Below are positions 1 to 64,000 of a DNA stretch of 64,000 nucleotides, one piece after another. Under the pieces are notes generated by a model that worked only from the letters and a program-made list of their open reading frames with translations, ran no database searches and was not told where the DNA came from. Source of the stretch: Paramoeba atlantica (taxonomy: Eukaryota > Protista > Discosea); contig CDRNVI010000069.1 of assembly GCA_977017575.1 (NCBI GenBank), positions 1-64,000 of the forward strand, written 5' to 3'. The stretch's first letter is position 1, and the number at the start of each line of letters is the position of its first letter. Both the position numbers and the translations under genes were made by a program.

Positions 1-3000
1 TTTTTTCCGAAAAAATCCGAACTTGGCGGACCCGTCCTGCGGATACGCGGGGGGGTCACCCCCGGGTAGGGGGGTGGAAAATGCGCGCCAAGACCCCGGC
101 TACCCTTTCTGCGGTTTTTTTTCGAAAACTAATTTTTTCGAAAAAATTTGATCGACCATGCCCCCCCCCCCCTGGACCCCCCCCTGGACCCCCCCCCTGG
201 ACCCCCCCCATGGACCCCCCATTTTTTTCAAAATTTTTTTTCAGTTTTGGACCACCGGAGCCCCCTTTTATATTTTTTTCTTCTATTATATTACTGTGTT
301 CCCCTTTATATTTTCACTGTTTTTGTTCACTTTTTTTTCAATAATCGAGTGTAGAGCGGTAGTTTTACAACCACCGCAATGCTTTCAACTTAGAAGTCAC
401 TCATGCTGCGCGCTTCGCGTTGAAAACTACCGCCGCGTTTAACGAAGAGCCTAAAAAAGAAAATTTAGCCTGGAAAACGGAAAGATTATAGCCAAAAATC
501 GCCAAATTTCGGGTACAAATGGGGTCATTTTCGCATATTTTTGCTCTCAGAGCACTAAATCCGACATTTGCGCGTGGGAAATCACTCGCAGGCATGAATG
601 AAAGCCTACCGAACGTATTGGGTAGAGAATGCGACTCCAACCATACCATTTTTTCGACACAAAAATGCCCCTTTAGGTCCGAAAAATACTTTTTCACCTT
701 TTTTAGTCAAAAATGGGTCATTTTGGGGGGCGCACCACGGTTAGAAGAAGGGATACCTTGCGAAAACAACTGCGGAGAAAGCTAGTGTAGGTCCCAAACT
801 ATCAAAATACAATAGGGGAAACCATTTTGGAAAAATATTTTTTTTGTCATTTTTTTCGCCAAGTTGAATTTATTTTCAAAAAATTTTTTCCGAAAAAATC
901 CGAACTTGGCGGACCCGTCCTGCGGATACGCGGGGGGGTCACCCCCGGGTAGGGGGGTGGAAAATGCGCGCCAAGACCCCGGCTACCCTTTCTGCAGTTT
1001 TTTTTCGAAAACTAATTTTTTCGAAAAAATTTGATCGACCATGCCCCCCCCCCCCTGGACCCCCCCCATGGACCCCCCATTTTTTTCAAATTTTTTTTTC
1101 AGTTTTGTACCACCGGAGCCCCCTTTTATATTTTTTTCTTCTATTATATTACTGTGTTCCTCTTTATATTTTCACTGTTTTTGTTCACTTTTTTTTCAAT
1201 AATCGAGTGTAGAGCGGTAGTTTTACAACCACCGCAATTTTCTTTTCTAGGCTCTTCGTTAAACGCGGTGGTTGCTTTCAACTTAGAAGTCACTCATGCT
1301 GCGCGCTTCGCGTTGAAAACTACCGCCGCGTTTAACGAAGAGCCTAAAAAAGAAAATTTAGCCTGGAAAACGGAAAGATTATAGCCAAAAATAGCCGAAT
1401 TTCGGGTACAAATGGGGTCATTTTCGCATATTTTTGCTCTCAGAGCACTAAATCCGACATTTGCGCGTGGGAAATCACTCGCAGGCATGAATGAAAGCCT
1501 ACCGAACGTATTGGGTAGAGAATGCGACTCCAACCATACCATTCTTTCGACACAAAAATGCCCCTTTAGGTCCGAAAAATACTTTTTCACCTTTTTTAGT
1601 CAAAAATGGGTCATTTTGGGGGGCGCACCACGGTTCGAAGAAGTGATACCTTGCGAAACAACTGCGTAGAAAGCTAGTGTAGGTCCCAAACTATCAAAAT
1701 ACAATAGGGGAAACCATTTTGGAAAAATATTTTTTTTTGTCATTTTTTTCGCCAAGTTGAATTTTTTTTCAAAAAATTTTTTCCGAAAAATCCGAACTTG
1801 GCGGACCCGTCCTGCGGATACGCGGGGGGGTCACCCCCGGGTAGGGGGGTGGAAAATGCGCGCCAAGACCCCGGCTACCCTTTCTGCAGTTTTTTTTCGA
1901 AAACTAATTTTTTCTAAAAAATTTGATCGACCATGCCCCCCCCCCCCTGGACCCCCCCCCTGGACCCCCCCCCTGGACCCCCCCCCTGGACCCCCCCCAT
2001 GGACCCCCCATTTTTTTCAATTTTTTTTTTCAGTTTTGGACCACCGGAGCCCCCTTTTATATTTTTTTCTTCTATTATATTACTGTGTTCCTCTTTATAT
2101 TTTCACTGTTTTTGTTCACTTTTTTTTCAATAATCGAGTGTAGAGCGGTAGTTTTACAACCACCGCAATATAATTATTTTCTTTTTTAGGCTCTTCGTTA
2201 AACGCGGTGGTTGCTTTCAACTTAGAAGTCACTCATGCTGCGCGCTTCGCGTTGAAAACTACCGCCGCGTTTAACGAAGAGCCTAAAAAAGAAAATTTAG
2301 CCTGGAAAACGGAAAGATTATAGCCAAAAATAGCCGATTTTCGGGTACAAATGGGGTCATTTTCGCATATTTTTGCTCTCAGAGCACTAAATCCGACATT
2401 TGCGCGTGGGAAATCACTCGCAGGCATGAATGAAAGCCTACCGAACGTATTGGGTAGAGAATACGACTCCAACCATACCATTCTTTCGACACAAAAATGC
2501 CCCTTTAGGTCCGAAAAATACTTTTTCACCTTTTTTAGTCAAAAGTGGGTCATTTTGAGGGGCGCACCACAGTTCGAAGAAGTGATACCTTGCGAAAACA
2601 ACTGCGTAGAAAGCTAGTGTAGGTCCCAAACTATCAAAATACAATAGGGGAAACGATTTTGGAAAAATATTTTTTTTGTCATTTTTTTCGCCAAGTTGAA
2701 TTTTTATTCGAAAAAATTTTTCCGAAAAAATCCGAACTTGGCGGACCCGTCCTGCGGATACGCGGGGGGGTCACCCCCGGGTAGGGGGGTGGAAAATGCG
2801 CGCCAAGACCCCGGCTACCCTTTCTGCGGTTTTTTTTCGAAAACTAATTTTTTCGAAAAAATTTGATCGACCATGCCCCCCCCCCCCTGGACCCCCCCCC
2901 TGGACCCCCCCCCCTGGACCCCCCCCATGGACCCCCCATTTTTTTCAAAAAATTTTTTCAGTTTTGGACCACCGGAGCCCCCTTTTATATTTTTTTCTTC

Positions 3001-3100
3001 TATTATATTACTGTGTTCCTCTTTATATTTTCACTGTTTTTGTTCACTTTTTTTTCAATAATCGAGTGTAGAGCGGTAGTTTTACAACCACCGCAATAAG
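1..3100 (-). repeat. Family A: head-to-tail tandem array of a ~880-940 bp unit (about 3.4 copies)
   Basis: Landmark GGAAAATGCGCGCCAAGACC recurs with its ATG at 81, 964, 1856 and 2796. Each unit has a long hairpin at one end, a short hairpin GCGGTAGTT-TTAC-AACCACCGC at the other, and a variable (GGACCCCCCCCT)n tract. Confidence 0.95.
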
Positions 3101-3888
3101 TGTCCCTAGGTATAATAACTTTGCTTTGCAAAAAGGATAAAAAAAATTTCGCGCCGCTTCGCGGCGCGTTCTTCTTCACATTGCCCACAACAAGTTATGA
3201 TCCATTTGTAAGTTTCCCTCTCGCGCCTGGGGAAACGTGTGCGAGTGGGGGGTAAGATTGTTTTCTGGGGGGTCAGGGGTAAAAGAATATGAAATGCCAC
3301 GAATACATGTATTTTCGTGGTTACTATACCCCAACTGATCAAAATTCTTGACAAGGGATGTAATGCAAACAGATAGTGGCAGACGGTGACAGATGGTGGC
3401 AGACAAAACCATACACTTCTGCAGTACATCCAATGTCAATCTGATTTCTTGGTAAGTTTCCCTCATCAAACGCAACATTGAAATTTACGCGCAGTGAGTG
3501 GAAAAGATTGCTGCGACAACAAAGAGCATGCACCAGCATGCTTTTACGTGTCCAGGAGATGAATTAACCCTTTCGGAGTGTTTATGTTTGGGCGATCGTC
3601 CGTAATCCCGTCTTTGTGGCATAAATCAGGGGGGGGGATCAGAAAAATTGTAAAAAATGCAAGATTTTGTCTACCAAAAAACAATGTGATCTATGTGCAT
3701 TCGAAAATCCAAACGCAGATTACGTGCCTGCACGTTCATGAGCCCTGTTCGAGTGCTCTCGAATGCGCTATAACTTTCCAAAATGGGCCAAGTTTTACAA
3801 ATTTTAGTCCCCTCCCACATCAAAGTTTACTGTCCTGTAAGTTCTGCACCCGCCTCTGAAGGTAGGGGGGGGGAGGTATAATAAGGAC

Positions 3889-4826
3889 CCTAGGGACACT
3901 TATTGCGGTGGTTGTAAAACTACCGCTCTACACTCGATTATTGAAAAAAAAGTGAACAAAAACAGTGAAAATATAAAGAGGAACACAGTAATATAATAGA
4001 AGAAAAAAATATAAAAGGGGGCTCCGGTGGTCCAAAACTGAAAAAATTTTTTGAAAAAAATGGGGGGTCCATGGGGGGGGTCCAGGGGGGGGTCCAGGGG
4101 GGGGGTCCAGGGGGGGGGTCCAGGGGGGGGGGGCATGGTCGATCAAATTTTTTCGAAAAAATTAGTTTTCGAAAAAAAACCGCAGAAAGGGTAGCCGGGG
4201 TCTTGGCGCGCATTTTCCACCCCCCTACCCGGGGGTGACCCCCCCGCGTATCCGCAGGACGGGTCCGCCAAGTTCGGATTTTTTCGGAAAAATTTTTTCG
4301 AAAAAAAATTCAACTTGGCGAAAAAAATGACAAAAAAAATATTTTTCCAAAATCGTTTCCCCTATTGTATTTTGATAGTTTGGGACCTACACTAGCTTTC
4401 TACGCAGTTGTTTTCGCAAGGTATCACTTCTTCGAACTGTGGTGCGCCCCTCAAAATGACCCACTTTTGACTAAAAAAGGTGAAAAAGTATTTTTCGGAC
4501 CTAAAGGGGCATTTTTGTGTCGAAAGAATGGTATGGTTGGAGTCGTATTCTCTACCCAATACGTTCGGTAGGCTTTCATTCATGCCTGCGAGTGATTTCC
4601 CACGCGCAAATGTCGGATTTAGTGCTCTGAGAGCAAAAATATGCGAAAATGACCCCATTTGTACCCGAAAATCGGCTATTTTTGGCTATAATCTTTCCGT
4701 TTTCCAGGCTAAATTTTCTTTTTTAGGCTCTTCGTTAAACGCGGCGGTAGTTTTCAACGCGAAGCGCGCAGCATGAGTGACTTCTAAGTTGAAAGCAACC
4801 ACCGCGTTTAACGAAGAGCCTAAAAA
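3889..4826 (+). repeat. Family A copy, inverted relative to 2183..3110
   Basis: Reverse complement of 2183..3110, sharing unit-3-specific variants (AATACGACTCC, AAAAGTGGGTC, AAACGATTTTGG) that units 1-2 lack. Confidence 0.95.
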
Positions 4827-4882
4827 TTATACCTAGGAGGTACAATAGGTGTCCCTAGGTATAATAACCCGGACGGTGGTTT
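4827..4882. repeat. Short palindromic dispersed motif, also at 39269..39327
   Basis: TTATACCTAGG-AGGTACAATAGGTGTC-CCTAGGTATAA-TAACCCGGACGGTGGTTT is nearly identical at both sites; its right half also occurs at about 3100..3119. Confidence 0.85.
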
Positions 4883-5308
4883 AATTAAAAATTCACTAAT
4901 TTTTGTTTTACTAATTTGTGCACTGCCCCAAAAAATTTGCCAACTTGATAAAATCAATTTTTACAGAAACGGTATTTCTGTCGTTTGAGTAGGTTGTCTC
5001 CTCTAAGGTCTGCGTTAGTACCATCTGCAAAATGGTAATGCTAGGGAAGGCCGCGAGGAGGTCCCGACCGTACCCCGAATCGGCACTTTTTTACACTGCT
5101 GTTACAGTGGAGTTTGCGCAGTCTGCGCGTGAAGCTTAGTGACGTTTCGTGATAGCCAGGCGTTGCACAGAAATCCAGTGTGAAACAACCTACTCATGGT
5201 ACTGACAGGTACACTAGAAAAAACATGTTACACATGGAAGTACGAAGCCAGAAACTGTTTTTATTCCCTCACACTTTGATGTAATGATGCGTCAAAAATA
5301 TTCATTTC

Positions 5309-6919
5309 TCATTTCTGTCGTCGTCCCCTTTTTGCCGTAAATGACGGTACCCCCTCCCCCTCCTCCTTTCCCCCCACCCCATGCACCTGAACCCTTCCGT
5401 GTGTTCCTTCCGACCCCTCTCCCCCTCTTCCTTTATTTTTTTCTTTCCGGGCCAGGGCCAGGGCTACCTCTCGGCGTGCGCTCTCCTGCTGGGCTCGCCG
5501 TGTCATCCGCTCCCTCTCCTCCCTGCTGTACCGCACTTTATGGTAATCATACAACGAGCCCTGTGGTTTGTAGCTTACGGCTCGTAAAACACTATGGGAG
5601 GATACGCGATTTTGTGGTTCATTTGTTTGTAAATCCCCAATGCTTTGCTCTCCTGCTGCTAATAATTCCCGCCCTGTGGTATTTCCCTCTGAAAGCCCCC
5701 AACTTGCGATTGTTTGCTCTCTGCCCTCCAACAATGCCGCTTTCACTTGTTGTAATTTTTGTTCTCCAGATCCCGTAATGGCATGGCTTCTATTTCGATT
5801 TGGATCGCTGTTATCCGCATTCCACTCCTCCATGCGTCGACACAAATAACTTCGCATTTCATACCCTTTCGAGCCATCCGGAGCGTAGCGATAGGCATCG
5901 ACTCGAGCCGCGAGTACAACTTTATGGGAAACCATTCGAACAATTTTATGTCGCACTTCCGCAGGCTGGGATTGCACAAGATCGCTGTTTAATAAGTAGC
6001 CCCCGATGGAGAGCAGGTGCGAAGGGGCTGAAGCATCCGAAGACTGCCCTGAGCTTTTCCCCAAACTCGCAACGGTCTCCGGGGACATCTCACACAGCGA
6101 CACCAGGGAACCGGAAAGCCCAAAAAGTTGAGCCGCAATCCCGGGACCGATTAAATTACAAAGATTGGGAGCGAGCAGCATAATCCGCGAGGAGAGATAA
6201 TCCAACAGAATTTGTTTCACACTCTCCAGGGAGGTAAACTCCTCGGTGGCATCCAACAGCGTTGACGCGGTTGCCGTAGCTAACACCGTCCCACGCGAAA
6301 CGGAAGCCACCACGAGAAGCGCCGCGCAAAGCTGGGAAGGGAGATGATCTCTTAACATCTCTATTTTCTCCCCCATTTCGGAAAGGTTTACAAAATTGCC
6401 CATCGCGTGGACAATGGCGCAGTACGCGCCTCGATCCACCACGAGCGCGGCTAACTCGGGGAGGCGCTGAGCGTAGAGCGAACGGATCGCGTCGTAGAGT
6501 GCAATTTTCGTCCGTTCAATGTGGCCAATCATATCGGCTGTGGTGCGAAGCAGGGCGTGCTCGGGGTCCTCCGGGAGGATGGTTGTCTTTTCCATATCCA
6601 TATGCTGGATGGAGTCCAGGATTTGATGGAGCGTGAGATTTTGGGTAAGGCGCTGGACCCCACAGAGTAAGGGGGGTGGGGGAGGAGAAGCAGAAGCAGA
6701 AGCAGCCGCTGCCTCGGGTGGGTGTAATTTTTGTGGAGAAAAATCATCGGGCGCAGATTTTGTGGTGAGGGGGAGGAAAGGGGGGATAGGGGGAAAGGTT
6801 GCCTCTTCCTCAGTGCTGGAGTCGAGGCTGCTGAGGGTGTCTTCGTCACTGTATTCGTCGGTGGGATCGTCGTGAGAGGGATGGTGTGCTTTGTGAGAAG
6901 TGTCATCTGAGTCTGACAT
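5309..6919 (-). CDS. PRP31: Pre-mRNA splicing factor Prp31 (Nop domain, U4/U6 snRNP)
   Basis: 536-aa ORF with NOSIC/Nop motifs: IRSLYAQRLPELAALV, LLAPNLCNLIGPGIAAQL, GYLLNSDLVQSQP, KVVLAARVD. Confidence 0.8.
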   Translation of the reverse strand: MSDSDDTSHKAHHPSHDDPTDEYSDEDTLSSLDSSTEEEATFPPIPPFLPLTTKSAPDDFSPQKLHPPEAAAASASASPPPPPLLCGVQRLTQNLTLHQILDSIQHMDMEKTTILPEDPEHALLRTTADMIGHIERTKIALYDAIRSLYAQRLPELAALVVDRGAYCAIVHAMGNFVNLSEMGEKIEMLRDHLPSQLCAALLVVASVSRGTVLATATASTLLDATEEFTSLESVKQILLDYLSSRIMLLAPNLCNLIGPGIAAQLFGLSGSLVSLCEMSPETVASLGKSSGQSSDASAPSHLLSIGGYLLNSDLVQSQPAEVRHKIVRMVSHKVVLAARVDAYRYAPDGSKGYEMRSYLCRRMEEWNADNSDPNRNRSHAITGSGEQKLQQVKAALLEGREQTIASWGLSEGNTTGRELLAAGEQSIGDLQTNEPQNRVSSHSVLRAVSYKPQGSLYDYHKVRYSREERERMTRRAQQESARREVALALARKEKNKGRGGEGSEGTHGRVQVHGVGGKEEGEGVPSFTAKRGRRQK

Positions 6920-7293
6920 TGTGCAAGGCGTGAGGAAAAGGAGTTAGAAAAGAAGATACGGGCTTAAATAAGAATAGAAAAGATATTCGAGTTAATCCTT
7001 GAGAGTTTCCAGTGTTTTGTTCCATTTTTTAAATATTTTTTTGAGTGTAAACGAACGTAGCCTGATAAGAGTTGTGAGCAGTACAATATTATAAAATGAA
7101 GTGAACTTTATGTTGGAGTAAGCGTGTTTGTTTGAGTTTACACAAAAAACCCAAAAAGGCACAACGAACACAAATTTTTCGAACACAAGCGCATCATCTC
7201 TCTCAAGTCACAACAACAAAATGCACACGTAACTATTGCACCATATTCTTTTTACAAAACACTGAATTCCTTGCCCTCACAACCCCACCCCCT

Positions 7294-10200
7294 TCACTCC
7301 CCCCACTCACGACTTCTTGCCGATTTCGACCCCTCTCGGGATATCGACGATTCCACCACTTTTACCCTTGTATATTTTTTCTTTCCCTTCCCCCCTGCAT
7401 GATTAGAGTTCTTCGTTTCCTTCTCCTCTGCGCCCCTCCCCTCATATGCCTCTACTACCCTATTTGCCTCATAGGGCTCATAGGGGGCATAGGAGGAGGT
7501 GGCTCGAGTAGAGGACAGACCCAGCGAAGGGGACCGCTCGGTCTCCCCCTCCTCTACGCGTTCCACTACGGAAGGCGTGAGCTCGGTGTCACTCGGGAGA
7601 TGAGAAAACGAGGTAGAGGGCTGAGTCCCCGTTTCTCTTGTTGCCTTTTGCTGTAGGCTCTGAAAAGGATCATAGAGCGGGGAGAGCCCATGGGAGGAGC
7701 TAGGCAGCCCCGTAGTCTCCCCTTCGGTGGTTGTGGGGGTATACAACATGGAGAGAACCCCCTCGACCCCATCCGTAATGGATTGAAGATTTGAAAGAGA
7801 GGTACCTTTTTTGTTATCCCCGGTTTCGTCGCCCTCCTCGGTACGAGAAAACGACAGAAACGAGGGTTCTGGGTTTTTCGAATCTCCGTGAGATCGAGGA
7901 GAGTCTGGGGCTCCAAAGAAAGGAGCGGTTTCTGAAAAACGATCCGTACTTGGGGAGTTGCGTGAGCTATCGGAGATTCCAGAGGAGGGTTGGTAGGTTC
8001 GAAGTTCCATCCCCGCAGCCGCTCGAGGCGCACTGGAGGAGGAGGAGTCGGTGGCATGGGAAGAGGATCGAAGATTGGAAACCGACGAACGTAGACCGGA
8101 GGCATCACGGAACGCGGAGGAGTGGGTGGAGAGCGTGGTGAACCCGGTACTGCCCTCGAGGCTTTCCTCCCGTTCGGAGGAGATTTTGGAGGAGCTGGGA
8201 GAGGGTACTGGCCCGGTTGGGGTAGCCCACACCGAGGGAACAGGTGCCGTGCGTTTATCTCCCTTTTCTGCTCTTTGAAACACCCCAGGGATGGGCATCA
8301 CACCACGTGCGGTTGCGGTAGGCATCGGAGAGGAGGCCACGGAGGAGTTCGCCCCGGTGCTGGACAACATGGGAGGGACGTAACTGCTTGAGGGGACGGA
8401 GGACACCGAGCGTGTGTCGCCTTCCCCGGAGGAAACCCCCGAGGGGGGTGGTGGGAAGTTCTCGACCCCGGTCTCACTCATTAATCCCACCGACCCCGCA
8501 CGAGAGCCGGCTGCCCCATAGCCTAGATTCAATCCATAGGCGGAGGTTTGTGCCATTGGGGTGGCAGAACTCCCGGTAGAAGAAACCAAACCACTGCTCA
8601 AAGCGGGACTTACTAAACCAAACCCCCCTGCGCTAAGAGCGGGAGAGACCAGCCCAGGCACAGGCAGAGACAACACCGAAGAATGTCCGTGACCCATTGC
8701 GCTTTGACTGGATCCCGAGCGCAAACTTTGTGACGCTTGGCGGGTATTTCCCGCGGCGTCCCCCATACCCCATTCCGAGGCTGACCCCGGTGGCATTCCC
8801 CGCGCAATCGGCTGATCAAGAAAGGGCGTCGGATGGGAGACACCTCCACTCGCCGAGGAGCCCTCCCGTGCGGTTGAGGTGAACCCAGAATAGGCCCCAG
8901 GACTGTGATACACCCCCTCGACCCCACGTGCTCGCACCGCCTGCTCCTGCGTCGTACCGCTTTGAATGACCCCCTCATGGAGCAACACATCAAATGCCCC
9001 GGTGCCTCCTTTAATCGGCTGTCCGAGCATAATATTGGAACTCACCCCGGCGATCTCATCCACCTCCCCGTGTGCTGCGCCCTCCATTAAAACCTCAAGC
9101 TGCTGCTCATAGGTCGCACGCATGAGAGGACCGGAATCTGTCTTGGCCATCCCCTGACGAGTGAGTGGCGTGAGATGTCCTCGTCCGGTCATAATCTCAG
9201 CGAGCATAAGAAAATGTCGATGGTTCACATCGACACCGTATTTTTCATACACCGCAAGCATTTCTTTACACAAAACTTGCATCACGGCCTCGATGCCAAG
9301 GACTTGAAAGACTTCGGTGATGTGATTGGTGAGCGTTCGGGTGGCATCCACAATCGGGAGCCCGAGGACTTGAAGGAGATTCGACCCCTCGGTTTCGACA
9401 AAAAACTCTTTTTTCTCGACATATTCCCCGGAATGGGGATCGAGGACGAAATATTTCTCACGCTCCGTGATAAACGATTTGGTGACGCCAGGGACCCCGG
9501 AGAGACGAACACGACGGAGTAACTCGGGGAAGGTTTTACGGTACAACTCGACGGTGTCTTGGACATGAAACGGTTCCCCGGCTTCATAGGCTTGCTCCGC
9601 TTGTTTATGCAGGTCGCTTTCGTCCTCTAATCGGATGCGAAGGACCGGGACGGCAGCATTGGGATCTGAGGCCTCATAGTGCCATTTGTCCTCGACCGCA
9701 CGGAGAGCTTCTCCCATTTCTTCTGGACTTAGTCGCATCAGATGCATGGTGGTGGGATCTAAGAGAAGTCGCATGACAAAACGAGAGGCGTGTTCCCGGA
9801 TGCGTACCATCTCCGCTTGCCGTTCTGGGGGATGGAATTCAAGATCCCACCAGCGGGCGACAAAGTCATGGTCGGCCTCCACTACGGTCTCTGCGGGATC
9901 TGGGTCGTAGTGAATCTCCACAGTCTGCACGAGGTCGTAAAGTGTCTTGTGCTCGATTTGGGATAACGCATGCAGAGCACCCTCTTTTGTCCCGGCGAAT
10001 TCGGGGGTAAGAAAAATACTCATGTTGCTGACCTTTGGGTTACGGGTGCAGTTGATCAGCTCCTTGAGACGAGGAACCCCGAGAGTGACGTTCTTACTCG
10101 CGACCCCAGCGAAGTGAAACGTGTTCAGGGTCATCTGGGTCGCAGGTTCGCCACAGCTCTGAGCGGCAATCGCCCCCACCATCTCTCCTGGGTGAACTAA

Positions 10201-13200
10201 GGCTTGTTGGTACCGGGAGCAGATCTCCCCGCAGAGCCAGTCAAAGGCTTTTTGGTCCAGACGATATTCTTTAATGACTCGACGGGAGTTTAAGTAGCCG
10301 TACAGTGCCATACGGAAGGTACACAGCGCGGTATCCAGCCGTAGTCGGGTCCATTTGTTGTGTCGGCCTCGGTTTCGGGTCGGAAGAAACCTTTCTACGG
10401 TATTCAGCACCTCCCCGATGGCTTGAATCACGTGCAGCGGATTCAGCGCGCTTCGCTGGCTGGGACGTTTTCCAACATCAAATCGTTCCTGCGCGAGCTG
10501 GATGAGTCGAGGAAAGTGTACCGCGAGACCAAAGTTCTCTTTTCGAGTGTTACGAAAGAGTGCGCGGAAGGATTCGCGTTGCTGCTTCACGGAGTCGTAC
10601 TCGGTCATCAGGGTGCGGTACTCCGCTGGGTTGTCTCGGAAATACTTGCGTACCCCGGGGGAGAGGTACTCGCCACCAAACCGTGGCAGCACAGTTCCGT
10701 CGTCTGCAATTTCGTAACGGTACACCTCCGCAAAACGAGCGTTTCCCCAGGTTAAAAACGGAAGATCCTGTTTCACCTCTACCTTGGGCCCATCCAAGCC
10801 ATCCTCCCCGTAGGTAAACTGCAGCACGCGGTTTGCGGCGTTTCGTACGGTGCCATCATACCCGACGGTAAGATCCTCACACATTTTTATAATCCGTCTC
10901 TGAATGTAGCCCGTGTCGGCGGTCTTACATGCGGTATCAATCAACCCCTCCCGTCCTGCCATAGCGTGGAAGAAGAAATCTGGGGCTGTAAGACCTCGGA
11001 TGTAGCTGTTTTTAATGTACCCTTTACTCTGGGGTCCGTAGTCATCACGTACAAAGTGGGGAAGCGTTCGACGACGAAACCCAAACTGGATGCGTTTGCC
11101 CTCACAATTTTGTTGCCCGACAATGGCGCCGATTTGGGAAATGTTCATTTCGTTTCCTTTACTGCCGGCCTTGTACATGCACTTGAAGCCGTTGTTGTCG
11201 CGATAGCCGTCGACAATCTTCTTACCCGCCTCGGTGCGACATTGACTTAGTACCGTGTTCACTTCCGTTTCAAACGCCTCAAGAAGCGTTTTGCCTCGCT
11301 TATCCGAAAAAGTATTATCCAGGGCGTTCTGGCAAATCTTTCTCACTTTTCCCTCCGTTTCGCGGAGTAAGTGGTCCACGTCACGCACACTTGCCTCCGT
11401 TGGGACGGAATCTTTAATCCCGACGCTAAAACTGTGATGAATGAGAAAATATGCCGTGATACGTTGTACAGCATTCATAAAGTCCTTACACGCGTCCGTG
11501 CCCTCGAGATTGACAATCACGTGAATCAGCGAGTTGAGCAGATTTCCCACAATCTTTTTTACCACAACCCCATGCAAAAGCTCCCCATGACGAATCAACA
11601 CCGAGAGATCACGAGGGGCCATCAGCGCTCCGTGTGCCGTTGTATCGGGGACATCATTTCCATCCTTCTCATGGGTTTCCAGCGACACCTTCGGCAAGGC
11701 CATTGTGAACGCCTGCTTGCCTGTCCACAACGGTTTAGGCTTTACAATCGCGGGACACACCAGCGAGCTCCACCCCTCCACCCACATACACATACTTTGG
11801 AACGTAAATTTATCCAGAAACGTGTTTCGTCGGGTTAACAAATACACCCCCGCGAGACTATCCTGCACGATCCCCATCACCGGGTACGCCTTCCCTGGAC
11901 TAATAAAATTCCGCGGCACCATCATAAACTCCATCAACTCCCCTTTCGTCAGCAAACTCTGCGGGAGATGCAAATTCATCTCATCCCCATCAAAATCCGC
12001 ATTATACGGCGTCGTGGTGGACAAATTCAACCGAAACGTGTTAAACGGCAACACCCGGGCCCTATGCCCCATCATCGACATCCGATGCAGCGTGGGCTGC
12101 CGATTAAACAACACCACATCCCCATCCCGCATATGCCGCTCCACAATCGACCCCACCGTCAGCACCACCTTGTTCAACCTCTCCGGGTTCATCTCCTTCA
12201 ACCCCAGCCGCTCCCCATTCGCTTGCAACACAAAATTCGCCCCGGGGTAGCGATGAGGGCCTCTTCGTACCAGCTCCGTAAGCCCCTCCCGGTTGTACCC
12301 CGTCACCCTCTCCGGGAAGCTCACGGTCATGGCCACACTCCGGGGGACCCCCACCTCATCGACCTCCACGTTCGGGTCTCCCGTAATCACCGTTCGCGCA
12401 CAGAACTCCACACGCTTTCCCATTAGGTGTTGCCGCACTCTGCCGTACTTCCCTTTGAGTCGCTCTGCTACGGACTTCAGCGCTCGGCCCTGGCGACTGG
12501 TGACTTTTTGTTTACGAAAGAGTGTCGTTGTGTTGTTGACATAACAGGAGAGATTCAACTGGAGAGCGGCTCGTGTGGCCGCGATCTCGTGCTGCAGCCC
12601 GGACTCGAGTTTGTGAGATAAGTCTTTGTTGAGTCGGATAATGGCTAAGAGGATATGGGTGAGATCATCCTCGGAGGGGAGAGCGGCGGTTGCGCTGTTG
12701 AAGGCGACGGAGGGACGGAGGTGGAGAGGGGGGACGGGGAAGATTTCGAGGAGGAGGTCACAGGGGTGGGAGGTTGAGGTTGGGGCATGTTGTGGGTTTG
12801 GTTTTTGTGGTTTCGTGTTTTGTGTTTTCGTATGGCTCTGTTCCTCCCGGAGATTACGGAAACGGGAGGGGGAGAAACCGAGAAAGGCCCAATGGGCGGG
12901 GTTGACTTTTTCGAAGAGACGAAGGACGTCATGGGCGGTCCATTGGGTGATCTCGGTGGAGGTGCCGTGTTCGGTGAGGAGATCAAACAGGAGAGTGCCT
13001 TCGGTACGACGAAGACGGGGTTGTTTCATGTTACAGCCCAGGGGGTGGTCGTTGTCTTCGTTGTCGTCGTTTTCGTTTTCGTGGTGGGGGTCTGTGGTGT
13101 AAGGGCGCGTAGATTTTGTGGTTTGACATGTGGTGCGACAAATTTGGGATAACGCTCGAAGACGGAAACGGGTGATGGAGATGGCATTGGCGCTGGGGTA

Positions 13201-13593
13201 GTCGGGATGGGTGGTGTCGATTAAACTTTGTCCACAACTTTTGCATATGGTTTTTAAGAGTAAAGTAACGACACGGAAGTAGCACAGGTTGAACATGGGC
13301 TCCGCAAGTTCAATGTGACCGAAATGGCCGGGGCACATGGGGTATTTCTGCGTGCACGTCTCACAAATGACAAAAGGGCTAAAACTCCCAAGCCGAGGGT
13401 CACTGGTGCCATTTAACAGCGGAATACCGTTTTTTACGGGAATCGTCTCACACACACCTCTGCGAATCGCGTCTTTGTTTTGCGTAACACTGAAAGTTTG
13501 CATCGTGGCCTTGTCCATGGCACATAACTCGATCGAGCGTACCTTTTTGAGCTCACGGTCCAGCGGAGGAAGATAATAATTCGCGCCCGCCAT
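7294..13593 (-). CDS. RPB1: RNA polymerase II largest subunit
   Basis: 2099 aa, intronless. Catalytic YNADFDGDEMN, zinc-site CPGHFGHIEL, GKRVEFCARTVITGDP, bridge helix GREGLIDTACKTADTGY, TQMTLNTFHFAGV. Ser-rich tail with no YSPTSPS repeats. Confidence 0.97.
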   Translation of the reverse strand: MAGANYYLPPLDRELKKVRSIELCAMDKATMQTFSVTQNKDAIRRGVCETIPVKNGIPLLNGTSDPRLGSFSPFVICETCTQKYPMCPGHFGHIELAEPMFNLCYFRVVTLLLKTICKSCGQSLIDTTHPDYPSANAISITRFRLRALSQICRTTCQTTKSTRPYTTDPHHENENDDNEDNDHPLGCNMKQPRLRRTEGTLLFDLLTEHGTSTEITQWTAHDVLRLFEKVNPAHWAFLGFSPSRFRNLREEQSHTKTQNTKPQKPNPQHAPTSTSHPCDLLLEIFPVPPLHLRPSVAFNSATAALPSEDDLTHILLAIIRLNKDLSHKLESGLQHEIAATRAALQLNLSCYVNNTTTLFRKQKVTSRQGRALKSVAERLKGKYGRVRQHLMGKRVEFCARTVITGDPNVEVDEVGVPRSVAMTVSFPERVTGYNREGLTELVRRGPHRYPGANFVLQANGERLGLKEMNPERLNKVVLTVGSIVERHMRDGDVVLFNRQPTLHRMSMMGHRARVLPFNTFRLNLSTTTPYNADFDGDEMNLHLPQSLLTKGELMEFMMVPRNFISPGKAYPVMGIVQDSLAGVYLLTRRNTFLDKFTFQSMCMWVEGWSSLVCPAIVKPKPLWTGKQAFTMALPKVSLETHEKDGNDVPDTTAHGALMAPRDLSVLIRHGELLHGVVVKKIVGNLLNSLIHVIVNLEGTDACKDFMNAVQRITAYFLIHHSFSVGIKDSVPTEASVRDVDHLLRETEGKVRKICQNALDNTFSDKRGKTLLEAFETEVNTVLSQCRTEAGKKIVDGYRDNNGFKCMYKAGSKGNEMNISQIGAIVGQQNCEGKRIQFGFRRRTLPHFVRDDYGPQSKGYIKNSYIRGLTAPDFFFHAMAGREGLIDTACKTADTGYIQRRIIKMCEDLTVGYDGTVRNAANRVLQFTYGEDGLDGPKVEVKQDLPFLTWGNARFAEVYRYEIADDGTVLPRFGGEYLSPGVRKYFRDNPAEYRTLMTEYDSVKQQRESFRALFRNTRKENFGLAVHFPRLIQLAQERFDVGKRPSQRSALNPLHVIQAIGEVLNTVERFLPTRNRGRHNKWTRLRLDTALCTFRMALYGYLNSRRVIKEYRLDQKAFDWLCGEICSRYQQALVHPGEMVGAIAAQSCGEPATQMTLNTFHFAGVASKNVTLGVPRLKELINCTRNPKVSNMSIFLTPEFAGTKEGALHALSQIEHKTLYDLVQTVEIHYDPDPAETVVEADHDFVARWWDLEFHPPERQAEMVRIREHASRFVMRLLLDPTTMHLMRLSPEEMGEALRAVEDKWHYEASDPNAAVPVLRIRLEDESDLHKQAEQAYEAGEPFHVQDTVELYRKTFPELLRRVRLSGVPGVTKSFITEREKYFVLDPHSGEYVEKKEFFVETEGSNLLQVLGLPIVDATRTLTNHITEVFQVLGIEAVMQVLCKEMLAVYEKYGVDVNHRHFLMLAEIMTGRGHLTPLTRQGMAKTDSGPLMRATYEQQLEVLMEGAAHGEVDEIAGVSSNIMLGQPIKGGTGAFDVLLHEGVIQSGTTQEQAVRARGVEGVYHSPGAYSGFTSTAREGSSASGGVSHPTPFLDQPIARGMPPGSASEWGMGDAAGNTRQASQSLRSGSSQSAMGHGHSSVLSLPVPGLVSPALSAGGFGLVSPALSSGLVSSTGSSATPMAQTSAYGLNLGYGAAGSRAGSVGLMSETGVENFPPPPSGVSSGEGDTRSVSSVPSSSYVPPMLSSTGANSSVASSPMPTATARGVMPIPGVFQRAEKGDKRTAPVPSVWATPTGPVPSPSSSKISSEREESLEGSTGFTTLSTHSSAFRDASGLRSSVSNLRSSSHATDSSSSSAPRAAAGMELRTYQPSSGISDSSRNSPSTDRFSETAPFFGAPDSPRSHGDSKNPEPSFLSFSRTEEGDETGDNKKGTSLSNLQSITDGVEGVLSMLYTPTTTEGETTGLPSSSHGLSPLYDPFQSLQQKATRETGTQPSTSFSHLPSDTELTPSVVERVEEGETERSPSLGLSSTRATSSYAPYEPYEANRVVEAYEGRGAEEKETKNSNHAGGKGKKKYTRVKVVESSISREGSKSARSREWGE

Positions 13594-13863
13594 TGGGAAA
13601 GGTGAAACGTTTTAAAAGAAAGATATTTAAAAAAAAGAGACGTGTATTTTGGTTTTTGGGAAAAAAATTACCGTCTTTCACAACGCGGCTCATTCTTCTG
13701 TAGTTTTGGTTCTAAATTCTACACTGTATTTCACTGACGTATGTTTTAGGTTCTAAATTCTACACTGTATTTCACAGATATTAGTTCTAAGTACAATGGA
13801 CATGAGAAACGAGCTCTACTGTAAGTCTACTCTCCCATACCGATACTTCGAATTTTACTCAGC

Positions 13864-14316
13864 TTAATATCCTAGTATTTGCTCGCGCATACGCTTTCCC
13901 TTTTCTTCATATACCTTCTTTCTATGTAGAGGAAGCTCACGCCACATCAATCCCGCCTTCTTACCCATCTGTTTAGTACTCATGCTTCGTTTCTGAAGCT
14001 CTGGTCGTACCTCCTTAAAAAACATCAAATAGGGGTTACACTTGGCAAATTGAGAAAGACGTTTCTTTTGTACCTTTGGATCGACGTGTACCTTTAGTTT
14101 ATCCACTTTAGGAAGATGAGCTGCGTTGTACTCAGCGGCTTTTTTCACATACTCCTCACGACATGCCTTTGGCAAGCCTCTGTACATGACTCCCAGTGCT
14201 TTGGCTATTTCGGCTACAGTATAATTTGGGTTTTCCTTCCGTACAATGGCCCGATTATCCTTCAGAAACGCGAAGAAAGCAGAAAGTCTTTGAAGGGTTA
14301 CGCTGCGACACAACAT
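13864..14316 (-). CDS. Tandem HMG-box protein, kinetoplast-associated (KAP)/TFAM-like
   Basis: First ATG at 14316 gives 150 aa. Two HMG boxes (SAFFAFLKDNR..NP..TVAEIAKALGVMY; NPYLMFFKEVRP...MGKKAGLMWREL). The N-terminus MLCRSVTLQR resembles short kinetoplastid mitochondrial presequences. Confidence 0.7.
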   Translation of the reverse strand: MLCRSVTLQRLSAFFAFLKDNRAIVRKENPNYTVAEIAKALGVMYRGLPKACREEYVKKAAEYNAAHLPKVDKLKVHVDPKVQKKRLSQFAKCNPYLMFFKEVRPELQKRSMSTKQMGKKAGLMWRELPLHRKKVYEEKGKRMREQILGY

Positions 14317-14634
14317 AAACAGGACGAAAAGAGAAAAAAGGTTTCGAATTACTAAACCCAACTTGAAGAAAAAAGACCCAGAATAAGATCCATGATATCA
14401 TCCTAAGAAGCTTTATGATATCACCATAAGAAAGATCTCAGATCAAGAGGTAGACTCTTATCTCGCATTTCACATTTTTGTTTAAAATCGAAATGGTTAT
14501 TGCTTCTTTCGAAGCCTACCCATACCCTCCTTCGTCCTATGGCGCAAACCATTCACAAAAAAATTACGTTTCTTCCCTCGAGAAGGCGATACTCTAAAAA
14601 AAGGGAACCTCTCAGATAACACCCCCCCCCTCAA

Positions 14635-15927
14635 TCATTTTTGATCCAAGACTTGCACCGTCCCCAGCGGAGGGGCCACCTGGAGTACGGGGATGTACTG
14701 CAACACGGTCTGTCCCTCCTCTACGAACGGGAGGAGTCGAAGACAGCCCGCGACCAGAACCGTGCTCCCCTCTGTGAGCCCGGAGTGACTCAGGTACTCG
14801 GAGGCAAACCCCAGGGAGCCGTCCAGGCACAACACGTATAACACCTCATCGGCCTCCTCAAGTGCATCCGAAGAGGGAGAGAGGCAGGGAGAGGAAGGAG
14901 AAGTAAAAGTAGGCAAAGAAGAAGAAAAAGAAGAAGAAGCGTTCCGCAGGCGAATCGAGAAAAACCCTACACGGCTCTCGAAATAGTATCCCATGCCCAG
15001 TGGGGCGACACAGGACGCAATAAACACCGAAAAACTTCCACTCGCGGCGGTAAGATGAATGATGGCACTTTCCGGCACCGAGGGGTGTCGGGGTATCGGG
15101 TAGGGTAACAAGGGACGACAAAACGGGTGGGGTAACACCTCCACCTCAGGCTTGCTCTGTTTTGGTGTCTCCCCGGAGGCGACCTGGCTACGTATCGTAT
15201 CTTCCCCTCCCGTACTTGAGGAAGGGGATGCCCGTAACAGCTCCTCAAAGCTTTTCGGGGCTACGACTACATCTTTGCGTCGTTGCGTCGTGCGGGAGGG
15301 GGAACCCGAAACCTCCCCCTCCATGGGTACATCTCGTTTTTCTGACCCATGTGCCACCCCCCTATGCACGTTCAGCGCATCCTGAAACCGAAAGGATTTC
15401 CCACACACCTCACACGTGTACCGCAGCTCCGAGGCCGGAACCGTCTCTTTTACCCCCTGTCCCTGAGAGGTAAAGATATTAAACGGAACCCCTTGAACGG
15501 TTTTCTCAGAGCTAACCTCGGATAAAAAACCTTCTCCCGGTTTTATCCCCTCCTCAAGAGAAGAAGAAGAAGAAGAAGAAGACGAAGAAAAAGGAGAAGA
15601 ACTCGTAAACAAGTTTGAACTCGAATACGAGGGTGTACTTCCCCCTATCCCACCCCCTTGTGGTACGGTCGTGGACATGGTGGTATGACCACTACTCGGA
15701 CCACCCCCGGGCTGTCCGCTGCCCCCTCCCGCCCCCACGGCCCCCATCTTCGCGAGCTCCCCGGTCGCGGTGACCACGAGCCCGTGCTTCGTGTTCGCGT
15801 GGTGCTGGAGCTGCACGATGGAGCGGAAGGAGCGGCGGCAGAGCGCGCAGACGTGGGCGCGCTCCCCGGTGGTGGGGACGACCGCGAGGGGGTCGGACCC
15901 GAGGGGGTACTCCCGGCTGCCGAGCAT
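14635..15927 (-). CDS. Two C2H2 zinc fingers plus C-terminal OB-like domain; KREPA1-3-like editosome protein (start uncertain, frame open to 17631)
   Basis: CALCRRSFRSIVQLQHHANTKH and CEVCGKSFRFQDALNVHRGVAH (Cx2Cx12Hx4H), then an SSB/OB-like end (EGSTVLVAGCLRL..IPVLQV). ATG at 15927 gives 430 aa; the upstream frame is repeat-derived. Confidence 0.6.
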   Translation of the reverse strand: MLGSREYPLGSDPLAVVPTTGERAHVCALCRRSFRSIVQLQHHANTKHGLVVTATGELAKMGAVGAGGGSGQPGGGPSSGHTTMSTTVPQGGGIGGSTPSYSSSNLFTSSSPFSSSSSSSSSSLEEGIKPGEGFLSEVSSEKTVQGVPFNIFTSQGQGVKETVPASELRYTCEVCGKSFRFQDALNVHRGVAHGSEKRDVPMEGEVSGSPSRTTQRRKDVVVAPKSFEELLRASPSSSTGGEDTIRSQVASGETPKQSKPEVEVLPHPFCRPLLPYPIPRHPSVPESAIIHLTAASGSFSVFIASCVAPLGMGYYFESRVGFFSIRLRNASSSFSSSLPTFTSPSSPCLSPSSDALEEADEVLYVLCLDGSLGFASEYLSHSGLTEGSTVLVAGCLRLLPFVEEGQTVLQYIPVLQVAPPLGTVQVLDQK

Positions 15928-16019
15928 CCCGGGCAGCGCGGGGGAGGGGGGAGGGGGGAGGGTGTCGGAGGAGAGGGCGCGCAGGGCGTGGGAGAGGAGG
16001 GAGGGGGAGGGCGGAGAAT

Positions 16020-17000
16020 ACGAAGAAGAAGAAAAAGAACCCCCTGCTCCCCTTATTCCTCCATGGTGTTTCGCGGTGTTGGGGGAAGAGGGAGAAAGGA
16101 TAGAGGGAGAAGAAAAAAAAGAAAAGGATCCTCTTGTTCTCCTTGTTCCTCTACCTCTATGTTGTTTCGCGGTGTTGGAGGAAGAGGGAGAAAGGGTAGA
16201 GGGAGAAGAAAAAAAAGAAAAAGATCCTCTTGTTCTCCTTGTTCCTCTACCTCTATGTTGTTTTGTGGTGTTGGGGGAAGAGGGAGAAAGGGTAGAGGGA
16301 GAAGAAAAAAAGGAAAAAGATCCTCTTGTTCTCCTTATTCCTCTACCTCTATGTTGTTTCGCGGTGTTGGAGGAAGAGGGAGAAAGGGTAGAGGGAGAAG
16401 AAAAAAAAGAAAAGGATCCTCTTGTTCTCCTTGTTCCTCTACTTCTATGTTGTTTCGTGGTGTTGGGGGAAGAGGGAGAAAGGGTAGAGGGAGAAGAAAG
16501 AAAAGAAAAAGATCCTCTTGTTCTCCTTATTCCTCTACCTCTATGTTGTTTCGTGGTGTTGGGGGAAGAGGGAGAAAGGGTAGAGGGAGAAGAAAAAAAA
16601 GAAAAGGATCCTCTTGTTCTCCTTGTTCCTCTACCTCTATGTTGTTTTGTGGTGTTGGAGGAAGAGGAAGAAAGGGTAGAGGGAGAAGAAAGAAAAGAAA
16701 AAGATCCTCTTGTTCTCCTTATTCCTCTACCTCTATGTTGTTTCGTGGTGCTGGAGGAATAGGGAGAAAGGGTAGAGGAAGGAGAAAAAGGAGAGGAAAA
16801 GGGAGAAGAAGAGGAGTAGTCGGTTGTTTTCCCTTTTCCTCTACCTCTATGTTGTTTCGTGGTGTTGAGGGAAGGGGTAGAAACGGTAGAGGAAGGAGAA
16901 AAAGGAGAGGAAAAAGGGGAAGAAGGAGAAGAAGGGGAGTAGTGTGTCGTTGTGCTTTTTTCTCTATGTTGTTGTTTCGTCGTGTTGGAGGAAGAGGAAG
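16020..17000. repeat. 96-bp minisatellite, 7 near-perfect plus several degenerate copies
   Basis: GAAAA(A/G)GATCCTCTTG recurs at 16121, 16217, 16313, 16409, 16505, 16601 and 16697. Confidence 0.95.
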
Positions 17001-17889
17001 AAAATGTACTGTAAAAAACAGTAGAGTATGAAAAAATAGAGGAAGAAGAAAAAATAGAGTACGAAGAAGAAAAAGGAGAGTAGGAAAAGGTGAAAGGAAG
17101 GAGAGCGTGTGGGGGACGTACACGTTGCTGTTGTTGCTGTCGTCCATAGGGACGAGTGTAAGAGGCTTTCGTACAGCCCGTAGGGAGATACCCAAGCCCG
17201 ATCCTCACAAGTTCAAGCCTGGGCGAGGTGGAGGGCAGCAGAGCGTGTAGGGGACGTACACGTTGCTGTTGTTCATAAGGACGAGTGAGAGTTCCTCTGT
17301 ACAGACGACTAGGAGTCTTAATATGGGAGTCGTCCAAAAGGGGAATTCCCCTATGAGGAGAGTCCATACTTTGGCGCGCCCCGTTAAGATCGGGGAGTAC
17401 GCGTTGTTGTCTTTCATAGGGACGAGTGTACGAGGTAGGGGGAAGGAGAGTGTGTAGGGGGAGCACCTGTTGTCGTTGTTGTCCATAATAACGAAGGGGA
17501 TCGTGTGAGAGTCGTCCACAGGTGTGGGGAGAGAGGAGGACAGAGGGGGTGGAAAGAGGGGGGAGAGCAGAGGGGAGAGGGAAGGAGAGGTGGGGGAAGG
17601 GGGGAGGCATCGGCTGGGGGTGGGTGGGCAAAAAAGGGGGGGGGATGAAGTGGGTGAAGAGGAGAGGAGGAAAGGAGGGTGCTGCGAAGTTCTTAGTTTG
17701 GAGAGGAAAGGGAGGGACAGATGGGTGGGAAGGTTAAAAAGAGGGGCATGTGGGCCTTTTGGGGCATGAGTGTAGAGGTTGAAAATAAAGAATAAGTGAG
17801 GTAATGTGCAATGGGAATTGAAAAGGAACGTAATGAAATGTGATGTGGCATGAGAATCAATCACGCAAAGAATGTAAACCGGGGGACGG

Positions 17890-18490
17890 AATAATATTAA
17901 GTTGTTGAAACTTAATAATAACTTGACAACTTAATAGTAACCTGTCAAACTTAATAATAACTTGTCAACGTTTTGAAACTTAATATTAACTTGTCGGAGG
18001 GTTATTATTAAGTTTTTGATGACTTTTAAGGTGACGCGTATCACTTGATAGTGTGTAGGCAGTCGCTGGAGTTTGCTAGCTGTAGCTTGCAGTAAGTGGC
18101 AATCGATGAGAGCCTCTGGCTGTCACTGGGGGTCAGAACTATTAGAAACCGATGTCGCTTCTTTCGCTCTACCGTATCTAGCATAGCATTAGCAAAATTG
18201 CTTACGCATGAACGGTTAACCGTTTTGCTTCATAGCACTACATGCGCACCGTTTTTCCTTTTGGCCAAAATCTGCCCTATACATTCAATAAAACTACAAA
18301 TTCTGGGCCAGAACATCTCATTGCTCCGTGGAAAAACACAAACTTAATAATAACTTGACAACTTAATAATAACTTGTCCAGCTTAATGATAAGCTGTCTA
18401 GCTTAATAATAACTTGTCTAACTTAATAATAAACCGCAACTTAAAAATAAACCGCAACTTAATAATAAACCGCATCTTAATAATCCCCCG
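17890..18490. repeat. Two clusters of short AACTTAATAATAACTTG-type repeats
   Basis: Repeated ~19-20 nt units at about 17905..17995 and 18340..18480, with inverted copies at about 17893 and 18001. Confidence 0.7.
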
Positions 18491-19127
18491 GTATACTGAA
18501 ACCCCTCGGGCACAAAAAACGTCCGATGCAGTAGACAAAAAACTTGTTCACACAGGCTGTGTGAACACAGAAGTGCAAAGTCGGATATTAGGGATTACAA
18601 AAATTCAGGGGCTGCGGATAAAGCCTCGATGAATTGAACCTCTCGAAACCTCGAAACCACGATATACCCCTTGGTGAAACCTCGAGAAACCTCGTCACCC
18701 GCAGCCCTTCATTTGTATTTTCTCTATACAAAAATTAGTTTCGTCCAAAATTTTGAAATACACCCTTTGTTGAAATACAGTGCGCCCAGATAGCAAAGGT
18801 TTTTTTAGTAGTTACCACCGATTTTGGGTACCTACAAAAAAAAAATTTCCCATTTGGGAAAACCGTTTTTTGGGACTTTACCAACTGGGCGCATTACATA
18901 CTCCCCTCATATCCTAGCGTTGCTCGGTTTTGGCAAAAACCGAAAAAGTAAGAAAAAGGAAGAAAATAAGCGTGCAGTGCTTTTTCCTATTCTTTGAAAA
19001 TCTATTTACACTCGCATTGCTGAACACAAAATCAATGCACTCATGAGTGAAAGAGGTTAAACTGAATCAAATTTAGCATTTTTCATATTTTTTGATATTT
19101 CCGATGAATCCTGGCTCTACTTCGAAG

Positions 19128-19424
19128 TTACTCTCTTCCAATACAATGAATTTGCATTTTCAGCATGACATCCCCGCCGTTCCTCTTCAAACTTCCGTTA
19201 CACTTTTCATCAATTGCTCGAACTAGGTCTGATCTTTTCCCTGGATTGCTCCCCAAAATATTTCCTTCACGCTTCAAACGCTTCTTAGCCGTAGAGTTAG
19301 CACATTCAACAGTGTTAGTATGTTCTATGAGCTCTGCCGGGAACAAGCGGCCCCAAAGCACCATACTTATATTTCTCTGCACCATACTTATATATTTCTG
19401 GGCTACCAGCTTGTGGCTTTTCAT
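19128..19424 (-). pseudogene. Merlin transposase C-terminal remnant
   Basis: HTNTVECANSTAKKRL..RAIDEKCNGSLKRNG aligns by eye to HTNTVEGANSMLKRTL..RALAEKCNGSLRVNG of the intact Merlin ORF at 25469. Confidence 0.85.
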
Positions 19425-19741
19425 CCATTAGGCACATTCCTGCTCGGTCCAAAAGTGCAACTTTGCTTAATGTAAGGTCACCCCGACAAGAAAACCCAGC
19501 ACACCTTTGACAAGGCATAACAAAATCACGAAAAATCCAAAAATCAACCTAGTAGAATAAAAAGAAGATTTTTTGGGGGGTAAAAAATAGGAAAAGAAAT
19601 TAATCAAGAAAAAAGCTAAATTTGCTTCAGTTTCACCGTGAAAGACGTCTTTTCCTGCCAAAAAAAGCATTACCCCAAGTAGGAGAGATTCGGCTACTTT
19701 GGCCCGAGACCGATTCTATTACTGGGGGGTATAAAGTAATA

Positions 19742-20560
19742 TTACGTAGAATCAGTAATCATTGTTCCGTAGCGAACAAAGTGAAAAGGATTTAGCTGCT
19801 TCGGTATAAGTTCACGATTGACTGTACCAGTTAGTTTTTCGTTGTCATGCAACCAAAGTGTATGCATGTTGTGGGGGAGAAAATCAAGATTCACCCGTCC
19901 CGAAAACTTGTTATCATACAAAAACAATTTCCCTAAAGTGGAAGGCAAATTCCTCAGATCAGGGATCCCAGTAAAATTATTCTCGCCCATGGAAAGATAT
20001 GTCATGCAAGATGGTAAGTTGCGTAGCTGTACATGACCAGAAAGGTTATTATTAAAAATCGATAATTTCGTCAATGTTTTTGGGAGAACAGAAAGGTCAA
20101 TTGTTCCTTCAAACTTGTTATCACCCAGGAAAAGTTGTTCCATTTGTACAGGTAGGTGCTGAAAAAGTAGCTCACCAGTAAGCGCGTTAAGTGTAACTTC
20201 AAAATCGATTATGCTGTCAGGCAACTTATCAAAAGGAATGTTGCCCGAAATCTTGTTTTCATAACTAGCAAAATTAACTATCGTTTGAGGGATAAATTCC
20301 CACAGGAAAAAACCACTTAAATGATGTTCTCCCCAACCGATTTCAACAATTTCTTGTCGATCGTTGCATACAACACCAGGCCACGCACACGCAGGAGTAG
20401 AAGTATTCCACCCTTGAAATAAAGACCGTTCGGACTCATTTGTAGAGTCAAAGGCAATGTTTTGAGTAAATCTTGCAAGCTCATATTCCTGAGGGAGAGT
20501 CACCCATGTAACTTTAGAAGCACGTGCACGCTGCAATGGATACGACAAAGTCGTATTCAT
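19742..20560 (-). CDS. Small LRR protein with plant-type cap (family member)
   Basis: 272 aa. RASKV..LPQEYELARF, cap WNTSTPACAWPGVVC, then LPxxLxxLxLxxNxFSG repeats. Confidence 0.85.
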   Translation of the reverse strand: MNTTLSYPLQRARASKVTWVTLPQEYELARFTQNIAFDSTNESERSLFQGWNTSTPACAWPGVVCNDRQEIVEIGWGEHHLSGFFLWEFIPQTIVNFASYENKISGNIPFDKLPDSIIDFEVTLNALTGELLFQHLPVQMEQLFLGDNKFEGTIDLSVLPKTLTKLSIFNNNLSGHVQLRNLPSCMTYLSMGENNFTGIPDLRNLPSTLGKLFLYDNKFSGRVNLDFLPHNMHTLWLHDNEKLTGTVNRELIPKQLNPFHFVRYGTMITDST

Positions 20561-20937
20561 AATTGTGTTAAAAAAATGGTGATATGCTAAATATAAGTAC
20601 GAAATCTAAAGTTTTTTGGGGAAAATAGCCATTTAGACTCAAAATCGACTCTCCTAGTAAGATGACTCTCTGTACACAGAAAACATTTTCATCTCCGGTG
20701 ACTCTGAAGCATACGATGGTATGTGTTCGTAGATCAGACGTTCTTAGAAGGAGACAATGCACAAGCCTTTGAGTCGTGTTAAAAAGGGGTACGACTTTGT
20801 GTCTTTGCCTGGAGCAGAGCGAAATGCGAGGAAATTCGTCCTTGATCGTTTACCGGACGCTGGTCTTCTCGAGCGCACGGAGGAAAACGTCATTAGTTTG
20901 TGTGTCAACTGGATAAACAATCCAAAAAAAATCCAAA

Positions 20938-21354
20938 TCATTCCGGATTGCTCCGGATGGCCACTGACAAGCCAGACCCTTCACAGACAGATTTGGAAGT
21001 TCCGAGGCCGTCGTCCTCTACAAGTTTCCGCTTGTCCAAGGCGGCACCAACGTGCTGTTGCCAACACGCTGCGTCGACGAACTGTACGCCAACACGGCTT
21101 ACCCAAGAGGTGTAATCCGGGTAAGGGAGCTGGTTCCCTGAGGGGAGGGTCCGGGACGGTCCTCCGAGCACTGGGCCTAGTCGGTTATCAGCCCAGCCTC
21201 TTAGAGCGAGGCCGCCGAGAATATTGCGATGAGCGGGTTTGAACTCGCCGTCTGAGCACCATAAACAATCGAAGGGAGCAGTTAAAAGATTTTCCGTGCA
21301 GTAAAGTGGTAGAGCTTTAACGTTCCGATCGATGAGATGAGTGTCCTCCACCAT
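20938..21354 (-). other. Unassigned ORF, possibly a gene fragment
   Basis: 138-aa ATG-started ORF on the coding strand, ordinary composition, no motif recognised. Confidence 0.25.
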
Positions 21355-21689
21355 TTGTAGTACCTTTCTGGGTCTGTTTGGAACTGAATAATTGAGTTTA
21401 CAACTTTAATTATGGCATGCGGGCTAGATCATCTCAGGGGCTGTTATAGAAGATAGCTAATGTTTCTACTTTAACTGTTATGCGTTATACACTTTTATGT
21501 TACGGCTCCTTCATTGTATAAATGCTGTATAGTACTTACAATAATCTGAATCTACAAAATATCTAATGTATATCGGTTATTTTCTTACTTACCTATGATA
21601 CTGATTATAGCAAGCAATAATCGCAATTTTCGCCAAGAAATCGAGCTTTCTTACCCGAAAAAATTGATTATTCATGATAATTTGGCAAT

Positions 21690-22725
21690 CAACGCGAAGC
21701 GTGCAGCATGAGTGACTTCTAAGTTGAAAACAAGCACCGCATTTAACGAAGCCACTAAAAAATTATCAATATGGGGGTGGGGTCATCCCATTAGTATGGG
21801 GCAAAAGAAGTACAAGTGTGGCGCCCAAGAGGTGCGCGCAAGTTCTCAGAGACACATAAAAATGTATTCCTAAGATAAATGAATGAAAGGCATGTCTCTG
21901 CGTGGCACACTTGCCAAGCCGATGAAAAAATAACGATGTGTTTGCTATATATCAATTGCGGTGGTTGTATAACTACCGCTCTACCCTCGATTATTGAAAA
22001 AAAAGTGAACAAAAACAGTGAAAATATAAAGAGAAACACAGTAATATAATAGAAGAAAAAAATATAAAAGGGGGCCCCGGTGGTCCAAAACTGAAAAAAA
22101 ACTTCAAAAAAATGGGGGGTCCTTTCGGGGGGGTCTAGGGGGGCGGTTCATGGGGGGGGGTCCATGGGGGGGGTCCGTGGGGGGGTTCCATGGGGGGGGC
22201 ATACGTCGCGATTTTTTTTTTCGATTTTTTTGCTTTTCAAAATCGAGCGCAGGGAAGTGGTAGAGTAGGCCGCGGCGATAATTCCTCCCCCCCCCCATGG
22301 CGGTACCCCACCTGGTACCCGCAGGAGGGGTCCGACAAGATCCAAATTTCCGAAATTTTTGGGGTGACAATTTTTTTTTTTGACCCAAAAAAAGGTAAAA
22401 ATATTATTTTTCCAAAATCGACTCCTAAATCGTATTTGGAGAGTTTGGAACCTCAGCTACCATTCTACGACGTTTTTTTCGCCAGATTCGACTCCTGCCC
22501 CTACTGGTAAGGCATCAAAAACGGCCCAAATTCCGGTTAAAATTTCGCAATTTTTGTCGAAAAATCGAGCAGTTTCCCCCAAAAAAGTAGATTATTCAAG
22601 ATCTTTTCGCGATTTTTCTTTATTAGGCTCTTCGTTAAACGCGGAGGTGGTTTTCAACGCGAAGTGCGGATCATGAGTGGCTTCTAAGTAGAAAACGACC
22701 ACCGCGTTTAACGAAGAGCCTAAAT
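21690..22725 (+). repeat. Diverged family A copy preceded by the hairpin end of another copy
   Basis: 21953 onward matches 3902 onward (ATTGCGGTGGTTGTA.AACTACCGCTCTAC). Hairpin at about 22620..22725; partial hairpin at about 21700..21765. Confidence 0.9.
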
Positions 22726-23025
22726 ATTTCTTGTGTTCGATACCAAAAACAGGAAAATTAAGGGACGGTTAATTACGGGACACTTTGACCTTGATGAGGG
22801 GCGTCTCTTAAATTAAGGGTTAATTAAGTTAATTAACCTGTCCCGTAATAAAGCCCCACACTGTAGGTCGAAAGCTCCTAAGGTAACTGTTTTACAGAAA
22901 AGAAGAAGAAAGCTCATAGAAACAGCGGATGTGGTTGCCCATTTTGACAACTTTTGAGTTTTTCAATCAGTTTAATGAAAATGTTACGATGCAATTCCGA
23001 CGGCATTGATCAGATTGTGAATTAC

Positions 23026-23811
23026 TCACTGAAATTCTGTAAGCAGAGTATTAAACACGTCGAAACGTTTCACCTTTCTCTGGTAAGAAAAGCTAAACAG
23101 CCCTAAGCTCTTCGTATACAATTTGGGAGGTAAAGATTTGACACTGTAGCTCCCCTTTAACTTTGGGTTCGACGCTAATGTGAGCTGCGATAACCCCATG
23201 GGAAGGTTGTCAAAGCAAACTGAACCATCTAGTTCGTTGTGATAGAAGTCGATAAATTTCATTGTGTTCGGAAGGCGAGAAAGATTGAGATCCCCTGAAA
23301 ACTTGTTTTGATGCAAATCAAGGTATTCAAAACCATGCGGAAGATGGAGTAGATCAAGTCTACCTTCGCATTCATTCATATACGCACTCATTTTCTTCAG
23401 CGACCTCGGTAGGTCCGTCAAATTTAGATTTCCAGTAAAACTATTAGCATTGGCAACAGACTCTGCTAAGTTACGAGGTAAATATTCCATTTCAATGGAT
23501 CCCGAGAAATGATTATTGTGCAAATTCAATCGAGAAAGCGTCGTGGGGGCGTATTTCCACCGTAGAATTCCGAGATACCCACTATTCCACCAGGTAAGCG
23601 ATTCTACGAATCCATCTTCTCCACATCGTGTACCCCACCAGTGGCAGGCGGTGTTGCTTTCGTTCCACGAGGGATCCGGATTTCTCACCTCTTTCATAAA
23701 TTCCGCAAGTTCGTATTCTTGTGGCACCGCAGCTCTTGCCTTACCCAATCGCGTGGAAGTGTGATCGGTGTCTGCAGAATGTAGGAACACTGTACCTATG
23801 GATAATGCCAT
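23026..23811 (-). CDS. Small LRR protein (family member)
   Basis: 261 aa. VPQEYELAEF..NPDPSWNESNTACHWWGTRC followed by LRRs. Confidence 0.85.
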   Translation of the reverse strand: MALSIGTVFLHSADTDHTSTRLGKARAAVPQEYELAEFMKEVRNPDPSWNESNTACHWWGTRCGEDGFVESLTWWNSGYLGILRWKYAPTTLSRLNLHNNHFSGSIEMEYLPRNLAESVANANSFTGNLNLTDLPRSLKKMSAYMNECEGRLDLLHLPHGFEYLDLHQNKFSGDLNLSRLPNTMKFIDFYHNELDGSVCFDNLPMGLSQLTLASNPKLKGSYSVKSLPPKLYTKSLGLFSFSYQRKVKRFDVFNTLLTEFQ

Positions 23812-23902
23812 TGCGCAAAATATGACCCAGTTGTAAAAGATTGCGACGGGTCTAGGGAAGGGGTGTTTGCGAATTGGAAAAAAAATTATAAAAAATTAGA
23901 TA

Positions 23903-24231
23903 CTCCTCCTCTCACTAATTTCTATAAATATAAATTATAGCGAAAAAGAAAATTTATATTTATATTTATATAAATTAATGAGAATGATTAGGCAAAAAGT
24001 CCTGATTAGTGATCCTGCCTGATGGAAAAACGCTGTTTTTCTGCGATAAGCTATCGCGGAACGTGAGATCCAAGGCCCTTGTCGGAAGTGAGGGTCAAAT
24101 GTTTCTGCGGTGTTCTCCCCTCTATCCTAGATTTTCCTGTTTTTTCTTCAAAAACATAATTTTTTGAAAATCTAAAATTCTTTTTCTGAAAAATTAGGAA
24201 TGGCATTTATAGAAATTAATGAGAAGAGGAG
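23903..24231. mobile_element. MITE with TA target duplication (Stowaway/Tc1-like)
   Basis: TA|CTCCTCCTCTCACTAATTTCTATAAA ... TTTATAGAAATTAATGAGAAGAGGAG|TA; 26-bp TIR with 2 mismatches. Confidence 0.8.
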
Positions 24232-24939
24232 TATACCCTCCATGATCATAAAAAAGGGTTGTATGAAAAAAACACGGTAGGTTTAGAAAAGCAAAAACAA
24301 AGAAAAGATTTTAAAAATATTGTTTTTACTTATTCCAGTTTTCTCTTAAAAAGTGCATAAGAAAGCAAGGTAACTTGAATTGTCCTTGCTTGTTAAAATT
24401 GTTTGAACCTGCTTGAAAAACAGATTTTACCGGTGAAACGTTTATTAAGGATAAAAGTAATTAAGGCAGAACAGATTTAAAAATTAATTATTGCCTTAAT
24501 TAAAGTTGCCTTAATTAAAGTGGCGCTGATAAAAGCCCAAAACAGTTCTTGTTTAAATATTGTCGTTCGCAGCATAAATATCACATTTCTGCTAAAAGTG
24601 CTCAATTTCTGATCATTTGTCATGTTTTTCGTGCTTTTCTAGGCGAACTTCGCCTGTTTCGCTTACCTTTGCGGTCTTCAACCAGTTTAACGTGTGAGAG
24701 AAAAGCTAAAACGATCATTGAAAGGAGAAGTCTGAGACGGAATCATGAAATTAATTTTTCCCATTTTTTTCCCCAAAATGACAAAGAATTATTGCCTTAC
24801 CGGGCGTTACTTAATTACGGAATTTCTTAATTACGGTTAACGGTTAAACTGAACCAACATTCGCAATTTTGCAAATTTTCAAAAAAAAATCTTTTTTTTC
24901 TCGTATTTTAAACTTTTCTCAACTTGTACATGCTTACTT

Positions 24940-25311
24940 CTTACAAATGAACGCATGCACGGCATTGCTTCAAATTTACTAAAACTTGAAACAATGCATC
25001 ACCCCCGTTACACTTTAAGCTTCCGGTGCATACCTCTGCTTATGCTTGTATTCGGTACCCTTCTTTTCCAGCTTCCTACCTGTCCCGCTTCAGACACTTT
25101 TTGGCCATAGAGTTAGCGCACTCCATAGTGCTCGTGTACACACCTTCAGTTGTAATCCACTATCTTTCGTGGCGAACACTTTCGCGTAGAGATAAATCGT
25201 GACGGGTGTCAGATAGAATTTTTATGCGATTTCCTGAAGCAAGATTCTCGATGTTTGGAGAAAAGGATTCTGGAACGTTCTATTCGGAACAGAGTCCATA
25301 TATATAATTTG
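24940..25311 (-). pseudogene. Decayed Merlin transposase interrupted by the intact Merlin
   Basis: Minus-strand translation WITTEGVYTSTMECANSMAKKCLKRDR*..TGSLKCNGGDAL, with in-frame stops. Confidence 0.8.
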
Positions 25312-26524
25312 GGTGGGATTGAACGAATAATGTACACTTTTTTTAAATAATTTTAAATTTTTATGAAATCCTTTTTTGTGTTTCCTAGGGTGATATGTAT
25401 GAATTTTTTGGATTATTAGTCAATTTTTATCTTAAAATTACGGCTAGTATTGCTTCTCTAAGGTTTCAATGAACTGCACAGGTTGCCCTCGTTTTGATTG
25501 CGCTGCTCAAATTCGCTTGACTTCAGTCGGCTCTGCCACAGAGGAAACGTGTATGTTGTGGATGCGAAACCACAAACTCACTGTACAAAGCGTTTCCTGC
25601 GAGCGTGGGCATGAGCGGGTATTGTGTAATCTGAAGGGAGGCAAGTTCCACTGCCCAGTACGCTCCTGCCGCAATTTGATGTCACAGGACGGTCCTCTCA
25701 AGCACTCAAAGACAAAGGTGTCCGCAAAGCAGATTCTAATTGGGATCGTTTCCTTTTCTTATAGCATGCTGGGAACAGAAGTTGCAAAGGAAGAAGAAGT
25801 CTCTCAAAGAACTGTAGTTTTGCAACGCCAAATTATCGAAAAATCATTGTCTGAGGTTCATAAAATCCGTCAGCGGAACGCCGAGGGAACAGTATCCTTT
25901 ATGCAAGTCGATGAGACGTGGTTCTCAAAGATCAAGCGAGGGGGAAACAACCGAAACCAGCGGGTACGCGCTGGTGGTAGCCAGATAGTTCAGACTCTGG
26001 CCGAATGTACTCGTGACAGCAAGCTGACAGAGATACATGTCACGCCTGTGCCTCAAAAAAGCGCAGAACACTTAATTCCCCCCATCGAGGCTATGTGTGC
26101 CTCCTCGCGTACGCTGATCCATACCGACGGGGCCAGGCACAACAATTTTCTTGAAGGAAAGTATCAATGGGATTCGGTTATCCACAGAAATGAGTGGACC
26201 AGTGATTCCGGTGTGCACACTAACACCGTAGAAGGAGCAAACAGCATGTTGAAGAGAACTTTGACGCGTTGTGGCGGCCAACTTGGTAGAAGCAATGAAA
26301 ACCGGCATGAGCGTGTGCGCGCCCTGGCAGAAAAATGTAACGGATCTCTGCGGGTGAATGGAGCAAGTGTTTTGAAGCGAGTTTTGGAGGATCTTCGCGT
26401 GTATTGTGCGCATTATGTTCTGCAGTAAGAAGCATTTTTTTTGTTAGATAATGATCGAAGGGAAAATATCGTCTTTTTAAAAATTCTGAACTGAAATTTT
26501 GTACATTATTCGTTCAATCCGACC
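25312..26524 (+). mobile_element. Complete Merlin (IS1595/ISXO2-like) DNA transposon, 1213 bp
   Basis: 25-bp TIRs GGT(G/C)GGATTGAACGAATAATGTACA with 1 mismatch; 8-bp TSD ATAATTTG at 25304..25311 and 26525..26532. Confidence 0.95.
25469..26428 (+). CDS. Merlin DDE transposase
   Basis: 319 aa, uninterrupted. MQVDETWF, LIHTDG, GVHTNTVEG motifs; Cys-rich N-terminus. Confidence 0.93.
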   Translation: MNCTGCPRFDCAAQIRLTSVGSATEETCMLWMRNHKLTVQSVSCERGHERVLCNLKGGKFHCPVRSCRNLMSQDGPLKHSKTKVSAKQILIGIVSFSYSMLGTEVAKEEEVSQRTVVLQRQIIEKSLSEVHKIRQRNAEGTVSFMQVDETWFSKIKRGGNNRNQRVRAGGSQIVQTLAECTRDSKLTEIHVTPVPQKSAEHLIPPIEAMCASSRTLIHTDGARHNNFLEGKYQWDSVIHRNEWTSDSGVHTNTVEGANSMLKRTLTRCGGQLGRSNENRHERVRALAEKCNGSLRVNGASVLKRVLEDLRVYCAHYVLQ

Positions 26525-28253
26525 ATAATTTGCGGTTCTTCTATTCTCTCGATGGTTCTTGTTACAAATCACTTTCTGCGCCACTGGAGAGTGCTTTCGC
26601 ATCCATTTAAGACATTGATTCTCACTCCTGGAGAACTTGTTTCTAATGATACTTCTTGAACGACACGAGAATCTTAACGCATCCAGTGCGCGTCATTAAA
26701 AGGTGTGAAGGTTGATAAGGAAGTATAAACGAATTCAAAAAACACACCGTTTATATAAAATTAATGTACAAAAACAAAATTCATCATAAAAAAGGGGCGG
26801 AAAAATGTTCAAGTAAACTTTTTTTTACCAGAAATGAGAAAAGTGCGAATATTGGTTCAGTTTCACCCGGTTAACGGTTAAAATTTCGTCGATTTTAACC
26901 TTAAATCGGTTAACCGTAATTAGGGAGTAACCGTAATTAAGAAATTCCGTAAATAGGGAAAATCGGTTATGCGTTGCCCACAACGAATTTAAACATCAAT
27001 GAAACGATAACTATCAACCATCAATATCGTGCATCTTATACCCACTAGATTCGAAAGTGCGCTGTCGCTTTCTTCTAGTGGTATCCGCATCATCGTTGCG
27101 TTCCCCGTAGTCAAATCCAAGCTAGAATGTTTCCAAGCCCCTCGTAATGCAATTATCTGATACTGTGTAGCAACGTGGTGGCGCATTCCACACGAGGAAT
27201 GCCAGTCGCTCTATTCCTCGCCCAGGAGACTTTCTGCTTCCTGATATTCCAGTCACAGGGCGCATAAAAATATTTTGCTCGGAAAATAAAAATGTCAGTT
27301 TTAATCTTAAATAGATTAACCGTAATTAGGTAAAAACCGTAATTAAGGACAACCGTAATTAAGTAACGCCCGGTAATTAAAGCTGCCTTAATTAAAGTTG
27401 CCTTAATTTTAATTACCCTTAATTGGAGTTTCTACGGTATATCATGTTTTAATTGAATTAGTCTTCCATGCAATTCTTTATGCAAAAGAAATTTCTACAC
27501 GAGCTTAACTTAGAACACGAATTTTCGTGTATTCAAAGGCCTTGCATTTCAGCGTTTCCGGTAGTAAATCGACATGAACTTCTCCCGTAAGCTCGGAGTT
27601 GCCACGAAGTTTGTTTTTTCATGCACTTATAGTGCAGAGATTTGCCTCACTACATGTCCTTACCCGCATACGACGGGTGGATCAAGTGAGGGTTCGCCCT
27701 CGCCGGAGGTGTGCGGGTGCAGAGAGCTGGGGCCCCAGGTGCAGAGAGCTCGGTTGTCATGTGCAGGTGCAGAGAGCCAGATGCGTAATCCCCATATTAC
27801 AGTTTCGGGGGCAATCCGGGTGCAGAGAGCTGCGACAGAGCCGAGTGCAGAGAGCGACCCCCAGGTGCAGAGAGCCGGGAGTCTCGTCGGCGGAGGACAC
27901 GCCTAGTGGCCCTCAAGGGAGGCCACCGTAACGCATGGCCTCTTCGGAAAGGTAACTGCGAGAGAAGGGGAAGCCGAGAGAGGGAAACACACTCACTCCA
28001 GGGGAGTGATTCGGGAAGGGGTGGAAGCACGTCCCCTTCTTCAACAATGGAGGGGGTGGAGACAGTACCTGTAGGTCGCTGTCGAACGGTGACGACCAAT
28101 GGCGACCGGTGGCGAACGCTGTAGGTATTTTTTGAGGTTCGAAGGATCGACCATTAACCATACAAGTCTTCATAAACCACCCTTCATCAATAAGGAACCC
28201 CACCTTATTTTTGGCACAACAACGAAGGCCCCACACAAGCCGCGCTCGTCGAT

Positions 28254-28490
28254 TTATGCAACAAGCTCCGGCGTTAGGGTTTCCACGTCTTGCGCTTTAT
28301 GGCATTCGGGGAAGAGGTTTTTCCCCATTCGGACGCAAGTCGCGGAACAGTGAACGCAACGTTCCACAAAGTACCCTTCTTCGCCGGAGGGCTGGCGGCA
28401 ATCGAGGCAGACGGATGGCGTTTTCGGAGTGAACAGCTTATCTTCCCCACAAGTATCACAAAATTTCTTAGCACAGCGAGAAGTTTGCAT
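28254..28490 (-). CDS. Small Cys-rich (zinc-ribbon-like) ORF carried inside family B copy 1
   Basis: 78 aa from ATG 28490, with CDTC, CLDC, CVHCSATC and PECH; lies between 34-bp direct repeats. Confidence 0.4.
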   Translation of the reverse strand: MQTSRCAKKFCDTCGEDKLFTPKTPSVCLDCRQPSGEEGYFVERCVHCSATCVRMGKNLFPECHKAQDVETLTPELVA

Positions 28491-28808
28491 TAATGGAACT
28501 AACAAAAATAGTTGGGAATGTATAAATTGGTGGTGTATAAAATGCTAAATTGTTTTTGCTGATGTATAATTATATTGATCAGTCGGTCATAAAGTTGAGC
28601 ATTTTGGCCTTCAAAGTGTCGTTTTCTGGAAGTCGGTGACGATCGGTGACGACCGGTGGCGAACGCTGTAGGTATTTTTTGAGACCGTCGAAGGGCCACT
28701 TGCACTCCCTCCAATAGAGAGGGACAGTTTCGGCCTTAGTGCCGGCCGAAAACGGGCATAAAAATATAGTAAGAGTATGTCCGTTGCCGGGGAAAGAAAG
28801 GATAAACT

Positions 28809-28837
28809 CAACAAGGTACATAAACTGTATCTTTATC
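28809..28837 (-). other. Spliced-leader (SL) exon-like 29-mer at the 5' end of family B copy 1
   Basis: GATAAAGATACAGTTTATGTACCTTGTTG; one mismatch to the copy at 43101..43129. Confidence 0.7.
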
Positions 28838-29570
28838 GATGAAAGACTTACAAGTGCAGAAGGAAGGAGAGTAAGTGTTACATGACCACTTAGCTCATTC
28901 GCCGACAGAATTAATGAAACTAGCTTGGACGGAAAGTGACAAAGATCAATGCTTCCCGAGAACTTATTGTACGAGGCTTCAAACCAAGGTAAATGGGGTG
29001 GAAGGTTTACGAGATCAATCTCACCTCTAAGTTTGTTGTTGGATACGGAGAATCGGATGAGTGATCTCGGCAGCACGTCCCACTTAATCGTGCCTCGTAA
29101 TTTACGACTCTCTGGATCAAACGCGGTGATTTTGTTTTCATAAACCTGAACCTCTTCCCATATATCGGCTGTCATGGATGTGTTCCAAGAGGGGAGGTGA
29201 TTCTCAATGGTACGTACCATACGCTCGAGACCGTACTCCAGGGGTAGGAGCACACTTCTGACTCTCCCCGCTTTTGCATCCCCACTACTCGTATCGGAAC
29301 AAATAAGAACGTTTGAAGAAGCTTGGCCACATGGCAACTGCAAAAAGCACATGTTGAACTATTTTGACGAATTATGAAAAAAGAGTTCGAAGGAGCGCCT
29401 GAAATAAAGCGCCTGAATAAAGATAGATCTTAGAAAGTATAGGCGTATGAATATTCAGTTTCTTCAACATGGTTCATTAGAATGTAAACATCGGATTATC
29501 TATTTCTAACCGCGATCCTTTCGCATTAGAAAAATGTAAGTCACTAGAAGAACGTACATCACTTCATGAC

Positions 29571-32500
29571 TTACTGTGACAAGACCCTTCTGGCTTCCTT
29601 CATTTCAGATAAAACAGTAGGAGAAAAGATATTTTCTGTGTTTCCTGGCATGGAGGAACGCTCCAAGTAACTGGCACGTCGCGTGGGCTTCAGAGTCTTG
29701 TCCAATATATTTACTGTTTGTTTTTTCTCTGCCGGACGAAGCTCGGGATTCGATAGTGCGAGAGAGGAACTTATTGTGTTCGACAGCGCGCAAAGCCGTT
29801 TGCTTTCATCCGACGTGAGTTCAGCTTGAATGACCCAATACTCTTTTCGATCCAGCCCTTGTGCGACAGCATCCTGTGATACAAATTTCGAATCTTGTTT
29901 TATCTTTTCTTCACTCCTTATCTGAAGTTTGCATGAGAGATAGACTCCATGAAAAGTACCACCGGTTGTGGTCACGAGAAGTGGACCACTTAATTCAGTT
30001 TCCAAAGACGAGGAAGAGGAAGATGAAGTAGACGAAGGTAGAGAAGAATCAAGCCCACTGGGAGCTTTACTTCTCACCGGTTCCAGCGACTGAGCCCATT
30101 CTAACTCTGTAAGGGGGGGCAATGGAAGATGCGCCCCATGGCCTGCGTTTTCCATCGAAGCATCATACGAATTTCGCATCTCGCCGTAGTAATCACAGAA
30201 GAAGCGCGCGTCAATATACGAATTTCGAATAAGGTAATCCATCGCCTCTGGGGGTAGCTGTATTACTCGGGAAGAGCCAAGGTAGGGAGCCAGGAGCTGA
30301 GCTCCAATGATGTTGAGCGTTCGCCCATCTTTTTGAGTGACTACACACACGGCTGCGGGCCTCTGTGCTCGTTTAATTGCAACAGACATCGACTGAGCCT
30401 CGCGAGATTTTCTGTGCCCTCCGTTTTCGATGTTTTGCTGAAACCACGAAGCTTCTTTTGTCATGGCACTCCACGACCCGTCGTTGTTTTTACAAAACGT
30501 GTAATAGTGAAACAGATTCGGCAGCACTGTGAAGGGATAGAGGACTTGATTGGAAAAAGCTTCGTCGAACGTAGAAGCGGGGCACTTGTCTGGGAAAGGG
30601 CGTTCCAAGACTTGCTCTTCTGGCGCTGTGGAAGGCGCTACTTTCTGAAACAGTGCAAAAAAGAATCCCGTTTTAAAGGAACGGTTCTCATGGGGAAGAA
30701 GCCGTGCGCACTGCTCGAGATTATCGCTCGCTGAGCAAAATAATTCTGTAAAATTCGAAATCGTACGCAATGGGGAATCCCACGCAACCTCTTCAATTGC
30801 GGACACAAACCGTTTAAGATGACCCCTGTGTTTATCCGATTCGGTTCGGTTTTCAGCGTAATGTGGCACACACCAGCGACGCAGCCCCGGACGAAGGCAA
30901 ACCCCCGAGAAAGAGCTCGGAAGATTTACGTGCCTTAGCTCTACAGAGCCAGCATACTCCCGCAACACAGAGGCCACCACAGCCTCATTCTCCACAGGGT
31001 TGAGACTGCAAGTGGAGTACAGGACACTCCCCCCTACATGGACCAGTCGTAGTGCGCGAGATAAGATTGCGCGCTGGGTGTTAAAAAGGGTTACCCCCTC
31101 GAACGGTCGCCACGTGGCGTTAAGATGAACATCATGACCCATGCGCCCGTCTCCGGAACAAGGGACATCGGCGAGAACGAAATCAAAAAACGAACCGCTC
31201 GGTTCTACGGTTTGTGAGAACGTGAGGGGGTTAGAACTCCACCGGTCGTGTTGTGGGACAACATTGTTGCCTAACACTGTAATGTCTTTTGATGCCGTTT
31301 TCTCCTCCCCTCTCTCCTCCTCTGGCTGCACACGAACCAGTGGAAAATGCTGCGCGTCATACTGCGTAAGCAGCACTTGAGGAAACGGAGCTAACGATAA
31401 CCGTTTCTCCAGATCCCCCCTGCGTGGGCTGTTTTTATCATTCACCACCAGCACCCCTCGCCTTCCGAGGCACTCCGCGAGACGCAGTGCTTTATTCCCC
31501 GGAGCCGCACATAAGTCCAACACGAAACTCCCGGGTCGGATTCGCGCCCCCAAAAGTGCCGTAGCCAACACCGAACTTAAGGATTGAATCCCTAAAAGGT
31601 GATGGGTGTGAAGTCGATAGAGCCAACTTTTCATCAAAGGCTCATAGGCAACAAAAACCTCACGTGAAAGATGCGCAAGAAAGGCCTTTTTATTATTTCC
31701 CAAGTTTGTTGAATGGATGGAACCCTTCGCATCCCCTACACTCTCAGAGGGTTGTGGCCATCTCCCCATCCTTTGTAGTTTTCCCTCTAATCCATTCATT
31801 GGAGCCTTCCCCTCCTTGGCCTCAAAGGAAGACGCGTAATATTTATTGCGCTGCTGCAACTGCAGAAGTGCGGTGCGTAGCCTTTTCCAATACGGCCACG
31901 CGGTGTGGAGCCGTGCCGTTAGGGGGGCATTGAGGTCAATGGGATTTTCAGTACTTCTGTTCTGAACAAAAGAAGAAGTTGTTGTTGCTGTTGTTGTTTC
32001 AGATAGGTAAGCTTGATAGGCAGCTACATCCGCAGCGCTGTGGAGTACGCCTTGCCGGTGGTAGTAGGCGAGGAGCGTATGGCTGCGATGGGAGGGGAGA
32101 GGGAAGGAGAGAGACACGAGATGGGGGGGATAGGGGTGGGAGATTTGAAATTCATGGGAAAGTGTTTTTAGCATGTCGGCGGCCGTGGTCGTGTCGGGGC
32201 TTTGGGGGGAGATCGTAGGGGATTCGGGAAGCAGAGGGGGGAGTTCGGTGGAGGTGGTTCGGTTCGTTTTGGAGCGCAGCTCGGCGGGGAGGACGGGAAA
32301 AAGGGTGCGGGCGAGGAGAAAGGGGTGAATCCCACAACGAAGGGCGAGTTGGTAGTGCTCCACCCCAAGAGGGAATGCAGCTTCGTTTTTGCAGTAGTGC
32401 ATAATGCGAAGAGCGTTGTGCCACTGCCGGGTTCGACGTGCGGCAAGAAGAACTGTACTTAGCGTTGCGGGAGTAAGGCGACCTTTCGCGTCGTACGTTC

Positions 32501-32582
32501 GAATTTGCCGATGAAGCGACAGAGGGGAGGGGGTGCCGAGGAGGTCGTGCGCCATTTGCTGAATTCGACCGTAAACGTTCAT
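29571..32582 (-). CDS. NOL1/NOP2/Sun (NSUN2/Trm4-like) RNA m5C methyltransferase with N-terminal extension
   Basis: 1003 aa. VLDLCAAPGNK (motif I), ADVPCSGDG (motif IV), YSTCSLNPVENEAVV (motif VI). Confidence 0.92.
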   Translation of the reverse strand: MNVYGRIQQMAHDLLGTPSPLSLHRQIRTYDAKGRLTPATLSTVLLAARRTRQWHNALRIMHYCKNEAAFPLGVEHYQLALRCGIHPFLLARTLFPVLPAELRSKTNRTTSTELPPLLPESPTISPQSPDTTTAADMLKTLSHEFQISHPYPPHLVSLSFPLPSHRSHTLLAYYHRQGVLHSAADVAAYQAYLSETTTATTTSSFVQNRSTENPIDLNAPLTARLHTAWPYWKRLRTALLQLQQRNKYYASSFEAKEGKAPMNGLEGKLQRMGRWPQPSESVGDAKGSIHSTNLGNNKKAFLAHLSREVFVAYEPLMKSWLYRLHTHHLLGIQSLSSVLATALLGARIRPGSFVLDLCAAPGNKALRLAECLGRRGVLVVNDKNSPRRGDLEKRLSLAPFPQVLLTQYDAQHFPLVRVQPEEERGEEKTASKDITVLGNNVVPQHDRWSSNPLTFSQTVEPSGSFFDFVLADVPCSGDGRMGHDVHLNATWRPFEGVTLFNTQRAILSRALRLVHVGGSVLYSTCSLNPVENEAVVASVLREYAGSVELRHVNLPSSFSGVCLRPGLRRWCVPHYAENRTESDKHRGHLKRFVSAIEEVAWDSPLRTISNFTELFCSASDNLEQCARLLPHENRSFKTGFFFALFQKVAPSTAPEEQVLERPFPDKCPASTFDEAFSNQVLYPFTVLPNLFHYYTFCKNNDGSWSAMTKEASWFQQNIENGGHRKSREAQSMSVAIKRAQRPAAVCVVTQKDGRTLNIIGAQLLAPYLGSSRVIQLPPEAMDYLIRNSYIDARFFCDYYGEMRNSYDASMENAGHGAHLPLPPLTELEWAQSLEPVRSKAPSGLDSSLPSSTSSSSSSSLETELSGPLLVTTTGGTFHGVYLSCKLQIRSEEKIKQDSKFVSQDAVAQGLDRKEYWVIQAELTSDESKRLCALSNTISSSLALSNPELRPAEKKQTVNILDKTLKPTRRASYLERSSMPGNTENIFSPTVLSEMKEARRVLSQ

Positions 32583-32917
32583 TTTAGTCTATCTTGGTTG
32601 AGAAAAACTGGAAAAGGGAAAAACACTATTCTTAACGATCATGCATAATTGTGGCGCTAGGCCTGTATGTCAAGGCTTCATCGAGTTACAAAAATTAAGA
32701 AGAGTGCGCTTCGCATCAAACTGCATTATGAATACTTTACATGTTGTTTTAATCGAAGAAAAAAATATGCGATATTCAATAGTGATAACCGAAAACATAT
32801 GAGCGGAGCCGATAAAAAAGTAGCTCCGCGTCAAAAAGTGCGCTGAGCGCCGAGACGTCCATACATGTACCTACGGGTCAAGGTCCTTTGCTCAAGTTCG
32901 GTGTAAGCCGTTTTAAC

Positions 32918-33754
32918 TTACTCTCTTTCTGAAATCTGTGGACGTAGCTTTGCACAAGGTGGACCAGTACCAATAAATTCTTCGAAGAAATTACCAGTGA
33001 GATCAAAATATACAAGAGTAGGGGAAACCAATCTTAAGTCCACAATACCAGAAAACCGATTGTTTTCGATCCAAAAGTGTTCTAGCGCATCCGGCAAAGA
33101 TCCAAGATCGATAGAACCTTCAAAAATGTTATCGGAAAGCACAAGATGGCGCAACTTAGGAGGAAGCTTGGTAAGCTCCACGGTCCCTGAAAATGCATTC
33201 TCATGGAGAGACAAAACTTCGAGTGTTAGGGGTAGTTGTGTTAAATCGATTTCCTCCGATAGCTTGTTTTGATATAAATGGCATTTTTTCAGATGCGACG
33301 GAAGTCGAGTCAAATCGATGGGCCCGGAAAATAGATTCATGGCGAGTGCTATCAGCTCCATACTCTCCGGAAAATTTTCTAAAGGAATGTTCCCTGAAAG
33401 AGAAGTAGATTTAATAACTATTTCCTCGAAATAAAGAAATGATGATAACGTTGCAAAGTTCAGCTCACCACCAATGTTAAGCTTGTGCCAGGTCAAACCC
33501 TGTATTTCTTTGTTCTTGCATCGCACGCCGTTCCATTCGCAAGCAAGGTTAGATAAATTCCATGATGGGAGAGGATTTTCAACCTTTGCTACGAGTCGCT
33601 CAAGATAGTATTCAAGAGGAAGTAGGGCTCCACTTACTTTTGAAGGTCTGGTGGATTTCGCATATTCATCTGCACAACGGATGCGCTTTTGCGTAGATAG
33701 AAGTGGGTTTAAGAAAGTCATACGAAAAAATACCCTAGGAAGTCTGTAGCACAT
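32918..33754 (-). CDS. Small LRR protein (family member)
   Basis: 278 aa. RPSKVSGALLPLEYYL..NPLPSWNLSNLACEWNGVRC followed by LRRs. Confidence 0.85.
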   Translation of the reverse strand: MCYRLPRVFFRMTFLNPLLSTQKRIRCADEYAKSTRPSKVSGALLPLEYYLERLVAKVENPLPSWNLSNLACEWNGVRCKNKEIQGLTWHKLNIGGELNFATLSSFLYFEEIVIKSTSLSGNIPLENFPESMELIALAMNLFSGPIDLTRLPSHLKKCHLYQNKLSEEIDLTQLPLTLEVLSLHENAFSGTVELTKLPPKLRHLVLSDNIFEGSIDLGSLPDALEHFWIENNRFSGIVDLRLVSPTLVYFDLTGNFFEEFIGTGPPCAKLRPQISERE

Positions 33755-34034
33755 ACATACCTGTACAACTACATTGTATTCGACGAAATATTAAGAAAAA
33801 TGTACAATGAAGTACATTGAAGGTATAGTGCGGATAAGGTATCTATGAAAAAGCGAAACCTAAGATAATCAATACCTATCATGACTATATACTCTTTTCG
33901 TATCATCAAAGCTCTGTTGAGAATAATAAAGAAAAGAGGAATAATACTGACATTTGGTCCTTTGTGAGGAAAAGCATTTTGCGAGGTTGTACAAACGTCG
34001 GACACTCCAAGAATGTCTCCGCAGACTCATACCC

Positions 34035-35147
34035 TCATCTATTCGAGGACACACCCTCTTTTTTCTGTGATGCCATCTTACTCACTAATTCTGCCCTCTT
34101 CGCGCTACGTATCGAGGATTCTGCCACCTGCAGCGTGCGCCTCAGACAAAGTAGCGAAAGTGCGCATGCAGAGAACCAAAAAATCGAATAGAACAAGTGA
34201 CCATTGGGCGTGACATAGTACTCCGGTAGTTGTGTCTCGGACGCACGCTTCGGAAAGATTTCCCCGTTCACCAACACCCGCGCAATATCCTCCTCCTCCG
34301 GAATACGAATATAATACCTTCGTAAGGGGTGCGGAAACACAGACGTCTTTCCTCCTCTCTCCATTTTTATTTCCCCACCATCCTTTCCCCCCCTCTCCCC
34401 ACCACTCTTTTCCCCCCCCTCCTCTTCCTCCCTTACCCCTCCTGTGGTGGAGCGCTGTTGTCGGCTCCACGTTTGGAACTTCCTACAGTACCCCGCGGCC
34501 ATCTCATACGGCCGAAACAACGACCAGGCCCGTCCCATCGGAGCTCGATGGGCCGGGGGGTTGCGCCCGCCCCACCACGAGGAGGCGTCCTCCTCATACC
34601 GCACACTCCCACGCAGCCGGGTGGACCGGTTTGTGGTGGTGCGGAGGTATTTTTGGAGGAACACCCCCCCCTTGAAGGCGTCGATCGGGACCCACCCGAG
34701 ATCGACCATCACCAGCGAGCCGTCAGGGTCGCAGTGAAACGGACACAGCGCGTGGAACCCCCCGCGGTCCTCTCCCCAGGAGGGGGAACCGACTCGGGGA
34801 GTCGTATTGTTAGGATTCGAAGGCGTAGGACTACTGCTACTCGTACTACTGCCTTTGTGTAAACCCGTAGAGGCGTTCCCGACACGGATGGCATCCGCTG
34901 GGGCACCACGGGGTCCCACCAGGACGGTTTCGTTAAAGTCGAAACAGCCGTGGAGGGCGACGGGCTGGAATAAGGAGGGGACGGCGGACCCGGGGGGTGG
35001 GAGGGTGTCCAGGGGGGTGGAATGGACGTTGTCCTGGAGGGAGAGGATGTGCTGCTTCCATTGACGACGGAACAGCTGCCACACCCCCGCGTTGAAACAC
35101 AGTACCCCGGAGCCAGCGAAGGCAAAGACGGTGCCGCGAAGGCCCAT
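34035..35147 (-). CDS. SURF1: SURF1/Shy1 cytochrome c oxidase assembly protein
   Basis: GVWQLFRRQWK, VALHGCF..VLVGPR, MVDLGWVP, and HLFYSIFWFS in the second TM helix. Confidence 0.9.
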   Translation of the reverse strand: MGLRGTVFAFAGSGVLCFNAGVWQLFRRQWKQHILSLQDNVHSTPLDTLPPPGSAVPSLFQPVALHGCFDFNETVLVGPRGAPADAIRVGNASTGLHKGSSTSSSSPTPSNPNNTTPRVGSPSWGEDRGGFHALCPFHCDPDGSLVMVDLGWVPIDAFKGGVFLQKYLRTTTNRSTRLRGSVRYEEDASSWWGGRNPPAHRAPMGRAWSLFRPYEMAAGYCRKFQTWSRQQRSTTGGVREEEEGGEKSGGERGGKDGGEIKMERGGKTSVFPHPLRRYYIRIPEEEDIARVLVNGEIFPKRASETQLPEYYVTPNGHLFYSIFWFSACALSLLCLRRTLQVAESSIRSAKRAELVSKMASQKKEGVSSNR

Positions 35148-36441
35148 GGTGGGGGGAAAGAGGGAGAGAGGGGAGAAAAAAAGGGGTTCCTAGGGAGGGG
35201 ATTTAGAAAAGAGTGGTGGTGGAGAGGAGTGGCTTGGGGTGAGTGGAAGGGGGCTGATCCACTTCCTTGATTTATCGTCCAAGAATACTCTCCCTTTCAC
35301 AATTCTTTATAAATATAAATTACCGTGCGCGTAAAAATTAAGGGTAATTATAATCATTGCAGCAAAAATTAGTACAATATTAATTGGTGCAGAAAATTGT
35401 TCTTAAAAACGCTCTGCACTAATTAGAGGGTTGAAACTAGAGAAACAATCAAGTTGACGATGATGCCGTATCTGACGATAGCTGTTTGCAGATGGCATAA
35501 GCACTACAAGGATCATGGTCAATACTATGATCCTCGAAAGCGTGGTAAAACTACTGTACTAGATCAGAATATTTTGAAAGAAATACTTGAAAAATTTCAA
35601 AAACTACGTCACTTAAGAGTCCAAATGCCCAAAATCGGCGGACTCTTAAGTAGGGGGGGTACAGTACGATAGTATTTATAATTAAGATTATAAATTATAA
35701 TTAAGATATCGTTCAAATAAGGATTTTTTCGACGAAAAAATCCTTAAATTCGTAAGTAAATACTATCGTAATTGAATTCAGCACTGTATTGTTTTGGTTT
35801 TTTTCATTGTTCATGCCTTAAAGAGTGCACTCGCGTTCTTTCGGAGGAAAATTTTCGGAAGCCTCTGGTTCACCGCCCGGACAGACCAAAGTCACGCATA
35901 GAATGCTTCTTGGGGCGGTCTATAGTGAGACAGGGTCTTTTTCAGAGACTGACCATACTTTTCTTGTACATGAAGACGCGGTTAACCTACAGGTAGAACG
36001 TCACGAGAAGACAGGTGACGTACAGGATCCAGAAAGGAAGAAAACACGCAATTTGTGCTCTCCTAGCTTAGTGGAAGCAGACTTAAAGGTTGTTGATGAA
36101 CCGGACCGAGATGGCCCACGTCCTTCCTGGAACTTTATTCTGCACGAGGTCCGTAAGGCGGGGTTCCAGTGTTCGAAATGGTCTTTGAAGCGTCTGTACC
36201 AAAAGAAATTGAAACTACATTTCTATTTTTAATTGTTATTTAATTGGTTAATGTATATAATTGGTTAATTGGGTTATTTTTAATTGGTGTCGGTCGAGAA
36301 AAGGACACTAATTTAAAGTACACCAATTTTTACGACACTAATTTATCTTTCAAACAACTACTTCATGAATACAAGAAAAAATCGCACGGAAAAATAATAA
36401 ATTGATACTTATACTGTACCCCTCCCGTTTATAATAGCCTC

Positions 36442-36937
36442 TTCAATGTTTCAGTTAAAATGGTAAGAAAATATTTGAAAGAAAAAAAACCCACCCCACA
36501 GTACACAAGTTTGGGGGGCTATAGGTGTAGGTTGGAGACACTTAGTTGTTCTCGATAAGGACTCGTCCATCACGAGCATATCTTATGTAAAGACGTTGAA
36601 GAAAGCACAATTTCCACAGAATTGTATCTTTCAACAAGATGGGGATACAGCACACACTGCCCGTGCCTCTATGGAGTACATTACGGGTAGAATGAGTGAT
36701 GTACTTAAAAATTGGCCCCCCAATTCACCTGACCTTTCCCCCATAGAAAACGTTTGGTCGATGGTCCAGGACGCGGTGGACGGAAAGACTCCATCGGATA
36801 AACCTTCACTTATCCGATGCATACGCAAAGCGTGGTCTCGTTTGCCACAAAAGGTGATCGATAAAACTGTTTTGAGTTTTGATGCTCGCCTTAAGAAGTG
36901 TATAGAACTCAAAGGCGAAAAAGTGACAAAATGGTAA
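36442..36937 (+). pseudogene. Internally deleted Tc1-like transposase
   Basis: Fragments resembling FNVSVKMVRKYLK and WGAIGVGWR, plus FQQDG..WPPNSPDLSPIENVW, paralogous to the ORF at 37330. Confidence 0.85.
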
Positions 36938-37329
36938 TTGTAATCTAGAAACGCTAGTTGTTCTTTGTTTCAGCCCACTCTTAGGTGCGCAAAGTTCCTA
37001 TGGTGAGATCTGCAAAATGCAACAAAAATGAGCTCAAACGGCCACTTGGCCGAAAAAAAAGTGGGGGGTGACTTTTCGTTGGGCGGGGTTTATTTAAGAC
37101 GGTGGAAGAAAATTAAAAAAAATCTTCCTCGGTTTGCCAAAAAAAGAACCTATAAACCCCTCGACACGAATAAAGCACCCCCCTTTATTTTTTGCGTGCG
37201 GGGACCCATGGGGGTTGCAGCACCACTTTATCGTCCAGAATTTTGAGATCTGCACGTTCCCGTGGTTTTTAGCTTCATTTAAAACTTTTAAAAAAATCAG
37301 TTTCAGAAATATTTTCTTTCTAAAATTTC

Positions 37330-38328
37330 ATGGTAAAATCCAAGTACCGTCCCCCAAAGGGGGGGATGACCCCTATAGGTAAGACATTATTGCGCCTGAG
37401 GTTCGAGGACGGTGTCCCAAAGAAGCAACTTGCACGAGAATTTAATATTTCTGTAAAATATGTGAGGCAATATCTGAAAGCAAAAGAAACCAATAAAACC
37501 AAAATATTTACACCGAAAAAAAATATCTTACGTCGCAGAAAAAAAATAGTAACCATTATTTCACCAAAAGACCTTGCTGGAGTGCCGAAACACAGCAGCG
37601 CTAGATGCATTGCGGGGAGATTGAGTAAAAAGGGGGTACATGTCACAAAACGCACTGTTCAACGTGACTTAAAAGCAATGAAATATACTTATTCCCCACG
37701 CCCGGTTACTATGGCGTTGACCGAACGTCAGAAGGCTAAAAGGGTTGAGTTTGCCTTAGCATGGAATGGGGATTCACGCATAATTGTATTTTCTGATGAA
37801 AAAATCTTTGATACTAATGATATGCGTAAAAAAATGTGGGTTGCCCCGGGCGAAAAGGCTACTCCAAGGCAGAAAATGCGTTGGGCCCCAAAATGCCATG
37901 TGTGGGGTGCCATTGGAGTTGGGTGGCGTTATCTAGCTATTCTTCCCAATGACAGCTCAATTACGAGCGAAACGTATATTAAAACCCTGCGTAAGACTCC
38001 TTTCCCCCGTAATTTTATTTTTCAACAAGATGGAGCAGGCGCACACACTGCAAAAATGACAAAGTCTTATCTTTTTGAATCAGAAATTCAGTATATCAAA
38101 AATTGGCCTGCCAACTCACCTGACCTCAATCCTATAGAAAATGTATGGGAAATGATACAGCAACGAGTATGTGGAATGAACCCCTCGAGTACTACTTCGC
38201 TTATTAGGTGTGTAAAAAAAGCATTTAAAGAAATCCCCCGAAGGGAAATAAATAAAACTGTTTTAAGCTTCGATCGTCGACTAGAAGCCTGCGTAAAGTG
38301 CAAGGGAGAAAAAGTGAAAAAGTGGTAA
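37330..38328 (+). CDS. Tc1/IS630 transposase, DD35E
   Basis: 332 aa. N-terminal HTH, IVFSDEKIF, VWGAIG, FQQDGAGAH, WPANSPDLNPIENVW; 35 residues between the second D and the E. Confidence 0.93.
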   Translation: MVKSKYRPPKGGMTPIGKTLLRLRFEDGVPKKQLAREFNISVKYVRQYLKAKETNKTKIFTPKKNILRRRKKIVTIISPKDLAGVPKHSSARCIAGRLSKKGVHVTKRTVQRDLKAMKYTYSPRPVTMALTERQKAKRVEFALAWNGDSRIIVFSDEKIFDTNDMRKKMWVAPGEKATPRQKMRWAPKCHVWGAIGVGWRYLAILPNDSSITSETYIKTLRKTPFPRNFIFQQDGAGAHTAKMTKSYLFESEIQYIKNWPANSPDLNPIENVWEMIQQRVCGMNPSSTTSLIRCVKKAFKEIPRREINKTVLSFDRRLEACVKCKGEKVKKW

Positions 38329-39268
38329 TCGTCTACTTATATTTTACCTTATTCACCCCAGGACAATTTTACAAGGTGCGCAAAGTCTATTCACTGAGAT
38401 CTGCAAAATGCCACAAGAATTAGCTCAAACGGACTTACCATACAAATTTTAGAGGGGGGTGCTTTATTGTGTCGAGGGGTTTATAGGGGGGGAGGGGTCG
38501 AGGCTATTATAAACAGGGAGGGGGTACGGTAGTTTTGAAAAAACCATTTTCGTTGTTCAAGAGATAATTGGGTGAAAGGGGACTTTTTTTGCCCCCGAAA
38601 AAAACTTGAAATTTTTTCATGGTGGTTTCTCAAACAAAATTTCAGTATTATCCAAGCGAGTGAATAAGCAGCATATTTTTGCTACTTACACGACTCCGCT
38701 CTATCTTTTTTTTTTGCACAGGCTGTAAAATGTATGACAGTATCACTTTTTGTAGTTGGGAACCTTGGATGACGTGCTGATAGAAGCCTGTACTGTACGA
38801 TGTGAATTAAGGAGTTCTTGTAATCCGCTGTTTAAGGAAGGTTTTTTCCAGGCTCAGAACCAGAACCAAGATAGAGCTCATACATTTTCTTGTTTGGTAT
38901 ATTTTATTAAGGGAAGTACGAAGTTAAAAGTTTTTGGGGGAAAAAAGTCCCTTTTGACCGATAATTGTTTTCCACTGAGGATTTTCCGTCGTCTATGCCA
39001 CTGCCTCTACCCCTAGTGGTATTCTTATGCCTTCGGGCATATTCAATTATTAGAAAAGTGGCACTACACCAAGTTTTTAATTATTGGCGAAGCTATGCAA
39101 CTTTTAATTAAAAGATCAATAATGTTTGTAGAAATTTGTACATATCGACAAACAATAGAAGTTGTTAGTAGAGGGGCGGAAAAACCCAAAATTAGGTCAA
39201 AAGTTTTTTTTGCTCCGAAAAAGATTCAAGAATTTTTACGGGGACGAAAGTTGTTTTTCACCAAAAAA

Positions 39269-39327
39269 TTATTATACCTAGGAGGTACAATAGGTGTACC
39301 TAGGTATAATAACCCGGACGATGGTTT
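39269..39327. repeat. Second copy of the CCTAGG palindromic motif, no family A adjacent
   Basis: TTATTATACCTAGG..CCTAGGTATAATAA 14-bp stem, followed by CCCGGACGATGGTTT as at 4868. Confidence 0.85.
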
Positions 39328-39748
39328 GCATCTCTCTAACCTTGTCAGATTCGTTGCGAAGGGCAGGTTATTAAGTGGTCATTAAGTGAGGGGATGCGGG
39401 TGTGATCTCGCATGACCTCACGACCGGGTGTTGACATAAAGCCAATCTCGCTCCTCCTGCGTCAAATCTTCTCATAAAATTTGAGTTTTTGTGTAAAATC
39501 TATGGCACTCTTCTCTAAAAAGTGGTTGCCAAGATCAGACCTCATGAGAAATTCAAAAATTGACCAAAAAGATAAAAAAAATGTTTCTCGCCAAAAATTG
39601 ACAACTTTTAAATAAAAGAACAATAATTTTTGTACCATGAATTTTAGCGATAATAATTTTTGGCTTGGGTATAATTAAAAATACACCAATTTTTACGACT
39701 CGATATTTTACGACACAAATTTTTACGAGCATGATTTCCGCAGCCTGT

Positions 39749-40504
39749 TCAATGATGATCCACAGAATGATTGCACTCGAGCAGTCGAATATTCGTTCTC
39801 TTAAAGTCGATTCGTTGTCTTAGTTGCTTTGGGAAATCGCATCTCTGCACCTCACCGCAAAGTGCTTCATTTTCGTATATCATAAGGAGTTGAAGCTTTA
39901 AGGGGAGATTAGATAAGTTAACAACCCCGGAAAAATTATTGCCACTAATATTGAGCTCGAATAAATTCTTTGGAAGAGAAGTCAGATCTGGTGTCCCAGT
40001 AAGATCATTCTGATGGACGTTAATAATTTCTAATCGTGCAGGAAGCATATTCAGACACACCTCGCCGCTAAATCTATTCCAGCACAAATAGACCCACTTC
40101 ATGGTCTCTGGGAGTGCACTTAAGTCCAACGATCCAGTAAAATAATTTTTATGAAGACTTAGCGCAATTAGCTCGAACGGTAAATTATCTAAGAGTATCT
40201 CACCGGACAACTGGCTTTCTTCTACTTCAAATGTTGACAGAGTTTGTGGAAGGTAAGCTAGGTGCAGCGTTCCAAACAGATTCATTTCATTCCAACAAAT
40301 ATGAGATACCTGACCTTTTTTATTACATTTTACGTCACTCCAGCTGCACGCTGCCGTAGAAGTACACCAGGATGAATGTGGGGTCTTTACATCACTAATG
40401 AGTCGCGCAAGTTCGTATTCTTGAGGTAGATTCGCGAAGCCAACCTTTGCAGGACTAATCAGAGGTGCTCTTGGAACGTCTTTAGATCGAACGTATAAGT
40501 CCAT
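39749..40504 (-). CDS. Small LRR protein (family member)
   Basis: First ATG at 40504, 251 aa. PAKVGFANLPQEYELARL..WCTSTAACSWSDVKC followed by LRRs. Confidence 0.85.
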   Translation of the reverse strand: MDLYVRSKDVPRAPLISPAKVGFANLPQEYELARLISDVKTPHSSWCTSTAACSWSDVKCNKKGQVSHICWNEMNLFGTLHLAYLPQTLSTFEVEESQLSGEILLDNLPFELIALSLHKNYFTGSLDLSALPETMKWVYLCWNRFSGEVCLNMLPARLEIINVHQNDLTGTPDLTSLPKNLFELNISGNNFSGVVNLSNLPLKLQLLMIYENEALCGEVQRCDFPKQLRQRIDFKRTNIRLLECNHSVDHH

Positions 40505-40545
40505 TTGACTAAAATACACAAGCTCGTACCTGAATATTCAGCATA

Positions 40546-40974
40546 ACCCGGGGAACGGTATATTATTTAAATCGCTATTTAAATAATATAGTGTTATTTA
40601 AATAATATAGCGTTAAAGTTTCTATTTAAATAATATAGCGTTAGCGCCAGAATATTTAAATAGGGGAAAAACGCAAGTAAAAATGTGGTCTTTAGAAGTA
40701 CGTACGGTAGTTTAAGGGGCTTCTAAGTTGGTATAGAGCACTTAAAAAGTTGTAAAAAATGATTTTAGCCTACAATTCTAGCTATTACCAAAGAATTCTA
40801 GGTATTTCCAAAGGAATTCCTCGACAAGTAGGCCCGCCATAGTGGGAAAATAAGCCGAATTTTACCATTTAAATAATATAGTGTTAATTTAAATAATATA
40901 GTGTTATTTGAATAATAGTGTCATTTAAATGTTATAGCGTTATTAATATATTAATAATATACCGTTCCCCGGGT
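40546..40974. mobile_element. MITE with TA TSD
   Basis: Perfect 25-bp inverted match including the TA (ATAACCCGGGGAACGGTATATTATT); internal TTTAAATAATATAG repeats. Confidence 0.85.
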
Positions 40975-41327
40975 TATACCAAGCTCTCATAGCTTGTACA
41001 CTATGCAGTGGCGTATACTGAAAATTTAAGCATATTTTCGATAAAAATAACTTTCACAAGGAACGAAAGGCTTTCAAAAATTATATACTATGTCACAAGA
41101 ACAACGCTTGTGTCCTCCGTGCTTAATAGAAATCCTTTTGGTAAAGAGTTCCTTAGAATTTCGCCGAAAATCTCCCAATTAAAGGACAAATTGGCCACTT
41201 GTAATGTTAGTGGTAATCGATCAAGAAAAACCTGACCAGAAAATTCATTGTCGGAGATGTTAAGATACTTCAGACCCACAGGAAGATTAGATAAGTCAGG
41301 TGACCCCGAAAATTTATTCCCGGCTAG

Positions 41328-43131
41328 TTTGTTCGTTCATGCACTTATAGTGCAGAGATTATGCTCACAAAGTCCGTGCCCGCATACGACGGGTGGATCA
41401 AGTGAGGGTTCGCCCTCGCCGGAGGTGTGCGGGTGCAGAGAGCTGGGGTCCCAGGTGCAGAGAGCTCGGTTGTCATGTGCAGGTGCAGAGAGCCGGATGC
41501 GTAATCCCCATATTACAGTTTCGGGGGCAATCCGGGTGCAGAGAGCTGCGACAGAGCCGAGGTGCAGAGAGCTGGGCGACCCCCAGATGCGGAGAGCCGG
41601 GAGTCTCGTCGGCGGAGGACACGCCTAGTGGTCCTCAAGGGAGGCCACCGTAACGCATGGCCTCTTCGGAAAGGTAACTGCGAGAGAAGGGGAAGCCGAG
41701 AGAGGGAAACACACTCACTCCAGGGGAGTGATTCTGGAAGGGGTGAAGGGGTGGAAGCGCGTCCACTGCTTCAACAATAGAGAGGGACAGTTTCGGCCTT
41801 AGTGCCGGCCGGCAACGGGCATGAAAATACAGTAAGAGTATGCCCTTTGCCGGGGAAAGAAAGGATGAACTAAGGAAAATTTTGATGTTCATGCGCTCGT
41901 TGGCGCAGAGATACAGCCCTTGATGCGACAGCCGATATCATCGGCACAATCCGTATTGACGGATGTCGCACCAAGGGGGTTTAGCTCGGACTCTGTCGGT
42001 AGAGGGGGTCCAGGCAACTCGCCCTCTCTTTACGCAGCCGGAGGGGCGCACTGCAACCGACTCGGTCCCAGAGGTTATGATCATACGCTCGTGGCGCAGA
42101 GATACGTCTCTCTGTGTGACGGCCGATACCATCGGCGCATGACCCGCATACGACGGGTGTCACACAGAGAGTGGAGTGCGAGGTAGGAGACGAGACGCCC
42201 ATCGGTCATGCTACAGCACGTATAGCCATGGTTCATGCTGCAACACGGTCAAGCCGTGGGTTCATGCTGTCAGATGGTCTATCGTGGATCATGATGCATC
42301 ATGGGGAGGTCCGTTACCGCCGCACTCGCTACAGCATGTAGGGAGAGAGGGGTGCAAGTTCGCATCCCCTATACACGCATACAACGTGTCCTCCCGCTGT
42401 AGCACGCCCAGTGGTCCTCAAGGGAGGCCACCATGGCGCATAGCTCCCGGGAGAAGAAAGCACGAGAAGGAGAGAGCCGGGGAGGGAAGAAAGCTCACTC
42501 GAAGAGAGCGAGCCGGGGAGGGGTGAAGAGTGCGAAGTGCGTCCCCTAGTTTTATCATGCACTTATAGTGCAGAGATTTACTCACCATGTCCTTATCCCG
42601 CATACGACGGGTGGATCATGTGAGGTTTCGTCCTCGCCGGAGGTGTGCGGGTGCGGAGAGCTGGCGTCCCAGGTGCAGAGAGCTCGGTTGTCATGTGCAG
42701 GTGCAGAGAGCCGGATGCGTAATCCCCATATTACAGTTTCGGGGGCAATCCGGGTGCAGAGAGCTGCGACAGAGCCGAGGTGCGGAGAGCTGGGCGACCG
42801 CCAGGTGCAGAGAGCCGAGCCTCGTCGGCGGAGGACACGTCTAGTGGTCCTCAAGGGAGGCCACCGTGACGCATGGCCCTCTCGGAGAGGAAAAAGACAA
42901 GTCGAAAAAAAGCCGAGAGGGGGAAGCACACTCACTCCAGGGGAGTGAGTCGGGGAGGGGTGAAGTGGTGAAAGCGCGTCCCCTGCTTCAGCGACAAGAG
43001 GGACAGTTCCGACCTTAGTGCCGGCCGGCAACGGGCATAAAAATACAGTAAGAGTATGCCCGTTGCCGGGGAAAGAAAGGATTAACTAAGGAAAAAGTAC
43101 CAACAAGGTACAGAAACTGTATCTTTATCAA
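41328..43131 (-). mobile_element. Composite: family B copy 2 (41328..~41880), diverged relative (~41880..42548) and copy 3 (42549..43131)
   Basis: Two near-identical ~560-580 bp bodies in tandem; the middle module shares GTGGTCCTCAAGGGAGGCCACC and an analogous 3' hairpin plus A-rich end. Confidence 0.85.
43101..43129 (-). other. SL exon-like 29-mer followed by GT at the 5' end of family B copy 3
   Basis: GATAAAGATACAGTTTCTGTACCTTGTTG|GTAC matches the conserved kinetoplastid SL core ACAGTTTCTGTAC-N4-TTG|GT at exact spacing. Confidence 0.75.
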
Positions 43132-43838
43132 TCCTTCCAACTGATTAGGTAAAATAGTAAGATCTACACGCCCATAAAACCAGACTTTCGAAACTCGCTT
43201 ATTAAGACGTAGAGTACGCATCGTAGCTGGGAGAAATGAAAAAAGAAACTCACCATGAACAGGCAACTCATGCCAATTAATTTCTACGACCGTCAGCTCC
43301 TTATCACAAAGAATGTTTTTCCATTCGCATACTGAAATATTTGCTTGCCACGAGCTGTCTGTATTTTCCAGTTTGATTACTAACTGATTTAGCAGGATTT
43401 CTTGCGGAAAATTGGCTCCACGAATCCGACCAACTGGTACTTTTTTGTAATCGGATTCAATAGCAGTTACTGCAAAAAGGGGCTTCGAATAATTGTACAT
43501 TACTTAATAGGGAGTACGAGAGACGCAAGACACAAGAATAATTATAAGTGTGTAACAACTTATAGTTGTTACAGAATATAGTTTTTATAGTTTTCATAGT
43601 TTATGGAGATTGCACGTGCGAACTAACAAGCAGTTTAAACCATTTTCTTTGATTCATTTGTTTGAGCAGTGATCATTTCTTTTGTCTAACAATGGATTTT
43701 TCTTGTTTCGTTTTTTTCCTGTATCTCGACGCCTTGCCGGGGGTGTGTGAGATTTTCTTATCGCCGAGAACCTACTCTAAGTAAGTTTCTATTTGAACAG
43801 AAGAGGTATGCATAGATTGCCTGAAAAGCCACGAACTA

Positions 43839-44269
43839 CCGTATAGCGCCCCCCCCCCCCAGTAATAGAATGGGTTTTGGTCCAAAATGGCCAAATCTCT
43901 GTTACTGGGGGGTGCTTTTTTGGTAGGCAGAGACCTTTTTTTCATGGGTGCGTTGATTTTCTGCCCAGACAACCCCGCAACTATACCATTCGCTCCCGCG
44001 CAACTACCCTCACCCAGCCCAGCGACCCCCACCCGCCCAAACACCCCCTCCTACCTCCAACCACCCTCCCGAGCCAAATTTCTGCTACTGGGGGTCAGCC
44101 CAAAAATAGCCAAATCTCTGTTACTGGGGGGGGTCTATTACTGGTCGTCTATTATGTTAAGAGAGAAGCAAGATGTACCATATACCCCTTCTCAGTAAGA
44201 GACCCCCTTAGTAAGAGAGATTTGGCCATTTTGACCCAAAACCCATTCTCTCACTGGGGGGCTATACGG
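43839..44269. mobile_element. MITE with ~70-bp TIRs and TA TSD
   Basis: TA|CCGTATAG..CCAGT.A.AGAATGGGTTTTGG..CAAAATGGCCAAATCTCT is mirrored at about 44200..44269|TA. Confidence 0.88.
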
Positions 44270-44407
44270 TATGATAACGACAGATAAACGCTCCACATTG
44301 GTGCACTTAAATGAATAAAAATATCAAAAATAAGGAAACGGATAAATTGTCTTTACTTTAACGGAAATGGCGTCTTGCTGTGTATTTTTGATTTGACACG
44401 ATTACAT

Positions 44408-45223
44408 TTAAGGACCTTTGCAAGTAAAATCATTGCCCGTGTAGTCCAACACCGTGAAACTGTGCGCTATCCCATATTTTCCACAGACATCGTAGAATTT
44501 GTTGTTGCTTAAGTCCACATAAGTCAGTGTCTCGGGGAGCAGCGATAAATCGATACGCCCACAGAGGCGATTCGCTCGAAGATCGACCGTGTCCAACCCG
44601 TTGGGTAAGTCACCTAATTCCACCTCGCCATCAAAAGCATTCTCATACGCTTGAAAAATATGAAGAGATCGGGGTAACTCCGAGAGCTCGCACCGGCCAA
44701 TAAACCTATTTCGTGACAGCGCGAGGGTGACCAACTCACGAGGAAGTTCCTCCCATGAGATGGGACCACTGAAAAAGTTGTTATACAAAACAAGAGAGTG
44801 TAACTGCCGTGGGAGAAACCCAGCGTTGAGTTCTCCCCCTAACTTTGTGTTGGCAAATTCGATGGTACGAAGTGAGGAGGGAAAGTTTTCCCACTCCGGG
44901 GTCCCGATGAGCTGGGTTTGACGCAGCGACAGCGTGTGGAGCGTCTCTGGAAGGTAACGCCAGGCTGGGCGCCCGGTAAGATACGAACTTTCGAGCGCAA
45001 TTTTACCCACAGCCTCGAGATCGGGTTCGTACCCGCAGTGGATGCCGTACCAGTGAGCGACGGGGTTATCTTCCCGCCACGAGCTGTGCTGTGGGGTCAT
45101 GTTACGCACAAAGAGGCTGAGCTGAAGCTCCGTAGACAAGGCAGCGTGGGTAGGCTTCCCACGACGAGATACCGGAATGTCCGCAGTGGAGAGGAATGGT
45201 GGGAAGGAAGAAGTGTTGTCCAT
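44408..45223 (-). CDS. Small LRR protein (family member, divergent)
   Basis: Likely start MDNTSSF at 45223 (271 aa). ELQLSLFV..SSWREDNPVAHWYGIHC followed by LRRs. Confidence 0.8.
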   Translation of the reverse strand: MDNTSSFPPFLSTADIPVSRRGKPTHAALSTELQLSLFVRNMTPQHSSWREDNPVAHWYGIHCGYEPDLEAVGKIALESSYLTGRPAWRYLPETLHTLSLRQTQLIGTPEWENFPSSLRTIEFANTKLGGELNAGFLPRQLHSLVLYNNFFSGPISWEELPRELVTLALSRNRFIGRCELSELPRSLHIFQAYENAFDGEVELGDLPNGLDTVDLRANRLCGRIDLSLLPETLTYVDLSNNKFYDVCGKYGIAHSFTVLDYTGNDFTCKGP

Positions 45224-45669
45224 GAGATGTGGCAAAAATAAGAAGATTTTTTGAATTTGAAAATATAGAAGCAAATGGGGATTGATTTGCGTAGAAAATA
45301 TTGTGGTCGCACATCGCTGGATGTTATGCCCTGTTTGATATTTTTCTGTAAAGGGTTTGTTTACACGTTTAGCAGCATTATACACATCACATGCATTCGA
45401 CATTGAAGCTATTGCCTTATTATTTTACTATTTTCACTGGATTGAAAACTTGTAAACTATCCTACGTAACTGAGTTAACAACGTTTTACAGAGTGCGTAA
45501 TTCTTTTTCCGACTGTTAACTCGCACTATGCGGCTGTTTAAATACCGATAAAGCTTGCAGCCAAAGCCGCAGTTGTGCTACGAACAAGTTAATAAAAATC
45601 CTAAAGATTATTAGTCATACTCTCCACTACACATTACACTACAAAGAAAAAGAAAGGGCATGACGTACC

Positions 45670-48600
45670 TTATATAGGAAGGGGCGGAACGTAGATAGGC
45701 AGAATACCGACGTGAAAAAGTCCTGCACAGGTAACTAGTGTCATACCCAAAACTAATACGAGAGTGCGTAAGAGTGTCCATACCCAACCAGGAAGCTGAG
45801 AGAGACGCTGACGAATTCCTTCAGCATTACTCCTTTTTTCCTCCTCCGGGTCGTCATCTTCGCGCCCTCGAAAGTAATCGTCTACGTCATCGCTTCCTTT
45901 TTTCGAAAAGAACCGATCGGCCTCATCCCGGAGGTCAAAGTACAACAGCGTAGGAGGAAGCTGAACATGTTCCATATCCCCGACCACCTTTTGGTTTTCC
46001 CCCAGACGTAAATCCTCAATGCCAGGGGGGAAGTGAAATGCCTCAAGGTCACCCTGCAGGTCGTTCTCCGCTAAGTCACACTTTAACGTGTCCTCTGGGA
46101 GCCACACGTCATCCAGCGTCCCTTGTAGACGATTTGCACGAAGACTGACATCCGTCAGAGAAGGGGGAAGGGCCACAGAGGCCAAATTCCCTTCCAGTTT
46201 GTTCCGTGCTAAATCCAGACACTGTAACTCGGAGAAAAATCCAAGCAACAGTCCCTGCGCCATCTCCTCCGGAGCGGCTTTCTTGTTCCCCCCACTTTCT
46301 TCCTCTTGCACCCCTTCCCGAGGAAACCTACCCCCCTCGTGTGGTTCCACACCCTCGGGGCTCCCCGGGGACGGTCCAGAACCCTTCCCCTCCCGAACCC
46401 GACCCCAGACCGCCCCCAAGTCCCCCGAGAGCCCACAATGCCGCAACCCCAGCGAGCGTAACCCCGAGGGCAACTTTGGCTGTCGTACCCGCCCCCCTTT
46501 TTCTTCCTTTTCCCCCAGGGCTTCCTCCCCCGCAGCCCTCTCCCCCCCGAGCACCTCCCCCAGGTCCGAGCCCTCCAACGGGTTCTCGCTGAGGTCCAGC
46601 ACCCTCAACGAGGCCGGGAGCAGCCCGGGGTCCATCCGGTGCAGCGCCCCGGTGAGCTGGTTGTTCGTTAACTCCAGCCGAATCAACCCCGGGGGGAACC
46701 ACCCGGGGCTTAGCCTTTCTATCCTCCCCGTGATCTCGTTGTGGGCGAGATCGAGCCGGGTGAGGGCCCGGGGGAGCGGGGGGGCGGCCTCCAGGCTACC
46801 GTAGAGATTGGTGTGGCGTAGCCCCAGGACGTCCAGCCCGGGGGGGAGGGCGAGCTGCTCCATGGCCCCGTTGAGCCCGAGGTTGCCACTGAGGTCGAGA
46901 TAGGAGAGGGCGGGGGGGAGGGGGAGGGCGTGGGTCTCCCCGGTGAGGCGGTTGGCCCGGAGGCTGAGGTAGTGAAGCCCGGGGGGGAGACGCAGGGCGT
47001 CGAGGTTACCCACGAGGTCGTTGCCGTTGAGGTCGAGTCGTTTTAACGGGGGGGGGAGGGAGAGACGGGGGAGTTCCCCGATGAGGTTGGTGTTGGCCAA
47101 GTAGAGAAACTCCAGGAGGGGGGGGAGGGTGAGACGAGCGACGTCCCCGTGGCAAGGGTTGTCGTGGAGGTCGAGGGTGGTGAGAGCGGGGAGGGGGGTG
47201 AGGTGTTGGATCGCCCCGGTGAGGTGGTTGTTACCCAACGCGAGGTGTTTGAGGGGGGGAGGGAGAACAAGGGAGGGGAGGTCCCCCACCAGTTCGTTCC
47301 CGTTTAAATCGAGATGGGTGAGTTTTGCAGGGAACGAGACGGTGGTAAGGTTGCCGGTGAGGTGGTTGTGGGCGAGGGAGAGGTATTCCAGCGGTGGGGG
47401 CAGTTCTTCGTCTTCTAAATTTCCGAGCAACCCGCACCCTTTGAGCCCAAGATGGGTCAGACCCGAGGGAAGGTACCCAGCGTGGAATTCACCGGAGATG
47501 TCACGGTTCTCGCTCAGGTCAAGGTGGGTAAGGGTCTCGGGTAGGTAGAGCTCATGGAAGTTCCCCTCCAGACGGTTGTGCCCTAGGCGTAGCAACGTCA
47601 GGCCCGGGGGAAGGGGTTGCAGTGCGCTGATCTCTCCCTCAAGCAGGTTCTCGCTCAAATCCAGATGGTCGACATCCGGAGGGATGAAATCCAGGGTGAG
47701 CTCTCCCTGGAGCCGGTTGAAACTTAAATCAATGAAAGTCAACGTCAGGGGCAGCTCCAGATGTTGCACGTCACCGTAGAAGTCGTTGTTCGCCAGGCTA
47801 AGGTAGGTAAGAGTCTGAGGAAGGTTCAGTAGGGCGACATCCGCCGTCAGCTGGTTGTTCGAGAGGTCGAGGTAGCGCAGCTCCGACGGGAGGTCCAGCT
47901 CGCTCAACTCACCGGTAAGAAAGTTCCCATTGAGCTCCAGACGGCTTACCCCAGTGGGAAGCACCAGGTCGTTGATATTCCCCCGCAGTCCCATGTCCAT
48001 TAACCCGACATGTGTGATGCTTTCCGGCAGTCGCAGCTCTCGGGCCTCGCATCCGATTCGTAGCGCGCTGAAGTCCACCCGCTGCAACCCCTCTGGCAGA
48101 CGCAGCCGCGTGAGATCCCCTGTGACCTCACAGTGGGACATGCCAAACCGAGTCAGACTCTTGGGCAACCGCAAAGTCTCAATTCGCCCGTGTAGGCGGT
48201 TGTGGCTGAGGTCCAAGAAACTCAGCCCCTGGGGAAGCACAAGCTCAGATACATCCCCTGTCAATGCGTTCTCGCACAGTATCAAGCTCCGCAGTGTAGC
48301 AGGCAGCTGTACACGCGTGAGATCCCCCGTGAGCTGGTTGTGCCGTAACCCGAGCTCACGCAACGTAGGGGGCAGCGGAAGGTCCTCCAAGGACCCGCTA
48401 AGCTGGTTAAAACTCAGCCCCAGCAACGTAAGTCCAGGAGGAAGATTTGTGAGATCCGATATGGATTCAAACTCATTATGACTTAAGTCCAACACCTGCA
48501 ATGTCGGGGGAAGCCCTTTATGAGAAATATCCAAGCGCCCACGTAACCCGCGGGTACTCCACTTAATCCCCACCACATAGGGTTCTGGAGTATCGGATGA

Positions 48601-49665
48601 GGATGACGAGGGCCCACTCTTTCCGGGCCCTCCCGCACACGTCACCCCATCCCACCCACACGCGGGGGTGTGTTCCTCCCATGACGCGTGTCGGTTCTCC
48701 ATCCCCGCCACGAACTGTACCAGCTGCTCCAGGTCACTTCTCGGGGGGTAGTACCCCCCAGCAACCATCCGGGGCAGCGAGACACTGTGCGCGAGAGCGG
48801 GAGGGGGGGCGGGACCCCGTCCTAAATTTTGTGTGCTCCTCCCTCCCCGGCTCATCTCCACACGTACGGGACCGTACGGGGCAGGTGAGGCCGAAGAAGA
48901 AGAAGGGGACGCCGAAAAAGCCGGTGAGTCTTTTACCCTCTTCGGCGGGATAAACTTCCCCCCGGGGGTGAGGGCGTGGGGCCCGGCCTTCACGGGGGTC
49001 GGGAGCGTGATGGCCGCAGAGGAGGCGGAGGAGGAACGAGGGGGGGTTTTGGTTTGCCGCAGCGGCACTCTCCCCGCTCCATCTCGCCCCACGGAGCTAC
49101 TCGTGGAGGAAGAAGAGGCGGAGTAGGGAGAGAGTTTGGGGTGGAGACCGGACGTGGGGGTTCGTGTGGGGTCGTTGGCGGGGACGGCGGGACCGGAGGG
49201 GAGGGTGAAGGCGGGGGTGTCGGAGAGGGGGCGAGTGGAGGAGAAGGAGGAGGGGGAGCGCGGAGGGGAGCGTCCGGTGTAGACCGCGGACCCGTGGGAG
49301 CGTCGTGAGGAGGTGTGGGAGGGGCTACGGGTCGTGGGGGAGGAGGAGGAGGGGGAGATGGGTGACCGTGTCGTGGAAAGGGGTGGGGTGGAGGGAGGCT
49401 CTTGAGGAGGATCGTCTTGGGGAGAGGAGGACGGGGGAACCGAGGGTGGAGGGGAGTTGGGCGGGGTGTGAAGGGGGCTCGAGGCTTCGCCAGGAGAAGG
49501 TGGATACGCGTGACGAGTAATCAAGCGGCTTGTTTCTGAAGAATCTTCGGATGGCACAGAGGGAGTGACCAAAGTGAGATCATCCGATGCGTAGAGCCGT
49601 GGAGTAGAACAGGGAGAGAGCGTTACCCCAAAAGTGTAAGAGACAAGCAGAAAAAAGAGTGTCAT
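45670..49665 (-). CDS. Large membrane-anchored LRR protein
   Basis: Hydrophobic leader MTLFFLLVSYTFGVTLS, Ser/Pro-rich region, cap SWEEHTPACGWDGVTC, about 30 LRRs of ~23 aa, C-terminal hydrophobic helix (TLLRTLVLVLGMTLVTCAGLFHVGIL). Confidence 0.88.
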   Translation of the reverse strand: MTLFFLLVSYTFGVTLSPCSTPRLYASDDLTLVTPSVPSEDSSETSRLITRHAYPPSPGEASSPLHTPPNSPPPSVPPSSSPQDDPPQEPPSTPPLSTTRSPISPSSSSPTTRSPSHTSSRRSHGSAVYTGRSPPRSPSSFSSTRPLSDTPAFTLPSGPAVPANDPTRTPTSGLHPKLSPYSASSSSTSSSVGRDGAGRVPLRQTKTPPRSSSASSAAITLPTPVKAGPHALTPGGKFIPPKRVKDSPAFSASPSSSSASPAPYGPVRVEMSRGGRSTQNLGRGPAPPPALAHSVSLPRMVAGGYYPPRSDLEQLVQFVAGMENRHASWEEHTPACGWDGVTCAGGPGKSGPSSSSSDTPEPYVVGIKWSTRGLRGRLDISHKGLPPTLQVLDLSHNEFESISDLTNLPPGLTLLGLSFNQLSGSLEDLPLPPTLRELGLRHNQLTGDLTRVQLPATLRSLILCENALTGDVSELVLPQGLSFLDLSHNRLHGRIETLRLPKSLTRFGMSHCEVTGDLTRLRLPEGLQRVDFSALRIGCEARELRLPESITHVGLMDMGLRGNINDLVLPTGVSRLELNGNFLTGELSELDLPSELRYLDLSNNQLTADVALLNLPQTLTYLSLANNDFYGDVQHLELPLTLTFIDLSFNRLQGELTLDFIPPDVDHLDLSENLLEGEISALQPLPPGLTLLRLGHNRLEGNFHELYLPETLTHLDLSENRDISGEFHAGYLPSGLTHLGLKGCGLLGNLEDEELPPPLEYLSLAHNHLTGNLTTVSFPAKLTHLDLNGNELVGDLPSLVLPPPLKHLALGNNHLTGAIQHLTPLPALTTLDLHDNPCHGDVARLTLPPLLEFLYLANTNLIGELPRLSLPPPLKRLDLNGNDLVGNLDALRLPPGLHYLSLRANRLTGETHALPLPPALSYLDLSGNLGLNGAMEQLALPPGLDVLGLRHTNLYGSLEAAPPLPRALTRLDLAHNEITGRIERLSPGWFPPGLIRLELTNNQLTGALHRMDPGLLPASLRVLDLSENPLEGSDLGEVLGGERAAGEEALGEKEEKGGRVRQPKLPSGLRSLGLRHCGLSGDLGAVWGRVREGKGSGPSPGSPEGVEPHEGGRFPREGVQEEESGGNKKAAPEEMAQGLLLGFFSELQCLDLARNKLEGNLASVALPPSLTDVSLRANRLQGTLDDVWLPEDTLKCDLAENDLQGDLEAFHFPPGIEDLRLGENQKVVGDMEHVQLPPTLLYFDLRDEADRFFSKKGSDDVDDYFRGREDDDPEEEKRSNAEGIRQRLSQLPGWVWTLLRTLVLVLGMTLVTCAGLFHVGILPIYVPPLPI

Positions 49666-50145
49666 GGGCGGCACTTTGAGAACGTCCAAAGAAGTAACAA
49701 TGATCTCCAGTTGTTGGTAATAGAGATGTGAAAAAGACTATTTCGAAACAAAAAATCAAGATTCTTAGAGTGGTGAACCGGGCTACCCCCACACGCGCTC
49801 ACACACGGGTGTGAGCGGGTGCGGTCGGGTGCGCACTAGAACTTCGTGATGCGAAAAAATTTATCCCTTGGATTTTTAGTTTAGTGTAGGAGCTGAATGC
49901 GTATAAACACTACATTATTATTCATAATTGAGATCTACACGTTTTGGGTAAGATTCATTCGAATAAAAAAAAATAAAAAAAATAAGGCAAATACAGCGAC
50001 AAACGCCTTCCTGCGCAAGCCATTATGGAGCGCATAGAAGAGAGCATCATGGAAATCCCGAAAAGTATCAATGCGTAAACTCCTTCTTGAGATAAACTGC
50101 AAACCTGTTGTAACAATTTGTTACAAAAAAGCAAAAAAAATAAAG

Positions 50146-50721
50146 TTAATAATGTGAAGTGAGTGGCTTGTGCCGCTCAATGACGCGGGTAATATTTCCC
50201 AACTCAGGAAATCGCCTCCACTGAGGTTTTGGAATTAAATGGCCTTGAGAGGGGTGTTGCCAGAAATTCGGCCAATGATTTCCCGCAAATTTTGTGGGAT
50301 CAAAATACGCCTCCGCATCGGGAGTACGCAGACGCTCAATTGGAGTGGGCCCCGGGCCCCGGGACTTTGCTGTATTCTTTGTCTGCTCTTCACGGAGAAC
50401 TCGGTCGTTAATCTCCTCTTGTTGAGCAATTCTCCGTCGCGTAATCTCCCTACGTCGGAGACTCGCCATGACACGGTTGTAGTGCCACTGCATACGAGCC
50501 CCGGGGACGAGGCGAAAGTGGCCGTTAACCATCGCGGCATCCGGCATCTTGTTGTCAAACATCGCGTCGCGCACCAGAAAGTTGTACCGGGCTTGGGACT
50601 CGTACCTCATTAAGGCAAGGCGCTCCGTGGCGGCGGGGTAGAACTGGGGGGCGACGGGGAGGGTGTGGGTGCCGGCCAGCACACTCTGGTAAGAGCCACG
50701 ACCCAGGGCACCTCGGCTCAT
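50146..50721 (-). CDS. Conserved-looking 191-aa protein, probably a kinetoplastid mitoribosomal subunit
   Basis: Starts MSRGALGRGSY after a polypyrimidine tract. FLVRDAMFDNK, RTPDAEAYF and NHWPNFWQHP resemble, from memory, a trypanosomatid mitoribosomal protein; not verified. Confidence 0.5.
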   Translation of the reverse strand: MSRGALGRGSYQSVLAGTHTLPVAPQFYPAATERLALMRYESQARYNFLVRDAMFDNKMPDAAMVNGHFRLVPGARMQWHYNRVMASLRRREITRRRIAQQEEINDRVLREEQTKNTAKSRGPGPTPIERLRTPDAEAYFDPTKFAGNHWPNFWQHPSQGHLIPKPQWRRFPELGNITRVIERHKPLTSHY

Positions 50722-51192
50722 GCGAGAGGCAAGGGGGGAGGTAAAAAAAAGAAAAGATAAGAAAGAAGGAAAATGAAATGAAATGAAATGAAAGGTGCCG
50801 AATTGGTAGGGATATTTTGGAGGAGAAATGTTTACCGACCTTTTCAAAGGTAAGAACGAACTCTGTGACTTGTTACTTCCGACCATAGGCCTACAAGGAG
50901 TTTGAGTAAAAAAAATGGAAATAGACTGTACACTGATACAATCCAGTAGAAATTTACTTGACGTGTGTTGTGGATCAAGTATTTAGTACATTCGTCATCC
51001 TATTACGAAAATGTAGGAGTTCTTTCTTCGACTTTAGGAAACAGGTTTTCAGATTTGAATCTTCTTGCTTAATGCTTGTTTAAAGAAATTTTATATTAAC
51101 TTTAAAAACAGTTCAAAAATTTGTTTTTTGCAAATATTTCTTCCTCTTTCTATCAATGGATTGCGGTACAAACGAAAGTCGCAAATTAATAT

Positions 51193-51261
51193 TACTGTGA
51201 CCCCCCCACTTATAGTGACGCGGTTTTCGACCAAACGGCACTATAAGTGGGGGGGGTAGTA
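51193..51261. repeat. Miniature TIR/hairpin remnant
   Basis: Perfect 17-bp stem CCCCCCCACTTATAGTG / CACTATAAGTGGGGGGG, with TA on both sides. Confidence 0.7.
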
Positions 51262-51539
51262 TGTTTCAGGTCGAGGATGAAAATTTTTCCACCCTGAAAA
51301 AAAACAGCGCGCCGCTTCGCGGCGCAATTCTTTCTATCATGTAGTTTTGAGTGCCTAAGCGCTGTAAAAGGAGTTACTATACTTCACTGCTGTGTATGGG
51401 GTACAGTGGCCGTAAACATTTGTGAAATAAAGATACCCTAAAAGAAAATTGTGAAATATTAATTCGTGAACAAATTTCGAAATGACGATCTGTATTCCGT
51501 ATGTTTCTATAACGAAAAAGACAAATACCTTCGTCACTG

Positions 51540-51790
51540 CATGCTTACCATTTATTTCTTGGAGCAATTTAAGGTGCACTTTCCTCAAAAATGCCTTTCG
51601 CTCTTTGTTTTCGCTTCTCGGGCGCTTTCTTCCTTCGAGACTGCGATTGATGCGTGATTGATAAAAAGAGGCACCGTTGCTTTTAATGCTTCGGACAGTT
51701 CCTAAACTGATCCGATACATTTCGCTTAGCTTTTTTGTTTCCAATTCGCTACGACAACTTCGTTGAAACCTACGAAAGGCAAAAACTGGC
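51540..51790 (-). pseudogene. Possible pogo/Tigger (CENP-B-type HTH) transposase remnant
   Basis: KKLSEMYRISLGTVRSIKS..GRKRPRSENKERKAF resembles a psq-type HTH and linker. Confidence 0.4.
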
Positions 51791-52682
51791 AAAACCTGGA
51801 AAAACCCGCGAAGTCCACTCTGACGTAGTGAAGAAAAGTACTTAGTCAAAAATAGTGAAGAATAGTTGACCTCCGTCGTGCCCTTACTGAAATTATTCTG
51901 ATATTCTTTTTTCTCAGTAAAAATCACCCTATCTAATAATTAGCGGGCACCCACCTTCCTCCACTCTTTTACCGCTGAGGATAGTATCACGGATTCTGAT
52001 AACATTATAATAATGAATGAATAAATTATTCGTTCTGATTAAACATTTTCTTGTCCATCCGATTGGAATATTTGAACGTAATTTTTTTTAAATGTAAAGT
52101 TCTCGCTTTATACTGTCGCGGTAATCTTTTATTGCTTCTTTGTCTCTAGCATCACCCTTAAAAAATGTACCCAAACAATCTGGCCTAGATTTCCACTCGT
52201 TTACAAACTTCGACTCAGCATCTAACATAACCACCGTGTCGCGGTACAATTCTCGCTTGCAAAATAAAATGCACTAAAAACTTGAACATTAGTGCAATTA
52301 AGCCGAGACGCAAGTTGCGAAATAACTTCCGTGAAATATCCATTAAATCCATGTGCAACGTTAGACCAAGGAAGAAGGCAAATCTGTGACATCGTGAAGA
52401 TATAAAGCTAATAAATGCCATAAATTATAGGAAGAAATAGAAAAATAGAGTATACAAACATAGGATGATAGAAATATAGTAGGAAAGATAGAAATACATT
52501 GAGACAGAAGTATGAGCTTACATTACGTTCTTCATTTCCCGCTTTCTTTACTGTACTATGCGTTCAAATTTATTGCAATCCCGTAGGATCGTAAGACTTT
52601 CGCTTCTTCACCTTCATTCCTTCCCCATGAACTTCACCCATGCTTTCAGTCGTCTGCTTGATACTCAGAATTTCAAGATGGA

Positions 52683-53461
52683 TCACTTTTTTCCGTAGAG
52701 CAAGTACGGAATCTCATCCGTGCGGCTACAAGTTTCTTGCACCTTCTCCTTAAGATTTTTACTGCGATCGCGGTGCACTCTGCCGTATTCAATAGTCCCA
52801 CCTCGTAGAACACGCCACATCGTCTTGAACCATTGAATCACAACCTCCCGATCCCGCTTGCTATCTTCATATACCCCACCATAACACTTCTTCAAAAATT
52901 CCATCATATGATTTGTGATGGCATCAAAAGGAACCTCACTGACACCTAAGTTCCAGGTCTGTTTCGTCTGATTCCAGCGCCAGTGTCCGGGCATTTCCGC
53001 TTCCTTCACGCCATGTATTTCCGACTTTTCGGCGTCTTTAAAAAAAAGAAGTCTTGCTTCTTGCGCCTTCGTCAAAAGGAGGAGTCCCTGTAACGAAATT
53101 TCAATGTCGATTGGGACATTGCATAATGACTTGAGAACATGCTCTCCGGATCAGAGAATTGGCGAATGCGCGTAGTTATCCACTGTGCGCACATCTCAAT
53201 GATGTTATCCTCCATTCGCTGGGTAAGGTCAGGGGGAGGAAGACGGTCCGGGGCGCATTTGATGGCATTCTTCTCGACACTACTCATGCGTAGCCATTCG
53301 AGAGAAGTTTCTGACCTCTTCAAGGGTATTCGAAAGGTATGCCGTATCGCATACGACACCCATTTCCGCAGGGGTGCATACTTTTCAGAGTCAGGGGAGT
53401 CGATTCCTTCCTCAATGTACTCATCGTCCCCCGGAGGAAAGTCATACTCCAACATGTTCAC
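52683..53461 (-). pseudogene. Frameshifted gene of unknown function (two abutting ORFs)
   Basis: 129-aa ATG ORF overlapping a 130-aa ORF at 53072..53075, at a short T run (TCCTTTTGACG). Confidence 0.45.
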
Positions 53462-53584
53462 TTAGTTTGAAAGAAATGAATACGAACTATCAGTCATATA
53501 ACGCCATTTCATATATTCCGCTAAGTTCGGATACTTTCTGAAAAGAAAAACAAATCAACTTCGCAAAAACCATGACATAAAAAA

Positions 53585-53715
53585 GAGTTTTTCAAAATCG
53601 TTTCACATATTGTGTTTTGAGAGTTTGGGACCTTTACTAGCTTTCTACGCCGTTGTTTTCACAAAATACTCCTTCTTGAAGCCGTGGCACGCCTCCCAAA
53701 GTGACCCCCCCAAAA
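53585..53715 (+). repeat. Old family A fragment
   Basis: CAAAATCGTTTC..TATTGT.TTTTGA.AGTTTGGGACCT..ACTAGCTTTCTACGC matches about 4348..4460. Confidence 0.8.
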
Positions 53716-53885
53716 TGGGTGTCCAGGCAAAACCTGGCAAAACCAGACAGGTTTCAACCTTCTAAGTGGGGGGGGGGGTACCCCGCGGCACTATATGTGG
53801 GGGGAGCACAGTATACACGAAAAACAAAAGAGATCGACAGTCAATCGCTATGCTTGTATAGCCACCGCTCTGTACATGAGTCACT

Positions 53886-54689
53886 TTATTCAGTAACGAC
53901 AATTTGGGTGTAATCAACATAAGTAAACATAGGAAGTTCTGATCTTTTCCCCATGCCGCGCAGTTCACTATTGCTTGTTAAACTGAGATCTTTCAATGAT
54001 GCTGGAAGGTGAGTCAAATTAACGACACCAGAAAACGTATTGAACTTTAGACGCAATGTTTTCAAAGAATTTGGCAGCGAAGTCAAGTCAAGTGTTCCAG
54101 TAAATAAATTACTGTCAAGATAAAGATCTACTAGTCCTGCGGGAAGTGTACTGAGAGATACGTCACCATTAAACTTGTTGCGGGATATACCCAATCTTCG
54201 CATTTTTGGAGGGAGTGAAGTCAAGTCCACGGACCCAGAAAATTTATTACTATTCAAAGAGAATATTTCCAGATTTGATGGTAAATAGTTCCATGGAACT
54301 TCACCTGTTAGGCCTTTTACTTGGTAAGATACATCTAGAAGTTGAAGAGTACGAGGCAAATAAGCGAGATGTAGCGCACCTTCGATCTTTCCAAGGCCCA
54401 AGAAAGCGTTTTCAGCTTTGGGTTCCATCCCATCAATAAATATTCTCTTATACGTGTAAATGGAGGGATTCGAATCCAATTTGAATGATTTCTTCCAGAT
54501 TAGTTCCGATACTTCGCCTCTTTCATTGCACTTTAAGTAAGCCCACTCACAGGCTGGGGTACTACTCTTCCATGACGGATGCGGATTCGTTATATCTTGC
54601 ACAAGATGTGCAAGTTCTAATTCTTGTGGGAGATTGCAGGAACTTACCTTAGCGACACGAGACTTTCGTGTGACTTCAGGAACATCCAT
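53886..54689 (-). CDS. Small LRR protein, close paralog of 57927..58874
   Basis: MDVPEVTRKSRVAKVSSCNLPQELELA..WKSSTPACEWAYLKC, LRRs, and terminal ELPMFTYVD. Confidence 0.88.
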   Translation of the reverse strand: MDVPEVTRKSRVAKVSSCNLPQELELAHLVQDITNPHPSWKSSTPACEWAYLKCNERGEVSELIWKKSFKLDSNPSIYTYKRIFIDGMEPKAENAFLGLGKIEGALHLAYLPRTLQLLDVSYQVKGLTGEVPWNYLPSNLEIFSLNSNKFSGSVDLTSLPPKMRRLGISRNKFNGDVSLSTLPAGLVDLYLDSNLFTGTLDLTSLPNSLKTLRLKFNTFSGVVNLTHLPASLKDLSLTSNSELRGMGKRSELPMFTYVDYTQIVVTE

Positions 54690-55170
54690 GAGATAGAATA
54701 AATACAAAAGGCACTATGTAGAAAAATATTTTACGTAAGCGAACCATTTATCATTATAAACCGGGGTGTATATTACCCTATCACTATGATACTATCGCAC
54801 CGCTAAAAACTACAGTGGTTTCAGCATGTAATAGCCCTCAAAAAGATGCTGATTATCAAAGAAGATATAGTATCTTCTCCCCATCTTGGAAATTAAACTT
54901 TTTTCGAGGATTCGGATTTTCCAAAAATCTTGTCTTAGCTGCTTTTCGAGGATCGAGATCTCTTGTTCGTAACAAGAATGAGCAAAATCAGATAAGAATC
55001 TTAAATTCGCCAGGGGACGATTTACTGGAACCACTCTATGTTCTTTTGATAACGATTCGAAAACTGATGTCCTGTCACAGGTTAATAAACGAACCTTACA
55101 TTTTTTTAAAAGCTCGCAACAACATAGATTTCCACACCCATCCGTTCCTTCACCTCACCTTTTCCCCTTT

Positions 55171-57159
55171 TCAACTCTCCCGAAACAACGGATTCTCCGG
55201 AACCCCCTCCGCGACCTTCGCCCAGGTACTCAAAATCTCCCGCTCCACCTCCTCCGTCGCCGGCCACCGCACCGCCCCCGCCTCATTCTGCATCACCACC
55301 ACCAACGTATTATGCACGGGCTTAAAGTAACTCCGTTCCAAACAATGCTGGGCCCCGTCCACAAACACGTGCCTGGCCTGGGGCACCACCACCACTCTCC
55401 GCACGAACCCCTCTCTGTCTTCCTCCATCCCCACGATACACGCCGTCGGGGGATTCCTCCACTCCGGGATCACCACCGTAAACGACAGCGGCCGGCTCGA
55501 CCCGCTCAGCACGCCCACGACGTGCTCCCGGGCGCGCTCCATCACCTCCTCGACGTACGGGGGGCCGACCTCGAAGGACCCCTCAAGGGGGCGGAACCGG
55601 AAGAAGGACCCGAGGCTGCCGAAGCAGGCGTCGGTGTCGGGGAAGGCGGAGCAGCAGCGGCGGAAGTGGGCGTTGATCGGGGAGGCGAAGCCCTCGAGGG
55701 AGACGCCGAGGGTGCGGTGGAGGGCGTGGAGGACGGGCGGGGGGGTGGCGGCGTGGTGGCCGTGGCCCTCGGAGGGGTGGGAGGAGAAGGCGAGGGAGCG
55801 GTAGCGGTGGAGCAGGGTGAGGAGGCGGAGGGGGAAGGGGGAGGGAGGGGTAGGGGTAGTGGCAGGGGTAGGGGGAGGGGTAGTGGCGGTGGAAGTGGTG
55901 GGGGTAGTGGTAGGGGTAGTGGTGGGGGTAGTGGCAGGGGTAGGGGGAGGGGTAGTGGTGGTAGAAGATGGCTTGTTGAGGTTAGTAGGGGTAGTGGTAG
56001 GGGTAGTGATGGGGGTAGTGGTGGTAGGAGATGGCTTGTTGAGGTTGGTGGTGGTGGTTGTGGTGGTAGGGGATGGAGGGTTATGATGGGTAGTAGGGGT
56101 AGTGGTGGTGGTAGGAGAGGATGACTTGTTGAGGTTAATCGTAGAAGATGGATCGTGCTGGTGAGGTGTCCTGGTAAGTGAAGTAGGGGAGGATGGATTC
56201 TGGAGGTTTGTAGGGGTAGGGGTAATAGAAGGTAGGTTGTCTTTTGAGGAGAAACACTCTGAGGGGTTTGCGTCTTCGTAGAGTTGACGAAATTTGGAGA
56301 AATGAGCGGGGAGGATTTCATGAGAGATACCAAGGGAGGGGAGGGTAAGGGTGACGCGGTCAGGGGCATGGGTGATGTGGATGTTGGAGTAGTCACGGGA
56401 AAGGGTTTTATCGGAGACGGTGAGGGATTGATGATGGAGAGTGGCGACCTCCTCACAGGCCAAAGCGAGGAGGCTTTGTTGGATTTTTTTGGCAACTTGG
56501 ATAGCGTGGGCTTCATCTTTGTAGGCGTCCACAGCGGAGCGCTGCATGCACTGTTTCACTAATTCTCGTTCGAGTAGGATACTGTAGTGGTTCGGGTTGC
56601 ATGGAATAAGGGGATCGTACAGCTTCGTGGCCTTACCTTCAGCTTCAGCAAGATCTTGGGCGGAGCGACATTCGAACAACCACCGGTTGAATGCCTCTCG
56701 AGGACGGGTAATGCTCGCCGCCCGTAGTAGACTATCAAAATGTTTTCGCAACTTTACAAGTGCGAAATAACGGCCCGTTTCGTACCAAGCGTCGCGAAGT
56801 GCACATGATTGAGAAAGAAAACGTTTCTGTATGGAGGTAAGATACTGGTTCACGGACAGGGTGTCTTCGTTGTCCACACCGTTTACGTCTGAAGATTTAT
56901 CGAGTGAGGCTGAACTTTTATGTTCCTGTGAACACGGCTTGGAGCTGGCTTTGTTACCACAAGTCACAAAAATTTTGTCATATGATGCAACGTCCGGAAG
57001 TTTCTCAGGCATAGATGATAAGTAAGGCACGAGTGTGCAGGCATCCGCTCGTTCGTTGGACTCACTAAATTCTAGATGCCGTTTTCTGCGAATATCTGTC
57101 TTTCTATCACGGTGAGTTTTATAGATTTTCCAACCTTCCATGATGCTATTACGTACCAC
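55171..57159 (-). CDS. PCIF1: PCIF1/CAPAM-like cap adenosine N6-methyltransferase homolog
   Basis: LHRYRSL, EGFASPIN, SAFPDTDACFGSLGSFF, SFEVGPPY, LSFTVVIPEW, HVFVDGAQH; Thr/Pro-rich insert. Confidence 0.85.
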   Translation of the reverse strand: MVRNSIMEGWKIYKTHRDRKTDIRRKRHLEFSESNERADACTLVPYLSSMPEKLPDVASYDKIFVTCGNKASSKPCSQEHKSSASLDKSSDVNGVDNEDTLSVNQYLTSIQKRFLSQSCALRDAWYETGRYFALVKLRKHFDSLLRAASITRPREAFNRWLFECRSAQDLAEAEGKATKLYDPLIPCNPNHYSILLERELVKQCMQRSAVDAYKDEAHAIQVAKKIQQSLLALACEEVATLHHQSLTVSDKTLSRDYSNIHITHAPDRVTLTLPSLGISHEILPAHFSKFRQLYEDANPSECFSSKDNLPSITPTPTNLQNPSSPTSLTRTPHQHDPSSTINLNKSSSPTTTTTPTTHHNPPSPTTTTTTTNLNKPSPTTTTPITTPTTTPTNLNKPSSTTTTPPPTPATTPTTTPTTTPTTSTATTPPPTPATTPTPPSPFPLRLLTLLHRYRSLAFSSHPSEGHGHHAATPPPVLHALHRTLGVSLEGFASPINAHFRRCCSAFPDTDACFGSLGSFFRFRPLEGSFEVGPPYVEEVMERAREHVVGVLSGSSRPLSFTVVIPEWRNPPTACIVGMEEDREGFVRRVVVVPQARHVFVDGAQHCLERSYFKPVHNTLVVVMQNEAGAVRWPATEEVEREILSTWAKVAEGVPENPLFRES

Positions 57160-57276
57160 GAAGGGTGTAAACGATTAAAAGAGAGAATATACGATGGCGT
57201 CTAAATTAAAATGGAGATAAAATAGAAATAATAAAACATCTAATAAAATAGATAAAATAGAAATATTAAGAGCCTA

Positions 57277-57396
57277 CACCCCCACCAAAAAGTATTGTAA
57301 TTTATTAGTATCGACGACGAATTTTTGGTCGATACTAATAAATACAATACTTTTTGTGCCGGCCATTTTTGTGAACAGTACTTTTTAGCGGGGGTG
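57277..57396. mobile_element. 120-bp MITE with an internal 28-bp hairpin
   Basis: TA|CACCCCCACCAAAAAGTA ... TACTTTTTAGCGGGGGTG|TA; internal AAAAAGTATTGTA(A)TTTATTAGTATCGAC / GTCGATACTAATAAATACAATACTTTTT. Confidence 0.75.
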
Positions 57397-57926
57397 TAAA
57401 TAACTTTAAAAACTTAATTTTTCACCGTTTCAAAAAAGAACCAATCAATGACAAATATTCTACCAGATGACAAATACAATGTTTGTTATCTGTTTTTGTT
57501 GCAAACGAGAGATCTTGTTCCCCTAGCGAAGAGCTGCGGCGCCATTTTCATATTTCCCCCCTTCTCCCCTCTGGCCGCGGAACGTATGTTTTTTCGAGTA
57601 ATATTGGCATGATTGTGTAAGAAAAGATTAAGAAAATATGTTTCTATTTTTTATTTTTGAAGAGGCGTAAAAACAGCGGGAGCGTGCAGATCTCAAAATT
57701 TCGAAAAAAAGTGATGCTGTCACCCCTCTACGCCCTGTGAAAAAAAGGGTGGGTCACTTATTCGTTGGGGGGTTTATTGAGTAAATGCAATGTAAGTAGG
57801 TAGTAATTCTACGCTAAAAAGGAGGAAGAACGAGTAGTACACGTGTACTTCGCTTGCTTCAAGTTAACAGCAATTTGATTCGAATTATAACAATTTTGTC
57901 TTTCTCTCAACCACACAGGAACAAAA

Positions 57927-58874
57927 CTACATAGTAACGACGATTTGCGTGTTATCAACGTAAGTAAACATGGGAAGTTCAGATCTTTTCCCCGTGCCGC
58001 GCAGCTCACTGTTGTTCCCTAACTGGAGGTTCTTCAATGATGCTGGGAAGTGAGACAAGTCAACGACACCAGAAAACATATTGAACCGTAGGTGCAGGTG
58101 AGTCAAAGAATTAGGAAGTGAAGTCAAGTCGGGTGTTCCAGTAAGAGAGTTACGGTCAAGATGAAGTTCTTCCAGTCCCTCAGGAAGTGTACTGAGAGAC
58201 ACAACACCAGTAAACTTATTGTGAGCAAGACCCAATCTTCGCATTTTTGGAGGAAGTAAAGTCAAGTCCAGCGACCCAGTAAGGGAATTCCAGTCAAGAT
58301 AAAGGTCCTCCAATCCTGCAGGGAGTGTACTGAGAGATACATGACCGGTAAATTTATTCTGGTTTAGTCCTACTCTTCGCAGGGAAGGAGGGAGTGAAGT
58401 TAAGTCCACGGAACCAGAAAAATGATTACCACTTAAAAGAAAAACGTTCAGATTTGATGGTAAATAGTTCCATGGAACTACGCCCGAATATCCGAGTGAT
58501 TGTGGAAAGGATACATCTAGTATTTGAAGAGTACGAGGCAAATGAACGAGATGCAATGTACCTTCAAGCTTTTCAATGCCCAAGAAAGTGCTTTCGGACT
58601 TGGAAAAAAATTCCATTCCTTCAACGTACTTTCCTAACTGCGTAAGAAGTGTGGGCTGCTCAAAATTGAGAGATTTTTTCCAGTCTAGCTCAGATACTTC
58701 GCCTCTTTCATTGCACTTTACGTAAGCCCACTCACAGGCTGGGGTAGTACTCTTCCAGGACGGATGGGGATTTTTCACGTCCTGTACAAATTTTGCAAGT
58801 GCTAGCTCTTGCGGGAGATTCGCAGAACTTACTTTAGCGACGCGAGACTTTCGTGTAACTTCTGGAACATCCAT
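57927..58874 (-). CDS. Small LRR protein, paralog of 53886..54689 with two extra LRRs
   Basis: 315 aa. Same N- and C-termini as its paralog, plus a duplicated 48-aa two-repeat module. Confidence 0.9.
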   Translation of the reverse strand: MDVPEVTRKSRVAKVSSANLPQELALAKFVQDVKNPHPSWKSTTPACEWAYVKCNERGEVSELDWKKSLNFEQPTLLTQLGKYVEGMEFFSKSESTFLGIEKLEGTLHLVHLPRTLQILDVSFPQSLGYSGVVPWNYLPSNLNVFLLSGNHFSGSVDLTSLPPSLRRVGLNQNKFTGHVSLSTLPAGLEDLYLDWNSLTGSLDLTLLPPKMRRLGLAHNKFTGVVSLSTLPEGLEELHLDRNSLTGTPDLTSLPNSLTHLHLRFNMFSGVVDLSHFPASLKNLQLGNNSELRGTGKRSELPMFTYVDNTQIVVTM

Positions 58875-59136
58875 GAAATAAGGTAGAGAGTAAACGGATT
58901 TTTTTGTGAGAACAAACTGTTTATCATTTTATGAGTATTACCCACTACGTAATAATTTTATTGGTCCATTCGCGGCGCCCTCTTTTACGCCGGGGGATAC
59001 AATAAAACCAAGCGCTCCCACTTATTGTACCCCCTTGTAAATAGCGAGCTACAGGTACATTAAAACGGAACGGGGTTCATTATAAATTTACTCTTCAATT
59101 CCATGATAAGACAAAGCAACTCGCATTCCGTTCCTT

Positions 59137-60015
59137 TTATTTTAACTGTACCTGTGTCCCCCAAAACAGAAATCCGGTTTTCCGAGGAAAGACAGACACC
59201 TCAACTTCACCGTGGATCTCAGCATTGTTTTGTAAATGTAACACATACAGCCTTTCAGGAAGATATCGGATGTGTATCAAACCACTGAATTGGTTATTTT
59301 CCATATAGAGACTTTCCATTAATGGAGGTAAATGCTGTAGATCAGGTGTTCCAGAAAATCTGTTTGAAGCAACGTTCAAGTGTTTCAGGCTTAGAGGTAA
59401 TTTGTTGAGATGTATTCCACCAGAAAACTTATTATCGCTTAAATCAAGCTCTAGAAGCGTAGGGGGCAGAGCGCAGAGTTCTACATTCCCTTCAAACCGG
59501 TTTGATCTTAAGTAGAGATATTCAATATTTACTGGAAGATGCTCTAAATGTGCAATGTCTGTAAAGAAGTTTTGTATAAGATTTAGGTATGAGAGTTGCG
59601 GCGGCAAAGCATTAAAGTTGACTGCCCCCGTAAGCATGTTCTCCCAAACTCTGAACTGCTGAAGCGATTGGGGAATCCAGTTCCAATGTAACGATCCCGA
59701 AAGCTTATATCTGTTCCAAATAATCTTCCAGACGTGTATTCCTTCGCATGTCACACCTTTCCAAGCACAAGCTGGAGTAGATGTGTTCCACGAAGGGTCT
59801 GGGTTTTCAATATCCTCAATGAATCTTGCAAGATCATATTCTTGAGGTAAGTTGACACGTTGCACCTTGCTGGGACGAACATGCGTGTATAAAGACCTAT
59901 CTTCCGGAGTGCTATCTTTTAATACGGATACGGTTTTAGCATGTTTGCGTCGTTTGGTAGGTATTTGCTGGTTGTCCGACAACCGAGCATGACGTACTAA
60001 GATACTTGTATGCAT
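59137..60015 (-). CDS. Small LRR protein (family member)
   Basis: 292 aa. RPSKVQRVNLPQEYDLARFIEDIENPDPSWNTSTPACAWKGVTC followed by LRRs. Confidence 0.88.
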   Translation of the reverse strand: MHTSILVRHARLSDNQQIPTKRRKHAKTVSVLKDSTPEDRSLYTHVRPSKVQRVNLPQEYDLARFIEDIENPDPSWNTSTPACAWKGVTCEGIHVWKIIWNRYKLSGSLHWNWIPQSLQQFRVWENMLTGAVNFNALPPQLSYLNLIQNFFTDIAHLEHLPVNIEYLYLRSNRFEGNVELCALPPTLLELDLSDNKFSGGIHLNKLPLSLKHLNVASNRFSGTPDLQHLPPLMESLYMENNQFSGLIHIRYLPERLYVLHLQNNAEIHGEVEVSVFPRKTGFLFWGTQVQLK

Positions 60016-60778
60016 GAATAGGATTTCTTCTAACGCTGTTTAATGCATAATTGGGTTTGAAAAATTAACAAACATATTTAGTGTAAACTCTTCTGTAAAT
60101 CCTACTAGGCTCTAAGATTATTGAGAGAGATGCGTGTCAAATTGGCTTACTAGGATGAATTCGACACAAGTAAAATAATCATAAAAAGAGCTTAAAAACA
60201 TTCGGGTAACCGACGCTATAAATGTAGGTTAAAAGTATGTTTTTTTTCTGATTTTGTTTTTCCGTTCAAAAAAACTTTTTTATAGCTTTTTATAGCGTTC
60301 CCACTTACTGTATACTCAAGATGTTTCAGCTTACAGGGGGGGGGATCACGAAAAGGGTGGGGGGTCAAATTTGTGCCTTGCGAGCTTTTGATCTAATTCT
60401 TTCGACATTCAACAGATCTTGAAATTTTGAGACTACATGCGTTACAACTACTTAGGCACATAGTGGTCGCCACCAATCTGAAAGTCACGAAAATGAGAAT
60501 GACCCTCTGAAAAATGACAAATTATCGTGTCAACGTTCAACTCAAAAAAGTTCCGTGTTGGCGTAATAAGCCCTTCGTACGCGCCAAAGAAGCATGCAAG
60601 AGACATGAAAAACTGAAGAAAACACTAAGCCAACTAAACTTTTTTATTTTTGCTAAGACATTGCTAAGACAGAAGCTATTTAAGTCCCACCTTTAACCCC
60701 CTATTTTCCCGCATAATTCGGTCTCGTAATCAATAGGTTCGTACCTCAACAATAATATTTTTGTTCTTGTCGGGCTTC

Positions 60779-61108
60779 TTAGGGTAAAAAGAAAACACGG
60801 AGCTGAGACATCAGGATCGGATCCTCCGCGGGGCGGTGATATACCATGTTGCTTCCGTAACGTCTCTTCATCAGCTCGTCAAAGGGTGGACACGAGCGAG
60901 ATAGATCAAGCTCATCTTGTCCGGAGAAACCGCGTGGCCGTGCGAAGGGTGTGGGGTCATACCTAACGTCCTCTAAGCCCCATGATGAGTTCGCCTTGAT
61001 GAAATTCTGGTGCTTATACTCTCCGGAAAAGGAGAGACTTCTAAGAGGTTGTGCAACACACCCGTGAGGATCGTTGATAGAAGAGCAACCTGTGCAATCG
61101 ACGCTCAT
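60779..61108 (-). CDS. Hypothetical small protein
   Basis: 109-aa ORF on the coding strand; no motif recognised. Confidence 0.2.
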   Translation of the reverse strand: MSVDCTGCSSINDPHGCVAQPLRSLSFSGEYKHQNFIKANSSWGLEDVRYDPTPFARPRGFSGQDELDLSRSCPPFDELMKRRYGSNMVYHRPAEDPILMSQLRVFFLP

Positions 61109-61668
61109 CAGGGTGGTCAGCTTGAGTCTACGGTGACAGCTTGTGCACCACGCTGGAGACCGTCTGGGAGAAAAGTTATACTCAGTACGTGACGGCGGCG
61201 AGGGAGATAAAAAAGAATCGATGAAATGTCGCAGACTGTCATTTCAAGAAGACTTGCCTTCGCGAACATTGAGAACCCTTACCCGGAGCCATCATTTCTG
61301 TTCAAATGGAAATATGCAAGTCATGCTGCATTTATCTCCTTTGGTCCTTTCAGTCTGGTTTCACAAATTTATGCTGGCAGTACTTTTGTACAGAAAAAGG
61401 ACAAAGGTTCGGGTACAGTACTTGTCCTCGTGGATAAGCAAGTTTTGATAATTTGAGACAAGTAGCGTACTTGGATAAGTAAGAGAGGGTAACGGTAATA
61501 CAACCACCCAAGTTTGAGCCGATCACGGTACTTGTAACAAGGTACCGACCCTCTTACCATATATCAAACACCCAAAGCCTTCTTCTACAACGACCACCGT
61601 CACCCCTGTCACCTTCCTTTTCTATTCCCCCGCACTCGCCCCTTTCTCTCTCTCTTCACTTTCCCCCC

Positions 61669-63288
61669 TTACTTCCCCTCCCTCCCCCTCACCAACCACT
61701 GTGTCAACTTCCCCACCCCCCCCACCCTCTCCCCCTCCTCCTCCCTCTCCCTCAACCCCGCATGCAACCTCCGCAACCCCTCCCCCCCATCCTCCCCCCC
61801 CAACACCTCCTCCACCCCCCGATTCCCCATCCCCCCCACCCCCCCTTTCTCCCCCCCCCCTCTGTGGTCCGTCACCCTCCCCTGCGCCACGTTATACGTG
61901 CGTATCTTCTCCGCCCGCTCCCCACCCACCCACTGCTCCCCCAGCAGCGCCGCCACCCCCCCCTCCCGCGCCCCCACCGCCCGCCCCCACAGCCGCTCCC
62001 GCAGCTGCTCCAGCGCCAGCCGCCGGTTCTCCCCCCCGCTCCGCGACGCGTGGCACCGGATCGTGATCCCCGTGGGCCGGTGCCGCAGCCGCACGCAGTT
62101 GTGCGCGACGTTCACCCCCTGCCCCCCCGGCCCCCCTCCGTGGGACATGGCCATCTCAATGTCCCTATCCGGGATGGAGATTTGGATCGGGGAGGGCTGG
62201 GGGAGCAGCGTGACGGCCGCGGTGGAGGTCTGGAGCTTGGGGGAAGTGGAGGGGGAGGGGGAGGGGATGCGCTGGATGCGGTGGACACCGATCTCGTAGC
62301 GGAGGGAGGACCCGGCGACGGGGGAGGCGATGCGGAGACGGTAGGGGGGGCGGGTGTGACGGGAGGCTGCGGTAGTGGCCGGTGAAGAAGAGGAAGAGGA
62401 GGAGGAAGAACCACTTGAGGATGAAGGTAGAGGGTTGGAAGGTTCAGGGGTTGGGGTGGTGTCGAGGATGGGCCAGTGTTGGGCGGTGCAGTAGGTTTTG
62501 TACATTTCAAAGAGTTCAGCGGCGAAACGCCAGCTTTCCTCCCCCCCGGCCATGCCTTTGACCTCGAGGTTCCAGATCTCGGTGGAGTGGAGGGTTTGTT
62601 GGAGAAGGGAGGGGGGGAGGGTTTTGTGGCCTACGGTGAAGGGGCGTGAGGTAAGGTAGTGGGAGATGGAGGGGGTTTCGAGAGAGCGGTGGACGGCGGT
62701 GACGAAGGTGTGTTCGAGGTCGGAGAGCTCGGGGAGGAGGCGGGTTTGGATTTCCTCCTCAATGAGGGTTGCCATAGAGGTACTTGAGGTGTCGGTAGAG
62801 GAGGCGGCTTCTTGGGCATCGGGGGTAGTATTCGTCGAGGCTTCGAGATCACGTTTTTCTTTTATGGCTTCCGCATGTAGAGAAAGAATCTCGCTGCATT
62901 TGTTTAGCATGTCCGCGGCCCCCGGCAGGAGTATGTCTTTTAGTCTCTCTTTGGCTTCGTATGGCCATGGCTCAAACGTGTCACTTTTCGTGGAAGTTTT
63001 TGAGGGATTGACGTGTGATTGGGACTTTGTAGGAAACTCGAATCGAAGTCGATGACCGTCCTCTGCATTTTGTCCCAGCGACGGAGTTCCCAAGAACATG
63101 TAGGTCGCCTGTGCACATGACCAATAAACTTCGTGTATGGTAGGAGATATAACGGAAGGAAAACATGGAAGAGGAATCCCTGTGTTGTTCCGTAGATGGG
63201 TCCAGTCGTGCTTTGTATTTTGCAAGTGAGAGGGAAGGGCATATCGTGCGAGGGAACGAAAGAGCATCACGTGAGGTGTACGTCTCAA
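61669..63288 (-). CDS. Mitochondrial class-1 peptide release factor (RF1-like)
   Basis: GGPGGQGVN (GGQ), VRLRHRPTGI, EIGVHRIQRIP..QTSTAAV, EKIRTYN..GRVTDHR; presequence-like N-terminus. Confidence 0.9.
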   Translation of the reverse strand: MRRTPHVMLFRSLARYALPSHLQNTKHDWTHLRNNTGIPLPCFPSVISPTIHEVYWSCAQATYMFLGTPSLGQNAEDGHRLRFEFPTKSQSHVNPSKTSTKSDTFEPWPYEAKERLKDILLPGAADMLNKCSEILSLHAEAIKEKRDLEASTNTTPDAQEAASSTDTSSTSMATLIEEEIQTRLLPELSDLEHTFVTAVHRSLETPSISHYLTSRPFTVGHKTLPPSLLQQTLHSTEIWNLEVKGMAGGEESWRFAAELFEMYKTYCTAQHWPILDTTPTPEPSNPLPSSSSGSSSSSSSSSPATTAASRHTRPPYRLRIASPVAGSSLRYEIGVHRIQRIPSPSPSTSPKLQTSTAAVTLLPQPSPIQISIPDRDIEMAMSHGGGPGGQGVNVAHNCVRLRHRPTGITIRCHASRSGGENRRLALEQLRERLWGRAVGAREGGVAALLGEQWVGGERAEKIRTYNVAQGRVTDHRGGGEKGGVGGMGNRGVEEVLGGEDGGEGLRRLHAGLREREEEGERVGGVGKLTQWLVRGREGK

Positions 63289-64000
63289 GAAGCTGGAAGG
63301 AGTAGGATCATAAAGCTATACATACGGTTGATGAGCCGTGCGTGTGCGACAATGTCGTGGAAGGGGATCATGTTGCGTTCGTGCAGGTAGCAACAGGCAT
63401 AGAAGCAACCTTTGATTTAGAAAGAAAGCAGGTCTTATATACCCTTATATACCCTGTATACAATGTACACGTAGTGATCTCAAGTGACAAATAGATGGCG
63501 ATTTTTGTTTTTTGTCTTCATGCCAATTAATTCAAAAACAAGATATCCGGGTGAGATTAGTGAAGCTACAACTGCAGTCCACATTGTAACCATCTCTGTA
63601 AAAAGCTGTTTATCTAAAGTACACAAAAGAACCTTTTCTACTCGATATACACATCAATTACTCAGATTTTTGAACCTGCAATTCAACCTCTTCCTAATTT
63701 TGAAGCTCTCGATAAAGCAACCAACAAAATAGCTGTACATTTCTATGCTGCACAACGTGAGTAACTTCACAGCACAATAAGACCTAAGAACACAAAAAAA
63801 GGAATTTAAAAATCTACAACTCTTACTAAAATATTGAAATATATCACTAATCTACTAGTGCAAGGCTGATACCTAAAAATATCACCCCACATTACTTCTT
63901 TCTTCCGGTAGGCTTTTGTTTTTGAGTATTCGTCTTTGGCTTACGAACGCCTCTCCCTTTTGCGTTCGATGTGGATGACTTTTTGACAGGGCTGCTCTTG

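Follow-up and report, generated by a model that had tools for sequence, protein, structure and literature searches.

Family B and its relatives B2–B5 are probably young, structured, non-coding retroposons that carry a structural head derived from the spliced leader (SL) and are copied by RLE-type LINEs. The original prediction that B is a non-autonomous retroelement with SL sequence holds, as its 5′ end is a genuine SL fragment and its 3′ module is common to RLE LINEs. Judged by its sequence, B is a SINE-like, non-autonomous element, probably LINE-dependent, and not one of the Pol III type. In what follows, the window is the whole 64,000-nucleotide stretch of DNA that was analysed.

Family B elements in the window

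The elements of the window and the parts of its best-preserved copy, copy 3, are as follows:

43101..43129 (−): SL-derived head of B copy 3, an exact pattern match equal to SL exon nt 10–38
43097..43100 (−): GTAC directly after the SL part of copy 3, with GTA common to the start of the SL intron
42993..43010 (−): 'anti-SL' strand inside the element, GGAACTGT-CCC-TCTTGTC, complementary to SL nt 19–26 and nt 10/13–17
42550..43129 (−): B copy 3, full-length, 580 nt, non-coding, with 99% identity to many genomic copies
42550..42575 (−): 3′ module of copy 3, CTCTGCAC-TATAA-GTGCATGA plus the tail TAAAA, with the architecture of LINE 3′ ends
42073..42549 (−): B3 copy, 5′-truncated, tail TCATAACC, adjoining the tail of copy 3
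41880..42072 (−): B2 copy, 5′-truncated, tail ACATCAAAA
41328..41879 (−): B copy 2, 5′-truncated just after GTAC and therefore lacking the SL head; 3′ end complete, with the remainder of the LRR gene beyond it
27610..28837 (−): B copy 1, located in a second LRR gene, head equal to SL nt 9/10–38 with one mismatch

Copy 3 is the first member of a four-member head-to-tail chain inside the LRR gene, and copy 1 lacks 13 nt after its SL part and contains a nested insertion of ~655 nt at roughly 28053–28710. The three window copies of B end in the palindrome TGCAC-TATAA-GTGCA, followed by TGA and a short A-rich tail, the ending that had been proposed for all B copies. The proposal that the 3′ junctions read AACT(A), like SL nt 1–5, does not extend to B in general, since the CT at the window junction belongs to the following LRR codon and elsewhere the tail precedes unrelated flanking sequence. 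A loose contig end at 43098 is an independent sign of the head boundary of copy 3. The run X5, guessed to be RNA, has a single contig on the stretch (42067–42207), and X1–X3 behave as DNA contigs.

The head is a fragment of the genome's own spliced leader

The SL exon of this genome is 38 nt long, with the SL gene reading AACTTTAACGATAAAGATACAGTTTCTGTACCTTGTTG|GTATGAG, and the SL genes lie in tandem SL/5S arrays. Compared with these genes, the 29-mer at 43101–43129 (−) equals SL exon nt 10–38 with 29/29 identity, and the match of the copy 3 head continues for 3 nt past the exon (GTA). The 29-mer had been likened to nt 11–39 of the 39-nt kinetoplastid SL exon. The claim that copies 1 and 3 both start with this sequence was confirmed, with an exact match in copy 3 and one mismatch (C>A) in copy 1 at 28809–28837 (−), against a chance expectation of 0 matches (100 shuffles). 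There are 234 SL+GTA sites genome-wide, ~40 of which belong to SL genes or to SL RNA pseudogenes; the others are B-type heads. A literature search with the SL sequence returned nothing relevant.

Copy number, subfamilies and tails

Family B comprises at least five subfamilies (B and B2–B5) of ~575 nt without an open reading frame. A first look gave 578 candidate copies, and the 40 that were scored showed 90–99% identity; ~190 copies have the SL-plus-GTAC head. About 30 copies are 97–99% identical, a level of identity from which the family appears to be young. The bodies of the subfamilies differ by 12–25%, and the SL head is invariant across them. Copies truncated at the 5′ end with intact 3′ ends start at query positions 30, 44, 57, 125, 150 and 157, so that truncation always removes the SL end and keeps the opposite one. 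The tails are fixed, subfamily-specific words of 8–9 nt and not poly(A), and in one case (L046) the tail is duplicated. No target-site duplication (TSD) rose above control among 17 complete copies, where the longest shared flank word averaged 4.5 nt compared with 3.9 nt in controls. Integration of the RLE type often occurs without a TSD, and the absence is in keeping with it.

A classical Pol III SINE was considered and rejected, because the head is the SL exon and not a tRNA, 7SL or 5S sequence. No Rfam family of known ribozymes or other RNAs matched B at E ≤ 1, and runs of T5 fall within the first 90 nt of the element, in the 5′ domain, which disfavours transcription by Pol III.

A 3′ module in common with RLE-type LINEs

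The 3′ module of B consists of GTCGTATGCG, then ATCTCT, a hairpin, ATGA and the fixed tail. The series from ATCTCT through the hairpin and ATGA to the tail also ends four RT/RLE LINE families (L008, L051, L052 and L057), where it lies downstream of the ORFs, and two of the four also have the upstream GTCGTATGCG motif. The likeness reaches into the tail, that of the L008 LINE (ATATCAAAA) being nearly equal to that of B2. The hairpin stem covaries between subfamilies, GCAC/GUGC becoming GCGC/GCGC, and a G-U pair in the B3 hairpin works only on the SL-sense strand. LINEs of this partner type encode a reverse transcriptase, a CCHC knuckle and a PD-(D/E)XK endonuclease (RLE); a PDB sequence search with the C-terminus of the L051 RLE gave no match. 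We infer the pairing of these LINEs with B from the similarity of their 3′ ends, the LINEs being known from parts. An adjacency of an L051 LINE to B5 was considered as a composite element and set aside, as its junction is unique in the genome.

Predicted fold of the 5′ domain

The 140-nt 5′ domain is predicted to fold into a plain, nested four-helix junction (z = −6.8). SL nt 28–32 (GUACC) and the following GGUAC, made up of the last SL base and GUAC, would form a hairpin, Pb, resembling the top of SL RNA stem-loop I, and the GU of the head junction, which had been suggested to act as a rogue splice donor, is predicted to lie inside it. SL nt 19–26 and nt 10/13–17 would pair with the anti-SL segment ~110 nt downstream to give a panhandle. 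The predicted pairing is present in 91.5% of cells, compared with 35–43% when the partners were slid, and helices Pa, Pb and Pd are paired in 96–98% of cells (97% for Pb), the outer three pairs of P0 often being unpaired. One helix changes from CCTTAG/CTAAGG in B to GCTAGCC/GGCTAGC in B3/B4. Covariation supports the fold weakly because the SL strand never varies, and 24–26 of 500 shuffles reach the observed values. Copy 3 had been described as continuing after its head with GT, a pyrimidine tract and AG, and these are present as GTAC, a T/C-rich run and TAG; the run with TAG was considered as a splice acceptor and is more simply explained as one strand of the CCTTAG/CTAAGG helix. An HDV-like topology was also discarded, as no double pseudoknot was seen by eye.

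The real SL RNA stem-loop I pairs GUACC with GGUAU, and the GUACC/GGUAC hairpin and the ACAGUUUC pairing of B mirror that structure, the sequence common to both beyond the exon being GTA only. This likeness could reflect either descent or convergence. The part of the SL that B retains matches the portion of the element RNA that is predicted to pair, which is consistent with the SL part serving as a strand in the element's own 5′ RNA domain and not being the remnant of a target site.

Proposed mode of propagation

In the reading that we favour, B would be copied by target-primed reverse transcription with the machinery of the RLE-type LINEs of the same genome, its 3′ module being that of those LINEs: GTCGTATGCG, ATCTCT, the covarying hairpin, ATGA and the tail. 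The fold would be functional, serving as a module that defines the 5′ end or binds protein, and the base of the helix may be where trimming or processing creates the 5′ end of B RNA. The clustering of head starts around nt 11 would then mark the outer edge of the panhandle, and SL bases outside it would have been lost because they are unconstrained. The founding sequence may have been either the SL RNA itself or a trans-spliced RNA.

A more specific and tentative version of this model would make B a SINE class founded on SL RNA. Its 5′ domain would come from SL RNA stem-loop I (exon nt 10–38 and the intron strand), with a hairpin domain inserted into it, and the SL/anti-SL module would either define the RNA 5′ end or recruit a partner LINE protein that normally sees the SL on its own trans-spliced mRNA. 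Every copy would then plant in transcription units a potential SL-like splice donor, together with 16–17 nt of anti-SL sequence able to pair with the host SL.

Start points of the heads and the possibility of repeated trans-splicing

It had been asked whether the 5′ ends of B stack at SL nt 11, and what we found is a soft pile-up over nt 8–18 with its mode at 11. Among 25 heads with readable flanks, one starts at nt 8, three at nt 10, eight at nt 11, two at nt 12, five at nt 13 and six at nt 14–18. The first bases are noisy, and this together with the concentration at nt 10–13 suggests that the template RNA ends there.

The strongest competing explanation, which we consider unlikely, is repeated trans-splicing: the RNA of which B copies are retrocopies would gain its SL anew in each cycle, by ordinary trans-splicing like that of the LINEs here, and the short heads would result from 5′ truncation. 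Some ~650 genomic SL copies do head LINE-type ORFs, a few B-type heads reach nt 4–9, and the head equals the current SL in all subfamilies, as continual renewal would have it. In addition, the copy at C37:314229 carries the SL plus a 16-nt SL relic before GTAC, and therefore trans-splicing of B RNA followed by its retroposition can occur. The LINE heads, however, start at SL nt 2–4, whereas those of B pile up at nt 10–13. Repeated trans-splicing also calls for source copies with an acceptor, and in the assembled sequence AG precedes GTAC in no genomic copy of subfamilies B, B2 and B5. A non-T base before GGTAC followed by subfamily 5′ sequence gave 7 matches compared with 3 in the control, among them at most one AG candidate (B3/B4). 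Daughter copies read TTG|GTAC and are thus not re-spliceable at that site. Because AG|GTAC source copies are lacking there and the head is invariant among subfamilies with differing bodies, the SL head probably passes from copy to copy as DNA, without being added afresh in each round; acceptor-bearing sources may lie in unassembled sequence. The suggestion that B arose as a retrocopy of a trans-spliced RNA is possible for the founding event and unlikely as the ongoing mechanism.

Insertion sites and SL-gene retrotransposons

B copies occur in LRR genes, in (GT)n tracts and at other sites. LRR genes are preferred, and B elements repeatedly split them at one repeat register, so that they actively generate variation in a large family of surface or receptor-like genes.

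The elements of the CRE clade (CRE1/2, SLACS and CZAR) are SL-gene-specific RLE retrotransposons whose insertion site lies between nt 11 and nt 12 in the mini-exon (PMC5814959, PMC12278014). The B head could accordingly be the downstream half of such a target, acquired as nt 11–41, through target duplication or read-through, by an SL-gene-specific RLE element that cleaved near nt 11 and later escaped to other sites. B resembles this clade in involving RLE-bearing non-LTR elements of kinetoplastids tied to SL sequence; the modal head start is likewise nt 11, the partner LINEs are RLE-bearing too, and identity with the SL gene continues over the first 3 nt of the intron. We nevertheless regard this origin as improbable, since none of the 34 promoter-bearing SL genes is interrupted in the exon or in the 120 nt that follow it. 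The one LINE seen in an SL array, an APE-type element with an SL remnant of its own, lies in the spacer, ~335 nt downstream of the exon. The spread of head starts over nt 8–18, with some copies reaching nt 4–9, also speaks against it, and the LRR codons and (GT)n tracts that B targets are unlike the SL. CRE-clade elements lie inside SL genes and have poly(A) and TSDs, whereas B and its LINEs lie outside SL genes, B has fixed 8–9-nt tails without poly(A) or TSD, and the SL is B's own 5′ end. The original prediction that B is mobilised by an SL-targeting RLE element and has escaped into LRR genes thus stands for the LRR location and the link to RLE-type LINEs, and finds no support for the targeting of SL genes. 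This removes the tempting but wrong reading of B as a CRE-type SL-gene parasite.

DNA transposon and permuted SL-unit readings

Much less probable is an origin in which B, read from its other strand, would be a non-autonomous DNA transposon, Helitron-like or of another kind, that captured the palindromic SL core as its 3′ terminator hairpin. The defined ends without TSDs, the head-to-tail arrays, the hairpin near each end, the palindromic nature of the SL core (ACAGTTTCTGT) itself and the 29 Helitron Rep matches in the genome are in keeping with it. In B, however, the hairpin-ATGA-tail is common, in sense orientation, to the 3′ UTRs of RT/RLE ORFs, the G-U pair fits the SL-sense strand only, truncations affect the SL end only, and the bases at that end are variable, unlike a rolling-circle terminator. 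Helitron- or TIR-type ends had been named as evidence against the retroelement reading, and neither strand has TC/CTRR termini, nor is there an A|T target.

A circularly permuted origin of B from the SL gene repeat unit, suggested by three window 3′ junctions that read AAACT (like SL nt 1–4) and by a B-like segment in the unit, is rejected on the sequence of the unit itself. That segment is an antisense, 5′-truncated, B4-like insertion beside a (GA)n tract, B matches the 2,557-bp unit only there and at SL nt 10–38 plus GTA, and other copies do not show the AACT junction.

Comparison with known systems

Stringent LINE/SINE pairs, such as eel UnaL2/UnaSINE1, have a common 3′ stem-loop, and known SINE heads derive from small RNAs (tRNA, 7SL, 5S and U1), with Pol III genes as the usual source and snRNAs as a rare one. 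B follows this plan, combining a 5′ head derived from a small RNA with a body of its own and a 3′ stem-loop of LINE origin that would be read by the partner RT. Unlike these SINEs, its head would come from the Pol II SL RNA or the SL exon and not from a Pol III gene. B would thereby add a new way of building a SINE, in which the host SL serves as a conserved 5′ module folded against an internal anti-leader.

Among trypanosomatids, NARTc/RIME with L1Tc/ingi pair a LINE with a short non-autonomous partner through the common Pr77 5′ module (PMC3383444, PMC8190864). B is likewise a short, non-coding, probably LINE-dependent partner in a kinetoplastid-type host, with a conserved, structured 5′ module that probably defines the RNA 5′ end in Pol II read-through. 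The two differ in that B has its 3′ and not its 5′ module in common with the LINEs, builds its 5′ module from the host SL and not from Pr77 or an HDV-like ribozyme, has RLE-type and not APE-type partners, and is without poly(A) and TSD. B could also show how non-autonomous elements gain a defined 5′ end under polycistronic Pol II transcription and trans-splicing.

SL copies in DNA are also found at the 5′ end of retroposed sequences in the SL-tagged retrogenes of dinoflagellates and the partial leaders associated with transposable elements of flatworms (PMC6050394, PMC5585692, PMC12582326). Those leaders are passive tags, whereas the leader of B forms a conserved piece of the structure of a non-coding family that is proliferating, and is apparently inherited. 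Relic leaders from re-splicing are common to both, as in one B copy.

Genuine SL genes and the SL head of family B

The DNA actually read comprised the window, which is contig C69 of a 45.7-Mb assembly in 248 contigs, and 90 three-kb loci (L numbers below); the remaining genome data are counts and matches to short patterns. The window holds long genes without introns (RPB1, Nop56-like and LRR proteins), nearly all on the same strand, an arrangement in which this genome resembles kinetoplastids. A 23-nt core of the spliced leader (SL) occurs 891 times in the genome, and 34 SL copies have conserved upstream sequence, each reading AACTTTAACGATAAAGATACAGTTTCTGTACCTTGTTG directly followed by GTATGAGAAGC. 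They are arranged in tandem, with a unit length of 1.45-2.9 kb, and some units include a 5S rRNA gene. These copies are the SL RNA gene, with an exon of 38 nt. One unit on contig C107 (L086:1440-3023) is 2,557 bp long and contains a 5S rRNA gene in opposite orientation at L086:1008-1126(-), a (GA)n tract and ~10 tandem copies of the 20-mer TATGACAGATAAGGGTGCAG; an antisense, 5′-truncated B4-like element (L086:1895-2213) is present in every SL unit sampled.

On the minus strand, window 43129-43101 reads GATAAAGATACAGTTTCTGTACCTTGTTG and then GTAC, a run rich in T and C, and TAG; 28837-28809 carries the same 29-mer with a single C>A change. By chance, no match to the 29-mer is expected. All three window copies of B end in CTCTGCAC-TATAA-GTGCATGA, with a short A-rich tail after it. 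The original prediction had described the 29-mer, the GT with pyrimidine tract and AG, and the palindrome with A-rich tail accurately, and all were re-found in the window. It was also right to read the 29-mer as a piece of the SL. The prediction gave positions 11-39 of the 39-nt kinetoplastid exon; in this genome the 29-mer is identical with nt 10-38 of the 38-nt exon. Identity between B head and SL gene runs on through GTA and then ends, and a contig loose end at 43098 is an independent sign of where it stops.

Family B shares its 3′ end with RLE LINEs

SL followed by GTA was found at 234 sites genome-wide, ~40 of them SL genes or SL RNA pseudogenes; the remaining sites all read GTAC and fall into five or more related subfamilies. 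The element is ~575 nt long, lacks an ORF and ends in ATCTCT, a hairpin, ATGA and an 8-9-nt subfamily-specific tail; neither a poly(A) tail nor a target-site duplication was found in B elements. The same terminal module closes the 3′ UTRs of four LINE families represented by C-terminal ORF parts with a CCHC knuckle and an RHD...PD...E...K restriction-like endonuclease (RLE), and the upstream motif GTCGTATGCG is common to B and two of the four.

Tails of B subfamilies and 3′ ends of two LINEs
B tail: TAAAACAA or ACGAACAA
B2 tail: ACATCAAAA
B3 tail: TCATAACC
B4 tail: TAAACAAA
LINE at L008, 3′ end: AATCTCTGCAG-TTAAA-CTGCATGA-ATATCAAAA
LINE at L057, 3′ end: AATCTCTACAG-TATAA-CTGTATGA-ATCCTTCC

In every 5′-truncated B copy the SL end is missing and the tail is kept, and the tail can be duplicated (as at L046). 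The terminal stem shows compensatory substitutions between subfamilies, and that of B3 includes a G-U pair, possible on the SL-sense strand alone. By these features B is a retroposon and not a DNA transposon. The window's subfamily has been active recently, since ~30 of its copies are 97-99% identical. B is best described as a genuine and young SINE-like family with an SL head, probably dependent on RLE LINEs, themselves known from partial copies. A Helitron origin was rejected, as neither strand of B shows Helitron termini and the end that is defined is a LINE 3′ end; Helitrons do coexist with a very large retroelement load in this genome, given 29 genomic matches to the Helitron Rep domain, several in open frames of 2,000-2,975 aa.

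Chains and insertion targets

Four elements lie head to tail in the window, where they divide one LRR repeat into two halves.

43129-42550, minus strand: full B copy
42549-42073, minus strand: B3, 5′-truncated
42072-41880, minus strand: B2, 5′-truncated
41879-41328, minus strand: B, 5′-truncated

Comparable chains occur on contigs C31 and C56, and at five or more places a LINE is closely followed, on its downstream side, by a B-type element. Among 25 insertions sampled, eight are in LRR coding sequence, in sense orientation and immediately past an LPxxLxxL motif, with antisense frames bearing such motifs at one of the 25; further B insertions are in (GT)n, a target also of a neighbouring LINE. 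A sequence-specific RLE enzyme reading the upstream half-site would fit repeated hits at one site with nothing lost.

Other mobile or repeated DNA was present in the window.

28053-28710, minus strand: insertion of ~655 nt nested in B copy 1; its ends are inverted (GGAGGG...CCCTCC type), and it contains a direct repeat of ~45 nt and a cysteine-rich ORF of 78 aa
37330-38328, plus strand: DNA transposase ORF with Tc1/mariner-type DDE_3 and HTH_Tnp_Tc3_2 domains, on the strand opposite to nearby genes
15964-16908: tandem array of a 96-bp unit (about nine copies, 94-97% identical) within a 998-aa ORF that also encodes a C2H2 zinc finger, in a region of strong GC skew

The 5′ boundary is a soft pile-up

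CZAR, SLACS and CRE have their insertion site in the mini-exon, between nt 11 and 12 (PMC5814959, PMC12278014). The proposed link between B and such insertion into SL genes was not supported: none of the 34 SL genes is interrupted, and the sole LINE insertion found in an SL array is of the APE type, sits in the spacer ~335 nt downstream of the SL exon and has SL nt 31-38 only. This LINE, in sense orientation and with the head CCTTGTTG, brings two SL units (L072:1880-2500 and L073, G000:C74) to a length of 7.3 kb.

The expected stacking of B 5′ ends at SL nt 11 gave way to a looser distribution. Among 25 copies, heads start at nt 8 (one), 10 (three), 11 (eight, the mode), 12 (two), 13 (five) and 14-18 (six), their first few bases often altered; in a genome-wide pattern search, a few B-type heads reach nt 7-9 and two or three reach at least nt 4. 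Since starts spread over nt 8-18 and rare heads extend to nt 4, the 5′ ends pile up without a sharp boundary, and the head was originally longer.

The retained SL is predicted to pair within the B RNA

Folding of the first 140-150 nt predicts the same closed domain in every subfamily (z = -6.8). In the predicted helix Pb, SL GUACC pairs with GGUAC around a UUGUU loop; genuine SL RNA has the same hairpin, as GUACC/GGUAU, at the top of stem-loop I, where it holds the splice donor. In Pa, SL ACAGUUUC (nt 19-26) is predicted to pair with GRRACUGU ~110 nt downstream, and in P0, SL nt 13-17, at times from nt 10, with the adjacent UCUUUGUC. The domain encloses a long hairpin, Pd, and another helix, CCUUAG/CUAAGG in B and GCUAGCC/GGCUAGC in B3 and B4. 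Across the alignment 91.5% of cells are paired, against 35-43% with slid partners (Pa, Pb and Pd 96-98%, P0 73%). The covariation test was weak, with 24-26 of 500 shuffles reaching the observed values, since the SL strand is invariant. In B5 the SL is predicted to pair in a slightly shifted register (GGAAAC-UC-AUCUUU), so that the unchanging strand is accommodated in another way. What B has kept of the SL therefore coincides with what its RNA is predicted to pair. That would account for a head conserved across subfamilies with bodies 12-25% different, and also for where the 5′ edge lies. An Rfam search (E<=1) found no known ribozyme in B.

Inheritance and origin of the head

Trans-splicing immediately before GTAC in each cycle would need source copies in which GTAC is preceded by AG. 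Searched with a degenerate pattern for all subfamilies, the genome gave seven matches, against three for the reversed control, with one doubtful AG candidate; daughter copies read TTG-GTAC, where re-splicing is impossible. One copy (C37:314229) carries the SL plus a 16-nt relic, TTTCTGTACCTTGTTG, before GTAC, the signature of trans-splicing at the AG inside the head, so B transcripts can enter the splicing pathway, though rarely (1 in ~190). LINE heads extend to nt 2-4, and B heads end at nt 10-13 with noisy first bases, suggesting that the B template RNA itself ends at nt 10-13. The head is probably passed on as DNA, apparently as a structural module and not a fresh splice tag, and the RNA 5′ end may be made by trimming or processing at the panhandle base. 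Two founding events remain: a chimera with SL RNA itself, favoured by GTA and the stem-loop-I-like hairpin, although further resemblance could be convergence under the pairing constraint, and a retrocopy of a trans-spliced RNA, the product of a process common in this genome.

Other SL-bearing copies

Some 650 further SL copies begin at SL nt 2-4, often with an A-run just before, and run into a short leader rich in pyrimidines and then a long ORF, in one case with an RT domain; they represent LINE-type elements made by copying trans-spliced mRNAs. RT candidates exceed 1,800 genome-wide. Unspliced SL RNA has been retroposed occasionally, as in the retropseudogene at L044:1437-1539(-) (G000:C6:27087), which begins at SL nt 3, includes the intron and reaches the RNA 3′ end, followed by an A-run; more SL+GTAT copies with non-promoter flanks are on C44, C83 and C87.

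At L070:1501-1560 (G000:C41:280825), the SL promoter and complete SL exon are followed by a LINE 5′ leader and ORF in place of the SL intron, so that an SL-headed LINE copy has apparently been placed under the SL RNA gene promoter. A 5,093-bp tandem repeat (L001-L004, G000:C1:9752-25052) holds a lone SL copy with an identical ~30-nt flank on both sides (TCTTATTTGTATTTCGCACGAATAAAAGT). The inverted SL-SL junction (GGTACAGAAACTGTATC then TTTAACGATAAAGATACAG) at L028:1470-1525, at the head of an RT-bearing ORF, resembles the product of snap-back priming on the palindromic SL core. Just after the SL, the short 5′ leaders of several SL-headed LINE families (L005, L006, L017 and others) contain TCTTTAT, complementary to SL nt 11-17, the bases paired by the internal anti-SL strand of B; it could instead be mere pyrimidine-rich leader. 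At L023:1490-3023 (G000:C2:374593), (GT)n is interrupted by a coding element that begins with SL nt 13, continues with a T15 run and GTAC, and has four cysteine-rich repeats (CKHxCx5CxHxCCKRH) in its ORF; a LINE specific for (GT)n, with a head truncated as in B, may have its 5′ end here.
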